The notes under the pieces are model-generated. The model did not search any database and was not told the DNA's origin. It was given only the letters and a program-made list of their open reading frames with translations. A stretch of DNA of 64,000 nt from Oligoflexales bacterium (lineage in GTDB: Bacteria; Bdellovibrionota_B; Oligoflexia; Oligoflexales; JAPPIL01): positions 2,087,127 through 2,151,126 of the forward strand of contig OZ245333.1 in NCBI GenBank assembly GCA_965226195.1, written 5' to 3'. Shown here in pieces: positions 1 to 64,000 of the stretch. How positions within the stretch are numbered: position 1 is the stretch's first letter; each line of letters opens with the position of its first letter. Made by a program: the position numbers and the translations under genes.

Positions 1-10700: not shown

Positions 10701-10843
10701 TCCGCCCCATAAGATGTTTCAAGGAGAGGCGTTGCCGCGTTGTTGAGAACAGCGATAAGTTCAGAGGCCTGACCTTGTTCGTCGTCAGCAGGCTCTGTGT
10801 GCCCTTCGTCAACGCTTGTGTCGTTATCGTGTGGTTCTCGCAC
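7724..10843 (-). CDS. NAD-specific glutamate dehydrogenase, large (~1000-aa) bacterial class
   Basis: 1039-aa ORF with GDH catalytic-core motifs (ARGGVRVI, GGPDGDVAGNE, ANKGGVICSSYEV) embedded in long N- and C-terminal extensions, as in the Bac_GDH family. Confidence 0.85.
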   Translation of the reverse strand: MREPHDNDTSVDEGHTEPADDEQGQASELIAVLNNAATPLLETSYGAEKSGSELAAYIEEVSDTVRIGFDQSIAILSPWFFNNMPDVYYQTTPKAEKIKHLSAIITGHVFETKQTVELWNRHRNKVTYIGPGNDRQITLDMAHRLASINLDIKMGFLYFSRDYLLFLSSFFCQKRKPLDRNNLRITEKIEKAARLLLAEFPNNKDSVNYFLQRLDNDFVMYATVARIQLTYRMVHYMLQHEGAHTTVYRLKDTSQISLTLGTKGVETSKILEQILNLIHRYGFSIVRAFMVNFNEDWKEPISVLNFALSVDQVRQKEAEEVSLLKLNKALRTLGWVDNDEYTNFSKDRWSLSINSINLVRAIAQWIHILLGKRNHYYYSQYKIRETFFKHAKLVKDAIDLFRLRFDPLNDREKAAQQYDHDKQKLLDTIDKVIDEVEKTIMVESVHFINNILKTNYFLHTKTGLAFRLAPQILDKKYYPHEPFGIFYIVGIGYRFFHVRWKDIARGGVRVIISKTVSDADFALSGLFDEVYGLSRAQQLKNKDIPEGGSKGVLLVRPGTDKDRAMRGAINAFLDLLVPTDEAHEESSSQQIRYYDADEIIYLGPDENVSEELIEWIAEQAGRRGYRYASAFVSSKPQNGINHKRYGVTSEGVNVFVEHTLRHLGIDFKRENFSITMMGGPDGDVAGNELKILHREYGERARVKVVADGKGIAYDPDGLDWQELLRLCTESVSIASFNPKFLQSDKAFVREADTAENIAARNEMPLQVEADIFIPAGGRPYTVSDKNWRLLLDADGQPTKKAIVEGANIFFTSEARDELQKHGILIVKDSSANKGGVICSSYEVLASLLLSSEEFCAIKEHYVQQVIRILQDKAASEAQLLFREYVAHGRQKNLVAISMEISAQINSVKGVLLEYLLDNPQELDEDRIYQKTILANCPAILVKKYANRILHDLPQAHKIAILASAIASNIIYREGIDWIESLSAADRLRVALAYVNQEQLTSDLIAQVESSAMQDKDKIAKVLSMGATRNLTMLEIIDRL

Positions 10844-10894
10844 TGTTTTTCCCCTCTAGCAGCGTGCTTTCTGGCACACTGTTTGCTCGTGTCC

Positions 10895-11031
10895 CGGCTC
10901 GTTGCCGCTTTCTAGCTTCGCACGGTTCTTTGCCGCTTTCCTGCTTCGCACGGCTCGTTGCCGCTTTCCTGCTTCGCACGGTTCTTTGCCGCTTTCCTGC
11001 TTCGCACGGCTCTTTGCCGCTTTCTAGCTCC
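10895..11031. repeat. Tandem array, about 5 x 28 bp, of the CTTTGCCGCTTTC(C/T)(T/A)GCT(T/C)C repeat family
   Basis: Direct reading shows the unit ctttgccgctttcctgcttcgcacgg(c/t)t repeated head-to-tail. The array fills the gap between the GCS2 stop and the GDH start. Confidence 0.9.
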
Positions 11032-11034
11032 ACC

Positions 11035-12447
11035 TCATTGCCCCAGCAGTGCCGCCCACTTTTCTTCCAACTGCAACAACTGCTCAGGGCAAAGATAACC
11101 CTTGTCGCTATTCTTTACCAGCATCTGTATATCGGCAGCTGGTGTTTTGTTTTTCAGGGTAAAATGCTCGAAAAAAACTTGCAGGCGATTTTTTGCTCCT
11201 GTGCAGCGAAAACGTGGCGGCAATGCCTCCAAACCAGCAAGTGCCAGTTCCGTTAGCCAGTGCAGGCGTTGGTGAAAATTTGCCTCGACCCGTGCGAGAC
11301 CGTGACAAGCAAGATGCATCATTTCTTCTTGACGACCGAGTTCAGGCAACAATGCATCGAGCACGCGATCGAGATGGGGCGGGTGGTAGACGATGCCCAG
11401 ATAAAAGGCTACTGGTGCAGGTTGCCAGATGAGTGGTTGGCAGTCGATCGAACGCAACTCAAGATACCCACGCGGGCGCACTTCGGGAAAAAGAGTGTAG
11501 AGATGATCCCTAAAATCCTTGACAGTCGGACGCATGCCCTTGATTCCCACATCAAGCCAATCCAGAAAAGTGGTGCTGTGCTGCTTGTCGTTACCGAGTC
11601 GCACCACGAGTGCTTGCAGAGCAAAATCGAGATAAGCTTGCACACAGGCAGCACGGCTGCGTTCACGTGCGATTGCTTGTAGTGCAGGAAAACCTGTGCG
11701 AGTGCGGTCGAGTTCACGCCAGACGTGGGTGCGGAAAGTCTGCATCTGCATGTGATGGCGATCCCATACGCCAGATGTGGCAAACATTGCCGCGCTGTAG
11801 GGGGCGAGGAGATTGCAGACTAGGTAGCGTTTGGCCAGCAGGTCCTCACTTGCACCGTAGTCAAGGTTGACCTGTTGTGTGCAAGCTTGCTGCATCATGC
11901 GTCTGCCGATGGGGGAAAAGTGCCCGAAGTGATAGTCGAGCAGCAGGTAGGTGGTTTTGGGAATTTGCAAGCCGATCTCGCTTAGCGTATGCCACGGGTT
12001 GATGCCAAGTCGCAGCAGATGTATCGAGTGATGCGCGAGATGGGCAGCCAGTTTCTCTTGCACCACCCTACTACGGTTTAGCACCTTGTGCAGGTCGGTA
12101 TGTGGCTGCGAAGAATACTCAATCTGTCCGCCCGGCTCGAAGGTGAGGCTGTCGCCCTCGCCAAGATCGAGCCGCAGTGCTTCTTTAGATAACAGCTCGT
12201 CGCCCGCGTAGGTATCAGGCCAACCTTCCTGCAGAGCTAGGTCACGCAACATTGTGCGCAGCCCTTTCCCTTCAGCACTGAAGAACGGCACAACCGTCGG
12301 GAAGGAGTTGGCAGTAACCTGAGCCGCGATCATCTCGACTTCAATGCCAACGAGGTCATCGTCTGTGGCGCGCAGTGGGAACAGTTCGTCATGAACGATT
12401 TGAGCGCAGATGTCCTTGTCGATAGGGTAATCAGGTGGGTTGTTCAT
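11035..12447 (-). CDS. Glutamate--cysteine ligase family protein (GCS2 / plant-type)
   Basis: The ORF carries LVGIEVE and TFEPGGQIEYS motifs typical of family-2 gamma-glutamylcysteine ligases. The start is set at the ATG at 12447 (MNNPPDYP), 1 nt after the upstream gene's TGA. Confidence 0.7.
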   Translation of the reverse strand: MNNPPDYPIDKDICAQIVHDELFPLRATDDDLVGIEVEMIAAQVTANSFPTVVPFFSAEGKGLRTMLRDLALQEGWPDTYAGDELLSKEALRLDLGEGDSLTFEPGGQIEYSSQPHTDLHKVLNRSRVVQEKLAAHLAHHSIHLLRLGINPWHTLSEIGLQIPKTTYLLLDYHFGHFSPIGRRMMQQACTQQVNLDYGASEDLLAKRYLVCNLLAPYSAAMFATSGVWDRHHMQMQTFRTHVWRELDRTRTGFPALQAIARERSRAACVQAYLDFALQALVVRLGNDKQHSTTFLDWLDVGIKGMRPTVKDFRDHLYTLFPEVRPRGYLELRSIDCQPLIWQPAPVAFYLGIVYHPPHLDRVLDALLPELGRQEEMMHLACHGLARVEANFHQRLHWLTELALAGLEALPPRFRCTGAKNRLQVFFEHFTLKNKTPAADIQMLVKNSDKGYLCPEQLLQLEEKWAALLGQ

Positions 12448-12448
12448 T

Positions 12449-13105
12449 TCACTCGGCCAGTTCCTGCTGCGGTGTAGTTGTAGTGCCATGCGTCAACACT
12501 AGCTTCATTACCGCATCGGCGTTAGCAACTTTTCTCTTTACCAGCCTTTGAAAGCCATTAAAAGCAATAACCGCAGGAATTGCCACCAGCAGACCGACGG
12601 CAGTGGCAACGAGAGCTTCGGAAATGCCAGCCATAACAACGGACACGCCGCCTTCAGGGTTGTGTGAGAGGTCGTTGAAGGCCTGAATAATACCCAGCAC
12701 TGTGCCGAACAAGCCGATAAAGGGAGCGTTATTGCCCAGTGTGCCAAGCACAACGAGGCCGCGATCGAGCTGCTGACGCTGTCCGATCAAGACGTTGAGC
12801 ATACTCTGCTCGACTGCCTGTATGCCACGTCCGCGATTGCGGAAGGCCGCCAATGCTACCTGACTTTCAATGGCACGGCTCTGCTCGCACAGGGCGATGG
12901 CTCGTTCATATTCACCGCTGCTCAGGCAACGGGTCAATTCGTGCGTGAAGGGGCGCAGGTTGAGACGCAAGCGATAGAAACACCAGAGTCTCTCCAGCAT
13001 AACTGCCACCGACACCACGCTCAGCAATACCAACAGCCACAACACCCACTCAGTACCAATCAAACTGAGCGCCAACAATTCCTGCACAATATCGAATTCA
13101 GGCAT
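12449..13105 (-). CDS. MotA/TolQ/ExbB proton-channel family protein
   Basis: 218-aa ORF with three TM segments and the conserved C-terminal channel region (LGTLGNNAPFIGLFGTVLGII..., ALVATAVGLLVAIPAVIAFN). No ExbD/TolR partner gene is adjacent. Confidence 0.8.
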   Translation of the reverse strand: MPEFDIVQELLALSLIGTEWVLWLLVLLSVVSVAVMLERLWCFYRLRLNLRPFTHELTRCLSSGEYERAIALCEQSRAIESQVALAAFRNRGRGIQAVEQSMLNVLIGQRQQLDRGLVVLGTLGNNAPFIGLFGTVLGIIQAFNDLSHNPEGGVSVVMAGISEALVATAVGLLVAIPAVIAFNGFQRLVKRKVANADAVMKLVLTHGTTTTPQQELAE

Positions 13106-13232
13106 CTTCTTCTCTCCCCCACTACCTTCCCTTTATCCTACCACACTTTCTCTCTCTGGCTACGGGGGGGTGTTTTGTGCCAAGACAGAACTCTTGACAC
13201 GCGAAGACATTTGGGTAGAATGCATTTTCTCT

Positions 13233-13306
13233 GCGGGCATAGCTCAGCTGGCTAGAGCGTCGCGTTGCCATCGCGAAGGTCGAGGGTTCAAATCCCTTTG
13301 CCCGCT
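13233..13306 (+). tRNA. tRNA-Gly (anticodon GCC)
   Basis: A hand-folded cloverleaf gives acceptor GCGGGCA/TGCCCGC, anticodon stem TCGCG/CGCGA, loop TTGCCAT, T-arm GAGGG-TTCAAAT-CCCTT and discriminator U. No CCA is encoded. Confidence 0.9.
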
Positions 13307-13307
13307 T

Positions 13308-13522
13308 TTTGTTTTTATGCGGGGAGCGTTCCCCTGGCTTTGTTGCATAAGTTCCGTTGATTATAACATGCTGTTACCATAGCACTTTTATGTGGGGAGC
13401 GTTCCCCTCCCCGCTTTGCGCGGCTCTTTGCCAAAGGCGTGCCCGAAGGCACGCCTAGCTCCACACCCCTGCGTGTTCGCAGACTTCTCGTTTGGGTCAG
13501 GTGCAATCATCCTGCTGCACCA
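13308..13522. repeat. Copy A of a ~215-bp near-identical duplicated non-coding element (partner at 24288-24499)
   Basis: Only a handful of mismatches and small indels separate it from 24288-24499. It contains GGGGAGCGTTCCCC motifs and the hairpin GGCGTGCC-CGAA-GGCACGCC (13436-13455), embedded in a split copy of the short-repeat core. Confidence 0.85.
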
Positions 13523-14153
13523 TTCACACATGTGTGAATGCTCTTTGTCGCTTCCTAGCTCCAGCTAACGCATTCGCGTGAAATGGTTCGCTGTGATGCT
13601 TCCTCCCGCCCCTGTGTAAACTTTTGCGGACAATGCAAACTTGTGTGTAACACGAGCAACTTCTCCATAACATCAATATGATCATTATGAGATTGTCAAT
13701 GCTCGGCACTATGCCTATACCCCAAAGAAAAACCCCGTATTAAAACTCGCGGCTTTAGAGGCAAGTTCAGATGATGGGCAGCACAAATATGCCAACACCT
13801 ATATCCATCTTTGCGGGCGAGGGTTGTTGTGACCCAAGCAGTGTGCCAGAAGGCACGCTGCTAATCCTTATTGCCAAAGGGCACAAGCAAGTGGAAGCTA
13901 GCAAGCAGCAAAAGGATTGCGTAGCACGCCCGGGAGGCCAAATGTTAGGCGCGCAAGGCAGACCTTGGCTAGCACTACGCCTGAGTGTACGAAGCGAGCT
14001 AGAGCGAGAAAGCGGCAAAGAGTTCGCGAAGCGAGCGTTACAAAAAAGCGGCGTAAGCTAGCATTCATCCATTCAGCTGCGTCCAGCAGCTGAAAAAAAA
14101 CAAAACAAGCTAATGATTAGTTTTTTTCTCGCAGGTTACGTATACTGGCGGGC

Positions 14154-14942
14154 ATGATTTTCCTGCCGTTACTGTTGTTTCTTGTCGCATTTGTGCTGGT
14201 TAGCAGCCGCCAGCGACTCGCACAGCAAGCATTGGAGACGCTGACAGGGACAGTCAGGTTGATTACCGAAGCCGTGCTGAGCAACGACCTCGCGCGGCTT
14301 AATGCTCCGACGACAACGACTGCCCCAGCCTGCCGTTTTGTGGGTGAATTGGCACAGACACACCTCTATCGTGGCGAACTGCGCGTCGAAGCACTGCGTC
14401 TGCTACAACAGGCGATTGCTGCGGCACGTGAGCAGCAGCGTTTACAAGGGCAACTGCGTATGCTGTTCATGACCCGTGTGGGTGGTGTGATTGTCTTTAG
14501 CATGCTGGGTAATTTTTTGCTGAGCCATCTGATTGCCGCCGCTCCACACTCGTATCTCGTTACCGTCGTTGGCATTGCAGTGTTGCTGGCGGGTGTGTTG
14601 GTGTTGGAAAAAACCCTGCCCGCGTCGTGGTTCTGGCAACGACACGATCTCAGTGCGCATGGACAACACTGGACAAAGGCACTGTTCGACCGTCACGACC
14701 ACAGCTTTCACCCGATACTGCAGCAAATACAACAGCGCGAGATTATGCTGGGCATCGACCTAAGTGTGGAGAAGACTGCGTTTCTTACCCACTGGCAACA
14801 CGAGCGGCAGGATGCGGAAAAAGCAACCTTGCGCAGGTATCAGGATTTTTTCCCTATCCTAGAACTGCTCGTCTTTGCTACGCTTGCCGCGCTGCATCTG
14901 TCACCTGTCTTGCGCAGTCTGTTCGCACTGCTCAGTGACTAG
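14154..14942 (+). CDS. Hypothetical membrane protein
   Basis: 262-aa ORF with several hydrophobic segments. No recognised motif. Confidence 0.45.
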   Translation: MIFLPLLLFLVAFVLVSSRQRLAQQALETLTGTVRLITEAVLSNDLARLNAPTTTTAPACRFVGELAQTHLYRGELRVEALRLLQQAIAAAREQQRLQGQLRMLFMTRVGGVIVFSMLGNFLLSHLIAAAPHSYLVTVVGIAVLLAGVLVLEKTLPASWFWQRHDLSAHGQHWTKALFDRHDHSFHPILQQIQQREIMLGIDLSVEKTAFLTHWQHERQDAEKATLRRYQDFFPILELLVFATLAALHLSPVLRSLFALLSD

Positions 14943-15400
14943 AAAGGCACGTCGTCAAGACCGCTGCCATTGCCTACGCCAGCAGCACCCGCGGTTTCGT
15001 GCGGCACCTGCGGCACCTGCGGTGAATCATCTCTACGCCCGCCTTGTTCTTCAGAAGGCTTGTTGCCGAGAAACTGCACGTTGGACGCAACCACCTCAGT
15101 GGAGTAGCGTTTTTGTCCGTTCTGATCTTCCCACGAACGCGTTTGCAAACGTCCTTCGATGAAGACAGGACTGCCTTTATGCAAGTACTTGCAGCAGTTC
15201 TCCGCCTGCCGTCCCCAGATAACGACCCGATGCCAGTCGGTGATGCTTTGCTTCTCGCCCTCAGGTGTATTGCGGAACTCGGTGGTTGCCACGCTAATGT
15301 TAGTCAGCGGAGTCTGGCTCTGCGTATAGCGCAACTCAGGATCCTGACCCAAATTGCCGATGAGTTGGACGCGATTGTAAGATGCCACTGTATGCCTCAT
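14939..15400 (-). CDS. ssb: Single-stranded DNA-binding protein
   Basis: OB-fold SSB N-terminus (YNRVQLIGNLGQDPELRYT...WHRVVIWGRQAE), a Gly/Pro-rich linker and the acidic tip DDVPF. Confidence 0.9.
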   Translation of the reverse strand: MRHTVASYNRVQLIGNLGQDPELRYTQSQTPLTNISVATTEFRNTPEGEKQSITDWHRVVIWGRQAENCCKYLHKGSPVFIEGRLQTRSWEDQNGQKRYSTEVVASNVQFLGNKPSEEQGGRRDDSPQVPQVPHETAGAAGVGNGSGLDDVPF

Positions 15401-15507
15401 ATAGTTAAAATTTACGCGCTAAATGATAGCAAATAGGAAAAAAAATGTCTACCGCTTGTTTTATGGCAGTTAAAGAGTGGTACGAGCCAAGATAGTGCTC
15501 GTGAAGA

Positions 15508-16419
15508 TCAGAGCCTTAAGCCCAAACCACCCCACATGGTGAAGAAGTTGTGGTAGCCCTGCGAAGTAGCGAGCAGGGTGAAATTACGCAGCTCAACTTT
15601 GATGAATATACGCTTCAGAAAGTGGTATTTCTGTCCTACGCCTAAACTTATAAAGGGCTTGGTCTGTTGTTCGGCCTCAGGTCGTCCACCTGTGCCCCAC
15701 TGATTTTTTTCATTCTCACTAGCTCCATGGTTTCCCATTAAGTTATCTATTTCACCCGGATCGTCTACTGTTTGTTTATTGCGAGCTTGCTTTTCGTTAC
15801 GAAGCTTTTTGCGGAGGCCATAGAAGGTAGCCATAGCCATGCCGCCGCCCATGCTCAGGAAAATATCCATGTGGCTGGTACGTGGTAGGAAAGAAAAAAT
15901 CTGCTTGCCATAGACTGGCGACCAAACTGCACTGATTGAGAACAGTTTGTCGATTTCCGTAATTGACATGTAGGCGGGGCCAATGTTTAGCTTGCCTTTA
16001 TGCGCTTTGTCATGAAGAGCATCACCCTTATCACCGAGTGGAGGAGTGTAACATTTGCGTCTAAGCGACGTAAGCGACGTGGCATTTTTGCCGCGAAAAT
16101 CGTTGTAAAAGCTCTCGATGCACGTGCGTTCTGCTCTGTCTGTGTTTATCGCCATTGCCCCTTCGAGAGCCAACCCCCACTCTTCCGAGAAGTGATAGCT
16201 GATGCCACCGTGCAGTATCACCGTATCGACAAACGACTGGTTCAGAATTCCCCCTAAGTTGGCATTTACCTCAATGCGGTTTCTTTTGGGGAAAAGTTTT
16301 CGTAGCACCAGAGCCTGCCCTTCAGTTGCCTTGCGGTAACCTTTTGGCTTCCCCCAAACAGGGGTAACGAGACCCAGTAGCAGCACCGCCAGTAACAATC
16401 TGGGCAAAATAGTCTCCAT
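15508..16419 (-). CDS. Putative outer-membrane beta-barrel protein
   Basis: Signal peptide (LLLAVLLLGLVTPVWG), alternating beta-strand-like segments and an aromatic/hydrophobic C-terminus. Confidence 0.45.
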   Translation of the reverse strand: METILPRLLLAVLLLGLVTPVWGKPKGYRKATEGQALVLRKLFPKRNRIEVNANLGGILNQSFVDTVILHGGISYHFSEEWGLALEGAMAINTDRAERTCIESFYNDFRGKNATSLTSLRRKCYTPPLGDKGDALHDKAHKGKLNIGPAYMSITEIDKLFSISAVWSPVYGKQIFSFLPRTSHMDIFLSMGGGMAMATFYGLRKKLRNEKQARNKQTVDDPGEIDNLMGNHGASENEKNQWGTGGRPEAEQQTKPFISLGVGQKYHFLKRIFIKVELRNFTLLATSQGYHNFFTMWGGLGLRL

Positions 16420-16616
16420 TGCGATCGCAGTTTAAGCATCTGCTTATTATTCTAAGTTTATTCGCCCTATCATGCCAGTGATGTGCTTGGCTGTCTTGAC
16501 CATTGGATTGGTAAATAACTGTATAAACAAGACTTTACAAACATTGCTAATTAAATTCCGTAACACGCCGATTAGAGAGGGTGAAGAGAATTGTTTAGCT
16601 GCAACGGAGGTGACAC

Positions 16617-16898
16617 ATGGCAACGCAAATATCGAAACTGGAACAATCACTGGTCGAACTAGGAGCTGAGGTGTTCAAACTCAGGCACGAGATGGCAGAG
16701 ATGCGGGATTTCCATGCCTGTGTCGTAGAAATACTGAACGGGCTACGCTTATTGCTGGAGGATAAGGGGGCAATCACACTTGCCGACCTTGACGCAGCCG
16801 CGGCCAATGTCGGTCTGATTAGTCAAGGGCAAGAACCGCTTGAACAACTTGAAGTCGTCGATCAAGAGATCCTTGCACGCAAGCGGCTGTCGCATTGA
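16617..16898 (+). CDS. Hypothetical small coiled-coil protein
   Basis: 93-aa ORF, preceded by GGAGG; no homology recognised. Confidence 0.35.
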   Translation: MATQISKLEQSLVELGAEVFKLRHEMAEMRDFHACVVEILNGLRLLLEDKGAITLADLDAAAANVGLISQGQEPLEQLEVVDQEILARKRLSH

Positions 16899-16987
16899 GC
16901 TGAGTTGTTAATTGCCTCAGCTTCAAAGATGGAAGATGGGGCAATTATTGTGCGGCAAGCCTTGCCGCCTGTCAGTTGCAGCTTAAT

Positions 16988-17467
16988 CTATTCGCAAGCC
17001 TTTTCAGCCGTCACCCACGTGGTGACCTTTTCCTTGGTCAAGCCACCGAGCTGGTCTTTACCGGGATGCTCCTTGTCAGCGAGATCGCCAGTGAGATACG
17101 TCCACAGCTTGTCCGCATCGAGTAAATTTTTCTCCTTGACTTTAGCTAGCATGCCTTCTTTGTTGCTAGCGGCGTTGGTCTCACCTGCCTTCAGCGCAAA
17201 CCCACCCTCGTCAGTCGCACTCGAATGACAGCCAGAGGCATCACAACTGTCTGTCTTGATATGCGGCTGGATGTTGCTGGCAAACGCTGTCGATGCCGCA
17301 GGGCAACCGTCCGTTGTTTCTGTTGGTTCATTCTCGCCATTGCACTGCCACAACATCAATGCCGCGACAATCGCTACGCTAACCCTTTGCCGCTTTTTAG
17401 CTCCGCTAACTCTTTGCTGCTTTCTAGCTTCGCTAACTCTTTGCCGCTTTCTAGCTCCACGCATCAT
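16988..17467 (-). CDS. Putative lipoprotein with a CX4CH (heme-c-like) motif; paralog of 17756-18196
   Basis: Lipobox-like LMLWQC and the motif SCDASGCH, with a shared architecture with the neighbouring gene. The only available N-terminus consists of three 27-nt repeat units (ARKRQRVSE/ARKQQRVSG/AKKRQRVSV). Confidence 0.55.
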   Translation of the reverse strand: MMRGARKRQRVSEARKQQRVSGAKKRQRVSVAIVAALMLWQCNGENEPTETTDGCPAASTAFASNIQPHIKTDSCDASGCHSSATDEGGFALKAGETNAASNKEGMLAKVKEKNLLDADKLWTYLTGDLADKEHPGKDQLGGLTKEKVTTWVTAEKACE

Positions 17468-17496
17468 CTCTCCCTCCTTTAATTGGTAAAAAATAT

Positions 17497-17754
17497 CTCT
17501 TCCTAGCTTCGCTAGACTCTTTGCCGCTTCCTAGCTCCGCTAGACTCTTTGCCGCTTTTTAGCTCCGCTAGACTCTTTGCCGCTTTTTAGCTCCGCTAGA
17601 CTCTTTGCCGCTTTTTAGCTCCGCTAGACTCTTTGCCGCTTTTTAGCTCCGCTAGACTCTTTGCCGCTTTTTAGCTCCGCTAGACTCTTTGCCGCTTTTT
17701 AGCTCCGCTAGACTCTTTGCCGCTTTTTAGCTCCGCTAGACTCTTTGCCGCTTT
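17497..17754. repeat. Pure tandem array, about 9 x 28 bp (unit AGCTCCGCTAGACTCTTTGCCGCTTTTT)
   Basis: Direct reading shows nearly identical units without spacers. They fill essentially the whole intergenic gap between the two CX4CH lipoprotein paralogs. Confidence 0.95.
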
Positions 17755-17755
17755 A

Positions 17756-18196
17756 CTAGCGCCCACTGCTACATTTTTGCTCAGCTGCTAACCATGCCGT
17801 GATGCCCTCCTCGGTGATGTGTCCTGCGGCAACTTGGTTGCCCCCACCATGGGTATCGTCAGTGATCTTGTCAAGCAGCACACCATCTCCCATCAGCCAC
17901 CTGTTGCGGTGAGAAATCATATTAGCCCGATTGCCGGTGGCGGTATCTTCGTTTTCTTTCTTTAGCAGCTCAAGTCCACCACCGGGAGCGTCGGCATCAC
18001 TGCCATGACAGCCTCCGCCGCTACACGATGCATCTATGGCAGTCTGGATATTTAGCTCAAAAGTATAGAGTGCTAGTTGGGGGCACTCTTTTCCTTCGAT
18101 TGGTGGTAGTTCGGGTGTGGGGGACTGTGGGTCGTTGTTCTCGTCGCTGCACTGCCAGATAGAGCACAGCAGCACGATGCACAAGATGCGCGCCAT
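17756..18196 (-). CDS. Putative lipoprotein with a CX4CH (heme-c-like) motif; paralog of 16988-17467
   Basis: Start chosen at MARILCIVLLCSIWQC (lipobox-like). Motif SCSGGGCHG and a conserved C-terminal ...TAWLAAEQKC. Confidence 0.55.
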   Translation of the reverse strand: MARILCIVLLCSIWQCSDENNDPQSPTPELPPIEGKECPQLALYTFELNIQTAIDASCSGGGCHGSDADAPGGGLELLKKENEDTATGNRANMISHRNRWLMGDGVLLDKITDDTHGGGNQVAAGHITEEGITAWLAAEQKCSSGR

Positions 18197-18314
18197 GGGT
18201 AAATCCTTGCATTGAACTAGAATTCCTTCCCTCCATGTTAGCATGGAGAAGATTGAAATTCCAGAACTAGTTAGTTATAATCATGGGTGATTTTGTTTTT
18301 CAGCGGGTTTTGCT

Positions 18315-18773
18315 GTGCGTTATTGGTTGATGAAATGCGAGCCGTCGGTCTACTCGATAGACGACTTGCAAAAAGAAAAAAACGCCATCTGGGACGGGGT
18401 GCGCAATTATCAAGCACGCAACATGTTGCGCGACGACATCAAGTTGCACGACAAAGTGCTCTTCTACCATTCCAATGCTAATCCTTCGGGTGTTGCGGGC
18501 ACGGCAGTGGTCAGCAGGGAGTCTTTCCCCGACCCGACCGCATTCGACCCTGAGTCACAATACTACGACCGCCAGTCTAGTGTTTATGAGCCGCGTTGGT
18601 TTAGTGTTGAGGTGACCTTCGTTGCCAAGTTTACTGTCTTTGTACCGCTTGCACTTTTGAAGACCACCCGCGGCTTGGAGAACATGCTGGTCATCAAAAA
18701 AGGCATGCGTCTGTCAGTGCAGCCCTGCAACGAGAAAGAATACAACATCATCGTCAAGCTTGGACAAGGCTGA
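18315..18773 (+). CDS. EVE (PUA-like, DUF55) domain protein
   Basis: 152-aa ORF with the typical EVE N-terminus YWLMKCEP..YSIDDL......WDGVRNYQARN. Confidence 0.75.
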   Translation: MRYWLMKCEPSVYSIDDLQKEKNAIWDGVRNYQARNMLRDDIKLHDKVLFYHSNANPSGVAGTAVVSRESFPDPTAFDPESQYYDRQSSVYEPRWFSVEVTFVAKFTVFVPLALLKTTRGLENMLVIKKGMRLSVQPCNEKEYNIIVKLGQG

Positions 18774-18806
18774 GTTTTTTCAGCTGCGACAAGCAAATGA
18801 CAAAAA

Positions 18807-19899
18807 CTAACTCTTGAGTTTGCTGAGCAGAAAGGTGTGAATAAACTCCTCAATACCTCCGTCGAGCACGTTGTCAGGGTTGTGGTGTTCGAGTGAGGTG
18901 CGGTGATCCTTGACCATCTTGTAGGGGTGAAGGACGTAGCTTCTGATTTGATTGCCCCACGCAATGCTGCTCTTCTGGCTTTCTTCCTGTTCGGCTTGTT
19001 TTTTGCGCTCTTCGAGTTGGCGTTCGTAGAGTCGGCTCTTTAAAATTTTCATCGCCTGATCGCGGTTTTGGTGCTGGGAGCGCTGGGTCTGGCTTTGCAC
19101 CACAACCCCCGTAGGCCGGTGGGTAATGCGCACGGCAGAGTCGGTCTTGTTTACGTGCTGCCCACCCGCACCGCTGGCACGATAGGTGTCGATGCGCAAA
19201 TCGGAAGTATTAATTTCTATTTTAATGTCGTCTTCCACCACTGGCGCAACATAGACTGAAGCGAAACTGGTATGACGACGTGCACCCGTGTCAAAGGGAC
19301 TGATGCGCACGAGACGATGCACGCCAATTTCTGACTTCAGCAAGCCATAGGCATACTCGCCGCTGACCTCGAAGGTAACGTTCTTAACCCCCGCCTCTTC
19401 ACCGTCGAGTTGATCGAAAATTTCGCGACTGAAGCCCTTGATTTCAGCAAAACGCAAATACATGCGCAGCAGCATCGCCACCCAGTCGCAGGATTCCGTG
19501 CCACCCGCACCCGCGTTGATGGTAACGAGAGCCGCACTGCTGTCGAGCTTGCCACCGAGCAAACTCTCGACCTCCAATGCACTCAACGTCCGTGTGAAAT
19601 CACGCAGCAGTTGCTCAGCCTCAGTGCGAAACTCATCCCCTTCGTGGGCTAATTCGCATGCCGTTTCCAGATCGCCACACAAAGCATCGAGCTTCTGCAC
19701 CGTCGCGAGAAAACCTGCCAGTGCTTTCTTCTCCTTCGCTACTCGTGCCGCTTCTTGTGGCTTATCCCACAAAGTTGCCAGCTGCTCTTCTAACTGCTGC
19801 AAGCGCGTATGCTTGGCCTCGATGTCAAAGAAACCCCCGAATCTGCTTGAATTTTTCCTGCAGACCAGCAAATTCTGCTACAATCGTATCTAGTTCCAC
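18807..19899 (-). CDS. prfB: Peptide chain release factor 2 (requires programmed +1 frameshift)
   Basis: The main ORF carries SPF-type RF2 sequence and the GGQ motif (YRASGAGGQHVNKTDSAVRITH). A short upstream frame (GTG at 19899, preceded by GAGGAG) ends at CTT TGA C. The exact start is uncertain. Confidence 0.9.
19824..19839 (-). promoter_or_regulatory. prfB: prfB +1 programmed frameshift site (CGGGGG TTT CTT TGA C)
   Basis: The reverse complement of 19824-19839 reads cgggggtttctttgac. This gives an SD-like GGGGG 3 nt upstream of the CTT-TGA-C slippery/stop context, identical in logic to E. coli prfB. Confidence 0.85.
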
Positions 19900-19912
19900 C
19901 CACTTCTCCTCG

Positions 19913-20983
19913 TTAGATTTGCCGACAATTGAGCTGAGCACCCGCTGGTACAATCAGCACCGCCGCACTGTTTTTTTCGCACATAACCTCCATCTTGCCA
20001 AGCTTGGCAGGCAGAAACAACGGTTGATAGCCAGCAATTTTTGTCGGCCCCAGCTGCCAAGTTCCTCGCCAACACAACATGATGCCATAACCATCAACTA
20101 TGTTCAGACTCAACGCAGTGCGTTGTGTGGCAGTGAGCGTGAACAAACAGTAGTAAGGATTGTTGCTGCGCTGTAAAATTTCCATCCCTTGTATGCAAAA
20201 ATGTTTTTGCGCTGACGGTAAGATACGTGGGTGCAGTTTTTCTCGCTGTTGTGCGGCGGTATTGATCAGCGGCAGGGCGCGGGCGAGGGTTAGCGGACGA
20301 GCTTTGCCGTGTTGCGGGTCAAGCTCACCGGCATCGTTATACTTGTGTCCCCAATCCCAGAGACGTAACGTTTCACCACCGCGTCCTTGCAACAAGTGTT
20401 GCACCTCCAGCACGACTGCACCAGCACCGAGTGCATGTATAGTGCACGGGGGAATTTCTAGGTAGCTGTCTTGGTGCAACGCAAGCGTCGCCAGCTGTGT
20501 TGCTAACGTTCCCGCACTAATTTCTTCCCGCAATTGTGACCTGCTCAGCATCGTGTCGAAGCCAACATAAGCCTTGCTGTTTTCTACCGCCGCGAGCACT
20601 AACCATGACTCCCACTTGCCTGCCAGTGGTGTGTCAACATCTAAATCAGGGTGTAGTTGCACTGACAAGGGCCGTGCTGTGTTAATTAGTTTTACCAACA
20701 ATTGACAGTAGGGGCCGCGCTGCTCGACCACTGCCTCAGATAGTGCCGCACGTGGGTCGGCAGCAATGGCTGTGTCGAGGCGTGTTTGCGTGGACACAAC
20801 CCGTGAGGGATACTGTGGGTCGCAGGAAAACTCCCAGCATTCACCGATTCGTGGACGCGATTTACCTTGTGTTAAGTCGTTGCACAGCAGCGGGTAGATG
20901 TCTTGCCCCGCCCAAGGCGTGCGGGATAACGGCAAGGCATTGAGTGGCTGCAACAGGATGGGGCGAGTGAAATCGACCGACAT
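19913..20983 (-). CDS. Mannose-6-phosphate isomerase, class I-like
   Basis: N-terminal PWAG...IGECWEFS and ...LLVKLINTARPLSVQLHPD motifs resemble type I PMI (ManA). Confidence 0.55.
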   Translation of the reverse strand: MSVDFTRPILLQPLNALPLSRTPWAGQDIYPLLCNDLTQGKSRPRIGECWEFSCDPQYPSRVVSTQTRLDTAIAADPRAALSEAVVEQRGPYCQLLVKLINTARPLSVQLHPDLDVDTPLAGKWESWLVLAAVENSKAYVGFDTMLSRSQLREEISAGTLATQLATLALHQDSYLEIPPCTIHALGAGAVVLEVQHLLQGRGGETLRLWDWGHKYNDAGELDPQHGKARPLTLARALPLINTAAQQREKLHPRILPSAQKHFCIQGMEILQRSNNPYYCLFTLTATQRTALSLNIVDGYGIMLCWRGTWQLGPTKIAGYQPLFLPAKLGKMEVMCEKNSAAVLIVPAGAQLNCRQI

Positions 20984-21324
20984 CAGCCCGGTGGCCAGCC
21001 AAGTTGTTTGCCACCGAGAATATGTGCATGAATATAGTCAACACTCTGCTGTCCGTGTTTGCCAATGTTAAAGACGATGCGATAACCGTCTTCGCCCGTA
21101 AGTTTTTGGGCGACGCGAGCAATGCCTTGAATGTAGCGACCGATCGATGCGGGGTCACCCTGTTGGAAATCAGCAAAAGATGTGCGCTTCTCTTTGGGGA
21201 TGACCAACACATGCACGGGAGCTTGCGCGTTGTTATCCTCGAAGGCGAGCATATCGTCGTCCTCGTGAATGATTGTCGCGGGCAGTTCCTTGCGAATAAT
21301 TTGGTCGAAAACAGAGTCAGCCAA
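20983..21324 (-). CDS. HIT (histidine triad) family nucleotide-binding protein
   Basis: 113-aa ORF with the HIT motif YIHAHILGG and a HinT-like N-terminus (IFDQIIRKELPA). Confidence 0.85.
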   Translation of the reverse strand: MADSVFDQIIRKELPATIIHEDDDMLAFEDNNAQAPVHVLVIPKEKRTSFADFQQGDPASIGRYIQGIARVAQKLTGEDGYRIVFNIGKHGQQSVDYIHAHILGGKQLGWPPG

Positions 21325-21409
21325 TGCTACACCTCAAATTAAGTTTACGCCAGAGCACAACAATTAGGTTAAATTTTTCTGTTAATCAGTATGCACTAGG
21401 GTTATACTC

Positions 21410-21715
21410 ATGATTGTTGTCTGTGGCAAGACTAACTTGAGGTTTCGGTCATTGGCATACCGCAAAATTATCGTCGATAATCCTGTTTGCATGCGCCGTT
21501 TTCACCTCGCTTGTGATGACGAAGCTGGAGCGGCAGAAGCGCCCGTGGAACTGCGTTGTCCTCATTGTCAAGTGGTTATTTTTAAAACTGACGGCCAGTC
21601 TGCTGTGCATTTTTTGCGCGAGGAAAACCTCACCAAAGTCACTGCACTTAGTTCGCAGTTGATCAACGACTGTGCCTTGCAGGATAATTTTCAGCGCTCA
21701 CCGCGAGGTGGATGA
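21410..21715 (+). CDS. Hypothetical small Cys-containing (zinc-ribbon-like) protein
   Basis: 101-aa ORF with a CPHC pair and further Cys residues. It ends 1 nt before the GATase start. Support is weak. Confidence 0.3.
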   Translation: MIVVCGKTNLRFRSLAYRKIIVDNPVCMRRFHLACDDEAGAAEAPVELRCPHCQVVIFKTDGQSAVHFLREENLTKVTALSSQLINDCALQDNFQRSPRGG

Positions 21716-21716
21716 G

Positions 21717-22379
21717 ATGTCTGCATGTGTGGCGGTGATCGATCCTGCGGTCAGTTCTCCAGCGACAACTGGTTTTAATGAGATGGCGATGTTGTCGCCC
21801 CTGCCGCTCACCTATCACTTGCCTTTTTTGTATGGCATCACATCGTTGCTCTCTCTCAATCAGGATAAAATTGCGGGTGCGGTTGTGCTGGGTAGTAACA
21901 GTAGCATCAACTCACCTTTCCCACACCAAGAACTGTTTACTGCATGGCTGCACAGATTTTGCGAGCGACAACGACCGCTACTCGGTATTTGCTACGGTCA
22001 CCAGTTGCTCGCTTCGGTTTTTGGCGGCAAGGTGGCTTTCATGCATCCCGACCTCAAGAAAATATCAGGCTTGCGCAACATCGAGGTGCTGGGCGACGAG
22101 CGACTCGGCATTGTCGCACGGCAGCAGGAGATGGTCGTCTCACACAACGAAATCGTCACCACTATCCCCGATGGTTTCGAGGTCTTCGCCCGCAGCAAGG
22201 ACATCCCTTATGAGGGATTGCGTCATCGTGAGTTGCCTATTTGGACAATGCAGGCACATGTTGAAGCAACACAGGAGTTTCTCTACAGTCAGGGTATCCG
22301 CATGAGTTTGCCTGCGGAGGTCAAAGCGCGAGGGTTTGCTCTGATTGCCGCTTTCCTTGCCTACTGCAACAAAATTTGA
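21717..22379 (+). CDS. Class I glutamine amidotransferase-like protein
   Basis: GATase1 nucleophile elbow LLGICYGHQLLA. The start is set at MSACVAVID. Confidence 0.7.
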   Translation: MSACVAVIDPAVSSPATTGFNEMAMLSPLPLTYHLPFLYGITSLLSLNQDKIAGAVVLGSNSSINSPFPHQELFTAWLHRFCERQRPLLGICYGHQLLASVFGGKVAFMHPDLKKISGLRNIEVLGDERLGIVARQQEMVVSHNEIVTTIPDGFEVFARSKDIPYEGLRHRELPIWTMQAHVEATQEFLYSQGIRMSLPAEVKARGFALIAAFLAYCNKI

Positions 22380-22482
22380 TTTTTCCGCGGCTTTTGCTAT
22401 CGTCGCATGTGTGCTATGCTGGAGCTAGAAAGCGGCAAAAAGTCTCCACGAGGCTTGAGTCTGATTGAAACAGAGGAGTGTT

Positions 22483-22962
22483 ATGGATACGGCTGGTTTT
22501 GCTAAAGTAAAGGGCTATCTCAACGAACTGGGATTGGCGATTATCAAGGAGGTTGCCGACGATGACCTGTTTATCGTGCAGGACGAGGACAACGGCATCA
22601 ACAATTTAGTTATCGATGTCGAAGACCCGATTGTTGTTCTCGAACAGTTTATCATGGACGTGCCTAAGCAGGGGCAGGAGTATTTTTATCGTCGCCTGCT
22701 GCAGATGAACCGCGCACTCGTGCACGGTGCATTTGTGCTCGATGGGGAGCTAGAAAGCGGCAAAAAGTTAGCGGCACAGCCGCTAGAAAGCGGCAAAAAT
22801 CTGCGACATGAGCGTAGCGAAGTGGTGGCACAACGTGTTTATTTTCGGGATACCTTGCAGCTGCAAAATCTTGATCTCAACGAACTTGAAGCTTCGATCA
22901 AGGCGTTGTCGCTAGGTTTGGCTGAAGTCAGTAGCGAGCTGATTGAATTTTCCAAAAACTAA
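22483..22962 (+). CDS. YjfI-like (DUF2170-like) protein paired with PspA, carrying two in-frame repeat units
   Basis: The ATG at 22483 is preceded by AGAGGAG, and the gene lies immediately upstream of a PspA-family gene, as in yjfI-yjfJ. The internal LESGKKLAAQP-LESGKNLRHE segment is encoded by repeat units at 22746-22800. The family call is tentative. Confidence 0.5.
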   Translation: MDTAGFAKVKGYLNELGLAIIKEVADDDLFIVQDEDNGINNLVIDVEDPIVVLEQFIMDVPKQGQEYFYRRLLQMNRALVHGAFVLDGELESGKKLAAQPLESGKNLRHERSEVVAQRVYFRDTLQLQNLDLNELEASIKALSLGLAEVSSELIEFSKN

Positions 22963-22976
22963 CGGAGGTTGTAATA

Positions 22977-23681
22977 ATGACAGGCTTTTTTATGCGGTTG
23001 TTTGGTGTAGCAAAATCAGAAGGACATGCATTGATTGACAAGCTGGAAGACCCTATCAAGATGACAGAGCAGGGGTTGCGGGATTTGCGCAATGATTTAG
23101 AGTTGTCGATGCGCAGCTTGGCACAGGTAAAGGCAGAGTGTATTCGCATGCAGCGTGATGCTGATGACCAACGGCGGGCGGCGGAGGATTTCGAGCGCAA
23201 GGCGAGGTTGTTACTGACTCGCCTGAAAGAGGGTGAGCTGACTGCGGACAAGGCAGAGCCGTTGGCGGCAGAGGCACTTAACAAGCAGAAGGAATACCTT
23301 GAGCGTTGCAACACACTTGAGACACAGCATGCCACTCAGCAGCGTGCCACCGAGCAGTTGCAGGTCAAAGTCAACAAACTGCACCAAACGATTCGCAAAT
23401 ACGATAACGAACTGCTGACCTTGAAGGCAAGGGCACGCACGGCACAATCGATGCGCAAGATCAATCAGCAGCTGGCGGGGGTTGACTCCGGCTCGACGAT
23501 TTCCATGCTGGAGAAGATGAAAACTCGTGTCGTTGAGGAAGAGTCGCTGGCTGAGGCTTACGGTGAGGTGGGGGCAAGCGTGTCCACCGTCGAGCAGGAA
23601 ATCGACGATACCTTGCGTGGCTCTGCGGCAGTAAGCAGTGCGTCATTAGCGGATTTGAAGAAAAAAATGGGCATCACCTGA
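22977..23681 (+). CDS. PspA/IM30 family protein
   Basis: 234-aa coiled-coil ORF with a PspA-type N-terminus (LIDKLEDPIKMTEQGLRDLRNDL). GGAGG lies 9 nt upstream of the ATG. Confidence 0.85.
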   Translation: MTGFFMRLFGVAKSEGHALIDKLEDPIKMTEQGLRDLRNDLELSMRSLAQVKAECIRMQRDADDQRRAAEDFERKARLLLTRLKEGELTADKAEPLAAEALNKQKEYLERCNTLETQHATQQRATEQLQVKVNKLHQTIRKYDNELLTLKARARTAQSMRKINQQLAGVDSGSTISMLEKMKTRVVEEESLAEAYGEVGASVSTVEQEIDDTLRGSAAVSSASLADLKKKMGIT

Positions 23682-23682
23682 C

Positions 23683-23922
23683 GTGGCCAACCCCAAGAAA
23701 TACGGCATAGTCTTTTACAACACACTAGCCGCGGCCAAGAACGACATCGACAACATTCGTTCCAAAGCACGCGGCCTCGACCAACTGAACATCGTCATCA
23801 GGGCCGAGGCAGACATGAACGACCCTGACCTCAACCTTATCGGCAAGGTCTTCGCTGGCCTCGCCTGGGCGACAATTCACGAACGCCGTATTGCCGAAGG
23901 CTGGTATCTCGACCCACACTGA
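23683..23922 (+). CDS. Hypothetical small protein
   Basis: 79-aa ORF that starts 2 nt after the pspA stop. No homology recognised. Confidence 0.35.
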   Translation: MANPKKYGIVFYNTLAAAKNDIDNIRSKARGLDQLNIVIRAEADMNDPDLNLIGKVFAGLAWATIHERRIAEGWYLDPH

Positions 23923-24209
23923 TCACTCGCGGCGGTATTCTGCCACGTGGGGCAGGACGAGTTGCACTTATTAACTTGGTGGTTATACCAGCAGCAGTCA
24001 CTGTATGCCTCGCAGTCCTGCGGCTCGCCGTCAAAATACCAACAAGCACTACCTTCAGCCTCTCGGCATTGCCCTGAGTCCCAGTCATATTCGCAGAAAG
24101 GATACCGAGAGTCGCATGCTGCACTACCGCCGTAAATACTACAGCCGTATTCAGCTGTGGCAACACTGCTCACCAGAAAAACCCCCAGCACGACACAAAT
24201 TTTTCTCAT
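23877..24209 (-). CDS. Small secreted cysteine-rich protein
   Basis: Signal peptide MRKICVVLGVFLVSSVATA followed by a mature part of about 90 aa with 12 Cys. Its 3' end overlaps the convergent 23683-23922 ORF. Confidence 0.45.
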   Translation of the reverse strand: MRKICVVLGVFLVSSVATAEYGCSIYGGSAACDSRYPFCEYDWDSGQCREAEGSACWYFDGEPQDCEAYSDCCWYNHQVNKCNSSCPTWQNTAASDQCGSRYQPSAIRRS

Positions 24210-24287
24210 GCCCATCTCTCCTGATTGGAATTTTCAATAATTGTGTGGCACTATCGCTCAATTACCTGAAGTTTGCAACCAAGTATT

Positions 24288-24499
24288 TGTTTTTATTGTG
24301 GGGAACGCTGGCTTTGTTGCATAAGTTCCGTTGATTATAACATGCTGTTATCATAGCATTTTTATGTGGGGAGCGTTCCCCTCCCCGCTTTGCACGGCTC
24401 TTTGCCAAAGGCGTGCCCGAAGGCACGCCTAGCTCCACCCCCCCCTGCGTGTTCGCAGACTTCTCGTTTGGGTCAGGTGCAATCATCCTGCTGCACCAT
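24288..24499. repeat. Copy B of the ~215-bp duplicated non-coding element (partner at 13308-13522)
   Basis: Near-identical to copy A, and includes the same GGCGTGCC-CGAA-GGCACGCC hairpin (24410-24429). Confidence 0.85.
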
Positions 24500-24883
24500 G
24501 TCTCATGCTAAAGCATTGGCGTGAAATGGTTTGCAGGTCTGCTTGCACCTGACCATTGTCAATTTCTGTGGACACTACGGGCCTGTGCGTGGTGCAGGCA
24601 TTACCTTTGCAACACCTATAAGATTCTTACTGCTAAAGGGTTATAGGATATAAACATGCCTGCCCTGAGTTATGCAACAAAGCCGGACATGCTGGGTGCT
24701 CTCGCTACTTGCTTTCACTACTTGATGCTGAAGGAGACTAAAAAGCAATCAGAGGGGTACCGGCTATTTTGACCCATGTCTGCAACAACCATCTTTATAG
24801 GAGCTAACAAAAAGACAGCAAGCATCGACCCGTCATCTGCGCCAGCAGCTGAAAAAAACTAAGCTGCGCTAGCAAGTAACACC

Positions 24884-25864
24884 TTATGTCACATGAACAA
24901 GGATACGCTTGCTGGTTTTACGAGCTAGCATCTGCTCGGCTACTGAAGGTAAGTCGGTGAGTGTAATTTCTTTGTCGCACAACATGTCAAATTGACGTGG
25001 CTTAAGCTCGGCCGCGAGGCGTTGCCAAAGACGGCGGCGTTGTGACCGCGGACAGTTGTTGGAGCTGATACCGAGCAAATTCACCCCGCGCAGAATGTGA
25101 GGGAAGATAGTGCTGTTGAGGTCGGCAGAAGACGCAAGACCGACACAGGCAACGTTACCATGTAGTGCGGTTGCCTTGAGCAAGGCTGTCAGGTATTTGC
25201 CGCCAAGATTATCGATTGCCCCGCCCCAACGCACTGAGGCAAGCGGTGCTGAGCTATGCTCAAGCAACTGTGCGGTTGTGCAGATTTTCTCCGCCCCTAA
25301 CTGTTGTAGCCACGTGTGGCTGCCCTGCTTGTCGCTCACGGCGATAACTTTGTAACCACGCTGACTGAAAATAGCGACGGCGATACTGCCAACTCCGCCT
25401 GAAGCTCCTGTGATAACAATATCACCTAGCTCTGGCATTTGTGCATTGCGTTCCATCTGTTCGAGACATAGTGCTGCAGTAAATCCCGCCGTGCCGAGTG
25501 TAATTGCTTCCTTTAGTGTCAGACCTTGCGGCAAGGGAATGAGATGCTGGGCTGCGACCGCGGCTATCTCGCAGTAACCACCATCGTGTTCTTCCCCCAG
25601 CCCGCAACCTGTAGCCAGCACCTTGTCACCGCAAATAAACGGAGCAGTGCCAGCATCGAGCACTTCACCAGCAAGGTCAACACCAGCAATCAGCGGAAAC
25701 TTGCGAATAATACGTCCACGACCTGTGATTGCCAATGCGTCCTTGTAGTTGAGTGCCGAGTAATGCACTCGCACCAGCACTTGCCCTGCACGCGACACGG
25801 GTGCCGCGGCATCAACTATCTCTGCCTTGTAGGTGTCGGTGTTAGAAATTTGTAAAGCTTTCAA
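24884..25864 (-). CDS. YhdH/AcuI-type NADPH-dependent oxidoreductase (MDR superfamily)
   Basis: YhdH-like motifs VHYSALNYKDALAITG, FPLIAGVDLAGEV and ITGASGGVGS. The likely start is the TTG at 25864, which overlaps the upstream gene's TGA (TTGA). Confidence 0.8.
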   Translation of the reverse strand: MKALQISNTDTYKAEIVDAAAPVSRAGQVLVRVHYSALNYKDALAITGRGRIIRKFPLIAGVDLAGEVLDAGTAPFICGDKVLATGCGLGEEHDGGYCEIAAVAAQHLIPLPQGLTLKEAITLGTAGFTAALCLEQMERNAQMPELGDIVITGASGGVGSIAVAIFSQRGYKVIAVSDKQGSHTWLQQLGAEKICTTAQLLEHSSAPLASVRWGGAIDNLGGKYLTALLKATALHGNVACVGLASSADLNSTIFPHILRGVNLLGISSNNCPRSQRRRLWQRLAAELKPRQFDMLCDKEITLTDLPSVAEQMLARKTSKRILVHVT

Positions 25865-26556
25865 TGCTGCTGCTTTCCTTGCGGTGTTAGTGCGACGCTC
25901 AAGCCCTTCATGGCATAGTAGAGGCAACCGCCGTTAAAAATGTGCCAGAGAAAGTGCGTGCCAGTCGGAAAATGCGGGCAGATGTGTGCGTCAAGAATGC
26001 GGCAAAATAGCGAGGCGGAAAAAAAAGCAAGTGCCACACCGTAGATTGTTGCTTCTGCGCAGCGACGACGTAAGCGATCAAGATAAAACAAGGCGATAAC
26101 CAGCAACGGGCTGAAGTAAAATTCCGAGTTGTTCAAAAATTCAATCTTGAAAACACGCAAAAATGCGGTGCAAATTACAAACAACATGGTAATGGCAATC
26201 GTAGTGCTTGTCTTGAGACGCAGCACGCAAGTCAGCCAAGTGATAACGTAGACAATCATGAACAAGCTTATCGGGCCAACATCAAGAAACAACGCCCAGA
26301 AGCGAGCAAAACTGTGGAACAGTGAACTGCCAATTGCAATTGCTAAAATTAAATACTGGAGAACTGTAAACAACAACGCGCAGTTTAGCGGGCGTAACTT
26401 TCTCACCGCAAAGAAAGCGATAAAAAAGGCAAGGTTGGAAAATAAATTCCACGGCTCTGCCAGCAGTCCGTCCGCGGTGCGCTCGCAGTATAAGTCAACC
26501 AGCCCGCTCAGCGGCGGAATGTCATGTAGCCAAGTCTTATCCATAGCTGCCTGCAC
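25861..26556 (-). CDS. Ceramidase-like (alkaline ceramidase/CREST superfamily) membrane protein
   Basis: 7-TM-like ORF with YCE....EPWNLFSNLAF, GSSLFH and HFLWHIF motifs. Confidence 0.6.
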   Translation of the reverse strand: MQAAMDKTWLHDIPPLSGLVDLYCERTADGLLAEPWNLFSNLAFFIAFFAVRKLRPLNCALLFTVLQYLILAIAIGSSLFHSFARFWALFLDVGPISLFMIVYVITWLTCVLRLKTSTTIAITMLFVICTAFLRVFKIEFLNNSEFYFSPLLVIALFYLDRLRRRCAEATIYGVALAFFSASLFCRILDAHICPHFPTGTHFLWHIFNGGCLYYAMKGLSVALTPQGKQQH

Positions 26557-26853
26557 ATGTTGTCAGTAGCTGGGGCACGACGCGGATAGTTCGGCCTGAA
26601 TCTGTTGCTGACAACATATGACGCACATAGTTGCACGGTGAATTCTTTGCCGCTTTCTCGCTCTAACCTTTAAGCATAGCAGCACTGCTGGGTCAAAGCA
26701 AAAAATACGTCTGTACCTCTTGCGTAGCATGCGAAAATCGTTTCTAATTATACACAGAGCTAATTTTTACAATCGGGCTAGTTTGCTGCTGCGTTGACTG
26801 TCTGCTCGTAGCTTGGGGCTAGCTTATATTCGCGGGGAAGGGATATTTTTACC

Positions 26854-27759
26854 ATGAAAAAAACAGCCGAGAACCTCTATCCACATTCTGCTACGTTGTT
26901 TCGTTTCTGCAAAGCAGCACTTGAGATTCACTACGACGGCAACGTCAAGGTTATTGATCAAGATGTAGGAGCAATTCTTGGCTATGATCCAGCCGATTGC
27001 AGCCACTGGAAAAAAGGCAAAAAAAACATCCGTGCCCTATCAACGTTACGCAGTCTTGCCGATCATTTGCGCATCGACGAGCACCTGCTAATCAGCATTG
27101 CTGCGGGCAAAGTCAGCTTGCCAGAGGCAGTGTTCGAGTTCAGAGGATATGGTGATTTTAATTTACAAGAAAAACCGCTTGAGGTTCTCAAGAAAGAATT
27201 TTTTAAAAACCCTTCGGTATGGCAGATAGGTGATAGCATCAAGACCTTTGAGGAGGTGTTTGATGTCAATCGCAATGTGGTTGCTAATATTGCCAACAAA
27301 GTTTTGCAACTAGGCAAATTCGACGAATCTCCTATCTATGTACCTGAAATTTTTAGTCTTTTTCCCAACATTAACCTCGTTATTGACCCAGACCTAGAAG
27401 AGCCTTATGTGTCTAGCTACGAGGGTGAGGGACAAGCCATGCATTGTACCATCAGCTATCGCGACGAAGATATGAAGCCCTACATCAGATTTCTGCTGGT
27501 GAAGGAGCTGTTTAAATTCCTCTGCCTAGCACAGCATTCTCTCACTGAGCAGCTCAGCGTCGCCCCGAAGGAGGTGCTTGATGTGCAGGGCAACATCTTT
27601 GCGGGCATGATGCTTATTCCCGACCATCTGTTGCGCAAAGAGGTCGATAGTCTCGACAGCACGCTGGATTTTGTGGCTCAACTCACCGGTACCTTCTGGG
27701 TTTCCAAGGCATTGATGAACAGCCGCCTGCGTGATTACATGGACAACATGGCCAACTGA
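26854..27759 (+). CDS. Hypothetical regulator: XRE-like HTH N-terminus plus ImmA/IrrE-like C-terminus with degenerate HExxH
   Basis: The N-terminus (DVGAILGYDPADCSHWKKGKKNI...LRSLADHL) looks like an XRE HTH. In the C-terminus, LLVKELFKF sits where HExxH is expected, followed by NIFAGMMLIPDHLL. Confidence 0.4.
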   Translation: MKKTAENLYPHSATLFRFCKAALEIHYDGNVKVIDQDVGAILGYDPADCSHWKKGKKNIRALSTLRSLADHLRIDEHLLISIAAGKVSLPEAVFEFRGYGDFNLQEKPLEVLKKEFFKNPSVWQIGDSIKTFEEVFDVNRNVVANIANKVLQLGKFDESPIYVPEIFSLFPNINLVIDPDLEEPYVSSYEGEGQAMHCTISYRDEDMKPYIRFLLVKELFKFLCLAQHSLTEQLSVAPKEVLDVQGNIFAGMMLIPDHLLRKEVDSLDSTLDFVAQLTGTFWVSKALMNSRLRDYMDNMAN

Positions 27760-27779
27760 CGCGTCTCAATCAGAGATTA

Positions 27780-28505
27780 TCACTCAAGCGGAAACGAGCC
27801 GTCGCCGGGAGTCTCGTCGTTGTTGCTCTTGAACTGCACTTGGTCAAAGTGCGGACTGTCGAACTGCAGGTTGAAGCTTGTGTTGAGCTGACCGTTTGTC
27901 AGGGCGGACTTCAGCACCTTAAATATGAGGCGGAAGCTGTTGCCTTTTTTCATGTTGTTAGTCTCAATATGTAACTCATCTCGTGACACATACGGTGAAC
28001 CGCTGCGGAAATGCTGTAGATTGGTGTGCTCGCCCTGTTGATACGAGCCCACAGGCATGGTGACGATAAAGGTCGGGTACTTCCACTGGCATTTGTTCCC
28101 TGCTCTTTCTTGGCAGTAAGACTGCACCTTTTTCCGCCTGACCGCATCGTCTTCTTCTGCGGTGAAGGTAACTTCTAAGTTGAAGTGATTTCCATCTTGG
28201 TCACTGACATAGACAATGGAGCGAGCATAGCTGCCGGCGAGATACTTAACCTCATCCACAAATTTATACACACTATTATCATCACTTAGCTCCTGATGCT
28301 TTCTCCTGTCACTATCATTATTGTCGTCATCATCATGTGTCGGTGATGGCGATGGTGTAGGTGTAGGTGAGCCCGCTGGACTGGGCAGTGGCAATGGTAA
28401 CTGTTGCCCCGTTTGGTCCCAGTCAGGTGTTTGCCGCTCTACTGGCTGCTGGCAACTGGATGAGATCGCAACAATTGTAAACAAAACGAGAAGAAGAACT
28501 TGCAT
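27780..28505 (-). CDS. Hypothetical lipoprotein with Pro/Thr/Ser and poly-Asp linker
   Basis: Start at MQVLLLVLFTIVAISSSC (lipobox), followed by a low-complexity PTPTPSPSPTHDDDDNND linker. Confidence 0.5.
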   Translation of the reverse strand: MQVLLLVLFTIVAISSSCQQPVERQTPDWDQTGQQLPLPLPSPAGSPTPTPSPSPTHDDDDNNDSDRRKHQELSDDNSVYKFVDEVKYLAGSYARSIVYVSDQDGNHFNLEVTFTAEEDDAVRRKKVQSYCQERAGNKCQWKYPTFIVTMPVGSYQQGEHTNLQHFRSGSPYVSRDELHIETNNMKKGNSFRLIFKVLKSALTNGQLNTSFNLQFDSPHFDQVQFKSNNDETPGDGSFPLE

Positions 28506-28581
28506 TACATGCCTTAAAGCTAGTCCACTAGGCTTGTCGGTGTGCTGAGTAAAAACTTTAGGAAGAAATGCAACGGTAAAA

Positions 28582-29325
28582 TCAAGATAAAGCCAAATCC
28601 GCCGCAATATCTATGCCTTTGCTGTCGTGGGTCGCACGATACAGGTAGATAGGGATGCCAAGTTCGAGAGCACGCAGCTGTTCGAGTTTTTCCTGTTTTT
28701 CCAGCACTGAGGGGGGTGCAGCACAAAAGCGTGCCAATGCCTTACGGTTGTAAGCATACACGCCGATGTGCTTTAAGAAGACAGGTGGCACTTCGCTGTC
28801 CACCGCATAGGGCAGCGGACGACGCGAGAAATACAGGGCACGGTCGTGCTGGTCAGCGACGACCTTCACCACATTCTGGTCGTGGTAAGCCTGTGCTGCA
28901 CTGCTAGCAAAAACCAGTGTTGCCATCGCGGTCTCTGTCGCGAGCGAGGTAAATCGCTGGCACAAGGCTAGTAGATCGTGGCAAGCCACCTCAGGTTCAT
29001 CGCCCTGCACATTCAAAACGTAACGACAATCTCGGTCAGTGGCGACCTCATGGCAACGCTCCGTTCCGCAGACATGTGCTGTGCCTGTCATTTGCACAGG
29101 CACAGCGTTTTTTTGGCATAAATCAAAAATTTCTTTTGCGTCAGTTGCGACAATTATCTGTGCTCCTTGTTTAGCAAGGGGGGCGATGTTGTCGTAGGTG
29201 CGCAGAATCAGGGGGCTGCCGTGCAGAAGTTGCAGCGCTTTGTGGGGCAGGCGTTGCGATGCAAGGCGGGCTGGGATGACGACGAGCCAGTTTTTTAAGC
29301 AATGGTGACTATCTTTTGTTGACAT
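28582..29325 (-). CDS. kdsB: 3-deoxy-manno-octulosonate cytidylyltransferase (CMP-KDO synthetase)
   Basis: KdsB N-terminus VVIPARLASQRLPHKAL and the NVQGDEP motif. Confidence 0.85.
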   Translation of the reverse strand: MSTKDSHHCLKNWLVVIPARLASQRLPHKALQLLHGSPLILRTYDNIAPLAKQGAQIIVATDAKEIFDLCQKNAVPVQMTGTAHVCGTERCHEVATDRDCRYVLNVQGDEPEVACHDLLALCQRFTSLATETAMATLVFASSAAQAYHDQNVVKVVADQHDRALYFSRRPLPYAVDSEVPPVFLKHIGVYAYNRKALARFCAAPPSVLEKQEKLEQLRALELGIPIYLYRATHDSKGIDIAADLALS

Positions 29326-29340
29326 CTGCTATAATGAGAA

Positions 29341-30498
29341 ATGATGACAAAATTCCCGCGGGGAAGGATTATGGCGCGTCCGGTCGAGGATGACAATGTT
29401 TTTTTCTTCGACACGTTTCTGCCGTTGTGTGAGCAGTCTTTTCGCTTCAACTGTTTTGTCAGTAGCAACGTTACTAGAGCATTCTCTTGCTTGCTCCGCA
29501 CGACGGAAGAGTTTTACAGCGAGCTGAAGGACATGGAGGATAGCGAGCAGCGCTTGCCACACTTTATCAAGCACTGCTGGCAGGGATTAGAGAAGTCACC
29601 CCGTCCAGTCAAGGCAATTGACAAAGACAAGCTAGCTGCCGCTATTGTAAAGTGTTCTCCAGAGGAGCGTGGTTATTTGGCTGCACTTGACTGTCTCGGC
29701 TTGACGGACGCTGAGACACGGGAGGTTTTCGCTCTCGACAGCACGGAAGTGCTCACCGAGAAGACCACCGCGGTGCGTCAGCAGCTAGCCAAAGACGGTG
29801 ATTTCGACGCAATCAAGCCAAAGATACAGGATTTGTTTCGCACTGCAACGTTGAGCGAAGCGCAGCGTAACAAATTGCGCGACCTTATTTTGCCGGGCTT
29901 CGACGATCAGACAGAACAGGATAAGGTCAAAAGCGATGCCGAATCTGGTTTGCGAAAAGAACGCTTGCGCAACTATCTCATCGTTGGCATCGGTCTAATT
30001 ATACTCGGTGTTGCGGCACGTTATTTTCAGCAGGGGCAGGATGTCGAAGCAAAAGTTATCGAGTGGCTAGGCTATGAGACGCTGGCGATCGAGGAAGACC
30101 CGCAGCGGCTCGACTTTCCCTCCAGCAACACCGCAGAAATTCGCAGCTATTTTGCCAATCACCGTGGCTTGAATTTCCAGCATCATCTGCTCCGCACACC
30201 ATCTGCATGGCAGCCGCGGGGTGCAAGTGTTATCGACTATGACTCTATGTTGGTGGCAGTGGTCAGATACGAAGACATCAATAGTGATGATTTTGTTCTG
30301 CACTACTCTTTCCGCGGCAAGGCAGACAACCTGTCAGCATCGCCGGAAAACACTGTAGATGACTTCACCTATCGCTCGTATGCCTCTGATGAACTCAACA
30401 TGATTGCGTGGTCACAGGATCAGTCGGTTGCGGTACTGGTTGGGCGTTTGGGAACAGAGGATCTTGTTGTGCTGGGGAAAACCTCCAGCTCTGAATAA
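29341..30498 (+). CDS. Hypothetical membrane-anchored regulator (sigma-70 region-4-like HTH, one TM segment, extracytoplasmic domain)
   Basis: The segment SPEERGYLAALDCLGLTDAETREVFAL resembles an ECF sigma region 4. One TM segment (LIVGIGLIILGVAARYF) is followed by a C-terminal domain of about 150 aa. The start is uncertain. Confidence 0.4.
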   Translation: MMTKFPRGRIMARPVEDDNVFFFDTFLPLCEQSFRFNCFVSSNVTRAFSCLLRTTEEFYSELKDMEDSEQRLPHFIKHCWQGLEKSPRPVKAIDKDKLAAAIVKCSPEERGYLAALDCLGLTDAETREVFALDSTEVLTEKTTAVRQQLAKDGDFDAIKPKIQDLFRTATLSEAQRNKLRDLILPGFDDQTEQDKVKSDAESGLRKERLRNYLIVGIGLIILGVAARYFQQGQDVEAKVIEWLGYETLAIEEDPQRLDFPSSNTAEIRSYFANHRGLNFQHHLLRTPSAWQPRGASVIDYDSMLVAVVRYEDINSDDFVLHYSFRGKADNLSASPENTVDDFTYRSYASDELNMIAWSQDQSVAVLVGRLGTEDLVVLGKTSSSE

Positions 30499-30521
30499 AT
30501 AAATATCACGGAGAACGAACC

Positions 30522-30884
30522 ATGCTTCATTATGTGCAAATCCTGTTTTTCACGCTAGCAGTGCTGGCCATCCTTGCAATCAGTGACAGAGGAGCAGCGA
30601 ACTCAGCAATGGACATTATCCCCATCACTAACGGCTGCTATACGATAGCCAGCGAGCGAACCTGCCCACCAGAAATCAGCGGTTATGTGCCCGTCAGTGC
30701 TGGCCCCGATGATGTTTTTTTCATCTATCCCTTCGGGGACATCCCCGGCCAACAGCAGCAACAGACGATTCAACAGGTGGAGCCGGGCAAAGAGGGCAAG
30801 CTTCATGTCAATCCGACGCAACAATATCTGAACAACCCCAATCAGCAGACAGGTCAAGGAGGTGCACTTATTCACACGCCGTAA
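30522..30884 (+). CDS. Hypothetical small secreted Gln-rich protein
   Basis: 120-aa ORF with a signal/anchor and a QQQQQ tract. Confidence 0.4.
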   Translation: MLHYVQILFFTLAVLAILAISDRGAANSAMDIIPITNGCYTIASERTCPPEISGYVPVSAGPDDVFFIYPFGDIPGQQQQQTIQQVEPGKEGKLHVNPTQQYLNNPNQQTGQGGALIHTP

Positions 30885-31863
30885 GTGCACAGAGCTGATA
30901 CAATAGCCGCGCCGCGACATTCTCGTCCCAGTGGTTCGGTGCTGGCACAACTTCGCACAAGTCAGCCCCGATAACTTCCCGTCCTGAGGCGTGCAGCCGA
31001 GAAAACAGCAGCAGCACATCGTTGAAACTCAATCCACCCGGCACGGGTGTGCCTGTATGCGGACACAATGACGGGTTGAGAGCATCGATGTCGAACGAAA
31101 CATAAACTCGCGCTGGTAAACACGCTACGATCTCGTCAACGACATTGATAAAACTGCGCTGATAGAGGTCATAGTCAAAAAAAACCTCAGCCCGTGTTTC
31201 TAAACTGCCGGCAAAATCATACTCCGCAGCACAAAAATCACGAATACCGACATGCACGATTTTGCTCACCGAATCAACCTGTGTCATCGTCTGATACATG
31301 ATCGAGGCGTGGCTGAAGTTCAAGCCTTGATAGGCACGACGATAGTCAAAATGTGCATCGAGGTGCAAGATACCAAAATCCACACATTGCGTGCCGAGTT
31401 GTTGCAAAAATCCAAATGACACACTGTGATCACCACCGAGCAGTACGACTTTCTTGCTCTCAGCATGCAACTTGGCTGTTGCCTGCTGCACGGCCGTGTT
31501 GAGCTTACTACTAAGTGCATTGATACGAGCAATCTTCTGTTTTGCTGTCAGTTTCTGTAATTCAGCCAGCAACATCTGTTGTTGGGCGATAACAGGGTGA
31601 GAGAGTTCTTGCATGCACATGCCACGTCGGTAAGCTGACTGCGCAAAGTCAAACGCGTACAGGTCAATCTCGTGGCTAGCCTTCAACACCGCGGGTGGCG
31701 CTGCTGCCGTGCCGCGGCCGTAGGAAACAGTCAGTTCCCAAGGTACCGCCAGCACGACTAGAGCACAGTCTTGGTAAGCAACATCAAACCCAAACAAACC
31801 GCGCTCAGGCGGCACAGCTTCGCCCTGTTCGGCACGGGTAAACTGCTCGTCGGTCAGCATCAT
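30868..31863 (-). CDS. Ureohydrolase (arginase/agmatinase/formimidoylglutamase) family protein
   Basis: Mn-binding motifs LLGGDHS, HLDAHFD and SFDIDALNP...TGTPVPGGLS. Confidence 0.8.
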   Translation of the reverse strand: MMLTDEQFTRAEQGEAVPPERGLFGFDVAYQDCALVVLAVPWELTVSYGRGTAAAPPAVLKASHEIDLYAFDFAQSAYRRGMCMQELSHPVIAQQQMLLAELQKLTAKQKIARINALSSKLNTAVQQATAKLHAESKKVVLLGGDHSVSFGFLQQLGTQCVDFGILHLDAHFDYRRAYQGLNFSHASIMYQTMTQVDSVSKIVHVGIRDFCAAEYDFAGSLETRAEVFFDYDLYQRSFINVVDEIVACLPARVYVSFDIDALNPSLCPHTGTPVPGGLSFNDVLLLFSRLHASGREVIGADLCEVVPAPNHWDENVAARLLYQLCALTACE

Positions 31864-34695
31864 CTAGTAGACAGGCAAGGTCTTGAGCTGTTTTAACTCA
31901 CTAAGTGGCACGGTGTTAGGCAATGTCTTAATCGGCTTGCCTTTGGCAAACAGTGCCACTGACAACTGGCCATGGCTAAGTATTTCTTCCCATGCCGCGA
32001 GTACTTCGTCTTTAGTAATCTCACGCAAAGCCGCGATAACTTGCTGCCGATAGTCAAAGTTGCCGTCAAGTTTGATTGCCCCCGCTTGCAGGCGCTGATG
32101 ACGCTCAAAAATGTTTTTCTCTGGCTGCTGAAGGTTTTGCACAATACTACGTCGATAGTCGGCGAGTTTCTCGGCACTAAGCCCCGCCAGTTGCACCGCC
32201 ATCAGTGGTAAGAAATTCTCGATGCGTTGCTGAATAGCAGGTGGATTGAAACCCTCTGACTGCACAATAAACCTGATACCCAGTGTCTTTTTGCGGTAAT
32301 GCAGCCCTGCATGCACGATATAGCCGAGTTGTTGTTTGGTGCGCAGTTCCGTGTAAAAAGGCGCACTGATGTGGGTGTCGATAATGCGCAGGATCGCATC
32401 ACGCTTTGGCGTGCGTGCTCCTAGTGTCATAATCCGAATCAAGGCATTGTTGTTGCTCTCCGTCGTGAACGCATAGCTATACTTCTTGTCCAACTGCACC
32501 GTCTGCTGCTGCCCACGCTTCTCCGGCGGTAACGGCTTGGCTTGTAAGCTCTCCAGCACTTCACGCAGCTTAGCCCGTATGACCTTTTCACGCAAATTGC
32601 CATAAGCAATTCCCTCATAAGCAGCCTCCGCCAGAACTTGTTCAGCGTAGCTGCGCACTTCGGCAAGTGTCACGCTATCGATAAGTGGCAGGTATTCTTG
32701 GTAATCGATCATCGTTGGCGTTATCGCGGCATTGAGCTTACGCATGGCTTGCTGATAGGCGTGTTCCCACGTGAGGTTGGCGAGATCACGTTTCATTTTG
32801 TTCTTGATAACGATGAAAGTCGCATCGTCAATTGCGATTGTTTGCATTTTTTTGCCGACTGCGACCAACAACTGTGGCAACTTGTCTGCATAACCGCCCA
32901 TATCGATGCTGATACCGTAATCGGTCGGGGTAATGCTGAAACTCAACCCAGACATCAGAATCGGATATTTCCACTCGTTGATGCTCTCGTTTACCGCCCG
33001 CACATAGAGCAGCGACAGCAGCTTATGCCGCGGATCGCTGTTTACCCTTGCACTCAACAGATGCAGGTGCAGCTGTGCTTTCGGCAGCTTGAACTCCGTA
33101 TCCTGCTGAAACCAGAACAATCCCTGTGCACCATCGAGCAGTCGATAGGGACGTTCACGCTTCTCATCGGCATACACATCAAGTTCGTCAGGAATCCACT
33201 TATTGGGCGAGGGATAGCGCAGTTCAGATGCAGCAGGTGGCTTGCGCCATGCTTGCCATACCGATGCAGGAATTTTTTGCACACTGTATCGTGCTCCGTA
33301 ATAAGGCTCAACTTCAGCCGTCTTGACTCCTTTGGCTGCCACCATTGCCTGCAATGTGTCAGGTTTGATGTGGTCGAGGAATAGTTTGAAGTCAGCGGGC
33401 GAATAGTCAAAATAAAGGCTATCATTCTTGATAATCTCTAACGCAGGATGTTGATACATGCGGGTTGAAAACTCTACCACTGCATTTGCACCCTCTGGTG
33501 GATCGCGAAAATCGTAACCCGTCTGTGCCATTTTCTTGTTCTCGTCAAAATAATAACGCTGCAAGCCAGTCTTGCGCAGCATGGCGATGTAGGAGAAAAA
33601 CAGGGCAACGATGTCATCGGTAGCTTGCAAGCCATGCTCTGTCAGCGTAATCTTGATCTCAAATTCACCGACATAACTGCTCGATGTAGTTCCTGCCGAC
33701 AGACCACTGGCATAACCTTTTGCCTTCAGCAGCGACAACAACGAGCCTTCGCCCTCATCCCCGACCAACGCACCGAGCAAAAGGTGCGGCTTGGTGCGCC
33801 AGTATTTTTCTGGGGTAGGGACGGTAAAACTGAGCGCAAGCTGCTTAATGTCGGCTACGGGCTCAACCTCGATACGGCGCGGTAGACTAGCTGGATCATA
33901 AATATCTGCACTGTAGGTAATGGCAGCACGCTTGCTGTTTTTGACTTGAGAAAACAGCTCCGTAATCAACCGCTCCTGCTCGTCAAGACTAATGCGGGAC
34001 AGCATGGCAAGATACATGTGGTTGGCAGAGTAATACTTGCGATAAAAATCAATCAATATCTCTGGCTTGGCGTTTTTCAGTGTTTCACGGTCGCCAGTGG
34101 AGAAACTACGCCGCGGGTGGCCTTCACGATACAGCATCCGCACGATCTGTCGCGTGCGCCAGTAGTCATTCTGTAGGTTCTTCTGGTGCTCGGAATTAAC
34201 CGCGGACAGCTCTCGCTCGACGTATTCGGCATTGAACAGTGGGGAAATGAAAAACTGCCCGAAGCGGTCAAGCGCACCACGAAATCCGTCGTGGTTGACT
34301 TCAAAATGGTAGTTGGTGTGCTCACGGGCAGTAAAGGCATTGTGGTAACCCTGAAACTCAGCGAGATACTTGTCGTATTCACCGACTTGTGGATACTTCT
34401 CCGTGCCCAGAAACAGCATGTGCTCCAAAAAATGCGCCAAACCCTGATGTCCAGCGGGATCGGCAAGGCTGCCCACTCGGATATCCATCGAGGCAGCAGA
34501 TTTTTTTGCCCGCGGGTCGTGCATGAGCAAAGCGTTCAGGCCGTTTTTCAGCTCAATAGCTCGATAGGTGCGTCTGTCCACAGCTGCGTTCTCCGCAAAA
34601 ATTCCACTCCACAAACGCTGCCATGTCGTGCTGCAACCACTCAACAGTAATCCAACCACAGCAACACAGGCTAACAGCCTGATGCGTACAGACAT
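31864..34695 (-). CDS. M16 family zinc peptidase (pitrilysin/insulinase-like)
   Basis: 943-aa ORF with a signal peptide plus lipobox-like LLSGC. Inverted zinc motif HFLEH (GLAHFLEHMLFLGTEKYP). Confidence 0.85.
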   Translation of the reverse strand: MSVRIRLLACVAVVGLLLSGCSTTWQRLWSGIFAENAAVDRRTYRAIELKNGLNALLMHDPRAKKSAASMDIRVGSLADPAGHQGLAHFLEHMLFLGTEKYPQVGEYDKYLAEFQGYHNAFTAREHTNYHFEVNHDGFRGALDRFGQFFISPLFNAEYVERELSAVNSEHQKNLQNDYWRTRQIVRMLYREGHPRRSFSTGDRETLKNAKPEILIDFYRKYYSANHMYLAMLSRISLDEQERLITELFSQVKNSKRAAITYSADIYDPASLPRRIEVEPVADIKQLALSFTVPTPEKYWRTKPHLLLGALVGDEGEGSLLSLLKAKGYASGLSAGTTSSSYVGEFEIKITLTEHGLQATDDIVALFFSYIAMLRKTGLQRYYFDENKKMAQTGYDFRDPPEGANAVVEFSTRMYQHPALEIIKNDSLYFDYSPADFKLFLDHIKPDTLQAMVAAKGVKTAEVEPYYGARYSVQKIPASVWQAWRKPPAASELRYPSPNKWIPDELDVYADEKRERPYRLLDGAQGLFWFQQDTEFKLPKAQLHLHLLSARVNSDPRHKLLSLLYVRAVNESINEWKYPILMSGLSFSITPTDYGISIDMGGYADKLPQLLVAVGKKMQTIAIDDATFIVIKNKMKRDLANLTWEHAYQQAMRKLNAAITPTMIDYQEYLPLIDSVTLAEVRSYAEQVLAEAAYEGIAYGNLREKVIRAKLREVLESLQAKPLPPEKRGQQQTVQLDKKYSYAFTTESNNNALIRIMTLGARTPKRDAILRIIDTHISAPFYTELRTKQQLGYIVHAGLHYRKKTLGIRFIVQSEGFNPPAIQQRIENFLPLMAVQLAGLSAEKLADYRRSIVQNLQQPEKNIFERHQRLQAGAIKLDGNFDYRQQVIAALREITKDEVLAAWEEILSHGQLSVALFAKGKPIKTLPNTVPLSELKQLKTLPVY

Positions 34696-34698
34696 TGC

Positions 34699-35154
34699 TC
34701 ACTCCCGCATCGAGTTAGGGCATACTAGTGAGGTCTTCCTCGTCGCAGAACGTGTATTGTGAGAAGAAGAGACATGATAGCTAACCTCAATCCGCAACCG
34801 CGCAGGCACGTAATTGCCCAGCGACGCGGTGAGATTGCGCCCTGCATTGAACTCGCTCTCGCCCGCGGGCACATACTCACGCTTGCAGTAGGTTGTTTGC
34901 ACATTTTCGATAAGCATGTCGAGGTTGATATAGCTCTCCTCTTCTACCTTCATCACTTGCGCTGGTCGGGTGACAGTGCCCTTGATCAACAGCTGAGTTT
35001 GTCCCGCTTCCTGCTCACCTGTCAGCGACGCACTCACCGCAATGGTGCGTGCTTCAAAAGCGGAGAAACGCAAACTCTCCAACACTACAAGCTGCATGTC
35101 GTCTGCGAATGACACGCCAGATAGTGAAAATAGCAAAACCAACCAACACCTCAT
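34699..35154 (-). CDS. Hypothetical secreted protein (first gene of the M16/ureohydrolase operon)
   Basis: 151-aa ORF with a signal peptide; it ends 3 nt before the M16 gene start. Confidence 0.45.
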   Translation of the reverse strand: MRCWLVLLFSLSGVSFADDMQLVVLESLRFSAFEARTIAVSASLTGEQEAGQTQLLIKGTVTRPAQVMKVEEESYINLDMLIENVQTTYCKREYVPAGESEFNAGRNLTASLGNYVPARLRIEVSYHVSSSHNTRSATRKTSLVCPNSMRE

Positions 35155-35717
35155 ATCTAACTCCTAAAAGTGGAAAAAAAGAACACACAAAGTTTACCAT
35201 TCTAACACAACCATGGGCAATAGCAACACCGCACGGGGGCGTGATGAAAGAGTCCGTTCTAGCGGGGTTAAAATACAGTTATCCACTTAATATAATTAGT
35301 ATAAATATATTTTATTGGAAAAATTAAAGAAAAATAAAATTCTGTCGATAAGGGAGTTAGGATATTTTTTGGAGGAACAAAGGTATGCGTTACTTTTTGC
35401 TCGTATTTGCATTGGTTCTTGGGTGTCAGGAGAGGGAGGATAGGCAAGTTCCGCAGATATAAGTAACAGAGAGCACGAACACATCTGCCGATGCTGAAAC
35501 TCCACCCATCGCCTTCACTACGGATCTGCCCAAAGGCATATCGTCTGTTACGAGTGTTGAGGTCACCGTACGTGGCACTGCGACTGAGTATAAGTATGCT
35601 TTCACCTCAGAGATCGGTGCTGGCTGTAGTGATGCCGGTTACGGAAATTTTCAGAGTCTTAACAAGAAGTTAAAGATAGATGATCTCGGTGCAGACGGCA
35701 TCAAGACCGTCTGCATA

Positions 35718-36926
35718 GTGGGCAGGAGCAGCGATGGCACAGAGCAGGAACAGCCTGAACTCTATCAGTGGATGAAATTTACTGCCGATGCGTCTACACC
35801 TCCGCCACCTGTACCTGTTGTGACTGTGAAGGATATTCAGGACGAATATCACGAGGATACCATTACGCTGGAGGTCGAGGCTGAAAATGGTGCAACTCAC
35901 TATCAGCTTGCCTTCAAAAAGGGCTTACTCGATTGTGAGGAAGATTTAGAGGATAGTGATTATGGAGAGGAAAAAGAAGTCAGTGCTGATAACGGGACGT
36001 TCACACTTTACCACGTAAATTCTAACGGAGCTTACACCCTTTGTTTGCGGGGCAAAAATGGTGCTAATGTGCAGGACAATGTGTCACAATATGCTTTCGA
36101 GAAGGTTGACCCACCGCTACCAGAGTCTGCAGGCATGTTAGACATTACAACGTCGCATAAACCGACAAAAATTTACTTTGCTAGCACCTCCTATGGTCAT
36201 CGCGTAATAACGCTGAGCAACAAGGGCGATAGCGATTTAGAATGGAAGATTGAAGCTGAAGCTGCTATAGACTGGTTGAAGATAGGTACGGCAGAGAATA
36301 ATTTGAGCGTCGTTAGTGCTGCAAATAACCTTGTCAGTGGAACGTTGGCCGCGCAGGAAAAGACCACTGTTTGGCTCAGGCTAGCAGATATTTACAAGAC
36401 CGACTACGAAGCAGGGAAAAAAACGGCAATACTGAAAGTTCATAACGTCAGCGGTGGCGATGATCCCGTGAGTATTGATGTCAGCCTACAGGTTCCCACA
36501 GTGGAGTTAAACCCTGATCCTCCGACAGTATCGCTCAGCAAATACAAAAAGACAGGCAAAATCATGCTGCACAACTCAGCTACAAATGCAAATTGGGCCG
36601 TTGGGTATCAGTTCTCCCCTCTTTTGATCAATGAATTTCAGGATATCGTTAGTTATAAGACACTTAAGGATGCGGGCTACACCAAATATATCGAGTTTAC
36701 CGTCGATGAGGATAAATTAGCGCAGAAGGAGGACGGCTACAGCGGAGCGATGATTTACATGCTCATCACTAACACAAGCAGCAAGGTGGAAGAATCAAGA
36801 GATAAATCATGTGGCACTACTAAATTAGAGGGTGGCGAAAAGACAACAATTGGATTCAAGGTAGAATTCACGCCTAGGTTTACTACCAATGTCTGTTACT
36901 ATTTTAGCGTGACTGTGAAGAAATAG
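35718..36926 (+). CDS. Hypothetical beta-rich surface protein; the frame continues upstream to a lipoprotein signal peptide at 35385 but is broken by an in-frame TAA (35460-35462)
   Basis: This is the ORF-track segment. The same frame is open from 35463. Upstream, an ATG at 35385 (GGAGG 9 nt before it) encodes MRYFLLVFALVLGC... and then hits TAA. Confidence 0.55.
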   Translation: MGRSSDGTEQEQPELYQWMKFTADASTPPPPVPVVTVKDIQDEYHEDTITLEVEAENGATHYQLAFKKGLLDCEEDLEDSDYGEEKEVSADNGTFTLYHVNSNGAYTLCLRGKNGANVQDNVSQYAFEKVDPPLPESAGMLDITTSHKPTKIYFASTSYGHRVITLSNKGDSDLEWKIEAEAAIDWLKIGTAENNLSVVSAANNLVSGTLAAQEKTTVWLRLADIYKTDYEAGKKTAILKVHNVSGGDDPVSIDVSLQVPTVELNPDPPTVSLSKYKKTGKIMLHNSATNANWAVGYQFSPLLINEFQDIVSYKTLKDAGYTKYIEFTVDEDKLAQKEDGYSGAMIYMLITNTSSKVEESRDKSCGTTKLEGGEKTTIGFKVEFTPRFTTNVCYYFSVTVKK

Positions 36927-36946
36927 TCGCGATCCCTGCCAGCTCT

Positions 36947-37453
36947 CTAATTAATCTCTCGGTCGAGGACGATGCGCACGTCGCTACTACCACGCTTGAC
37001 CTGTTGCAGTGTGCCAACCAAATCACCGGGTTGGTCTGCCCCACCCTGTCCGTCACGGTCAAGCCGCACCTTGATGTTGAAGGTTGCGGGTGGGTCGCTC
37101 TGCTGTGCCATCAACTGTAAGTTATCCTTCGTAATCGTAAAGCCGTAGTTGCTGTTGCTGGCAAAATCAACATTATCCCGATATGCCCCCCACGGCATAG
37201 AAGAACGGCGTGGCTTATTACCGACAATCGCATCAGCTTCGATAACCGTGATCGGTATGTTGCCTGCGCTAGCGTCACGTAAAATGATAAATATCGTGCG
37301 AGCTGTCTTGCTCTTCTCCAGCAAAGGTGGAGCTATCTCAACCGTGCCGTTGACGTAAATCTTTGTTTCATCGCCAACCAATAATGCGTAGCCTATCGCA
37401 AACAGCACTACTGCACCGAAAAAAATGAAGGAAATGATCTTGATATTCTGCAT
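36947..37453 (-). CDS. Hypothetical membrane-anchored protein
   Basis: 168-aa ORF with an N-terminal TM segment. Confidence 0.45.
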   Translation of the reverse strand: MQNIKIISFIFFGAVVLFAIGYALLVGDETKIYVNGTVEIAPPLLEKSKTARTIFIILRDASAGNIPITVIEADAIVGNKPRRSSMPWGAYRDNVDFASNSNYGFTITKDNLQLMAQQSDPPATFNIKVRLDRDGQGGADQPGDLVGTLQQVKRGSSDVRIVLDREIN

Positions 37454-37462
37454 CAGCCAACC

Positions 37463-38173
37463 TCAAATAATAGCGTAATCCGTGATAATCATGTCCGCAC
37501 CTGCGGCTACTGCCTGCCTTGTCTCTGTGTCATTCGCCGGCAAGTAGGCAACCACCCGTGCCCCTTTATCATGATAACGTGAAAACACCGCGGGATGAAA
37601 TAACAACTTGCCACACAGATGCGCCGAGACCGCATAAGTCTTGCCGCGCGGCAAAGTCAGCAGCGGGGCGACACCGAGCAACATGGCAACCCCAACCAGA
37701 TAGCACTGCGACTTGCGAGCAAAAAATTCAGCGGCGGGAAAAAGAGCCCGCAATTGCCGTTCGTGTCGCTGCCGCTCACATAAAAAAATCGTGCCTTGCT
37801 CAAACAAACTTCGGTCATAGCTTCGTAGTAGGCTGATAGTATGTGCCGCACTCTCTTTCTTGATGTCAAAAATCCACCGCCAGCCACGATAACGGACGAT
37901 AAACTCAGCAAAGAACATCAACTCCGTTCCACAAGGATGACGCAGAGTGCTGACCTCGTCCTTTGTTAATTGCTCGATACATGTGTCGGGCTTGCCCAGC
38001 TTGACCAATGTGCGATCATGGTAGAGCACGATATGTCCGTCCGCCGTGACCCGCAAATCTGTCTCGATAACGTCAAAGCCGGCCTCGCGTGCTGCATCAA
38101 ACGCCGGGCGGGTGTTCTCCGCAAACTTCTGTGTGTAGCCACGATGACTGATCCAAATCGGTCTCTCGCTCAT
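37463..38173 (-). CDS. Glycerophosphodiester phosphodiesterase family protein
   Basis: GDPD motifs ISHRGY...ENTRPAF and VIETDLRVTADGHIVLYHDRTL. Confidence 0.8.
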   Translation of the reverse strand: MSERPIWISHRGYTQKFAENTRPAFDAAREAGFDVIETDLRVTADGHIVLYHDRTLVKLGKPDTCIEQLTKDEVSTLRHPCGTELMFFAEFIVRYRGWRWIFDIKKESAAHTISLLRSYDRSLFEQGTIFLCERQRHERQLRALFPAAEFFARKSQCYLVGVAMLLGVAPLLTLPRGKTYAVSAHLCGKLLFHPAVFSRYHDKGARVVAYLPANDTETRQAVAAGADMIITDYAII

Positions 38174-38216
38174 TCAGTTACTCAATGCTCAAGACCATTC
38201 ACTAGTAACACCGTTC

Positions 38217-39053
38217 TCAAAAAACTCCACATTCTCCAAAGTGATCGGCCTTAACGTTGTCGTCGATGTTGACTAGTGCCACGTAACACTGGTTGTCTTT
38301 GTCAAAAAAATCATCGCTCGGATGTGCGACGAGTTTCATCGTTGGCAGCGGCAAGTGCGAGAAGGCGCTCGCCACAAGCCCATAGCCACTGATATTGCTC
38401 TCGCCTGTGCGTGCCGCGACATACCAAGACCCCTTGTGCCTCGCTGGTATTCCCGGATCGAAGTTGAACTCGATGACAGGTGCACCCCGACTGCCCGGCT
38501 CGGCGTAAATTACCTTCATGTCGTATTTGCCTTCTTCAGAACGCAACGGATGCTTGCGCACTGCATGCTCCTTGCCAGCAGCAACAACACTGACTACTAG
38601 CGATGCCCCCTCAGGCATATCGACACGCAGAAAAATATCTTCAAACTGTGCGGCTTGCTGTCCCGCGTCAAGCTCGGCCATGACTCGTGTGCCAACCTTG
38701 CTCGACCACTCAGGCAGCTCGTTTTTCGGTTCAAGCCACATCAGAATTGCCTCTGGCAATTCTCTGCCATCAGCATCGACGACATGCAAACGCACCCGTT
38801 CGCTGCCTTGTGGCAGCTTGGTATTGCCCAAATTGATGTTGAGATCGAACAATTTGCCAACCCGCTGGACAATGGTTTGACCCGAAGGGATTTTGTCGTA
38901 CTTATGGCCTGTATCATCCGTCTCATCACCATCACCTCTGTTATTCCCCGGTCGTTGCCCTGAATCACCCGCGAGCTTGCTTTCGTTACAAGACACCGCA
39001 ATACAAAGCAACATCAGCGACAATGCAGAAAAAAGTGCAAGTCGATGTTTCAT
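38217..39053 (-). CDS. Hypothetical lipoprotein
   Basis: Start at MKHRLALFSALSLMLLCIAVSC (lipobox). Confidence 0.5.
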   Translation of the reverse strand: MKHRLALFSALSLMLLCIAVSCNESKLAGDSGQRPGNNRGDGDETDDTGHKYDKIPSGQTIVQRVGKLFDLNINLGNTKLPQGSERVRLHVVDADGRELPEAILMWLEPKNELPEWSSKVGTRVMAELDAGQQAAQFEDIFLRVDMPEGASLVVSVVAAGKEHAVRKHPLRSEEGKYDMKVIYAEPGSRGAPVIEFNFDPGIPARHKGSWYVAARTGESNISGYGLVASAFSHLPLPTMKLVAHPSDDFFDKDNQCYVALVNIDDNVKADHFGECGVF

Positions 39054-39104
39054 CGGATAACCCCATTGCATGTAAGTTATGCTGCAGCAAAATAGGAAAA
39101 AGAG

Positions 39105-39180
<76 letters not shown>

Positions 39181-39344
39181 GCAGACTCACTGATAATAGC
39201 AGATTAACATACCGCAGGGAAAGAAAATTAGCAGGCAAAATCACCAGCACCACATTTTTTTCTTGGCTAAGGGATATGACTGTAGTAGTTACCACCCTTT
39301 GAACATCTGACAATCTGCCATCTCCACATAAGGAATCCCTCCTC

Positions 39345-40598
39345 ATGTCTGAGCCTTGTTCCCGCAAAGAGGTATTTGCATGGGCACTTTACGATTGGGC
39401 GAACTCAGCTTTTGCCACGACAGTGATGGCTGGCTTCTTCCCCATCTTTTTCAAAAAATACTGGCATGCAGGCAGCGAGGCAACTGTCTCCACCATGCAT
39501 TTGGGCATGAGCAACTCCATTGCCAGTCTCTGTGTCGCCATCCTTGCTCCTATTCTCGGTGCAGTGGCTGACAATACCAGATCAAAGAAAAATTTTCTGG
39601 GGTTCTTCGCTCTGCTCGGTGTCGTCACCACCGCACTGCTGTTCACTGTTAATCAAGGCGATTGGCTGACCGCGGCTTGCCTTTATGCCCTAGCGACAAT
39701 CGGTTTTCTCGGCGGTAATGTCTTCTACGATGCCATGATTATCAACGTCGCCACTGACAGAAGCATCGACGGTGTGTCGGCATTTGGCTATAGTCTTGGC
39801 TATCTCGGCGGTGGCATTCTCTTTGCTGTCAACGTACTGATGTTCCAGTTTCCCCATTTTTTCGGCTTTGCCGACGGAATTACTGGTGTGAAAGTTTCTT
39901 TCCCACTGGTTGCCATTTGGTGGGGAGTGTTTGCCATTCCGCTGTTCGTGCTGGTCAAGGATCGCAACCCTGACGCGGTTGTCATCGGAACAGCCATCGG
40001 CAAGGGACTCAGTCAGCTGTGGCAAACACTAAAAGAGATTAGAAAACATAAGAACGTCGCGTTGTTCTTGCTCAGTTACTGGGTCTACATCGACGGCGTG
40101 CATACGGTCATCGTGATGGCAATCGACTACGGCATGTCGATCGGATTGGAAGCCAAAGATCTCATTGCCGCGCTGCTGCTTACCCAGTTCGTTGGTTTTC
40201 CCGCGGCGCTCGGCTTTGGCAAGCTTGCCAGCCGTCTTAACGCCAAAATTGGCATACTCATCGCCCTTGCCACCTACTGCGCAACCTCCATCTACGGCTA
40301 TTTTATGGATAGCGCACTGGAATTTTACATCCTTGCCTTCATTATTGGACTGGTGCAGGGCGGGGTGCAGTGCCTGTCACGCTCGCTGTTCGCCACACTC
40401 ATCCCCAAAGAAAACTCCACGCAGTTTTTCGGTTTCTACAACATGATGGGCAAATTCGCCACCATCATCGGCCCTGCCATCATGGGACAAGTAGCCTACT
40501 GGACTGGCAATCCACGTCTATCGATAGCCTTCATCTCGGTGATGTTTGTTGTCGGCGGCTTGCTGCTCTGCACGGTGAAAGTGAAGACAGCTGGCTGA
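39345..40598 (+). CDS. MFS transporter, UMF1/Atg22-like family
   Basis: 417-aa ORF with 12 TM-like segments and the typical N-terminus EVFAWALYDWANSAF. Confidence 0.75.
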   Translation: MSEPCSRKEVFAWALYDWANSAFATTVMAGFFPIFFKKYWHAGSEATVSTMHLGMSNSIASLCVAILAPILGAVADNTRSKKNFLGFFALLGVVTTALLFTVNQGDWLTAACLYALATIGFLGGNVFYDAMIINVATDRSIDGVSAFGYSLGYLGGGILFAVNVLMFQFPHFFGFADGITGVKVSFPLVAIWWGVFAIPLFVLVKDRNPDAVVIGTAIGKGLSQLWQTLKEIRKHKNVALFLLSYWVYIDGVHTVIVMAIDYGMSIGLEAKDLIAALLLTQFVGFPAALGFGKLASRLNAKIGILIALATYCATSIYGYFMDSALEFYILAFIIGLVQGGVQCLSRSLFATLIPKENSTQFFGFYNMMGKFATIIGPAIMGQVAYWTGNPRLSIAFISVMFVVGGLLLCTVKVKTAG

Positions 40599-40978
40599 AT
40601 TGTCTTCACAAGACATGAGTTTTTGTTTTTTGTCAGTTGCTATGCAACTGACGGTAGAGGGGCACGCTGCTTTTCGTTAGCTTTTTGAATGTGGAAAAAT
40701 CGAATCTACTGTAAGTGTCAGACAATGCATGATAATTAATGCTTACCTCCTATGCGTGTCGAGGGTTGCTTGTGCTCCTTGGCAGGAGCCTAACGGAGTC
40801 ACAACAACCATCGCCCGCAAAACAAGAATTGGTGTCGGCAGCCTCGATTTTTCCACCTTCAAAAGCATCAAAGCCGTGTGCCAATCGTCTTGGGTTTGGC
40901 TTTTAGGGAAGGTAAGTGTTGACTGTATGTGTTTTTTGCAGAAGATATAGAACTGGTGTTCTTTTAGGAGTGCTAAGT

Positions 40979-41881
40979 ATGCAAGCTTTTGCAGGTTTGA
41001 CAAATACGGACATCGTACAAGTCGAGAGGCTTGGTCTACAGTGGCAGCGAGGCAAGGTGTGTGACATCGTCAGCAATGACAAGGAGATGTTGCTCATTTA
41101 CAGCGATCGGCTTAGTGCTTTCGATCGACATGTCGGGTTGGTGGCTGGTAAGGGCATCTCGTCGGCAGCCATGAGTGATTTTTGGTTTTCTCGACTATCT
41201 GATATTGCCCATCATTTTTGTGGACGCGTGCAGCCGCGGGTAATAAAGGTGCGCAAGACCGAGCCGATCAAGCTAGAAGTTATCGTGCGTGGCTACCTTG
41301 CCGGCAGCATGGAGCGTGCTTATCAGCGCGGTGCACGTAATTTCTGTGGCATTGAACTTGCTGCTGGACTTAGCCCTTATGTGCAATTGCCAGCTCCCAT
41401 CGTTACACCAACCACCAAAGAGGACGATCACGATCGCAACCTCAGTGCCGCGCAACTCATCGCCGCGGGGCTATGTTCTGCCGCAGAATGGCAACAGATC
41501 GAGACAACTGCCCTCCAGCTCTACCAACTCGGCAACACCTGTTATCGTCAACATGGCTACCTACTCGTCGATACCAAGTATGAGTTTGGACGTGCTGACG
41601 GCGAGATACTGCTAATCGACGAACTGCACAGCCAAGACTCCAGCCGCCTATGGCTGGCGGACTCGTATGCCCAACGCTTGCAAGCAGGACTTGTCCCTCA
41701 AGCAGTGGACAAGGACATCGCCCGTCGTTGGCTACTGGAGAACGGGAAAGATAAGACCGTGCCGGCGGAAGTGCTCGATCAACTCGGCCGCGAGTATCAA
41801 CAACTAACTGCACAGCTCACTGAGGTTACGCACACACCTTGTGCCCCACCTGACTACAAGCTGTGTGAACTGCTGCTGTAG
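40979..41881 (+). CDS. purC: Phosphoribosylaminoimidazole-succinocarboxamide (SAICAR) synthase
   Basis: Motifs GKVCDI, YSDRLSAFD, EVIVRGYLAGS, PIVTPTTKE..HD and LVDTKYEFG..DELHSQDSSRLW. The ATG at 40979 is preceded by AGGAG. Confidence 0.85.
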   Translation: MQAFAGLTNTDIVQVERLGLQWQRGKVCDIVSNDKEMLLIYSDRLSAFDRHVGLVAGKGISSAAMSDFWFSRLSDIAHHFCGRVQPRVIKVRKTEPIKLEVIVRGYLAGSMERAYQRGARNFCGIELAAGLSPYVQLPAPIVTPTTKEDDHDRNLSAAQLIAAGLCSAAEWQQIETTALQLYQLGNTCYRQHGYLLVDTKYEFGRADGEILLIDELHSQDSSRLWLADSYAQRLQAGLVPQAVDKDIARRWLLENGKDKTVPAEVLDQLGREYQQLTAQLTEVTHTPCAPPDYKLCELLL

Positions 41882-42009
41882 CTTTCGCCGCTCACCCAAA
41901 GAAAAACACTGCTTTGCCTTTGCCCCATCTAATTTTCAGGAGAATATCCTATCGTGGCATGCGATAAATTCTGCCCAGTGCGAGAACCGATCTCGCACCA
42001 TGCACAAAC

Positions 42010-42705
42010 CTAGATGGTAGCTCCTCCATACCTTGTGGTCAAAGCTTGCTTAATTGCTACCCACTCGTCAAGCACTTTACCTCTTATGTTCTGCTCTAGC
42101 GGTGCAGCATCAATTGGAACATCCCCTCTCTGGCGGTAGAATGTTCTTATGGCAGTCTCTATCTGTTCCGACAGCGGTTCAGACCAGTCGGCAAATTCTT
42201 TCTTTAACTGATCCATCTGTTCCAGATAAAAACCATAATTCAAGCTACGCAAGCGACCTGTGCTTGCTTCATTTGGTATTTTGGTGGAGCCACTAATCAT
42301 AGTTCTTAAGGCTGTAAATTCTTTGCGGGTAGCTTCCAGAGTGCTGCGCAAGTTTGCCAAGCGTTCTGCGAGTTGATCAACATCAGCACTGTTTGATAAT
42401 CTTGTGACCCGAACAGCAATCTCGTTTTTTGGAACCTGCACGCGGTAACCCTTGATAAGTTTCCTGACCACATCGTAGTTGCCGGCTTCCACCTGCGTTA
42501 TAACAGCAGTACTAACGGTCAAGTCATTGCCCTTACCAATGAGCTTACGCACTAGTTGTCGAGCCTCATTGAGCCTGCCTTTGTTGAGCAAACGCGAGAA
42601 AGTAGCTGCCGCTGACAACTCGCTGCTAACAGGCTCTTGCCTAGCAATCGGCTTGCAAGACGTACACGCGACCACCAACACAACACTAAAACACAAAGCC
42701 CTCAT
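42010..42705 (-). CDS. Hypothetical lipoprotein
   Basis: MRALCFSVVLVVACTSC lipobox-like N-terminus; the remainder looks helical. Confidence 0.45.
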   Translation of the reverse strand: MRALCFSVVLVVACTSCKPIARQEPVSSELSAAATFSRLLNKGRLNEARQLVRKLIGKGNDLTVSTAVITQVEAGNYDVVRKLIKGYRVQVPKNEIAVRVTRLSNSADVDQLAERLANLRSTLEATRKEFTALRTMISGSTKIPNEASTGRLRSLNYGFYLEQMDQLKKEFADWSEPLSEQIETAIRTFYRQRGDVPIDAAPLEQNIRGKVLDEWVAIKQALTTRYGGATI

Positions 42706-43148
42706 CGTCTAGCCACTCCCATGTTAAAAATAAACTTCACAATAATTATCGGAAGTTTTTCTATAACATTAATTTTTTTGTAACGAGACAATCTCATTGA
42801 TAATTCTATCGAGATTGTAGAGTTAGCACACTGGCTCTAAGCATGTAGTTATACTAACAAATGGGAGGACATTGCTACACTGCTAGGCATATTCTTCACT
42901 GGTAGGTCGTGTTGACAATCTGCTTGAAAAACCTGCCTACCACCAAACAAAAATAAATACAGGAAAATCATGATTGCTCCACCATAATGATCTTGCCGCG
43001 TGCCTTCGGCCCACTGCTTACGGGGAGTCTGTACGAAAACTCGACCATAGATAGTGCTTAACATGCTAACTAGTTTATTTTTACAAATAAAGTGTGTGTT
43101 TACTTCCCACGAGGTCGAGTTTCTCGGTAGGACTGCCTCGTGTTAACA

Positions 43149-43877
43149 CTAGACACACCGCCGCAATAACTCTTCACACTGTTCAGTAGGCGGCTCAATC
43201 AACTCTGCCGCAAGCAAGCGCACAACCGCACGTGGCAATTCTTTGCGCAATGTGGCGCTTATTTTGTCTTGCTCGCTGTCTGGCACGATGTCAGCAAGAC
43301 CGCACAAGAACTGTGCATGCGTGCGTCCGGCGCGATAGTCAGGTTCACGCTGTGGGTGTGGCAGCAATGCCTCGATCTTGTCCACCTCTGCACGGTAGAG
43401 CAGCGAAGCCTGATAGAGGAGATAGTTGCGACTGCGAAAGATCGACGTGCCGCCTACCTTGCGTTCTCCCCAAGCAATATCGCTGATACCACGATGGCGC
43501 AAATCGGCCCACGCAGCACAATAGACAGCAAAACTTTCAATCAATGCGGTGTTGATACGCTCAAAGTAGTGCGCATTGTGAAAGTAACGCCCTACCCACA
43601 GCCCTATACTGACGATGATGCAGTACTGGTGCAAGACCACCGCTCCGCCGCCGCCCTTGCGCCGCAAGACAGAAACACCTTGTGCCGCACAGCGTTCCTG
43701 ATAGCACGCAGCCTCAGGGCTATCGCTGTTACCCAACACTACTATGTCGCGCTCAGGTGACCAGACTTGTGTGCAGATTTTTTGCCGACATTGGGCAATG
43801 ACACGGCGATCGATACCACTTGCTATGCTTGTAGGGCTGTTTGTCCGCTTTCTAGCTCCGACCAACGCCCGTATCAC
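43149..43877 (-). CDS. Lipoate-protein ligase/octanoyltransferase (BPL_LplA_LipB) family protein
   Basis: Motifs RRKGGGGAVVLH and GERKVGGTS are typical of the family. The N-terminal residues VGARKRTN are encoded by a repeat-family unit. Confidence 0.5.
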   Translation of the reverse strand: MIRALVGARKRTNSPTSIASGIDRRVIAQCRQKICTQVWSPERDIVVLGNSDSPEAACYQERCAAQGVSVLRRKGGGGAVVLHQYCIIVSIGLWVGRYFHNAHYFERINTALIESFAVYCAAWADLRHRGISDIAWGERKVGGTSIFRSRNYLLYQASLLYRAEVDKIEALLPHPQREPDYRAGRTHAQFLCGLADIVPDSEQDKISATLRKELPRAVVRLLAAELIEPPTEQCEELLRRCV

Positions 43878-43884
43878 GATGAAG

Positions 43885-44313
43885 TCAACTCGAAGTGCTG
43901 TCCAAAGGTCGCAGTGCTTTGGCCAAAATATGCGGATGACCTTTGTTATTGATGCTGACCACGCCGAATACTTTCAGGCGTGTATCGCTCTGAGCATCGT
44001 CCAGTTGCTTGCGTTCCGCCGCTGACAGCTTGGTCAAGTCCACCACTAACTTCGCACTGCTGTCCGCCATCACCAGATACGTACGTTGCTTGCCTACCTT
44101 CTGCAATGCGCCCGCAACAATCACGGGTTTGCCTAGCAATACCCGATTGTTGAGATGCACTTCCTTGATACGCACATAACCAGTATCCGACAACAGCGAC
44201 TGCCCGAAGAGACGAAAACCCCACAAATCAAGCTGCTGCAACGCAACCTGCGAATGCTCACACCCCGCCAGCAGCAGGGGGGCAGCAACAAAAATCAACC
44301 TAAGCATCTTCAT
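43885..44313 (-). CDS. Hypothetical lipoprotein
   Basis: MKMLRLIFVAAPLLLAGC lipobox. Overlaps the rplQ 3' end by a few nt. Confidence 0.45.
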   Translation of the reverse strand: MKMLRLIFVAAPLLLAGCEHSQVALQQLDLWGFRLFGQSLLSDTGYVRIKEVHLNNRVLLGKPVIVAGALQKVGKQRTYLVMADSSAKLVVDLTKLSAAERKQLDDAQSDTRLKVFGVVSINNKGHPHILAKALRPLDSTSS

Positions 44314-44686
44314 TCGTCTCTTTCTCCCAACGAAAATCGACAAACTCGATCGTCACCATCTGCGCCCCATCGCCGGGACGCAAACCGCTACGTAAAATGC
44401 GAGTATAACCACCCTGTCGTTCCTTGAAACGTGGGGCTAAATCATTACACAGCTTGCTGACCGCCTCACGCTCGTGCAGCAGTGCTGCCGCCCGTCGCCG
44501 TGCTGCCAACGTGCCACGCTTGCCCCACGTGACGCACCGCTCGACCACCGGCCGCAACGCCTTCGCCCGTGGCAAAGTTGTCTCAATACTCTCGTGCATG
44601 ATCAAGGCAGTGCTCAAATTGCCCAGCATAGCCCGTCGATGCGCTGTGTCCCGTCCTAGTTTGCTATGTCCGTATAGATGTTTCAT
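44300..44686 (-). CDS. rplQ: 50S ribosomal protein L17 (bL17)
   Basis: MKHLYGHSKLGRDTAHRRAMLGNL... matches bL17 and lies downstream of rpoA. The start is set at the ATG at 44686; the longer ORF prefix is repeat-derived. Confidence 0.93.
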   Translation of the reverse strand: MKHLYGHSKLGRDTAHRRAMLGNLSTALIMHESIETTLPRAKALRPVVERCVTWGKRGTLAARRRAAALLHEREAVSKLCNDLAPRFKERQGGYTRILRSGLRPGDGAQMVTIEFVDFRWEKETNEDA

Positions 44687-44729
44687 GCTTCGCTCCGCTC
44701 GCTGGCTTGTTTGCCGCTTTCTTGCTTCA

Positions 44730-45740
44730 TCAGTGTTTCTGCTGATTATCCATATCTTTGCGGAACTTGTCCGCATCAAACCCGTCGATCGTCATGCCAA
44801 GTGATAAACCCATCTCACTCAAAATATCCTTGATCTCGTTCAGCGACTTGCGCCCGAAATTTTTTGTTTTGAGCATGTCTGTCTCAGAACGCGTAACCAA
44901 CTCGCCAATATACTTGATATCGGCATTTTCAAGACAGTTCGCCGCCCGCACACTTAACTCCAGCGAATCGACGGCCTTGAACAGGTTCTCGTTCAAAGCC
45001 GACTGCCGTTCGGAATCATCGTCGTAGCTCTCTTCCTCTTCCGCCTCATCGAAGTTGATAAAGCAAGTCAGCTGTTCCTTCAGAATCTTTGCGGCATAAG
45101 CAATGGCATCGTCAGGACGCACCGCACCGTTCGTCCACACCTCCAACGTCAGACGGTCGTAATCGGTCATCTGCCCGACCCGTGTATTGGAAACATCAAT
45201 CGCTACCCGTCGCACAGGCGCAAAAATTGAGTCAATGGCAATCATCCCCAATGGCAACTCTTCATCACGGTTGCGATCGGAAGAAAAATAACCCCGTCCA
45301 ATCTTGACCACCATCTCCATCTCAAAATTGCCGTCCTCACCTACTGTCGCAATCAACTGGTCGGGGTTGAGAACCTCGACATCGCCGCTGCTCTCGATGT
45401 CTCCAGCTCGCAACACGCTATTTGCACCGCCTTTGAGATGCACCGTCACTGGCTTATCACCGAGATAGCGCAGGTTGACCTGCTTGAGGTTGAGGATGAT
45501 GTCGGTCACGTCTTCCCGGACACCCTGCAAAGTCGAGAACTCATGATCGACCCCCGGAAGACGCACCGCCGTAATCGCCGCACCGTTGATGCCAGATATG
45601 AGAATACGACGCAGCGAGTTACCAATCGTCGTGCCGTACCCGCGCTCCAGCGGCTTAGCGATAAACTTGCCATACGTATCGTTGAGAATCTCGGCTTCGA
45701 TAGCCCGCGGCTTGATCAGTTCCAGCCAGTTGCGTTGCAT
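44730..45740 (-). CDS. rpoA: DNA-directed RNA polymerase subunit alpha
   Basis: 336-aa ORF with a typical RpoA N-terminal domain (GTTIGNSLRRILIS) and C-terminal domain (LELSVRAANCLE). Confidence 0.95.
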   Translation of the reverse strand: MQRNWLELIKPRAIEAEILNDTYGKFIAKPLERGYGTTIGNSLRRILISGINGAAITAVRLPGVDHEFSTLQGVREDVTDIILNLKQVNLRYLGDKPVTVHLKGGANSVLRAGDIESSGDVEVLNPDQLIATVGEDGNFEMEMVVKIGRGYFSSDRNRDEELPLGMIAIDSIFAPVRRVAIDVSNTRVGQMTDYDRLTLEVWTNGAVRPDDAIAYAAKILKEQLTCFINFDEAEEEESYDDDSERQSALNENLFKAVDSLELSVRAANCLENADIKYIGELVTRSETDMLKTKNFGRKSLNEIKDILSEMGLSLGMTIDGFDADKFRKDMDNQQKH

Positions 45741-45750
45741 AGTTGCTTCC

Positions 45751-46380
45751 TTATTTACTGTAAAGCTCGACGACGAGCCTCTCTTTTACATTCAAGCCGA
45801 GTTCGTCGCGCACAGGTAACGATTTTATTTTACCACACTTTTTGTCCTGATCGGCCTCGCACCAGCTGAGGGCTGGCCGCCTGTTGAATAAATCCGCCGC
45901 AAGCTTCAGCACATCCATCTTTTTACTCTTCTCTCGCACTTCAATCTCATCACCAACCTTTACCTGCAACGCAGGAATGTTGACAACCTTGCCGTTCAAC
46001 TCGATATGCTTCTGCCTCACCAGCTGCCGTGCCTCGTTGCGGCTACGCGCAAAACCCATTCGATAAACAATGTTATCAAGCCGACACTCCAGATTCTTGA
46101 AGAACACCTCCGAGACAATGCCCCGCTCACGGGTCGAACGCTCAAACGTATTACGAAATTGCTTTTCAAGCAAGCCATATACCTGCCGTACTTTTTGTTT
46201 TTCACGCAGTTGCACGCCATACTCCGAAGTCTTCTGTCGTCGCGCTCGCCCGTGCACCCCCGGTGGGTAGGCTCGCCGCTCAAACGCACATTTGTCAGTT
46301 TGACAACGATCGCCCTTCAAGAACAACTTCTGACCACTACGCCGACAAAAACGGCAAACCGCACCCCGATAACGTGCCAT
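45751..46380 (-). CDS. rpsD: 30S ribosomal protein S4 (uS4)
   Basis: [14 protein letters not shown]... matches uS4. The ATG overlaps the rpsK TAA (TAATG). Confidence 0.95.
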   Translation of the reverse strand: MARYRGAVCRFCRRSGQKLFLKGDRCQTDKCAFERRAYPPGVHGRARRQKTSEYGVQLREKQKVRQVYGLLEKQFRNTFERSTRERGIVSEVFFKNLECRLDNIVYRMGFARSRNEARQLVRQKHIELNGKVVNIPALQVKVGDEIEVREKSKKMDVLKLAADLFNRRPALSWCEADQDKKCGKIKSLPVRDELGLNVKERLVVELYSK

Positions 46381-46772
46381 TACACCCGCCTCCTCTTCGG
46401 TGGGCGGCAACCGTTGTGCGGAATCGGTGTCACGTCCTTAATCAGGTTAATCTTCAAGCCTGCCGCGGCGATCGCCCGCACTGCACTTTCACGTCCTGCC
46501 CCTGGCCCCCTGACCAGCACCGCGACGCTCTTCATGCCACAATCCATCGCCTTACGGGCCGCTTCCTCTGCGGCTGTCTGTGCCGCAAAAGGCGTGCTCT
46601 TGCGCGACCCCTTGAAGCCTTTCGTGCCTGCCGAAGCCCAACACACTACCGCACCGTTCACATCGGTGATAGTAATCATCGTGTTGTTGAACGTCGCATA
46701 CACATGCGTCACCCCAATCGGCACGTTACGTTTCGTCCTCTTACGTCTGCCACTGCTTGTTTTCGCTACCAC
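46380..46772 (-). CDS. rpsK: 30S ribosomal protein S11 (uS11)
   Basis: [18 protein letters not shown]...[11 protein letters not shown] matches uS11. Confidence 0.95.
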
Positions 46773-46782
46773 TCAGCTCCTC

Positions 46783-47166
46783 CTACTTAGCGCCAGGTGC
46801 TTTTTTCTTGCCTGCCACTGTTTTGCGCGGCCCTTTGCGGGTGCGGGCATTGGTCTTGGTGCGCTGTCCCCGCACTGGCAACCGCCGTCGATGCCGCAAA
46901 CCACGATAACTGCCCATATCAACCAACCGCTTGATGTTGATAGAAATCTCACGGCGCAAGTCACCCTCGACCATGCAGTCACGATCGATTACCCGCCGCA
47001 AGGCATTGATCTCGTCCGTACTCAAATCGCCTGCGCGTTTATCCGCGGTGATTTTCGCTCGCTCCACCACCTGCGACGCCGTCTTGTGTCCTATACCATA
47101 AATGCCTGTCAAGGCAATGGCGACCTTCTTGTTACCAGGCAGGTCAACGCCTGCAATCCTTGCCAC
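46783..47166 (-). CDS. rpsM: 30S ribosomal protein S13 (uS13)
   Basis: [15 protein letters not shown]...GIYGIG matches uS13. Confidence 0.95.
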
Positions 47167-47170
47167 AATC

Positions 47171-47284
47171 CTATCCTTGTCGCTGCTTGTGTTTCTTGAC
47201 CACGCAGATCACCCGCAACACACCCTTCCGCTTCACCACCTTGCACTTATCGCAAATTGGCTTCACACTCGCTCGAACTTTCAT
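47171..47284 (-). CDS. rpmJ: 50S ribosomal protein L36 (bL36)
   Basis: Not in the ORF track because it is too short. The reverse complement translates [37 protein letters not shown]. The ATG overlaps the infA TGA (ATGA). Confidence 0.9.
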
Positions 47285-47523
47285 CTCACCTCCCGCTGTT
47301 TTTTTTCCCGATACACGATACGCCCCCGCTTCAAATCATACGGAGAAATTTCGAGCTTAACACGATCGCCCGGCAAAATCTTGATAAAGTGCATGCGCAT
47401 CTTCCCACTAATATGTGCCAAAATATCATGCCCGTTGTCCAGTTTGACCTTGAACATCGCATTGGGCAACGATTCTCTAACCACTCCGTCAACTTCAAGA
47501 ATCCCCTCTTTAGGCATCGCCAT
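47281..47523 (-). CDS. infA: Translation initiation factor IF-1
   Basis: [34 protein letters not shown]...[16 protein letters not shown] matches IF-1. Confidence 0.95.
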
Positions 47524-48157
47524 CCTCGCCGATCAACGCCTGCAAGCGCACAAACACCGTTTCCTCCGCCTGTGCCGCATCAATCTCCGTCAGCAACTCT
47601 CGCTGCGCATAAAAATTCAACAGCGGCTCGGTCTCCTCACGGTAAACCTGCAAACGCCGCTCAATCTTCTCCACCATATCATCGCTGCGCTGTTCTAGTC
47701 CCCCGCCACATGTATCACAGACACCAGTCTGTCGCGGCAGATGGCTTTGTAAGTGATAGACGGCTTGACATTGTGGACATACTCTGCGTCCCGCAATGCG
47801 TGCCACGATCTTCTTATCACCAATACGCAAAAGAATAAACATTGCCACGGGAAATTCAGCCTGCAGCGTTTCAAGATCATGTGCCTGCTGCTGCGTGCGC
47901 GGATACCCATCAAGCACTACTCGTGCCGTGCCAAAATACCGCACCGCCGCCTTGACTATCTCAAACAAAACAGGATCGGGAACAAGTTCACCCCGTGCCA
48001 TAAGCGCCTCTGCCTGCTGACCAACCTTCGTGCCTGCTTTCACCGCCGCTCGCAACGCATCACCAGTTGACAATTTCTTAAACTGCATCCTCTGCACCAA
48101 CATATCCGATTGCGTCCCCTTACCAGCCCCCGGCGGGCCGCTGAGGAGGTAAATCAC
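47510..48157 (-). CDS. adk: Adenylate kinase (zinc-lid type)
   Basis: P-loop [10 protein letters not shown] and lid cysteines CPQC...CDTC. Confidence 0.93.
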
Positions 48158-49509
48158 AACCGCCCCCCGCGTGAGCGGATGGTGTTCTTTTTCAAAAAAG
48201 CATCGTAACGCAACGACTGCCGCTGTGATTCAATTTGTCGAAAGGTATCCAACGCCACCCCGACTACAATCAACAAGCTCGTGCCGCCAAAGAAAAACTG
48301 AATGCTGAACTTGCCCGTCAAAATCACAGGCAATACACACACTGCTGACAAATAGATCGCCCCCCATAACACTAGTCGGGTAACAACCTTATTGATGTAC
48401 TCCGCCGTGCGTCCCCCCGGTCGGATACCGGGCACGAAGCCACCATATTTTTTCAAATTTTCCGCAATATCGTCAGACTTGAACGTGATTGAGGTGTAAA
48501 AAAAGGTGAAGAAAATTATCAGTGATACATAAACCGAATTGTAAAGCCATTCGCCGGGGCCGAAAACACTGTTCAAGAAATCTCCTATCCACGAATTGGG
48601 ATACAACGCTCCCATCGTCACGGGAAACTGCAACATCGAGCTAGCAAAAATAGGCGGAATTACGCCAGCAGGATTGACCCGCACAGGCAAGTGCGTGTTC
48701 TGCCCGCCGTAGATACGTTTCCCAACCTGCCGCTTAGCATACTGCACAGGTATCTGCCGTGCTGCCTGCTCGACATAGACCACTCCCGCAACTACGACAA
48801 TGACGACAAAGAGGATTATCACGATGCGAAACAAGTCGAGCTGCGCACTCGTATATTGCGTGTAGGTATTGCCAATTAAGCCCGGCAAACCTGCGACGAT
48901 ACCTGCAAAAATTATCAACGAAATACCATTACCAACCCCACGCTCGGTAATCTGTTCGCCCAACCACATTACAAAGGCCGTGCCCGCAGTCAGCGACAGA
49001 GTTGTGTTCAACTTCCAACCGAGACCACCACTGATAACCAAACTGCGTCCAAGAAAATTCGAGCCTTCCAGTGTGTTGGCAATCATGAACCCCTGAATCA
49101 CCGCCAAGATAATTGTGCCATAACGTGTGTATTGGTTGATTTTTTTGCGGCCTGCATCGCCTTCCTTTGACAAAGCTTCCAGCTGTGGCACGACTACCGT
49201 CAACAGCTGTGAAATAATGGAAGCGGAAATATACGGCATCACCCCCAGTGCAAAGACGCTGAAGCGTTCCAATGCACCGCCAGAAAACATGTTAAACATG
49301 CCAAGGAGGTTGCCACCTTGCTGATCGAAGAACTCAGCTAGTGCTACTGTATCCACACCGGGGATAGGAATATGCACGCCGATACGATAGACCGCGAGAA
49401 ACGCCAGCGTGAACAAAATCTTGCGTTGCAAGTGATTTAATTTTCCCGCCGGCAGGCTGCTGACAAGATTCACAGATATCCCTTCACGACAACTCCCGAC
49501 ATTGCCCAC
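48154..49509 (-). CDS. secY: Preprotein translocase subunit SecY
   Basis: A 10-TM ORF with ...AVYRIGVHIPIPGVD, in the conserved position after rplO. The start is ambiguous between the ATG at 49509 and the GTG at 49473. Confidence 0.92.
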   Translation of the reverse strand: MGNVGSCREGISVNLVSSLPAGKLNHLQRKILFTLAFLAVYRIGVHIPIPGVDTVALAEFFDQQGGNLLGMFNMFSGGALERFSVFALGVMPYISASIISQLLTVVVPQLEALSKEGDAGRKKINQYTRYGTIILAVIQGFMIANTLEGSNFLGRSLVISGGLGWKLNTTLSLTAGTAFVMWLGEQITERGVGNGISLIIFAGIVAGLPGLIGNTYTQYTSAQLDLFRIVIILFVVIVVVAGVVYVEQAARQIPVQYAKRQVGKRIYGGQNTHLPVRVNPAGVIPPIFASSMLQFPVTMGALYPNSWIGDFLNSVFGPGEWLYNSVYVSLIIFFTFFYTSITFKSDDIAENLKKYGGFVPGIRPGGRTAEYINKVVTRLVLWGAIYLSAVCVLPVILTGKFSIQFFFGGTSLLIVVGVALDTFRQIESQRQSLRYDAFLKKNTIRSRGGRL

Positions 49510-49933
49510 CTGCAGCGGTGATCGCTTCCCGCGCCCCTTTGCTGAACTTATGCGCTGAGACGATCAAACTGCGATCAAGCTTACCACCCGCCAGAATTTT
49601 TAGTTTTTTGTTTTTGCTCAACGATACCAGCTTCTTCTCCTTCAGCTGTGCCGTGCCGATTTCTGTGCCCGCCTCGAAACAGTTGAGCCTCTCTACAGGC
49701 AACACCTCATAGTTAGTTCTGAAGATGTTACGAAAACCACGCTTCGGCAAACGTCGATAGAGCGGAGTCTGCCCGCCCTCAAAACCACAGGCAATCTTCC
49801 CGCCACGCCGTGCCGTCTGACCCTTGTGTCCCTTGCCTGCTGTCTTGCCTGTGCCTGAGCCGATACCACGTCCCAAACGTTTGCGGGCATGCTTCGCTCC
49901 TGCATTAGGGCGCAATTCCTGCAAGGTAATCAC
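49484..49933 (-). CDS. rplO: 50S ribosomal protein L15 (uL15)
   Basis: LQELRPNAGAKHARKRLGRGIGSGTGKTAGKGHKGQ matches uL15. Confidence 0.95.
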   Translation of the reverse strand: MITLQELRPNAGAKHARKRLGRGIGSGTGKTAGKGHKGQTARRGGKIACGFEGGQTPLYRRLPKRGFRNIFRTNYEVLPVERLNCFEAGTEIGTAQLKEKKLVSLSKNKKLKILAGGKLDRSLIVSAHKFSKGAREAITAAGGQCRELS

Positions 49934-50139
49934 GATACACCCCGTGCATCTTCTTTGTCCGTCAACAACTCGTATTCAAGCAAGTGATTTGCCTTGTTGA
50001 TCATGCCACGTATGCAGTTAGTGTCTTTTTTTACCACACTGTGCCTGATACGCCGCAAACCGAGTGCCCGCACGACACGCCTCATTTTCTGCGGCTGCCC
50101 AATCAGACTGCGTTTCTGCCGAATCAAAATCTTGCTCAT
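49930..50139 (-). CDS. rpmD: 50S ribosomal protein L30 (uL30)
   Basis: MSKILIRQKRSLIGQPQKMRRVVRALGLRRI matches uL30. The start is set at the ATG at 50139, just after the rpsE stop. Confidence 0.9.
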   Translation of the reverse strand: MSKILIRQKRSLIGQPQKMRRVVRALGLRRIRHSVVKKDTNCIRGMINKANHLLEYELLTDKEDARGVS

Positions 50140-50140
50140 C

Positions 50141-50680
50141 TCACGTTCCTCCACCAATACCTAGCGTAAAATGCTCAACCGACTTGTCCCGAAACGCGGC
50201 ATACTCGGCGATCGAAATCATCTGTGTCAAGCCATCCATCGTTGCCCTGATGACATTGTGAAAATTCTTTGTGCCATGCACCTTGCAAACGATGTCGGAA
50301 ATTCCTGCCAGTTCAACGATAACCCGCACCGCACCACCAGCGATAATGCCCTTACCTTTACGCCCCGGATACATCAGTACCCGTGACGAGCCATGACAGC
50401 CAATCGCGGAGAATGGAATCGTGCCGTCAACAATAGCAATCTCGGTTAAGCTCTTGCGTGCCCGCTCAGCCCCTTTGCGAATTGCCTCTGGCACTTCGGT
50501 TGCTTTGCCCAAGCCATAGCCGACTTTGCTCACCCCGTCGCCGACCACTACCGAAGCACTGAAACTAAAACGACGACCGCCTTTCACTACTTTCGCTACC
50601 CGTGCGACGTGAATTACCCGATCTTGCAGCCCTTCGGTGACAGGCTCGCCGCCAACTCCAAACGGATTCTTATTGGTCAA
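50141..50680 (-). CDS. rpsE: 30S ribosomal protein S5 (uS5)
   Basis: RVAKVVKGGRRFSFSASVVVGD...GLGKATEVPEAIRKG matches uS5. Confidence 0.95.
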   Translation of the reverse strand: MTNKNPFGVGGEPVTEGLQDRVIHVARVAKVVKGGRRFSFSASVVVGDGVSKVGYGLGKATEVPEAIRKGAERARKSLTEIAIVDGTIPFSAIGCHGSSRVLMYPGRKGKGIIAGGAVRVIVELAGISDIVCKVHGTKNFHNVIRATMDGLTQMISIAEYAAFRDKSVEHFTLGIGGGT

Positions 50681-51066
50681 AACTTCACTCCCCCTTCACG
50701 CACGCCCTCTGCTAGAGCTTTTAGGCGACCGTGATAATTGCAGCCATTGCGATCGAAAACTACCGTCTTCACTTCTTTTGCCAAACACGCAGCAGCTAGT
50801 TTCTGCCCCAGCACTTTGCAGTTTGCGACGTTCGCCCGTGAGGCTGCGCCACGCTTTTTGCCGCTTTCGCGCTCCAAATCATCTTTGCCGAACGAACTCA
50901 CCGCCACCAACGTATGCTGCTTCACATCGTCGATCACCTGTGCATAGATGTGCCGTGCTGAACGAAACACCGACAGACGTGGGCGCTCCGTCGTGCCGCT
51001 GATTTTCTTGCGAATACGCTTCTTACGCCGCAACAGCAGCATTAGCTTAAGTGTCTGCTTCTTCAT
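50677..51066 (-). CDS. rplR: 50S ribosomal protein L18 (uL18) with an apparent internal repeat-unit insertion
   Basis: RPRLSVFRSARHIYAQVID...FDRNGCNYHGRLKALAEGVREGG matches uL18. The internal LERESGKKRG is encoded by the repeat core at 50854-50875. Confidence 0.93.
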   Translation of the reverse strand: MKKQTLKLMLLLRRKKRIRKKISGTTERPRLSVFRSARHIYAQVIDDVKQHTLVAVSSFGKDDLERESGKKRGAASRANVANCKVLGQKLAAACLAKEVKTVVFDRNGCNYHGRLKALAEGVREGGVKF

Positions 51067-51077
51067 ATATCCCTTGC

Positions 51078-51620
51078 CTACTTCTTAGTCCCAGACTTGC
51101 CGACTTTAGTGGCAATAACCTCGTCTTTATAGCGCACACCCTTGCCGTGATACGGCTCTGGCTTGCGAAAACTTCTGATAGTTGCCGCCGTGCGTCCGAC
51201 ATGCTCTTTGTTCGCACCGCTGACGACGATGTTGTTCTGCTTGCCCACCTGCACCGTCACGCCTTCCAGCGGCGTAAATTCAATCGGATGGCTGTAGCCC
51301 AGACTCAAATTCAACACCTTGCCCTTCATTGTCGCACGATAGCCAACTCCAACCATCAACAGCTCTTTAGTGAAACCTTCGGTAACACCGACTACCATGT
51401 TGTTGATCAAGGTGCGCATCAAGCCGTGAAATTTTTTGTTCTCCTTCACCTTCTCATGCAAAGTAACGAGCACCTTATCGCCATCACGGGTTACCACCGT
51501 GCGGGGATGAATCTTCTGCTCCAACGCACCCTTTGGCCCCTTGACCTTCACAACATCGTCGCTGATCTTGAGATCAACAGCACTCGGCAATGTAATTGGC
51601 AACTCACCTATACGTGACAT
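51078..51620 (-). CDS. rplF: 50S ribosomal protein L6 (uL6)
   Basis: MSRIGELPITLPSAVDLKI...GYSHPIEF...KPEPYHGKGVRY matches uL6. Confidence 0.95.
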   Translation of the reverse strand: MSRIGELPITLPSAVDLKISDDVVKVKGPKGALEQKIHPRTVVTRDGDKVLVTLHEKVKENKKFHGLMRTLINNMVVGVTEGFTKELLMVGVGYRATMKGKVLNLSLGYSHPIEFTPLEGVTVQVGKQNNIVVSGANKEHVGRTAATIRSFRKPEPYHGKGVRYKDEVIATKVGKSGTKK

Positions 51621-51631
51621 CTCTGCTCCTT

Positions 51632-51713
51632 ACTCCGCTCGTCGCAGGACTCTTTGCCACTTGCTAGCTCCTCACTCCGCTCGTCGCAGGACTCTTTGCC
51701 ACTTGCTAGCTCC
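51632..51713. repeat. Two tandem 42-bp units of the repeat family in the rpsH-rplF spacer
   Basis: actccgctcgtcgcaggactctttgccacttgctagctcctc is repeated at 51632 and 51674. Confidence 0.9.
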
Positions 51714-51714
51714 A

Positions 51715-52110
51715 TCAATACACCGAACACAACAGCTCTCCACCCGTGCCACGTCGCCGTGCTTCACGATCGGTCATGACACCCTGAGAAGTTGAAAGCA
51801 CGACGATACCAAAACCGTTCTTGATCAAGGGAATGTCCTCGCTCCCCACATAACGCCGACAACCGGGACTACTAATGCGTTTAATCTCTCTAATTACACC
51901 GTTCAACGGGTCACGATACTTTAGCGTGATCTTCAACAAACCCTGCTTGCCATCACGAATACAGCGGTAGTTTTTGACAAAACCTTCTTGCCTGAGAATA
52001 TGTGCAATGGCAATCTTTATCCGCGACGCGGGCATACTTACCACCTCGTTACACGCCCGCTGCCCGTTACGAATACGAGTGAGAAAATCAGCAATAGGAT
52101 CAGTATTCAC
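51715..52110 (-). CDS. rpsH: 30S ribosomal protein S8 (uS8)
   Basis: DPIADFLTRIRNGQRA... matches uS8. Confidence 0.95.
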   Translation of the reverse strand: MNTDPIADFLTRIRNGQRACNEVVSMPASRIKIAIAHILRQEGFVKNYRCIRDGKQGLLKITLKYRDPLNGVIREIKRISSPGCRRYVGSEDIPLIKNGFGIVVLSTSQGVMTDREARRRGTGGELLCSVY

Positions 52111-52124
52111 AGCTTAAAAACCCC

Positions 52125-52310
52125 TTACCACGATGCTTTCTTAACGCCGGGCAACAATCCACTCAACGCCATCAGCCGAAAACAGATGCGGCAAATCAAA
52201 AACTTACGGTAAACCGCCTTCGAGCGCCCACAACGACTACAGCGTGTGTAAGCACGGGAAGAAAACTTAGGTTTACGACTTGCCTTTGCAATCAAAGATT
52301 TACGTGCCAA
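52125..52310 (-). CDS. rpsN: 30S ribosomal protein S14, short zinc-binding type (uS14)
   Basis: A 61-aa ORF with CSRCGR...CRIC, i.e. type-Z S14. Confidence 0.93.
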
Positions 52311-52320
52311 ACGCTGCCCC

Positions 52321-52881
52321 TTAATTCTTTTTGAACGGAAATTTAAACCGATCTAGCAAAGCTTTTGCTGTTATATCGTTTTCAGCAGAAGTGACAATAG
52401 TTATCGACAGACCGCTGATTTTTTCGACTTTATCGTAATCTATTTCAGGAAAAATAATCTGCTCGACAATACCCAGCGAGTAATTTCCTCGCCCATCGAA
52501 CGACTTGGGTGGATAACCACGAAAGTCACGAATACGAGGCACGGCAATGTTAATCAGCCGATAGAGGAACTCATACATCCTGTCATGACGCAAGGTCACC
52601 ATGCAACCAATCGGCATGCCATCACGGATCTTGAAACCAGCAATACTTTTCTTCGCTCGCCGCACGGCTGCCTTCTGCCCGGTAATACGGGCTAATTCCT
52701 GCAACGAGCTGTCGAGTGCCTTGACGTTCTGCGCTGCCTCACCTTTGCCGATGTTGGCAACGATCTTCTGCAAACGCGGCACTTGCATGGCGTTATTCAA
52801 CCCCAACTCTTGCTGCAACTCGCGGCGAAACTGCGTATATGCTTGCTTGAGCGCGGGCACGTGTGCTGCTTGCTTTGCCAT
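52321..52881 (-). CDS. rplE: 50S ribosomal protein L5 (uL5)
   Basis: [20 protein letters not shown]...RDFRG...[11 protein letters not shown] matches uL5. Confidence 0.95.
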
Positions 52882-53250
52882 CTACACTACCTCCGGTGCC
52901 AGCGATGCAATTTTGATAAAGCCGCGGTTGCGAATTTCACGTGCCACAGGGCCGAAAATACGCGTCCCAATTGGCTCGTTGTCCTTGTTGACCAGCACGC
53001 AGGCATTCTCGTCGAACTTAATCGTCGTGCCATCCTTGCGCTGCACTTCTTTCTTGGTGCGCACGACCACTGCCCGCTGCACGCTGCCTTTCTTGGTCTT
53101 GCTGCCCGGCAGCACCTCACGCACCGAGACGATGATAATATCGCCGGGTGCGGCATAACGTCGGTTCGTGCCGCCCGGAATTTTGAAACATTTCAAACGC
53201 CGCGCGCCTGAATTGTCCCCGCTCTGCAGAATGCTTTCCATTTGAATCAT
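52882..53250 (-). CDS. rplN: 50S ribosomal protein L14 (uL14)
   Basis: [24 protein letters not shown]...GPVAREIR matches uL14. Its TAG is immediately followed by the rplE ATG. Confidence 0.95.
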
Positions 53251-53576
53251 CTTGTCGCCACCCTTATGATTTCCAGCAGATTAAAGCTTTTGCGCTTGCT
53301 GCGTGGCCGACAGGGACGCACCAGCACCTCATCACCAAGCTGCGACTTGTTATCCTCATCGTGAAAGAGAATCTTCGTCGTGCGCTTAATATATTTGCGA
53401 TAGATAGGATGCTTGACCAAACGCTCAATCTTCAACGTGCGGGTCTTCGACAACGCCGCACTGATCACTACGCCTTTCAGCGTCTTGATGCGCGCTTTGC
53501 CTGCTTCGCTCGGCTTTTTGCCGCTTTCTGCTTCGCAGGACTCTTTGCCGCTTGCTCGCTCCGCTTCACTCGTCAC
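53247..53576 (-). CDS. rpsQ: 30S ribosomal protein S17 (uS17) with a repeat-derived N-terminal extension of about 25 aa
   Basis: The core [44 protein letters not shown] matches uS17. The N-terminal [26 protein letters not shown] is encoded by repeat units. The only in-frame start I can find is the GTG at 53576, which overlaps the rpmC end. Confidence 0.9.
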
Positions 53577-53793
53577 GCTGCACCTCCTGTGTCGTTGTCA
53601 GTGTTTCCACCGTACCCGATGTCTTGCGTTCTTGCTGTTCGGTGCGAATGGTAAGCACGCGTGCCAGCACCCGCCGCAACTTGCGCTGCTGTCCGATATT
53701 TATTCCTTCTTTGTTGAGTGGTGCACGCAACTTGGCTATCGCAAGCTGTTCACGCACGTTCTCCTCTGTCTCTTTCATGTCGGCAGCACTCAT
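53566..53793 (-). CDS. rpmC: 50S ribosomal protein L29 (uL29)
   Basis: MSAADMKETEENVREQLAIAKLR...QRKLRRVLARVLT matches uL29. The start choice is tentative and the C-terminal tail is longer than usual. Confidence 0.85.
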   Translation of the reverse strand: MSAADMKETEENVREQLAIAKLRAPLNKEGINIGQQRKLRRVLARVLTIRTEQQERKTSGTVETLTTTQEVQRDE

Positions 53794-53818
53794 CTTTCTT
53801 ATTTCCACTGTCGTCAGT

Positions 53819-54259
53819 TTAGCTAGCTCCACGTGCCTGCTCCCATACATCTGTGTTCCGCATCAACAAACGTGTCTTGAAGGGCAGTTTCGAGCCTGCC
53901 AGCGTCAAAGCACGCGCGGCAATGTCGGCACTGACATCTGCCATCTCGTAGAGAATCAAGCCCGGCGCAACGGGCGAGACATAGTGATCGACCGCACCTT
54001 TGCCACTACCCATGCGTGTCTCTGCCGCTTTCTTGGTCACTGGCTTGTGAGGAAAAACTTTAATCCACACCTTACCACCACGCCGAATGTGACGCGTCAT
54101 AGCAATACGTGCTGCTTCAATCTGCCGTGCCGTGATGTAACCCGATTCGGTTGCCATCAGTCCGTAACTGCCAAACGCCAACTCCGTGCCACCCTTGCTG
54201 TTGCCTTTGATGCGCACCTTATGCGTCTTGCGAAATTTCATTTTTTTTGGTGCTAACAA
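53819..54259 (-). CDS. rplP: 50S ribosomal protein L16 (uL16)
   Basis: MLAPKKMKFRKTHKVRIKG...RMGSGKGAVD matches uL16. Confidence 0.95.
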   Translation of the reverse strand: MLAPKKMKFRKTHKVRIKGNSKGGTELAFGSYGLMATESGYITARQIEAARIAMTRHIRRGGKVWIKVFPHKPVTKKAAETRMGSGKGAVDHYVSPVAPGLILYEMADVSADIAARALTLAGSKLPFKTRLLMRNTDVWEQARGAS

Positions 54260-54274
54260 CGCGACACTCCCTAT

Positions 54275-54910
54275 CTAACGCAAGACTTCTTCGCGGAAAA
54301 TCCACACCTTGATGCCAATCAAACCATACGTGGTCAATGCCTCCGCCGTGCCATAATCGATGTCAGCACGGATAGTATGCAGTGGCACACGTCCCTCTTT
54401 ATACTGCTCAACACGCGACATCTCTGCCCCACCGAGTCGGCCGCGGCAGGTAATCTTCACGCCTCGTGCTCCTGCCTTCATAGTGTTGGCGAGTGCTTTC
54501 TTCATTGCCCGTCGAAAGGAAACCCGCCGCACCAACTGCTGGCGAATGTTGTCGGCAACCAAGCGGGCCGACAGGTTGGGTTTCTTGACTTCGTAGACGT
54601 TGAGAATCGGCTCGCCTGAGCGCACCTGACAAAGTTTGGTCAGCTCGGCTTTCAAGCTTTCTGCCCCTGCACCCTTCTTGCCGATAATTATCCCCGGTCG
54701 GCTGCTGTAGATGTTGACTTTCAAGCTCTTCGCCGCGCGTTCGATTTCAATGCGATCGATGCCAGTCATCTCAAATTTTTTCTCGATAAAGGCACGGATA
54801 CGCATGTCCTCCTTCAGTAATTCGGCGTAATTGCGATCGGCAAACCAGCGCGAAAACCAGCTGCTGTTGATGCCAAGCCGAAAACCGATGGGGTTGACCT
54901 TTTGCCCCAT
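54275..54910 (-). CDS. rpsC: 30S ribosomal protein S3 (uS3)
   Basis: MGQKVNPIGFRLGI...KH-domain...GRLGGAEMSR matches uS3. Confidence 0.95.
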   Translation of the reverse strand: MGQKVNPIGFRLGINSSWFSRWFADRNYAELLKEDMRIRAFIEKKFEMTGIDRIEIERAAKSLKVNIYSSRPGIIIGKKGAGAESLKAELTKLCQVRSGEPILNVYEVKKPNLSARLVADNIRQQLVRRVSFRRAMKKALANTMKAGARGVKITCRGRLGGAEMSRVEQYKEGRVPLHTIRADIDYGTAEALTTYGLIGIKVWIFREEVLR

Positions 54911-55248
54911 TACAGTTCCTCCAGTTTCAAGACGATGTGCGAAGTACGTTTCCTTATCGGTGAAGCTCGCCCCCGTGCTCGCGGAATAAAACGCCGCAGT
55001 GTCGGGCCTTCCTCGACAAAAATTTCTTTTACCACCAGCCGCTCCTCGTCGATCGTTGCCGTGCTGCGTATATTGGACAGAGCCGAATCCAACAGTTTAG
55101 CTACAATGGGTGCGCTCTTCTTGTGTGTCGTGCGTAACATGTTACGCGCGGTCTGCACATGCTTGCCACGCACGAGGTTAGCAACCAAGCGTGCCTTGCG
55201 TGGTGCGATGCGGAAATTGCGCAATTTAGCCGTGTATGCCGCTGGCAT
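54910..55248 (-). CDS. rplV: 50S ribosomal protein L22 (uL22)
   Basis: AKLRNFRIAPRKARLVANLVRGK...RRFIPRARGRASPIRKRTSHI matches uL22. Confidence 0.95.
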   Translation of the reverse strand: MPAAYTAKLRNFRIAPRKARLVANLVRGKHVQTARNMLRTTHKKSAPIVAKLLDSALSNIRSTATIDEERLVVKEIFVEEGPTLRRFIPRARGRASPIRKRTSHIVLKLEEL

Positions 55249-55250
55249 GG

Positions 55251-55526
55251 TTATTTCTTCCCTTTCTTGCCTTTGTCGTCGCCGTGACCATGATACGTGC
55301 GCGTCGGAGAAAACTCACCCAGCTTGTGTCCCACCATGTTCTCCGTAACGTAGACGGGGATAAACTTTTTGCCATTATGCACCGCAAAAGTCAAGCCCAC
55401 AAAGCTCGGAATGATCATTGAACGCCGACTCCAAGTTTTGATTGGCTTCTTGTCCTGACGCGCCTTCTCTGCTTTTTTTAGCAGATAATCGGCAACAAAG
55501 GGATCTTTTTTTACCGAACGTGGCAC
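55251..55526 (-). CDS. rpsS: 30S ribosomal protein S19 (uS19)
   Basis: [11 protein letters not shown]...[28 protein letters not shown] matches uS19. Confidence 0.95.
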
Positions 55527-56323
55527 TATTTAGCTCCTCTTCTACGAATAATGTCCTTAGTGGTGCGCTTGTTATGCCTCGTCTTGTAACCTTTCGTTGG
55601 TTTCGACCAAGGGGTAACAGGATGCCGACCACCAGAGGTTTTGCCCTCACCGCCGCCATGTGGGTGATCGACAGGGTTCATTGCTACACCTCGCACCTTC
55701 GGTCGATGTCCGAGCCAACGCCTGCGTCCTGCTTTGCCGTAATTGATGTTGCTGTGTTCAGCATTGCTGACCGTGCCGACCGTTGCCAGACAAGCCTCTG
55801 GCACACGACGCATCTCGCCACTCGGTAATTTCAACTGTGCATTGCCATCGACCCGCCCGACCAACTGGCAAGATGCGCCAGCACCACGACCGAGTTGCCC
55901 GCCTTTGCCCGGCTTCATTTCGATGTTGTGGATGACTGTGCCAAAAGGAATGCGACTCAACGGCAGTGTATTACCTGCCTTAATCGGGGCTTTGGGCGAG
56001 GAGACGACAGTCATGCCTTCCTTCAATTTCATCGGAGCAAGAATGTAACGGCGCTCACCGTCATGGTAGAGAATGCGAGCGATAAACGAAGTGCGGTTGG
56101 GATCATATTCGATCGTCTCCACTTTGCCCGGCACTTCAAACTTATTGCGCTTAAAATCGATGACACGATAGAGACGCTTGTGCCCTCCGCCACGATGCCG
56201 CACCGTCACACGTCCGTTGCTGTTACGCCCTGCTTTTTTGTTAAGCTTAGCCAACAATGGTTTGAAAGCCGCAACCTTGCTCAATGGTCGGTAATCAACA
56301 CTTGATGCGCCGCGCTTGCCCAT
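55526..56323 (-). CDS. rplB: 50S ribosomal protein L2 (uL2)
   Basis: [23 protein letters not shown]...[12 protein letters not shown] matches uL2. Confidence 0.95.
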
Positions 56324-56325
56324 CG

Positions 56326-56613
56326 CTAATTATCCTCAAACATTGTGATCGTCTGCCCTTGCTCAAGGGTGATGTAGGCTTTCTTGTAATTCTTACGCTT
56401 GCTAACGTGCATGCCACGTCGCTTAACCGCACCGCGCACGATACAGCTGTTGACGTGTGTCACTTTGACATCAAACAGGCTCTCGACCGCACGCTTGATA
56501 TCGGCTTTACTGGCCTTCAGAGCAGTTTTGAACAGATACTTGTTGTTATTCTCGCGCAACTTGCCGCTTTTTTCGGAGACGATGGGTTTTTCCAGCACGG
56601 CAAAACGGTTCAT
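56326..56613 (-). CDS. rplW: 50S ribosomal protein L23 (uL23)
   Basis: PIVSEKS......[24 protein letters not shown] matches uL23. Confidence 0.93.
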
Positions 56614-57263
56614 GCCGATGCCTCCTGTGCCGCGGGCTTGTTGCTGAGCCGTGTGATGATGACCTGCAACGCTGCAGCACTCAGAATCAAACTGTTGTGG
56701 GCAGCAATGTGCAAAGCGTTGATTTCACGTGGATCGATGACCGCGGTGCGATAGATATTGCGAGCTGATTTGTAGAGAAAGTCGTCTTTGCGGTCGTCAG
56801 ACAGCAGTGTTTTTTTCGTGCCAAAAGTTTGTAGCATAGCGCAGATTTTTTTGGTTTTGTATTCCTGCAGCGGAATGGCATCGACGACATGCAGGTTGCC
56901 GCTGCGAAAACGGTCGGAAAGCATGACTTTCAGTGCGAGGTTTCTCATCTTGCGGGGCAGTGTGCGTCGATATGAGCGCGGCTGAGGCCCATGCGAAATC
57001 GCTCCGCCACGCATCAGTGGTGAGCGGTTTGAGCCTTGGCGGGCATTGCCTGTGCCTTTTTGCCGAAAGGGTTTCTTGCCACCGCCGCTTACTAGTGCTC
57101 GTGTTTTGGTGGCGTGTGTGCCTTGCCTCTGGTTAGCTTGCAAATTGACGACAACTTCGTGAATCAAGCCGGGGTTGGGTTTGACTGCGAAGATGTCTGC
57201 CGCTAGTTCCAGTTTGCGCACTTCCGTGCCGTTGATGTCTTTGATGCTGACTGCGAGGCTCAT
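56610..57263 (-). CDS. rplD: 50S ribosomal protein L4 (uL4)
   Basis: QRQGTHATKTRALVSGGGKKPFRQKGTGNARQGS matches uL4. The ATG at 57263 overlaps the rplC TGA (ATGA). Confidence 0.93.
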   Translation of the reverse strand: MSLAVSIKDINGTEVRKLELAADIFAVKPNPGLIHEVVVNLQANQRQGTHATKTRALVSGGGKKPFRQKGTGNARQGSNRSPLMRGGAISHGPQPRSYRRTLPRKMRNLALKVMLSDRFRSGNLHVVDAIPLQEYKTKKICAMLQTFGTKKTLLSDDRKDDFLYKSARNIYRTAVIDPREINALHIAAHNSLILSAAALQVIITRLSNKPAAQEASA

Positions 57264-57940
57264 CGTTTCGCCTTGACTGCTGGTTTGAGAATGACAAAAC
57301 CACCACGCTGACCGGGCACTGCCCCCTTCACCGCGACGACGCACTGCTCGGTATCGACTGCCAACACCTTTAGATTTTGCACTGTGCGGTTGACGTTACC
57401 CATCTGTCCCGGCAGTTTCTTGTTCTTGAACACCCGTGCGGGTGAGGCACGGCCGCCCAGTGAGCCGGGACGGCGGTGAAAACGCGAGCCGTGTGTGCGT
57501 TTTCCCGTCTTGTGTCCCCAACGCTTGACTACACCCTGAAAACCACGCCCCTTGACAATACCCTGCACGTCGAGCAGTTTCACGTCCTTGAGCATATCGA
57601 CACTCAGCGCCGTACCGATACAATCGTCAGGCAGCGACTGGGCACTGCGAAACTCTTTGCAGTGGGCGAAGTTTTCGCTGATACCTGCCTTGCGCAGACG
57701 ACCATGATCGGGTTTGCGCAATTGCTTCTCTTTGCACTCATCATAGCCAATCTTGATAGCATCATACCCGTTGCGCTCGGCGTTCATAACGGCAATAATT
57801 CTCTGCGTCTCAACCTTAATCAGCGTCACTGCTGCCAACTCGCCTTCGTGCGGAATGCGAGTCATACCTGCCTTGCGCCCGATGAGTCCGTATAGCTCAG
57901 GTGTTTCTTCTGCTGCGGTTGTTTCTGCTGTGTCGTTCAT
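57260..57940 (-). CDS. rplC: 50S ribosomal protein L3 (uL3)
   Basis: [12 protein letters not shown]...[14 protein letters not shown] matches uL3, with a short acidic N-terminal extension. Confidence 0.93.
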
Positions 57941-57948
57941 CTCTGCAT

Positions 57949-58266
57949 CTACTGTAGTTTGACTTCAACATCTACGCCAGAGGCAAGGTCGAGCTTCATC
58001 AGAGCATCGACTGTCTGCTGCTTGGGACTCAAGATGTCGAGCAAGCGCTTATGTACTCTAATCTCGAACTGCTCCCGTGACTTCTTATCGCCATGCGGAC
58101 TACGCAACACCGTATAGCGGCTGATTGCAGTCGGCAACGGAATCGGCCCCGCCACCCGAGCTCCCGTGCGCTTCGCACGCTCAACAATCTCCGCGGCAGA
58201 TTGATCGACCAAACTATGGTCGTAGCCCTTGAGCTTTATTCGTATTTTTTGGTTTTCCATGTCCAA
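57949..58266 (-). CDS. rpsJ: 30S ribosomal protein S10 (uS10)
   Basis: [23 protein letters not shown]...LPT...[18 protein letters not shown] matches uS10. Confidence 0.95.
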
Positions 58267-58381
58267 TTCAACATCACAACGCTAGTCATTAACGATAGCA
58301 CTGACCACGCAAAAAAAGAGAGATGGAACGGGCACGCCGCCCCAAGCCGCAACCTTCAAACGTGATGCAGGCGAAGGGCAG

Positions 58382-58410
58382 AATTTAGATAATTGTGTGA
58401 CGGCTGTCAA
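58382..58410 (-). promoter_or_regulatory. Candidate sigma-70 promoter of the S10 operon (TTGACA-N17-TAAATT)
   Basis: The reverse complement reads TTGACAGCCGTCACACAATTATCTAAATT, about 115 nt upstream of the rpsJ start. This rests on sequence pattern only. Confidence 0.4.
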
Positions 58411-58585
58411 CGGTTTTTTGGATTTTTTGTAAAAATAGACACTCTGCCCTGAAACACCCCCCATATCCATGCTCGCGATTTTAAGTGGCGGACAAAATAA
58501 AAAAAGTATTGAAAAAAGCCGCAGCAATCAGATATAAGCTCCAACTCACGCGTTTGATGAGCTGAATTGCCACGAGGATAGTAAG

Positions 58586-58882
58586 GTGGGACAGAGTAAA
58601 AAAACAGAACAGCTGACGATCGCAGCGACGCGGCGGGAGAAGACAGGCAAGGGTTATGCTCGCAAGCTGCGACGGGCGGAGCAATTACCGGGAGTGATTC
58701 TCGATCGCGGCAAAAGCACGGCGATTGAACTTGACCCAAAATTGCTGGGCAAGGTGTGGAAGAGTGGTAAGCGTTTTGTGCTGGAGTTGGATGGCGAAGC
58801 GCACAAGGCGCGGTTGCATGACGTGCAGATCGATGCGGTGAAACGCACACCGTTGCACGTTGACATCATGTATGAGCGGTGA
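58586..58882 (+). CDS. rplY: 50S ribosomal protein L25 (bL25, short form)
   Basis: 98-aa ORF: ...RREKTGKGYARKLRRAEQLPGVI...RTPLHVD, located upstream of pth. Confidence 0.8.
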   Translation: MGQSKKTEQLTIAATRREKTGKGYARKLRRAEQLPGVILDRGKSTAIELDPKLLGKVWKSGKRFVLELDGEAHKARLHDVQIDAVKRTPLHVDIMYER

Positions 58883-59466
58883 AGCTGCTCGTCGGGCTGG
58901 GTAATCCCACGCCGCACTACGCCTTTACCCGCCACAATGCAGGTTTTATCTGTCTCGACTTGCTGGCGACAGAGTATAGCCTGACGTGGACGGAGAAAAA
59001 AAAACTGCGGGCTTTGGTGGCGCAAGGTGAGGTATTTGGCACAAAGTGTCTTTTGCTGAAACCGCAGACATGGATGAACCATAGCGGTCAAGCGGTGGCC
59101 GCGGCGGTGAATTTTTTCCGCCTCATGCACGACGACGTGGTGGTCTTGTATGATGACCTCGACGTGCCCGCAGGACGAGTGAAGTGCAAGGACGCTGGCA
59201 GTAGCGGTGGACACAACGGCGTGCAGAGTGTCATTGATTGTCTGCACAGCCAAAATTTCCAGCGCATCAAGCTGGGGGTGGCACGTCCGCCAGAAGCGCA
59301 GCATTCGGGGGATGGGAGCGAGAAAGCGGCAAAAAGCAGACCCACGAGCGGAGAGGAGTGGGTGCTGGGAAAATTCAGTGCAGCTGAGCTGGAAGTTTTG
59401 CGCACAGAGATGTATGAACAGGTGCTGCTGCGGTTGCGGCAGATTTTCAGAGAAACGCAGGCTTAA
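58879..59466 (+). CDS. pth: Peptidyl-tRNA hydrolase with an apparent internal repeat-unit insertion
   Basis: KLLVGLGNPTPHYAFTRHNAGF and ...GGHNGVQS match Pth. The segment PPEAQHSGDGSEKAAKSRPTSGEE interrupts the usually short G.G.P....VL loop and contains the repeat core at 59315-59336. Confidence 0.9.
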   Translation: MKLLVGLGNPTPHYAFTRHNAGFICLDLLATEYSLTWTEKKKLRALVAQGEVFGTKCLLLKPQTWMNHSGQAVAAAVNFFRLMHDDVVVLYDDLDVPAGRVKCKDAGSSGGHNGVQSVIDCLHSQNFQRIKLGVARPPEAQHSGDGSEKAAKSRPTSGEEWVLGKFSAAELEVLRTEMYEQVLLRLRQIFRETQA

Positions 59467-59491
59467 GCCGCCTGCCAGTGGAGAAGATGCT

Positions 59492-60157
59492 ATGTTGAGA
59501 GATTACGAGTTCACGATGATTGTCAGACCAGACCTGTCGGAAGAAGGCATCGGTGCGGTGATGACACACTACGAGCAAAAAATTGCCGATAGCGACGGCA
59601 GTGTGCTCAGAAAAGACGCAGTGGGGACGAAACGCTTCTCCTACCCAATCAAGAGATGCTTCCGCGGTTACTACGTCAACTACGATATTTCCGCCGACCC
59701 GAAAGTGGTCAAAGACATGGAACATCAGATTCGTTTCGACGATAAGGTTTTGCGCCACCTCATTATCGGCATGGATCGGCGCAGGTCAGCTGCAGTGCGA
59801 AAAGAGATTGCCGCGGAACAAAAGCGCATCGCTGAAGCACAAGCCGAGTCCGCCGCTCGTCTCGGAGAAAGCAGTGTCTCGGCAACACCGCCCGACTCGG
59901 ACATGCCAGAGCTTAGTCAAGAAACGGTAATCGACAGCACCCCGCCCGTTGGAGAAGTTATGGAAAGCGATGTCACATTGCCCGCAAGTGGGGCTACTGA
60001 AACTGAAGCAGCAGCATCGCTCAATGCAAAAACGGTTGTAGACGGTGTGTCGCCCAACAGCGAGGATACGGTGGTCGATAAATCACCACCGCTAACGGAG
60101 GAAACAGTTATCGACAGTGTGCCGTCAGGCAGCGAAGAAGACGAGAAGGTGGAGTAA
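59492..60157 (+). CDS. rpsF: 30S ribosomal protein S6 (bS6) with a long acidic, internally repetitive C-terminal tail
   Basis: MLRDYEFTMIVRPDLSEE...KRFSYPIKR..RGYYVNYD matches bS6. The start is at the ATG at 59492. The tail of about 100 aa contains four xTV(I/V)Dxx(S/P)Pxx(S/T)E repeats. Confidence 0.9.
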   Translation: MLRDYEFTMIVRPDLSEEGIGAVMTHYEQKIADSDGSVLRKDAVGTKRFSYPIKRCFRGYYVNYDISADPKVVKDMEHQIRFDDKVLRHLIIGMDRRRSAAVRKEIAAEQKRIAEAQAESAARLGESSVSATPPDSDMPELSQETVIDSTPPVGEVMESDVTLPASGATETEAAASLNAKTVVDGVSPNSEDTVVDKSPPLTEETVIDSVPSGSEEDEKVE

Positions 60158-60180
60158 CAGAGCGAGTAGGGAGAGATGAG

Positions 60181-60624
60181 ATGCGAGTGATTCTTACGAA
60201 AGACGTTGCAGGATTGGGCAGCAGCGGGGCAGAGATAGTGGTGAAAGGCGGTTATGCCCGCAATTTTCTGTTGCCGTCACGTTTGGCAGTGTTGGCTAGC
60301 GGGAAAAACAAAGCAATCAACGAACATCATCGTCGAGTCATCGCCCGTCAACAGGAGAAGTTGCTAAACGCTGCGAAAGCTACCGCAGAACAACTCGGCA
60401 AATTGTCGCTCACTATCGCCCGGCAGGTAGGTGAAGGTGAGCGTATTTTTGGCACGGTAACCACGGGCGAGTTGGAAAAAATGATCAAAGCCGAAGGAAT
60501 TGAAGTTTCTCGCAAGGACATCGTGCTTGCTGAAGAAATCAAAAAGACAGGAATCTATGAAGCAGAGATAAAGCTGCACCCCCAACTTACAGCTAAATTC
60601 AAAATTTGGGTCGTGGCAGCTTGA
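60181..60624 (+). CDS. rplI: 50S ribosomal protein L9 (bL9)
   Basis: MRVILTKDVAGLGSSGAEIVVKGGYARNFLLP matches bL9. Confidence 0.93.
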   Translation: MRVILTKDVAGLGSSGAEIVVKGGYARNFLLPSRLAVLASGKNKAINEHHRRVIARQQEKLLNAAKATAEQLGKLSLTIARQVGEGERIFGTVTTGELEKMIKAEGIEVSRKDIVLAEEIKKTGIYEAEIKLHPQLTAKFKIWVVAA

Positions 60625-60639
60625 GGAGGTGGATAGAAC

Positions 60640-61968
60640 ATGTCCGCGGCTGTCCCTCCTCACTCGGTGGAAGCCGAGAAAGCGGTGCTTGGTGCGATTC
60701 TCAATGAACCCGCAACCTTCATCAACGTCTCCAACATTCTGCGCCAAGAACATTTTTATCTCGAAAAACATCAAGTAATCTACGCAGTCATCGCCGAACT
60801 TGATCGAGATGGCCGTGCCGCCGACGTTATTACCGTCGCAGAGTTGGCTGGTTATCGTGGGAAAATTTCGGTCGCCTACCTGTCGGAATTAGTGGACAGC
60901 TGCCCCGTAACGCTGCACATCGACCACTATGCCAATATTGTTAAGCAGTGCTCCGTGCGCCGTAAAATTATCAAGTGCTGCCAAGATGTCATCAAAAAAA
61001 CATTGCACTTCGACGGACGTGACGAAGAATTTTTAGAGCAAATTGAAAAAGAACTGCTGCAGGCAACCGAAGAACAGGAACAGCGTGGCCTGATTCCCGC
61101 GGGTGATATCATTGGAGCAGTAATGGATGAGTTGGAAAGCCGTATCGGGGCGGGAGACGAGCTGACAGGTGTGCCAACTGGCTTCAAGGATATCGATGCA
61201 GTAACAGGCGGATGGCAAGCGAGCGATTTGATAATTCTCGCGGCACGGCCGGGTATGGGCAAGACTGCAATGGCATTAAACTGGGCAGTATCAGCAGCAC
61301 GCAAGGGTGTCCCCACCGCGGTGTTCTCGTTGGAGATGTCAAGAAATCAGTTGGTCATGCGTTTGTTGGCATCGGAAGCAAAAATCGATGCGGCTAAAAT
61401 GCGTCGCGGCAATTTAAACGAAGGCGAGCAAGACATGCTGATGCAAGGCATGCGTCAGTTGAACGATTTACCTGCACAGCTCAGCATCGACGATACCCCC
61501 GCGATTACCATGATGGAATTGCGCTCGCGCTGTCGGCGTTTCAAACGTGAACATGGACTTGGTTTAATTGTCATCGACTACTTGCAGTTGGTCGGTCGCA
61601 ATGTCGAGACCCGCTACGAAAACCGTGAGCGGGAAATTTCGGAAATTTCCCGCAGCTTGAAAGCGTTGGCAAAAGAATTAAGCGTGCCCGTCATCTCGTT
61701 AGCACAGCTGAACCGCGCCCCCGATGCACGCCCCGATAAACGCCCGCGCATGAGTGATTTGCGCGAATCAGGTTCGATGGAACAAGATGCCGACCTCGTG
61801 CTGTTTATTTACCGTGACGAATACTATCACAAGTCTTCCGAAGAAGCAGGCAAAGCAGAAGTCATCATCGGCAAAAACCGACACGGGCCGATGGAAACGA
61901 TTGAACTCGCTTTCCTCGCCAACTACGTGTCCTTTCACACCCTCGACACGACTGAGTTTCATCAGTGA
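60640..61968 (+). CDS. dnaB: Replicative DNA helicase DnaB
   Basis: PPHSVEAEKAVLGAIL, Walker A ARPGMGKTA, and the IVIDYLQL and SGSMEQDADLV motifs. Confidence 0.95.
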   Translation: MSAAVPPHSVEAEKAVLGAILNEPATFINVSNILRQEHFYLEKHQVIYAVIAELDRDGRAADVITVAELAGYRGKISVAYLSELVDSCPVTLHIDHYANIVKQCSVRRKIIKCCQDVIKKTLHFDGRDEEFLEQIEKELLQATEEQEQRGLIPAGDIIGAVMDELESRIGAGDELTGVPTGFKDIDAVTGGWQASDLIILAARPGMGKTAMALNWAVSAARKGVPTAVFSLEMSRNQLVMRLLASEAKIDAAKMRRGNLNEGEQDMLMQGMRQLNDLPAQLSIDDTPAITMMELRSRCRRFKREHGLGLIVIDYLQLVGRNVETRYENREREISEISRSLKALAKELSVPVISLAQLNRAPDARPDKRPRMSDLRESGSMEQDADLVLFIYRDEYYHKSSEEAGKAEVIIGKNRHGPMETIELAFLANYVSFHTLDTTEFHQ

Positions 61969-62161
61969 AACAACTGCTGCTGTGAAATGAGAGAGAGAGT
62001 ACCTTGATATTTCACAAGGAAACTTAAACAATGTAAAAATTTTATATCTAAAACTGTTAATACTATGTCTACTGCTTACATTCGGTGTGGCAAATTTCTG
62101 CGCAGGAGACAAGCAATACAACATTGTTTGGTTGCACACAGCCTCCTCCCTAGCAAATACC

Positions 62162-62929
62162 CTAGTGTAATCTCAAGGCATTTTCGTTAACTTTAAGTTG
62201 TAAGAAATCAGCTATACTAGTTATGATAACGCGCAAGTCTGTTTTGTTTCCCAAACTAGTCATAGCATGAAAATCAGAACTAAAAATATCGTTCCAATGT
62301 TTATCCGTAATTACATCACGGTTGTGATAGGAGGCTACCTGACAGCCATGAAAACCGCAGGTCTGAGAAGCTGAAGTCGGGATGGTGCGCGGTGCTTTAT
62401 CACCGATAGCTCGCTTTGCCTTCTTCTCATTCCCGGAATGTCCTTGGAGTGCTTTCTCCGCCTTTTTGTTGCTTATGATAGTTAGAGGAACATAAATGGG
62501 AGCAAGAATGCCCATTGTAAGTATAGTTCCAAGAACATATACCCTTGCCGCGGCAACATGCTGCCTATAGAGAACATGGTACTGCAGAGGCGAAAGGTGA
62601 ACTAGCCTGACTTCTACCGCGGCAGACAAATGAACTTTATCTTGACCTGCAAGATACTTTTTGCCGACAATATCAACTTCCTCTCCAGTCGTCGTCAATA
62701 AAGCACTGCGGCAAACACTGTTGTCAACAAACACACCCGCGCTGTATTCTGACAGATACTTGCAAACTAATAGACGATAACGTTGGTATTTTGCCACCTC
62801 CCCTCCTGCAACTGGGACAATTCCCAACACCAGGTCACCGTTGGTAACCGAAGCTGTAAGAGCGCTGGGCTCTCGTCCGCAAGAGAGCATAACTACCCAT
62901 AGCAACAGTACTTTTCTATAAATAAACAT
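62162..62929 (-). CDS. Hypothetical lipoprotein (AT-richer gene)
   Basis: MFIYRKVLLLWVVMLSCG lipobox-like N-terminus. No recognised domain. Confidence 0.45.
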   Translation of the reverse strand: MFIYRKVLLLWVVMLSCGREPSALTASVTNGDLVLGIVPVAGGEVAKYQRYRLLVCKYLSEYSAGVFVDNSVCRSALLTTTGEEVDIVGKKYLAGQDKVHLSAAVEVRLVHLSPLQYHVLYRQHVAAARVYVLGTILTMGILAPIYVPLTIISNKKAEKALQGHSGNEKKAKRAIGDKAPRTIPTSASQTCGFHGCQVASYHNRDVITDKHWNDIFSSDFHAMTSLGNKTDLRVIITSIADFLQLKVNENALRLH

Positions 62930-63403
62930 ATTTTATATCCTTTAATAAAATAGTAAGTATTATCATCTCGCTCAATATAAAAATTTTTCAACAATTTGTC
63001 AAGTTAAAGATGATAAGATACTTAATAATCAGGGGTTATGCAGAGATTAAAACTCTGGAAGGTACCTTTTGGTTAACCCATCGTCCTCACGCAACTTCTT
63101 CAACCTTGCCCCTTCAATAATGCACCAGCGCTAGAGTACTTCCTGCTCAAGTCAGCGAACACACTTTCCGCTCAATCACCCACTTCAAACTCCTCGCTCA
63201 GAACATGCAGAGCCAGTCTAATTTTTTTAAGCAAGAGCTAATTGTTACTTTAGTCACTTTCCCTGTCTGCAATACCTGCCACATGATTCTATTGCGTATT
63301 ATTTTTTTGCTACTCTACCCCAATGTGAGGAGAAATTTAAGCCAAAACTTGACAGAGAGATACATAATCATGTAGCTGATTTGGACAACAATTGAGGTAT
63401 GGT

Positions 63404-64000
63404 GTGCTACGGCTGTTGTTATTGATACTGTGTTGTCTGACATGGCAAGCGGGTGCAGAGCCTTGGTTGGGCATTAGGTTTGCCCAGAACTGTGCTGGTT
63501 GTCATGCGCCGGGGCGGATTAACTTGCCGCCGATGGATCGTCGCTGCACGTTGTCATGTCAGGGTTGCCACGTTAACCCCAACGGGGGTGGATTGCGTAA
63601 TTTTTATGGCAAGTGGAACGAAAATCGCTGGTTGCGTTCTTTTGTCATCGAAGCTTTGCGACCTGCTTCTTCTTTTGCCCCCGTCAACAAGCAGCACTAT
63701 CGCACAGCTTTGTCGCCTACTGCAGATAACAAGAAGAGGATTCGCAAAAAGGGACATCCCTTAGTTGTCGCACCGCAGCAGCTGTTGGTGGATGAAAAAC
63801 CTTATGCTCGCGATGGTTTGGAATTCAAGACGGCGCGGGATGATTTTCAGTTTTTGCAGCAGATTCCGCAAGAAGACCCTTATCGCCTGCATGATGCCAG
63901 CAAAATCGATGGCGGCGCGGAATTGCGCTATCAGTATTTGACTAAGCTTAACAAATCGACTAAGCCGCTGTCGTTTTTGATGTCTGCTGATGTCGGCTTA
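63404..64000 (+). CDS. Putative c-type cytochrome-like secreted protein, two CxxCH motifs (partial, runs off the window)
   Basis: Absent from the ORF track because there is no stop in the window. The frame is open from 63380 to 64000, and a GTG at 63404 is preceded by GAGG. It translates VLRLLLLILCCLTWQAGAEPWLGIRFAQNCAGCHAPGRINLPPMDRRCTLSCQGCHVNPNGGG... Confidence 0.55.
   Translation, partial: MLRLLLLILCCLTWQAGAEPWLGIRFAQNCAGCHAPGRINLPPMDRRCTLSCQGCHVNPNGGGLRNFYGKWNENRWLRSFVIEALRPASSFAPVNKQHYRTALSPTADNKKRIRKKGHPLVVAPQQLLVDEKPYARDGLEFKTARDDFQFLQQIPQEDPYRLHDASKIDGGAELRYQYLTKLNKSTKPLSFLMSADVGL

Follow-up and report, generated by a model that had tools for sequence, protein, structure and literature searches.

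The peptidyl-tRNA hydrolase gene (pth) at this locus contains a copy of a short repeat core, read in a phase in which the canonical core carries a stop codon, and at that codon the pth copy reads GAG. The locus raises the question of how such a sequence came to lie inside an intact gene, and whether its stop was removed because it mattered there. Positions are those of the window, by which we mean the whole 64-kb stretch of DNA that was analysed. The features at pth are:

58879-59466, plus strand: pth (peptidyl-tRNA hydrolase), an intact CDS of 195 aa that hosts the insert (ORF; PF01195, E = 3.9e-53)
59314-59355, plus strand: repeat unit of 42 nt = 14 codons, GGGAGCGAGAAAGCGGCAAAAAGCAGACCCACGAGCGGAGAG, encoding G146-E159 (GSEKAAKSRPTSGE)
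59315-59336, plus strand: 22-nt repeat core in pth (sequence and core matches)
59320-59322, plus strand: GAG codon (E148), the site of TAG in the canonical core

To establish what lies in pth, we compared the core with the rest of the window. Positions 59315-59336 read GGAGCGAGAAAGCGGCAAAAAG and differ by a single T-to-G change at 59320 from GGAGCTAGAAAGCGGCAAAAAG, of which exact copies lie at 22421 and 22746; of the 22 bases of the family core GGAGCTAGAAAGCGGCAAAGAG, the pth copy has 21. When up to 3 mismatches were allowed, the 22-mer matched 23 times in the 64-kb window compared with 0.00 expected in 100 dinucleotide-preserving shuffles, and with up to 5 mismatches it matched 32 times compared with 0 expected, which rules out a chance match of the pth core. 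The match in rplP at 54018, which looked native, was left out, and 31 copies were analysed in the window. The codon phase in pth is given by AGC at 59317, GAG at 59320 and AAA at 59323, the core being read G-S-E-K-A-A-K-S, and in this phase the canonical core would give AGC TAG, an in-frame stop. The sequence agrees with the initial annotation, which had placed a repeat core at 59315-59336 in this phase with GAG for TAG; the GARKRQ frame at 17437 and the ELESGK frame at 22746 are likewise used as it had claimed. The pth DNA was base-for-base identical in three other, independent assemblies, ruling out an assembly artefact.

The pth element extends beyond the core, as indicated by its resemblance to an array elsewhere in the window:

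51625-51713, minus strand: two 42-nt units, from the rpsH stop to the rplF start, sharing a subfamily with the pth unit

A tandem repeat finder gave this array a period of 42, 2.1 copies and 97% matches. The pth unit and the rpsH-rplF unit are both 42 nt long and, over an alignment of 46 positions, agree at 34. Within the window, the 10-mer ACGAGCGGAG is confined to pth and the two rpsH-rplF units, with one occurrence in each, always 29 nt from the core start. This common linker and offset show that the pth element is a complete 42-nt unit, of which the 22-nt core is the 5′ part, rather than the core alone. The window pth is exactly 42 nt longer than the empty site of the relative L007, and GGAG at both ends leaves the boundaries of the unit uncertain by a few bases. 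The rpsH-rplF spacer has gained 84-85 nt at a Shine-Dalgarno GGAG; at this spot the relatives L004, L005 and L007 have TGA-GGAGG/GGGAA-N5-ATG alone. The 42-nt units of the spacer end in TGA or TAA, followed by GGAG and ATG.

In the protein, the insert is placed in the lid loop. This loop (Gly136-Gly150 in Streptococcus pyogenes Pth numbering) forms one wall of the substrate cleft, and its conformation differs among species (PMC4226762). Solved Pth structures (PDB chains) align with residues 1-140 of the window Pth. An alignment of Pth homologs showed that the catalytic-site columns N9, H19, N67 and D92 were invariant and that N113 was nearly so. The AlphaFold2 model, built with 34 homologs, had a mean pLDDT of 92.5, with means of 52 in block 141-150 and 72 in block 151-160 and values below 50 at residues 145-147 and 149-151; the insert scored 50-70 or lower. 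The insert (GSEKAAKSRPTSGE) is thus predicted to be a disordered, hydrophilic surface loop, and a Pth with such an enlarged, floppy lid loop is most likely functional. The initial annotation had put the loop at about 15 residues longer than that of Escherichia coli Pth; this estimate stands, and the difference is exactly 14 residues relative to the nearest empty-site ortholog.

To trace the history of the insert, we followed the suggestion of the initial annotation that Pth orthologs be aligned. A Pth protein search returned a graded series of relatives, and the alignment of 23 homologs confined the extra segment to close relatives, among which it was variable. P0002 carried two SEKAAK units, P0004 and P0005 carried two GAGSKKAANTPTS units each, and P0003 carried a single unit, while P0007, P0008 and P0010 had diverged inserts at the same site. 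The insert was missing from P0006, P0009, P0011, P0012 and P0013 (identity 70-86%, or 74-86% in this alignment) and from all more distant homologs. Emptiness was seen at the DNA level in L007 (P0006), where the site reads CATTCAGGGGAGGATTGGGTG, and in L008 (P0013), and at the protein level in P0009, P0011 and P0012. Among the filled sites, the pth of L004 carries a pair of 42-nt units (GCGAG type in both) and that of L005 a pair of 39-nt units (GCAAG type).

A scan of the collection with the core, carrying N at the TAG position, led to OY282434.1 (uncultured Oligoflexales, 2.84 Mb), which is the L007 chromosome. It holds at least 200 family copies yet has an empty pth site, which argues that the pth insert is a lineage-specific gain and not a native loop. 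Among the matches listed, those outside OY282434.1 were singletons in unrelated taxa, as chance predicts. These sequence comparisons support the view that the pth loop extension is a dispersed-repeat copy gained in the lineage of the window. By housekeeping proteins, the window is nearest to L004 (91.9% identity), with L005 and L007 equidistant at about 89%. In the Pth tree, which is poorly resolved, the empty-site P0006 was nested among insert-bearing sequences, and a second insert-bearing clade (P0007, P0008, P0010) stood beside the empty-site P0013; this placement of empty and filled sites requires several gains or precise losses. The L079 insert was about 69% identical to the window insert (by eye, in register, without gaps), and the 8-20 kb flanks of L078-L080 yielded no canonical repeats. 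Flanks of this length are too short to indicate absence of the family, because the L007 locus is likewise free of copies despite at least 200 in its genome.

The same family enters or adjoins other genes of the window:

50854-50875, minus strand: repeat core in rplR (L18), phase 2, LERESGKKR, in an 11-aa insert (LERESGKKRGAA)
53514-53562, minus strand: two to three units in rpsQ (S17) after codon 4, phase 2
22746-22800, plus strand: two units, period 33, phase 2, ELESGKK / PLESGKN, in a CesT_Tir_1-family protein
17383-17458, minus strand: three units, period 27, phase 0, GARKRQRVS, N-terminal in ORF 16988-17467
43838-43859, minus strand: copy at the 5′ end of an LplA/B-like ORF, phase 0 if translated, maybe 5′ UTR
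44707-44728, minus strand: copy of the AAG type, either ahead of rplQ (L17) or at its 5′ end, with the Pfam domain running from ORF residue 51

Ortholog alignment of L18 revealed no unit in L005, one in the window and about two in L004. S17 has its conserved MTSE start upstream of the array with the units directly after it, and its total length was 84 aa in L007, 93 aa in L005, 109 aa in the window and 163 aa in L004. In the CesT_Tir_1-family protein (22465-22962), TAG is retained within the insert as C-TA-G, and the Pfam PF22550 match is divided into two stretches around the insert. The S8 proteins of L004 and L005 have a phase-0 insert in a hairpin loop, with L004 keeping TAG (GASQRQ), and the L30 of L004 has a phase-2 array of about 107 aa, from ...EYEL to the conserved RGAS* end. 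The units at 17383-17458, which are probably translated, would give an Arg/Lys-rich N-terminus just in front of a hydrophobic segment, and a strong AAAGGAGG Shine-Dalgarno and an ATG lie upstream.

The phase used is 1 in Pth, 2 in L18, S17, L30 and the CesT-like protein, and 0 in the S8 of a relative; translation in all three sense frames, as initially proposed, was thereby borne out in homology-validated genes. In all validated coding copies the purine-rich strand is the sense strand. Its three frames (GARKRQ, ELESGK and S(E)KAAK) are all hydrophilic, whereas the three antisense frames, read from the sequence, give a stop or hydrophobic peptides, so a coding orientation bias would follow from selection.

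Further copies in the window are intergenic:

17504-17754, minus strand: tandem array of nine copies, 28-nt unit, TAA and TAG types
10895-11031, minus strand: tandem array of about five copies, 28-nt unit, TAG and AGG types
22421-22442, plus strand: solo canonical core, upstream of the CesT-like gene
13541-13562, minus strand: solo copy, TAG type
13894-13915, plus strand: solo copy, TAG type, 5 mismatches to the core
14001-14022, plus strand: solo copy, GAG type despite being non-coding
26643-26664, minus strand: solo copy, GAG type

The family core reads GGAGC[T/G]AGAAAGCGGCAAA[A/G]AG and is followed by a 5-20-nt linker, with unit lengths of 27-42 nt across the family. The array at 10895-11031 begins 3 nt past the upstream stop codon. 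This array and those at 17504-17754 and 51625-51713 lie between co-directional genes in the same orientation, and all of the roughly 15 window loci point the same way as the gene that holds or follows them. Co-orientation was rejected as a general rule, since crude ORF calls in OY282434.1 placed about 20 arrays against both neighbours, 35 in mixed arrangement and 13 in line with both. Unit length in multiples of 3 was likewise rejected as a sign of selection for translatability: it was found in 26 of 31 OY282434.1 arrays, mostly from one amplified 36-nt subfamily, whose dominance of the count means that the arrays are not independent. The four unit types folded no better than shuffles (z = +0.34, -1.10, +0.88 and +1.88, the value of -1.10 belonging to the rpsH-rplF dimer), and we discarded a hairpin or palindrome of the REP, RPE or MITE kind. 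A search of the whole window against Rfam 15 at the gathering score returned two tRNAs only and no match for the repeat units. With neither secondary structure nor an Rfam match, hairpin-dependent mobilisation (REP, RPE or MITE type) does not fit.

To address the missing stop, we compared the triplet at the TAG position among copies. The initial annotation had held that the stop was purged only where it would matter, and this part of it failed. Among the 31 window copies the triplet was TAG in 13, TAA in 9 and another in 9, the stop-free intergenic copies being those at 14001 and 26643 (GAG) and at 10926-10982 (AGG). Coding copies in phase 2 were also stop-free in L18 (GCG) and S17 (GAG and CAG), although TAG would be harmless there. 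We took a census of OY282434.1 with crude ORF-based gene calls (200 de-duplicated copies, 91 arrays, 43 loci); among the copies listed, of which there are at least 200 in that chromosome, TAG accounted for 135 of 200 and GAG for 62 of 200, the latter mostly intergenic. The exact pth 22-mer GGAGCGAGAAAGCGGCAAAAAG occurred at least 20 times in OY282434.1, with 19 of 20 occurrences called intergenic by these crude calls, and it was also present in the S17 of L004 in phase 2. Because GAG is common among non-coding copies, it is a standard variant of the repeat family.

A canonical TAG unit might nevertheless have entered pth and had its stop specifically mutated, the purge being restricted to the frame in which it mattered. 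Consistent with this, the phase-1 coding copies, found in pth only, read GAG in the window, GAG twice in L004 and AAG twice in L005; none of them keeps TAG, while TAG is retained in phase-0 and phase-2 coding copies of the CesT-like protein, L30 and S8. We nevertheless consider such a purge quite unlikely, since the pattern comes from a single locus, copies without TAG are frequent in places where a stop would have no effect (9 of the 31 window copies and, in OY282434.1, 62 of 200, mostly intergenic), and the phase-2 copies in L18 and S17 lack TAG as well. Moreover, pth is normally essential, so an intermediate with an in-frame TAG would not be fixable and the stop-free variant was the one fixed. 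The absence of TAG in pth is best read as survivorship of an existing variant, not as targeted repair.

We regard it as probable that a complete unit of a dispersed family was inserted into the Pth lid loop and is translated there, the absence of TAG reflecting a fixation filter. The insert could instead be an old, native insertion of the lid loop that acquired its likeness to the repeat by gene conversion, or from which the family was seeded. The diverged inserts at the same site in P0007, P0008 and P0010, the by-eye identity of about 69% for L079 and the 8-20 kb flanks of the second-clade loci without canonical repeats would suit that history, but it remains unlikely in view of the clean empty sites in close relatives, one of them nested in the insert-bearing group. 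The window copy also has 21 of the 22 core bases of the family and a linker common to intergenic units, the 42-nt duplication of L004 and the 39-nt duplication of L005 are independent, and five other genes were entered by the same family. An adaptive origin, in which positive selection keeps the enlarged lid loop for its effect on substrate access to Pth or on the binding of partners, would accord with an insert in the wall of the substrate cleft (PMC4226762) that is kept in several species and identical in three samples. We judge it highly improbable, because copy number and sequence vary freely in close relatives (0, 1 or 2 units; diverged versions), the loop is predicted to be disordered, and the same peptide-coding units are also found between genes and within proteins unrelated to Pth.

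Insertion of a dispersed-family unit would involve a repeat that is tandem-prone, non-palindromic and abundant in this uncultured Oligoflexales lineage. A unit would have entered a GGAG-containing spot in the lid-loop region of pth by microhomology-mediated insertion, either through template switching or through illegitimate recombination involving a second family copy. As the unit is 14 codons long and stop-free in the pth frame, the enzyme would stay intact. In an essential gene and in phase 1, only a core without the stop (GAG) would be fixable, and no repair after insertion would be involved. Later replication slippage would add or remove units, so that relatives come to have 0, 1 or 2 of them, and pth would be one case of a general in-frame process that also reached L18, S17, S8, L30 and the CesT-like protein. 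The sequences establish family membership, the gain of 42 nt, the empty sites, the variable copy number, the reading in three frames and the frequency of the GAG variant, and from these we infer the mode of insertion (GGAG microhomology or template switching), the slippage and the selective neutrality.

In both pth and rpsH-rplF, GGAG is single at the empty site and present at both ends of the insert when the site is filled. The pth junction changes from GGGGAGGA to ...G-GGAGCGAG...GAGC-GGAG-AGGAG, and the rpsH-rplF junction from TGA-GGAGG-N5-ATG to TGA-T-(GGAGC...42 nt) x2-GGAG-CAGAG-ATG, the target in the latter being the rplF Shine-Dalgarno. At the L18 junction there is GGCAAAGA microhomology, with native TTCGGCAAAGA adjoining the repeat and matching the CGGCAAAGAG end of the repeat. 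The clean pth and rpsH-rplF junctions and the L18 match point to microhomology-mediated insertion, and insertion at GGAG would explain the co-orientation of the roughly 15 window loci, although in the crude OY282434.1 census the arrays seemed randomly oriented. A strict GGAG target-site rule was rejected, because the junctions were clean in 2 of about 6 filled/empty comparisons and those of L18, S8, S17 and L30 were not clean.

A more speculative proposal, which we hold to be less likely than not, is that the family represents an undescribed class of selfish "coding-compatible minisatellite", with short, purine-rich, non-palindromic units starting in GGAG, that spreads by microhomology or template switching at GGAG (Shine-Dalgarno-like) sites and colonises translation genes. 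Spread at GGAG sites would explain both the position at intercistronic ribosome-binding sites and the co-orientation with genes. If this were true, a sense strand that is open and hydrophilic in all frames would permit expansion inside pth, rplR, rpsQ, rpsH and rpmD, and ribosomal proteins would gain species-specific disordered loops and tails.

We compared the family with known repeat systems. Ordinary VNTRs arise locally from a gene's own sequence. The present repeats resemble VNTRs, including the variable tandem repeats of Ehrlichia ruminantium, in that slippage alters the number of in-frame units from one close relative to the next (Pth with 0, 1 or 2 units, S17 with 0 to about 9, and L30 with about 107 aa of tail), but differ in that one sequence family is common to many unrelated genes and to intergenic DNA. 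Mycobacterial interspersed repetitive units (MIRUs), reportedly described by Supply et al. in 1997, are tandem units of 40-100 bp in operon gaps, co-oriented and with stop and start signals at their ends. The rpsH-rplF array is similar, its 42-nt units ending in TGA or TAA with GGAG and ATG following; however, MIRUs are intergenic, whereas the Oligoflexales units are shorter and are also translated inside pth, rplR, rpsQ and other genes. With REP/BIME elements and MITEs the family shares the character of small, non-autonomous, dispersed and mostly intergenic repeats, with a possible GGAG duplication at two sites. It differs from REP/BIME elements in being non-palindromic with many intragenic copies, and from MITEs in that folding detected no inverted termini and that the GGAG duplication or microhomology is confined to 2 sites.

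By analogy, the nearest counterpart appears to be the Rickettsia palindromic elements (RPEs). RPEs, reported by Ogata et al. (2000), are dispersed repeats found in frame in many housekeeping genes, where they are translated into additional peptide segments that the fold of the host protein tolerates; they are about 150 bp long, palindromic and present as single insertions, with non-coding copies as well and with presence or absence varying among species (PMC10969869). The Oligoflexales family is likewise in frame and translated in unrelated conserved genes (Pth, L18, S17, S8, L30 and the CesT-like protein), and it too has non-coding copies and differs in presence or absence between related species. 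In contrast to RPEs, its units are 27-42 nt long, unstructured and in tandem up to at least nine copies, with intragenic copy-number variation. Sequence homology to RPE families is unlikely, a judgement from taxon and unit length only. Our literature searches found no description of the repeat family or of this Oligoflexales group.

These results replace specific stop purging with ordinary survivorship from pre-existing variants, and the more interesting result is the colonisation of core translation genes by a short repeat family. For annotation, they advise caution, in that core genes of unusual length, or with low-complexity stretches, are genuine in these MAGs and not misassemblies. The inserts serve as natural maps of insertion tolerance in the Pth lid loop and in the loops and termini of ribosomal proteins. 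A short repeat family can thus invade essential, conserved translation genes (Pth, L18, S17, S8 and L30) without inactivating them, with inserts that vary in copy number between closely related species, which extends the "selfish DNA in protein-coding genes" of Rickettsia to another phylum and to a tandem, non-palindromic element.

Three conserved genes of the window carry repeat units that are translated in frame, with the 22-nt core read in phase 2 to give ...ESGK...:

50677-51066, minus strand, L18
53247-53576, minus strand, S17
22465-22962, plus strand, CesT_Tir_1-family protein

The number of repeat copies in these three genes varies among relatives. Comparison with loci from close relatives (L004, the sister genome, and L005) revealed repeat-bearing L30 and S8 genes:

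L004:577-1104, L004:2622-3062 and L005:2816-3283, all minus strand, L30 / S8 repeat-bearing genes

L30 of the sister genome contains 8 repeat units in frame, together about 107 aa long, directly before the conserved RGAS* end. S8 carries a repeat-derived insert of 15-24 aa in a hairpin loop, read in phase 0 (L004, L005), and the TAG triplet of the core is kept in the L004 insert. In the window, the variant core GCCGCTAGAAAGCGGC (22779-22800, plus strand) makes up a 6-bp stem without mismatches around an AGAA loop, in which it differs from the canonical core; this stem may be a coincidence.

The rpsH-rplF spacer (51621-51714, minus strand) measured 94 nt, compared with 10 nt in three relatives, where it reads TGA-GGAGG/GGGAA-N5-ATG. 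The gain consists of two 42-nt repeat units located exactly at the Shine-Dalgarno GGAG, and a third, truncated unit now provides with its first bases the GGAG preceding the rplF ATG.

Repeat arrays inside ORFs of the window showed periods of 27, 33 or 42 nt. The intergenic arrays at 17504-17754 and 10895-11031 (both minus strand) showed a period of 28 nt, which is no multiple of 3. Both carry TAA/TAG in two registers, and no frame through them is open. The former starts about 1 nt past the upstream stop codon (17756), its first scored core lying 21 nt downstream, and the latter starts 3 nt past its upstream stop codon (11035). Every repeat copy in the window (about 15 loci) was co-oriented with its host gene or the downstream gene (intergenic, 8/8; in ORFs, 7/7). 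Orientation appeared random in the repeat-rich genome OY282434.1 of a relative, where gene calls are crude. Three loci of this genome hold long arrays (12-19 copies; period 18, 27 or 36 nt):

L038:3553-4114, plus strand, long repeat array
L055:2688-3069, plus strand, long repeat array
L025:6966-7221, minus strand, long repeat array

The L038 array stays open in phase 2 for the initial ~190 codons of an ORF that measures at least 416 aa. It may represent either an artefact of ORF calling or a protein region of the ELESGK type that is highly repetitive.

Both tRNA genes of the window were located:

13233-13306, plus strand, tRNA
39105-39180, minus strand, second tRNA (Rfam RF00005, 66.8 bits)

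The first lies within a stretch of about 1 kb (13106-14153) devoid of any ORF of at least 100 aa, which also holds three repeat copies on both strands, at 13541 (minus), 13894 (plus) and 14001 (plus); the perfect inverted repeat CATTCACACATGTGTGAATG follows the copy at 13541.

The relatives additionally contain a BsoBI-type restriction-modification pair adjoining dnaB, and ankyrin-repeat proteins close to the ribosomal cluster:

L007:13131-15447 (minus strand), L007:7646-8422 (plus strand) and L005:14690-16294 (minus strand), BsoBI-type restriction-modification pair / ankyrin-repeat proteins

The ankyrin-repeat proteins hint at a host-associated lifestyle.
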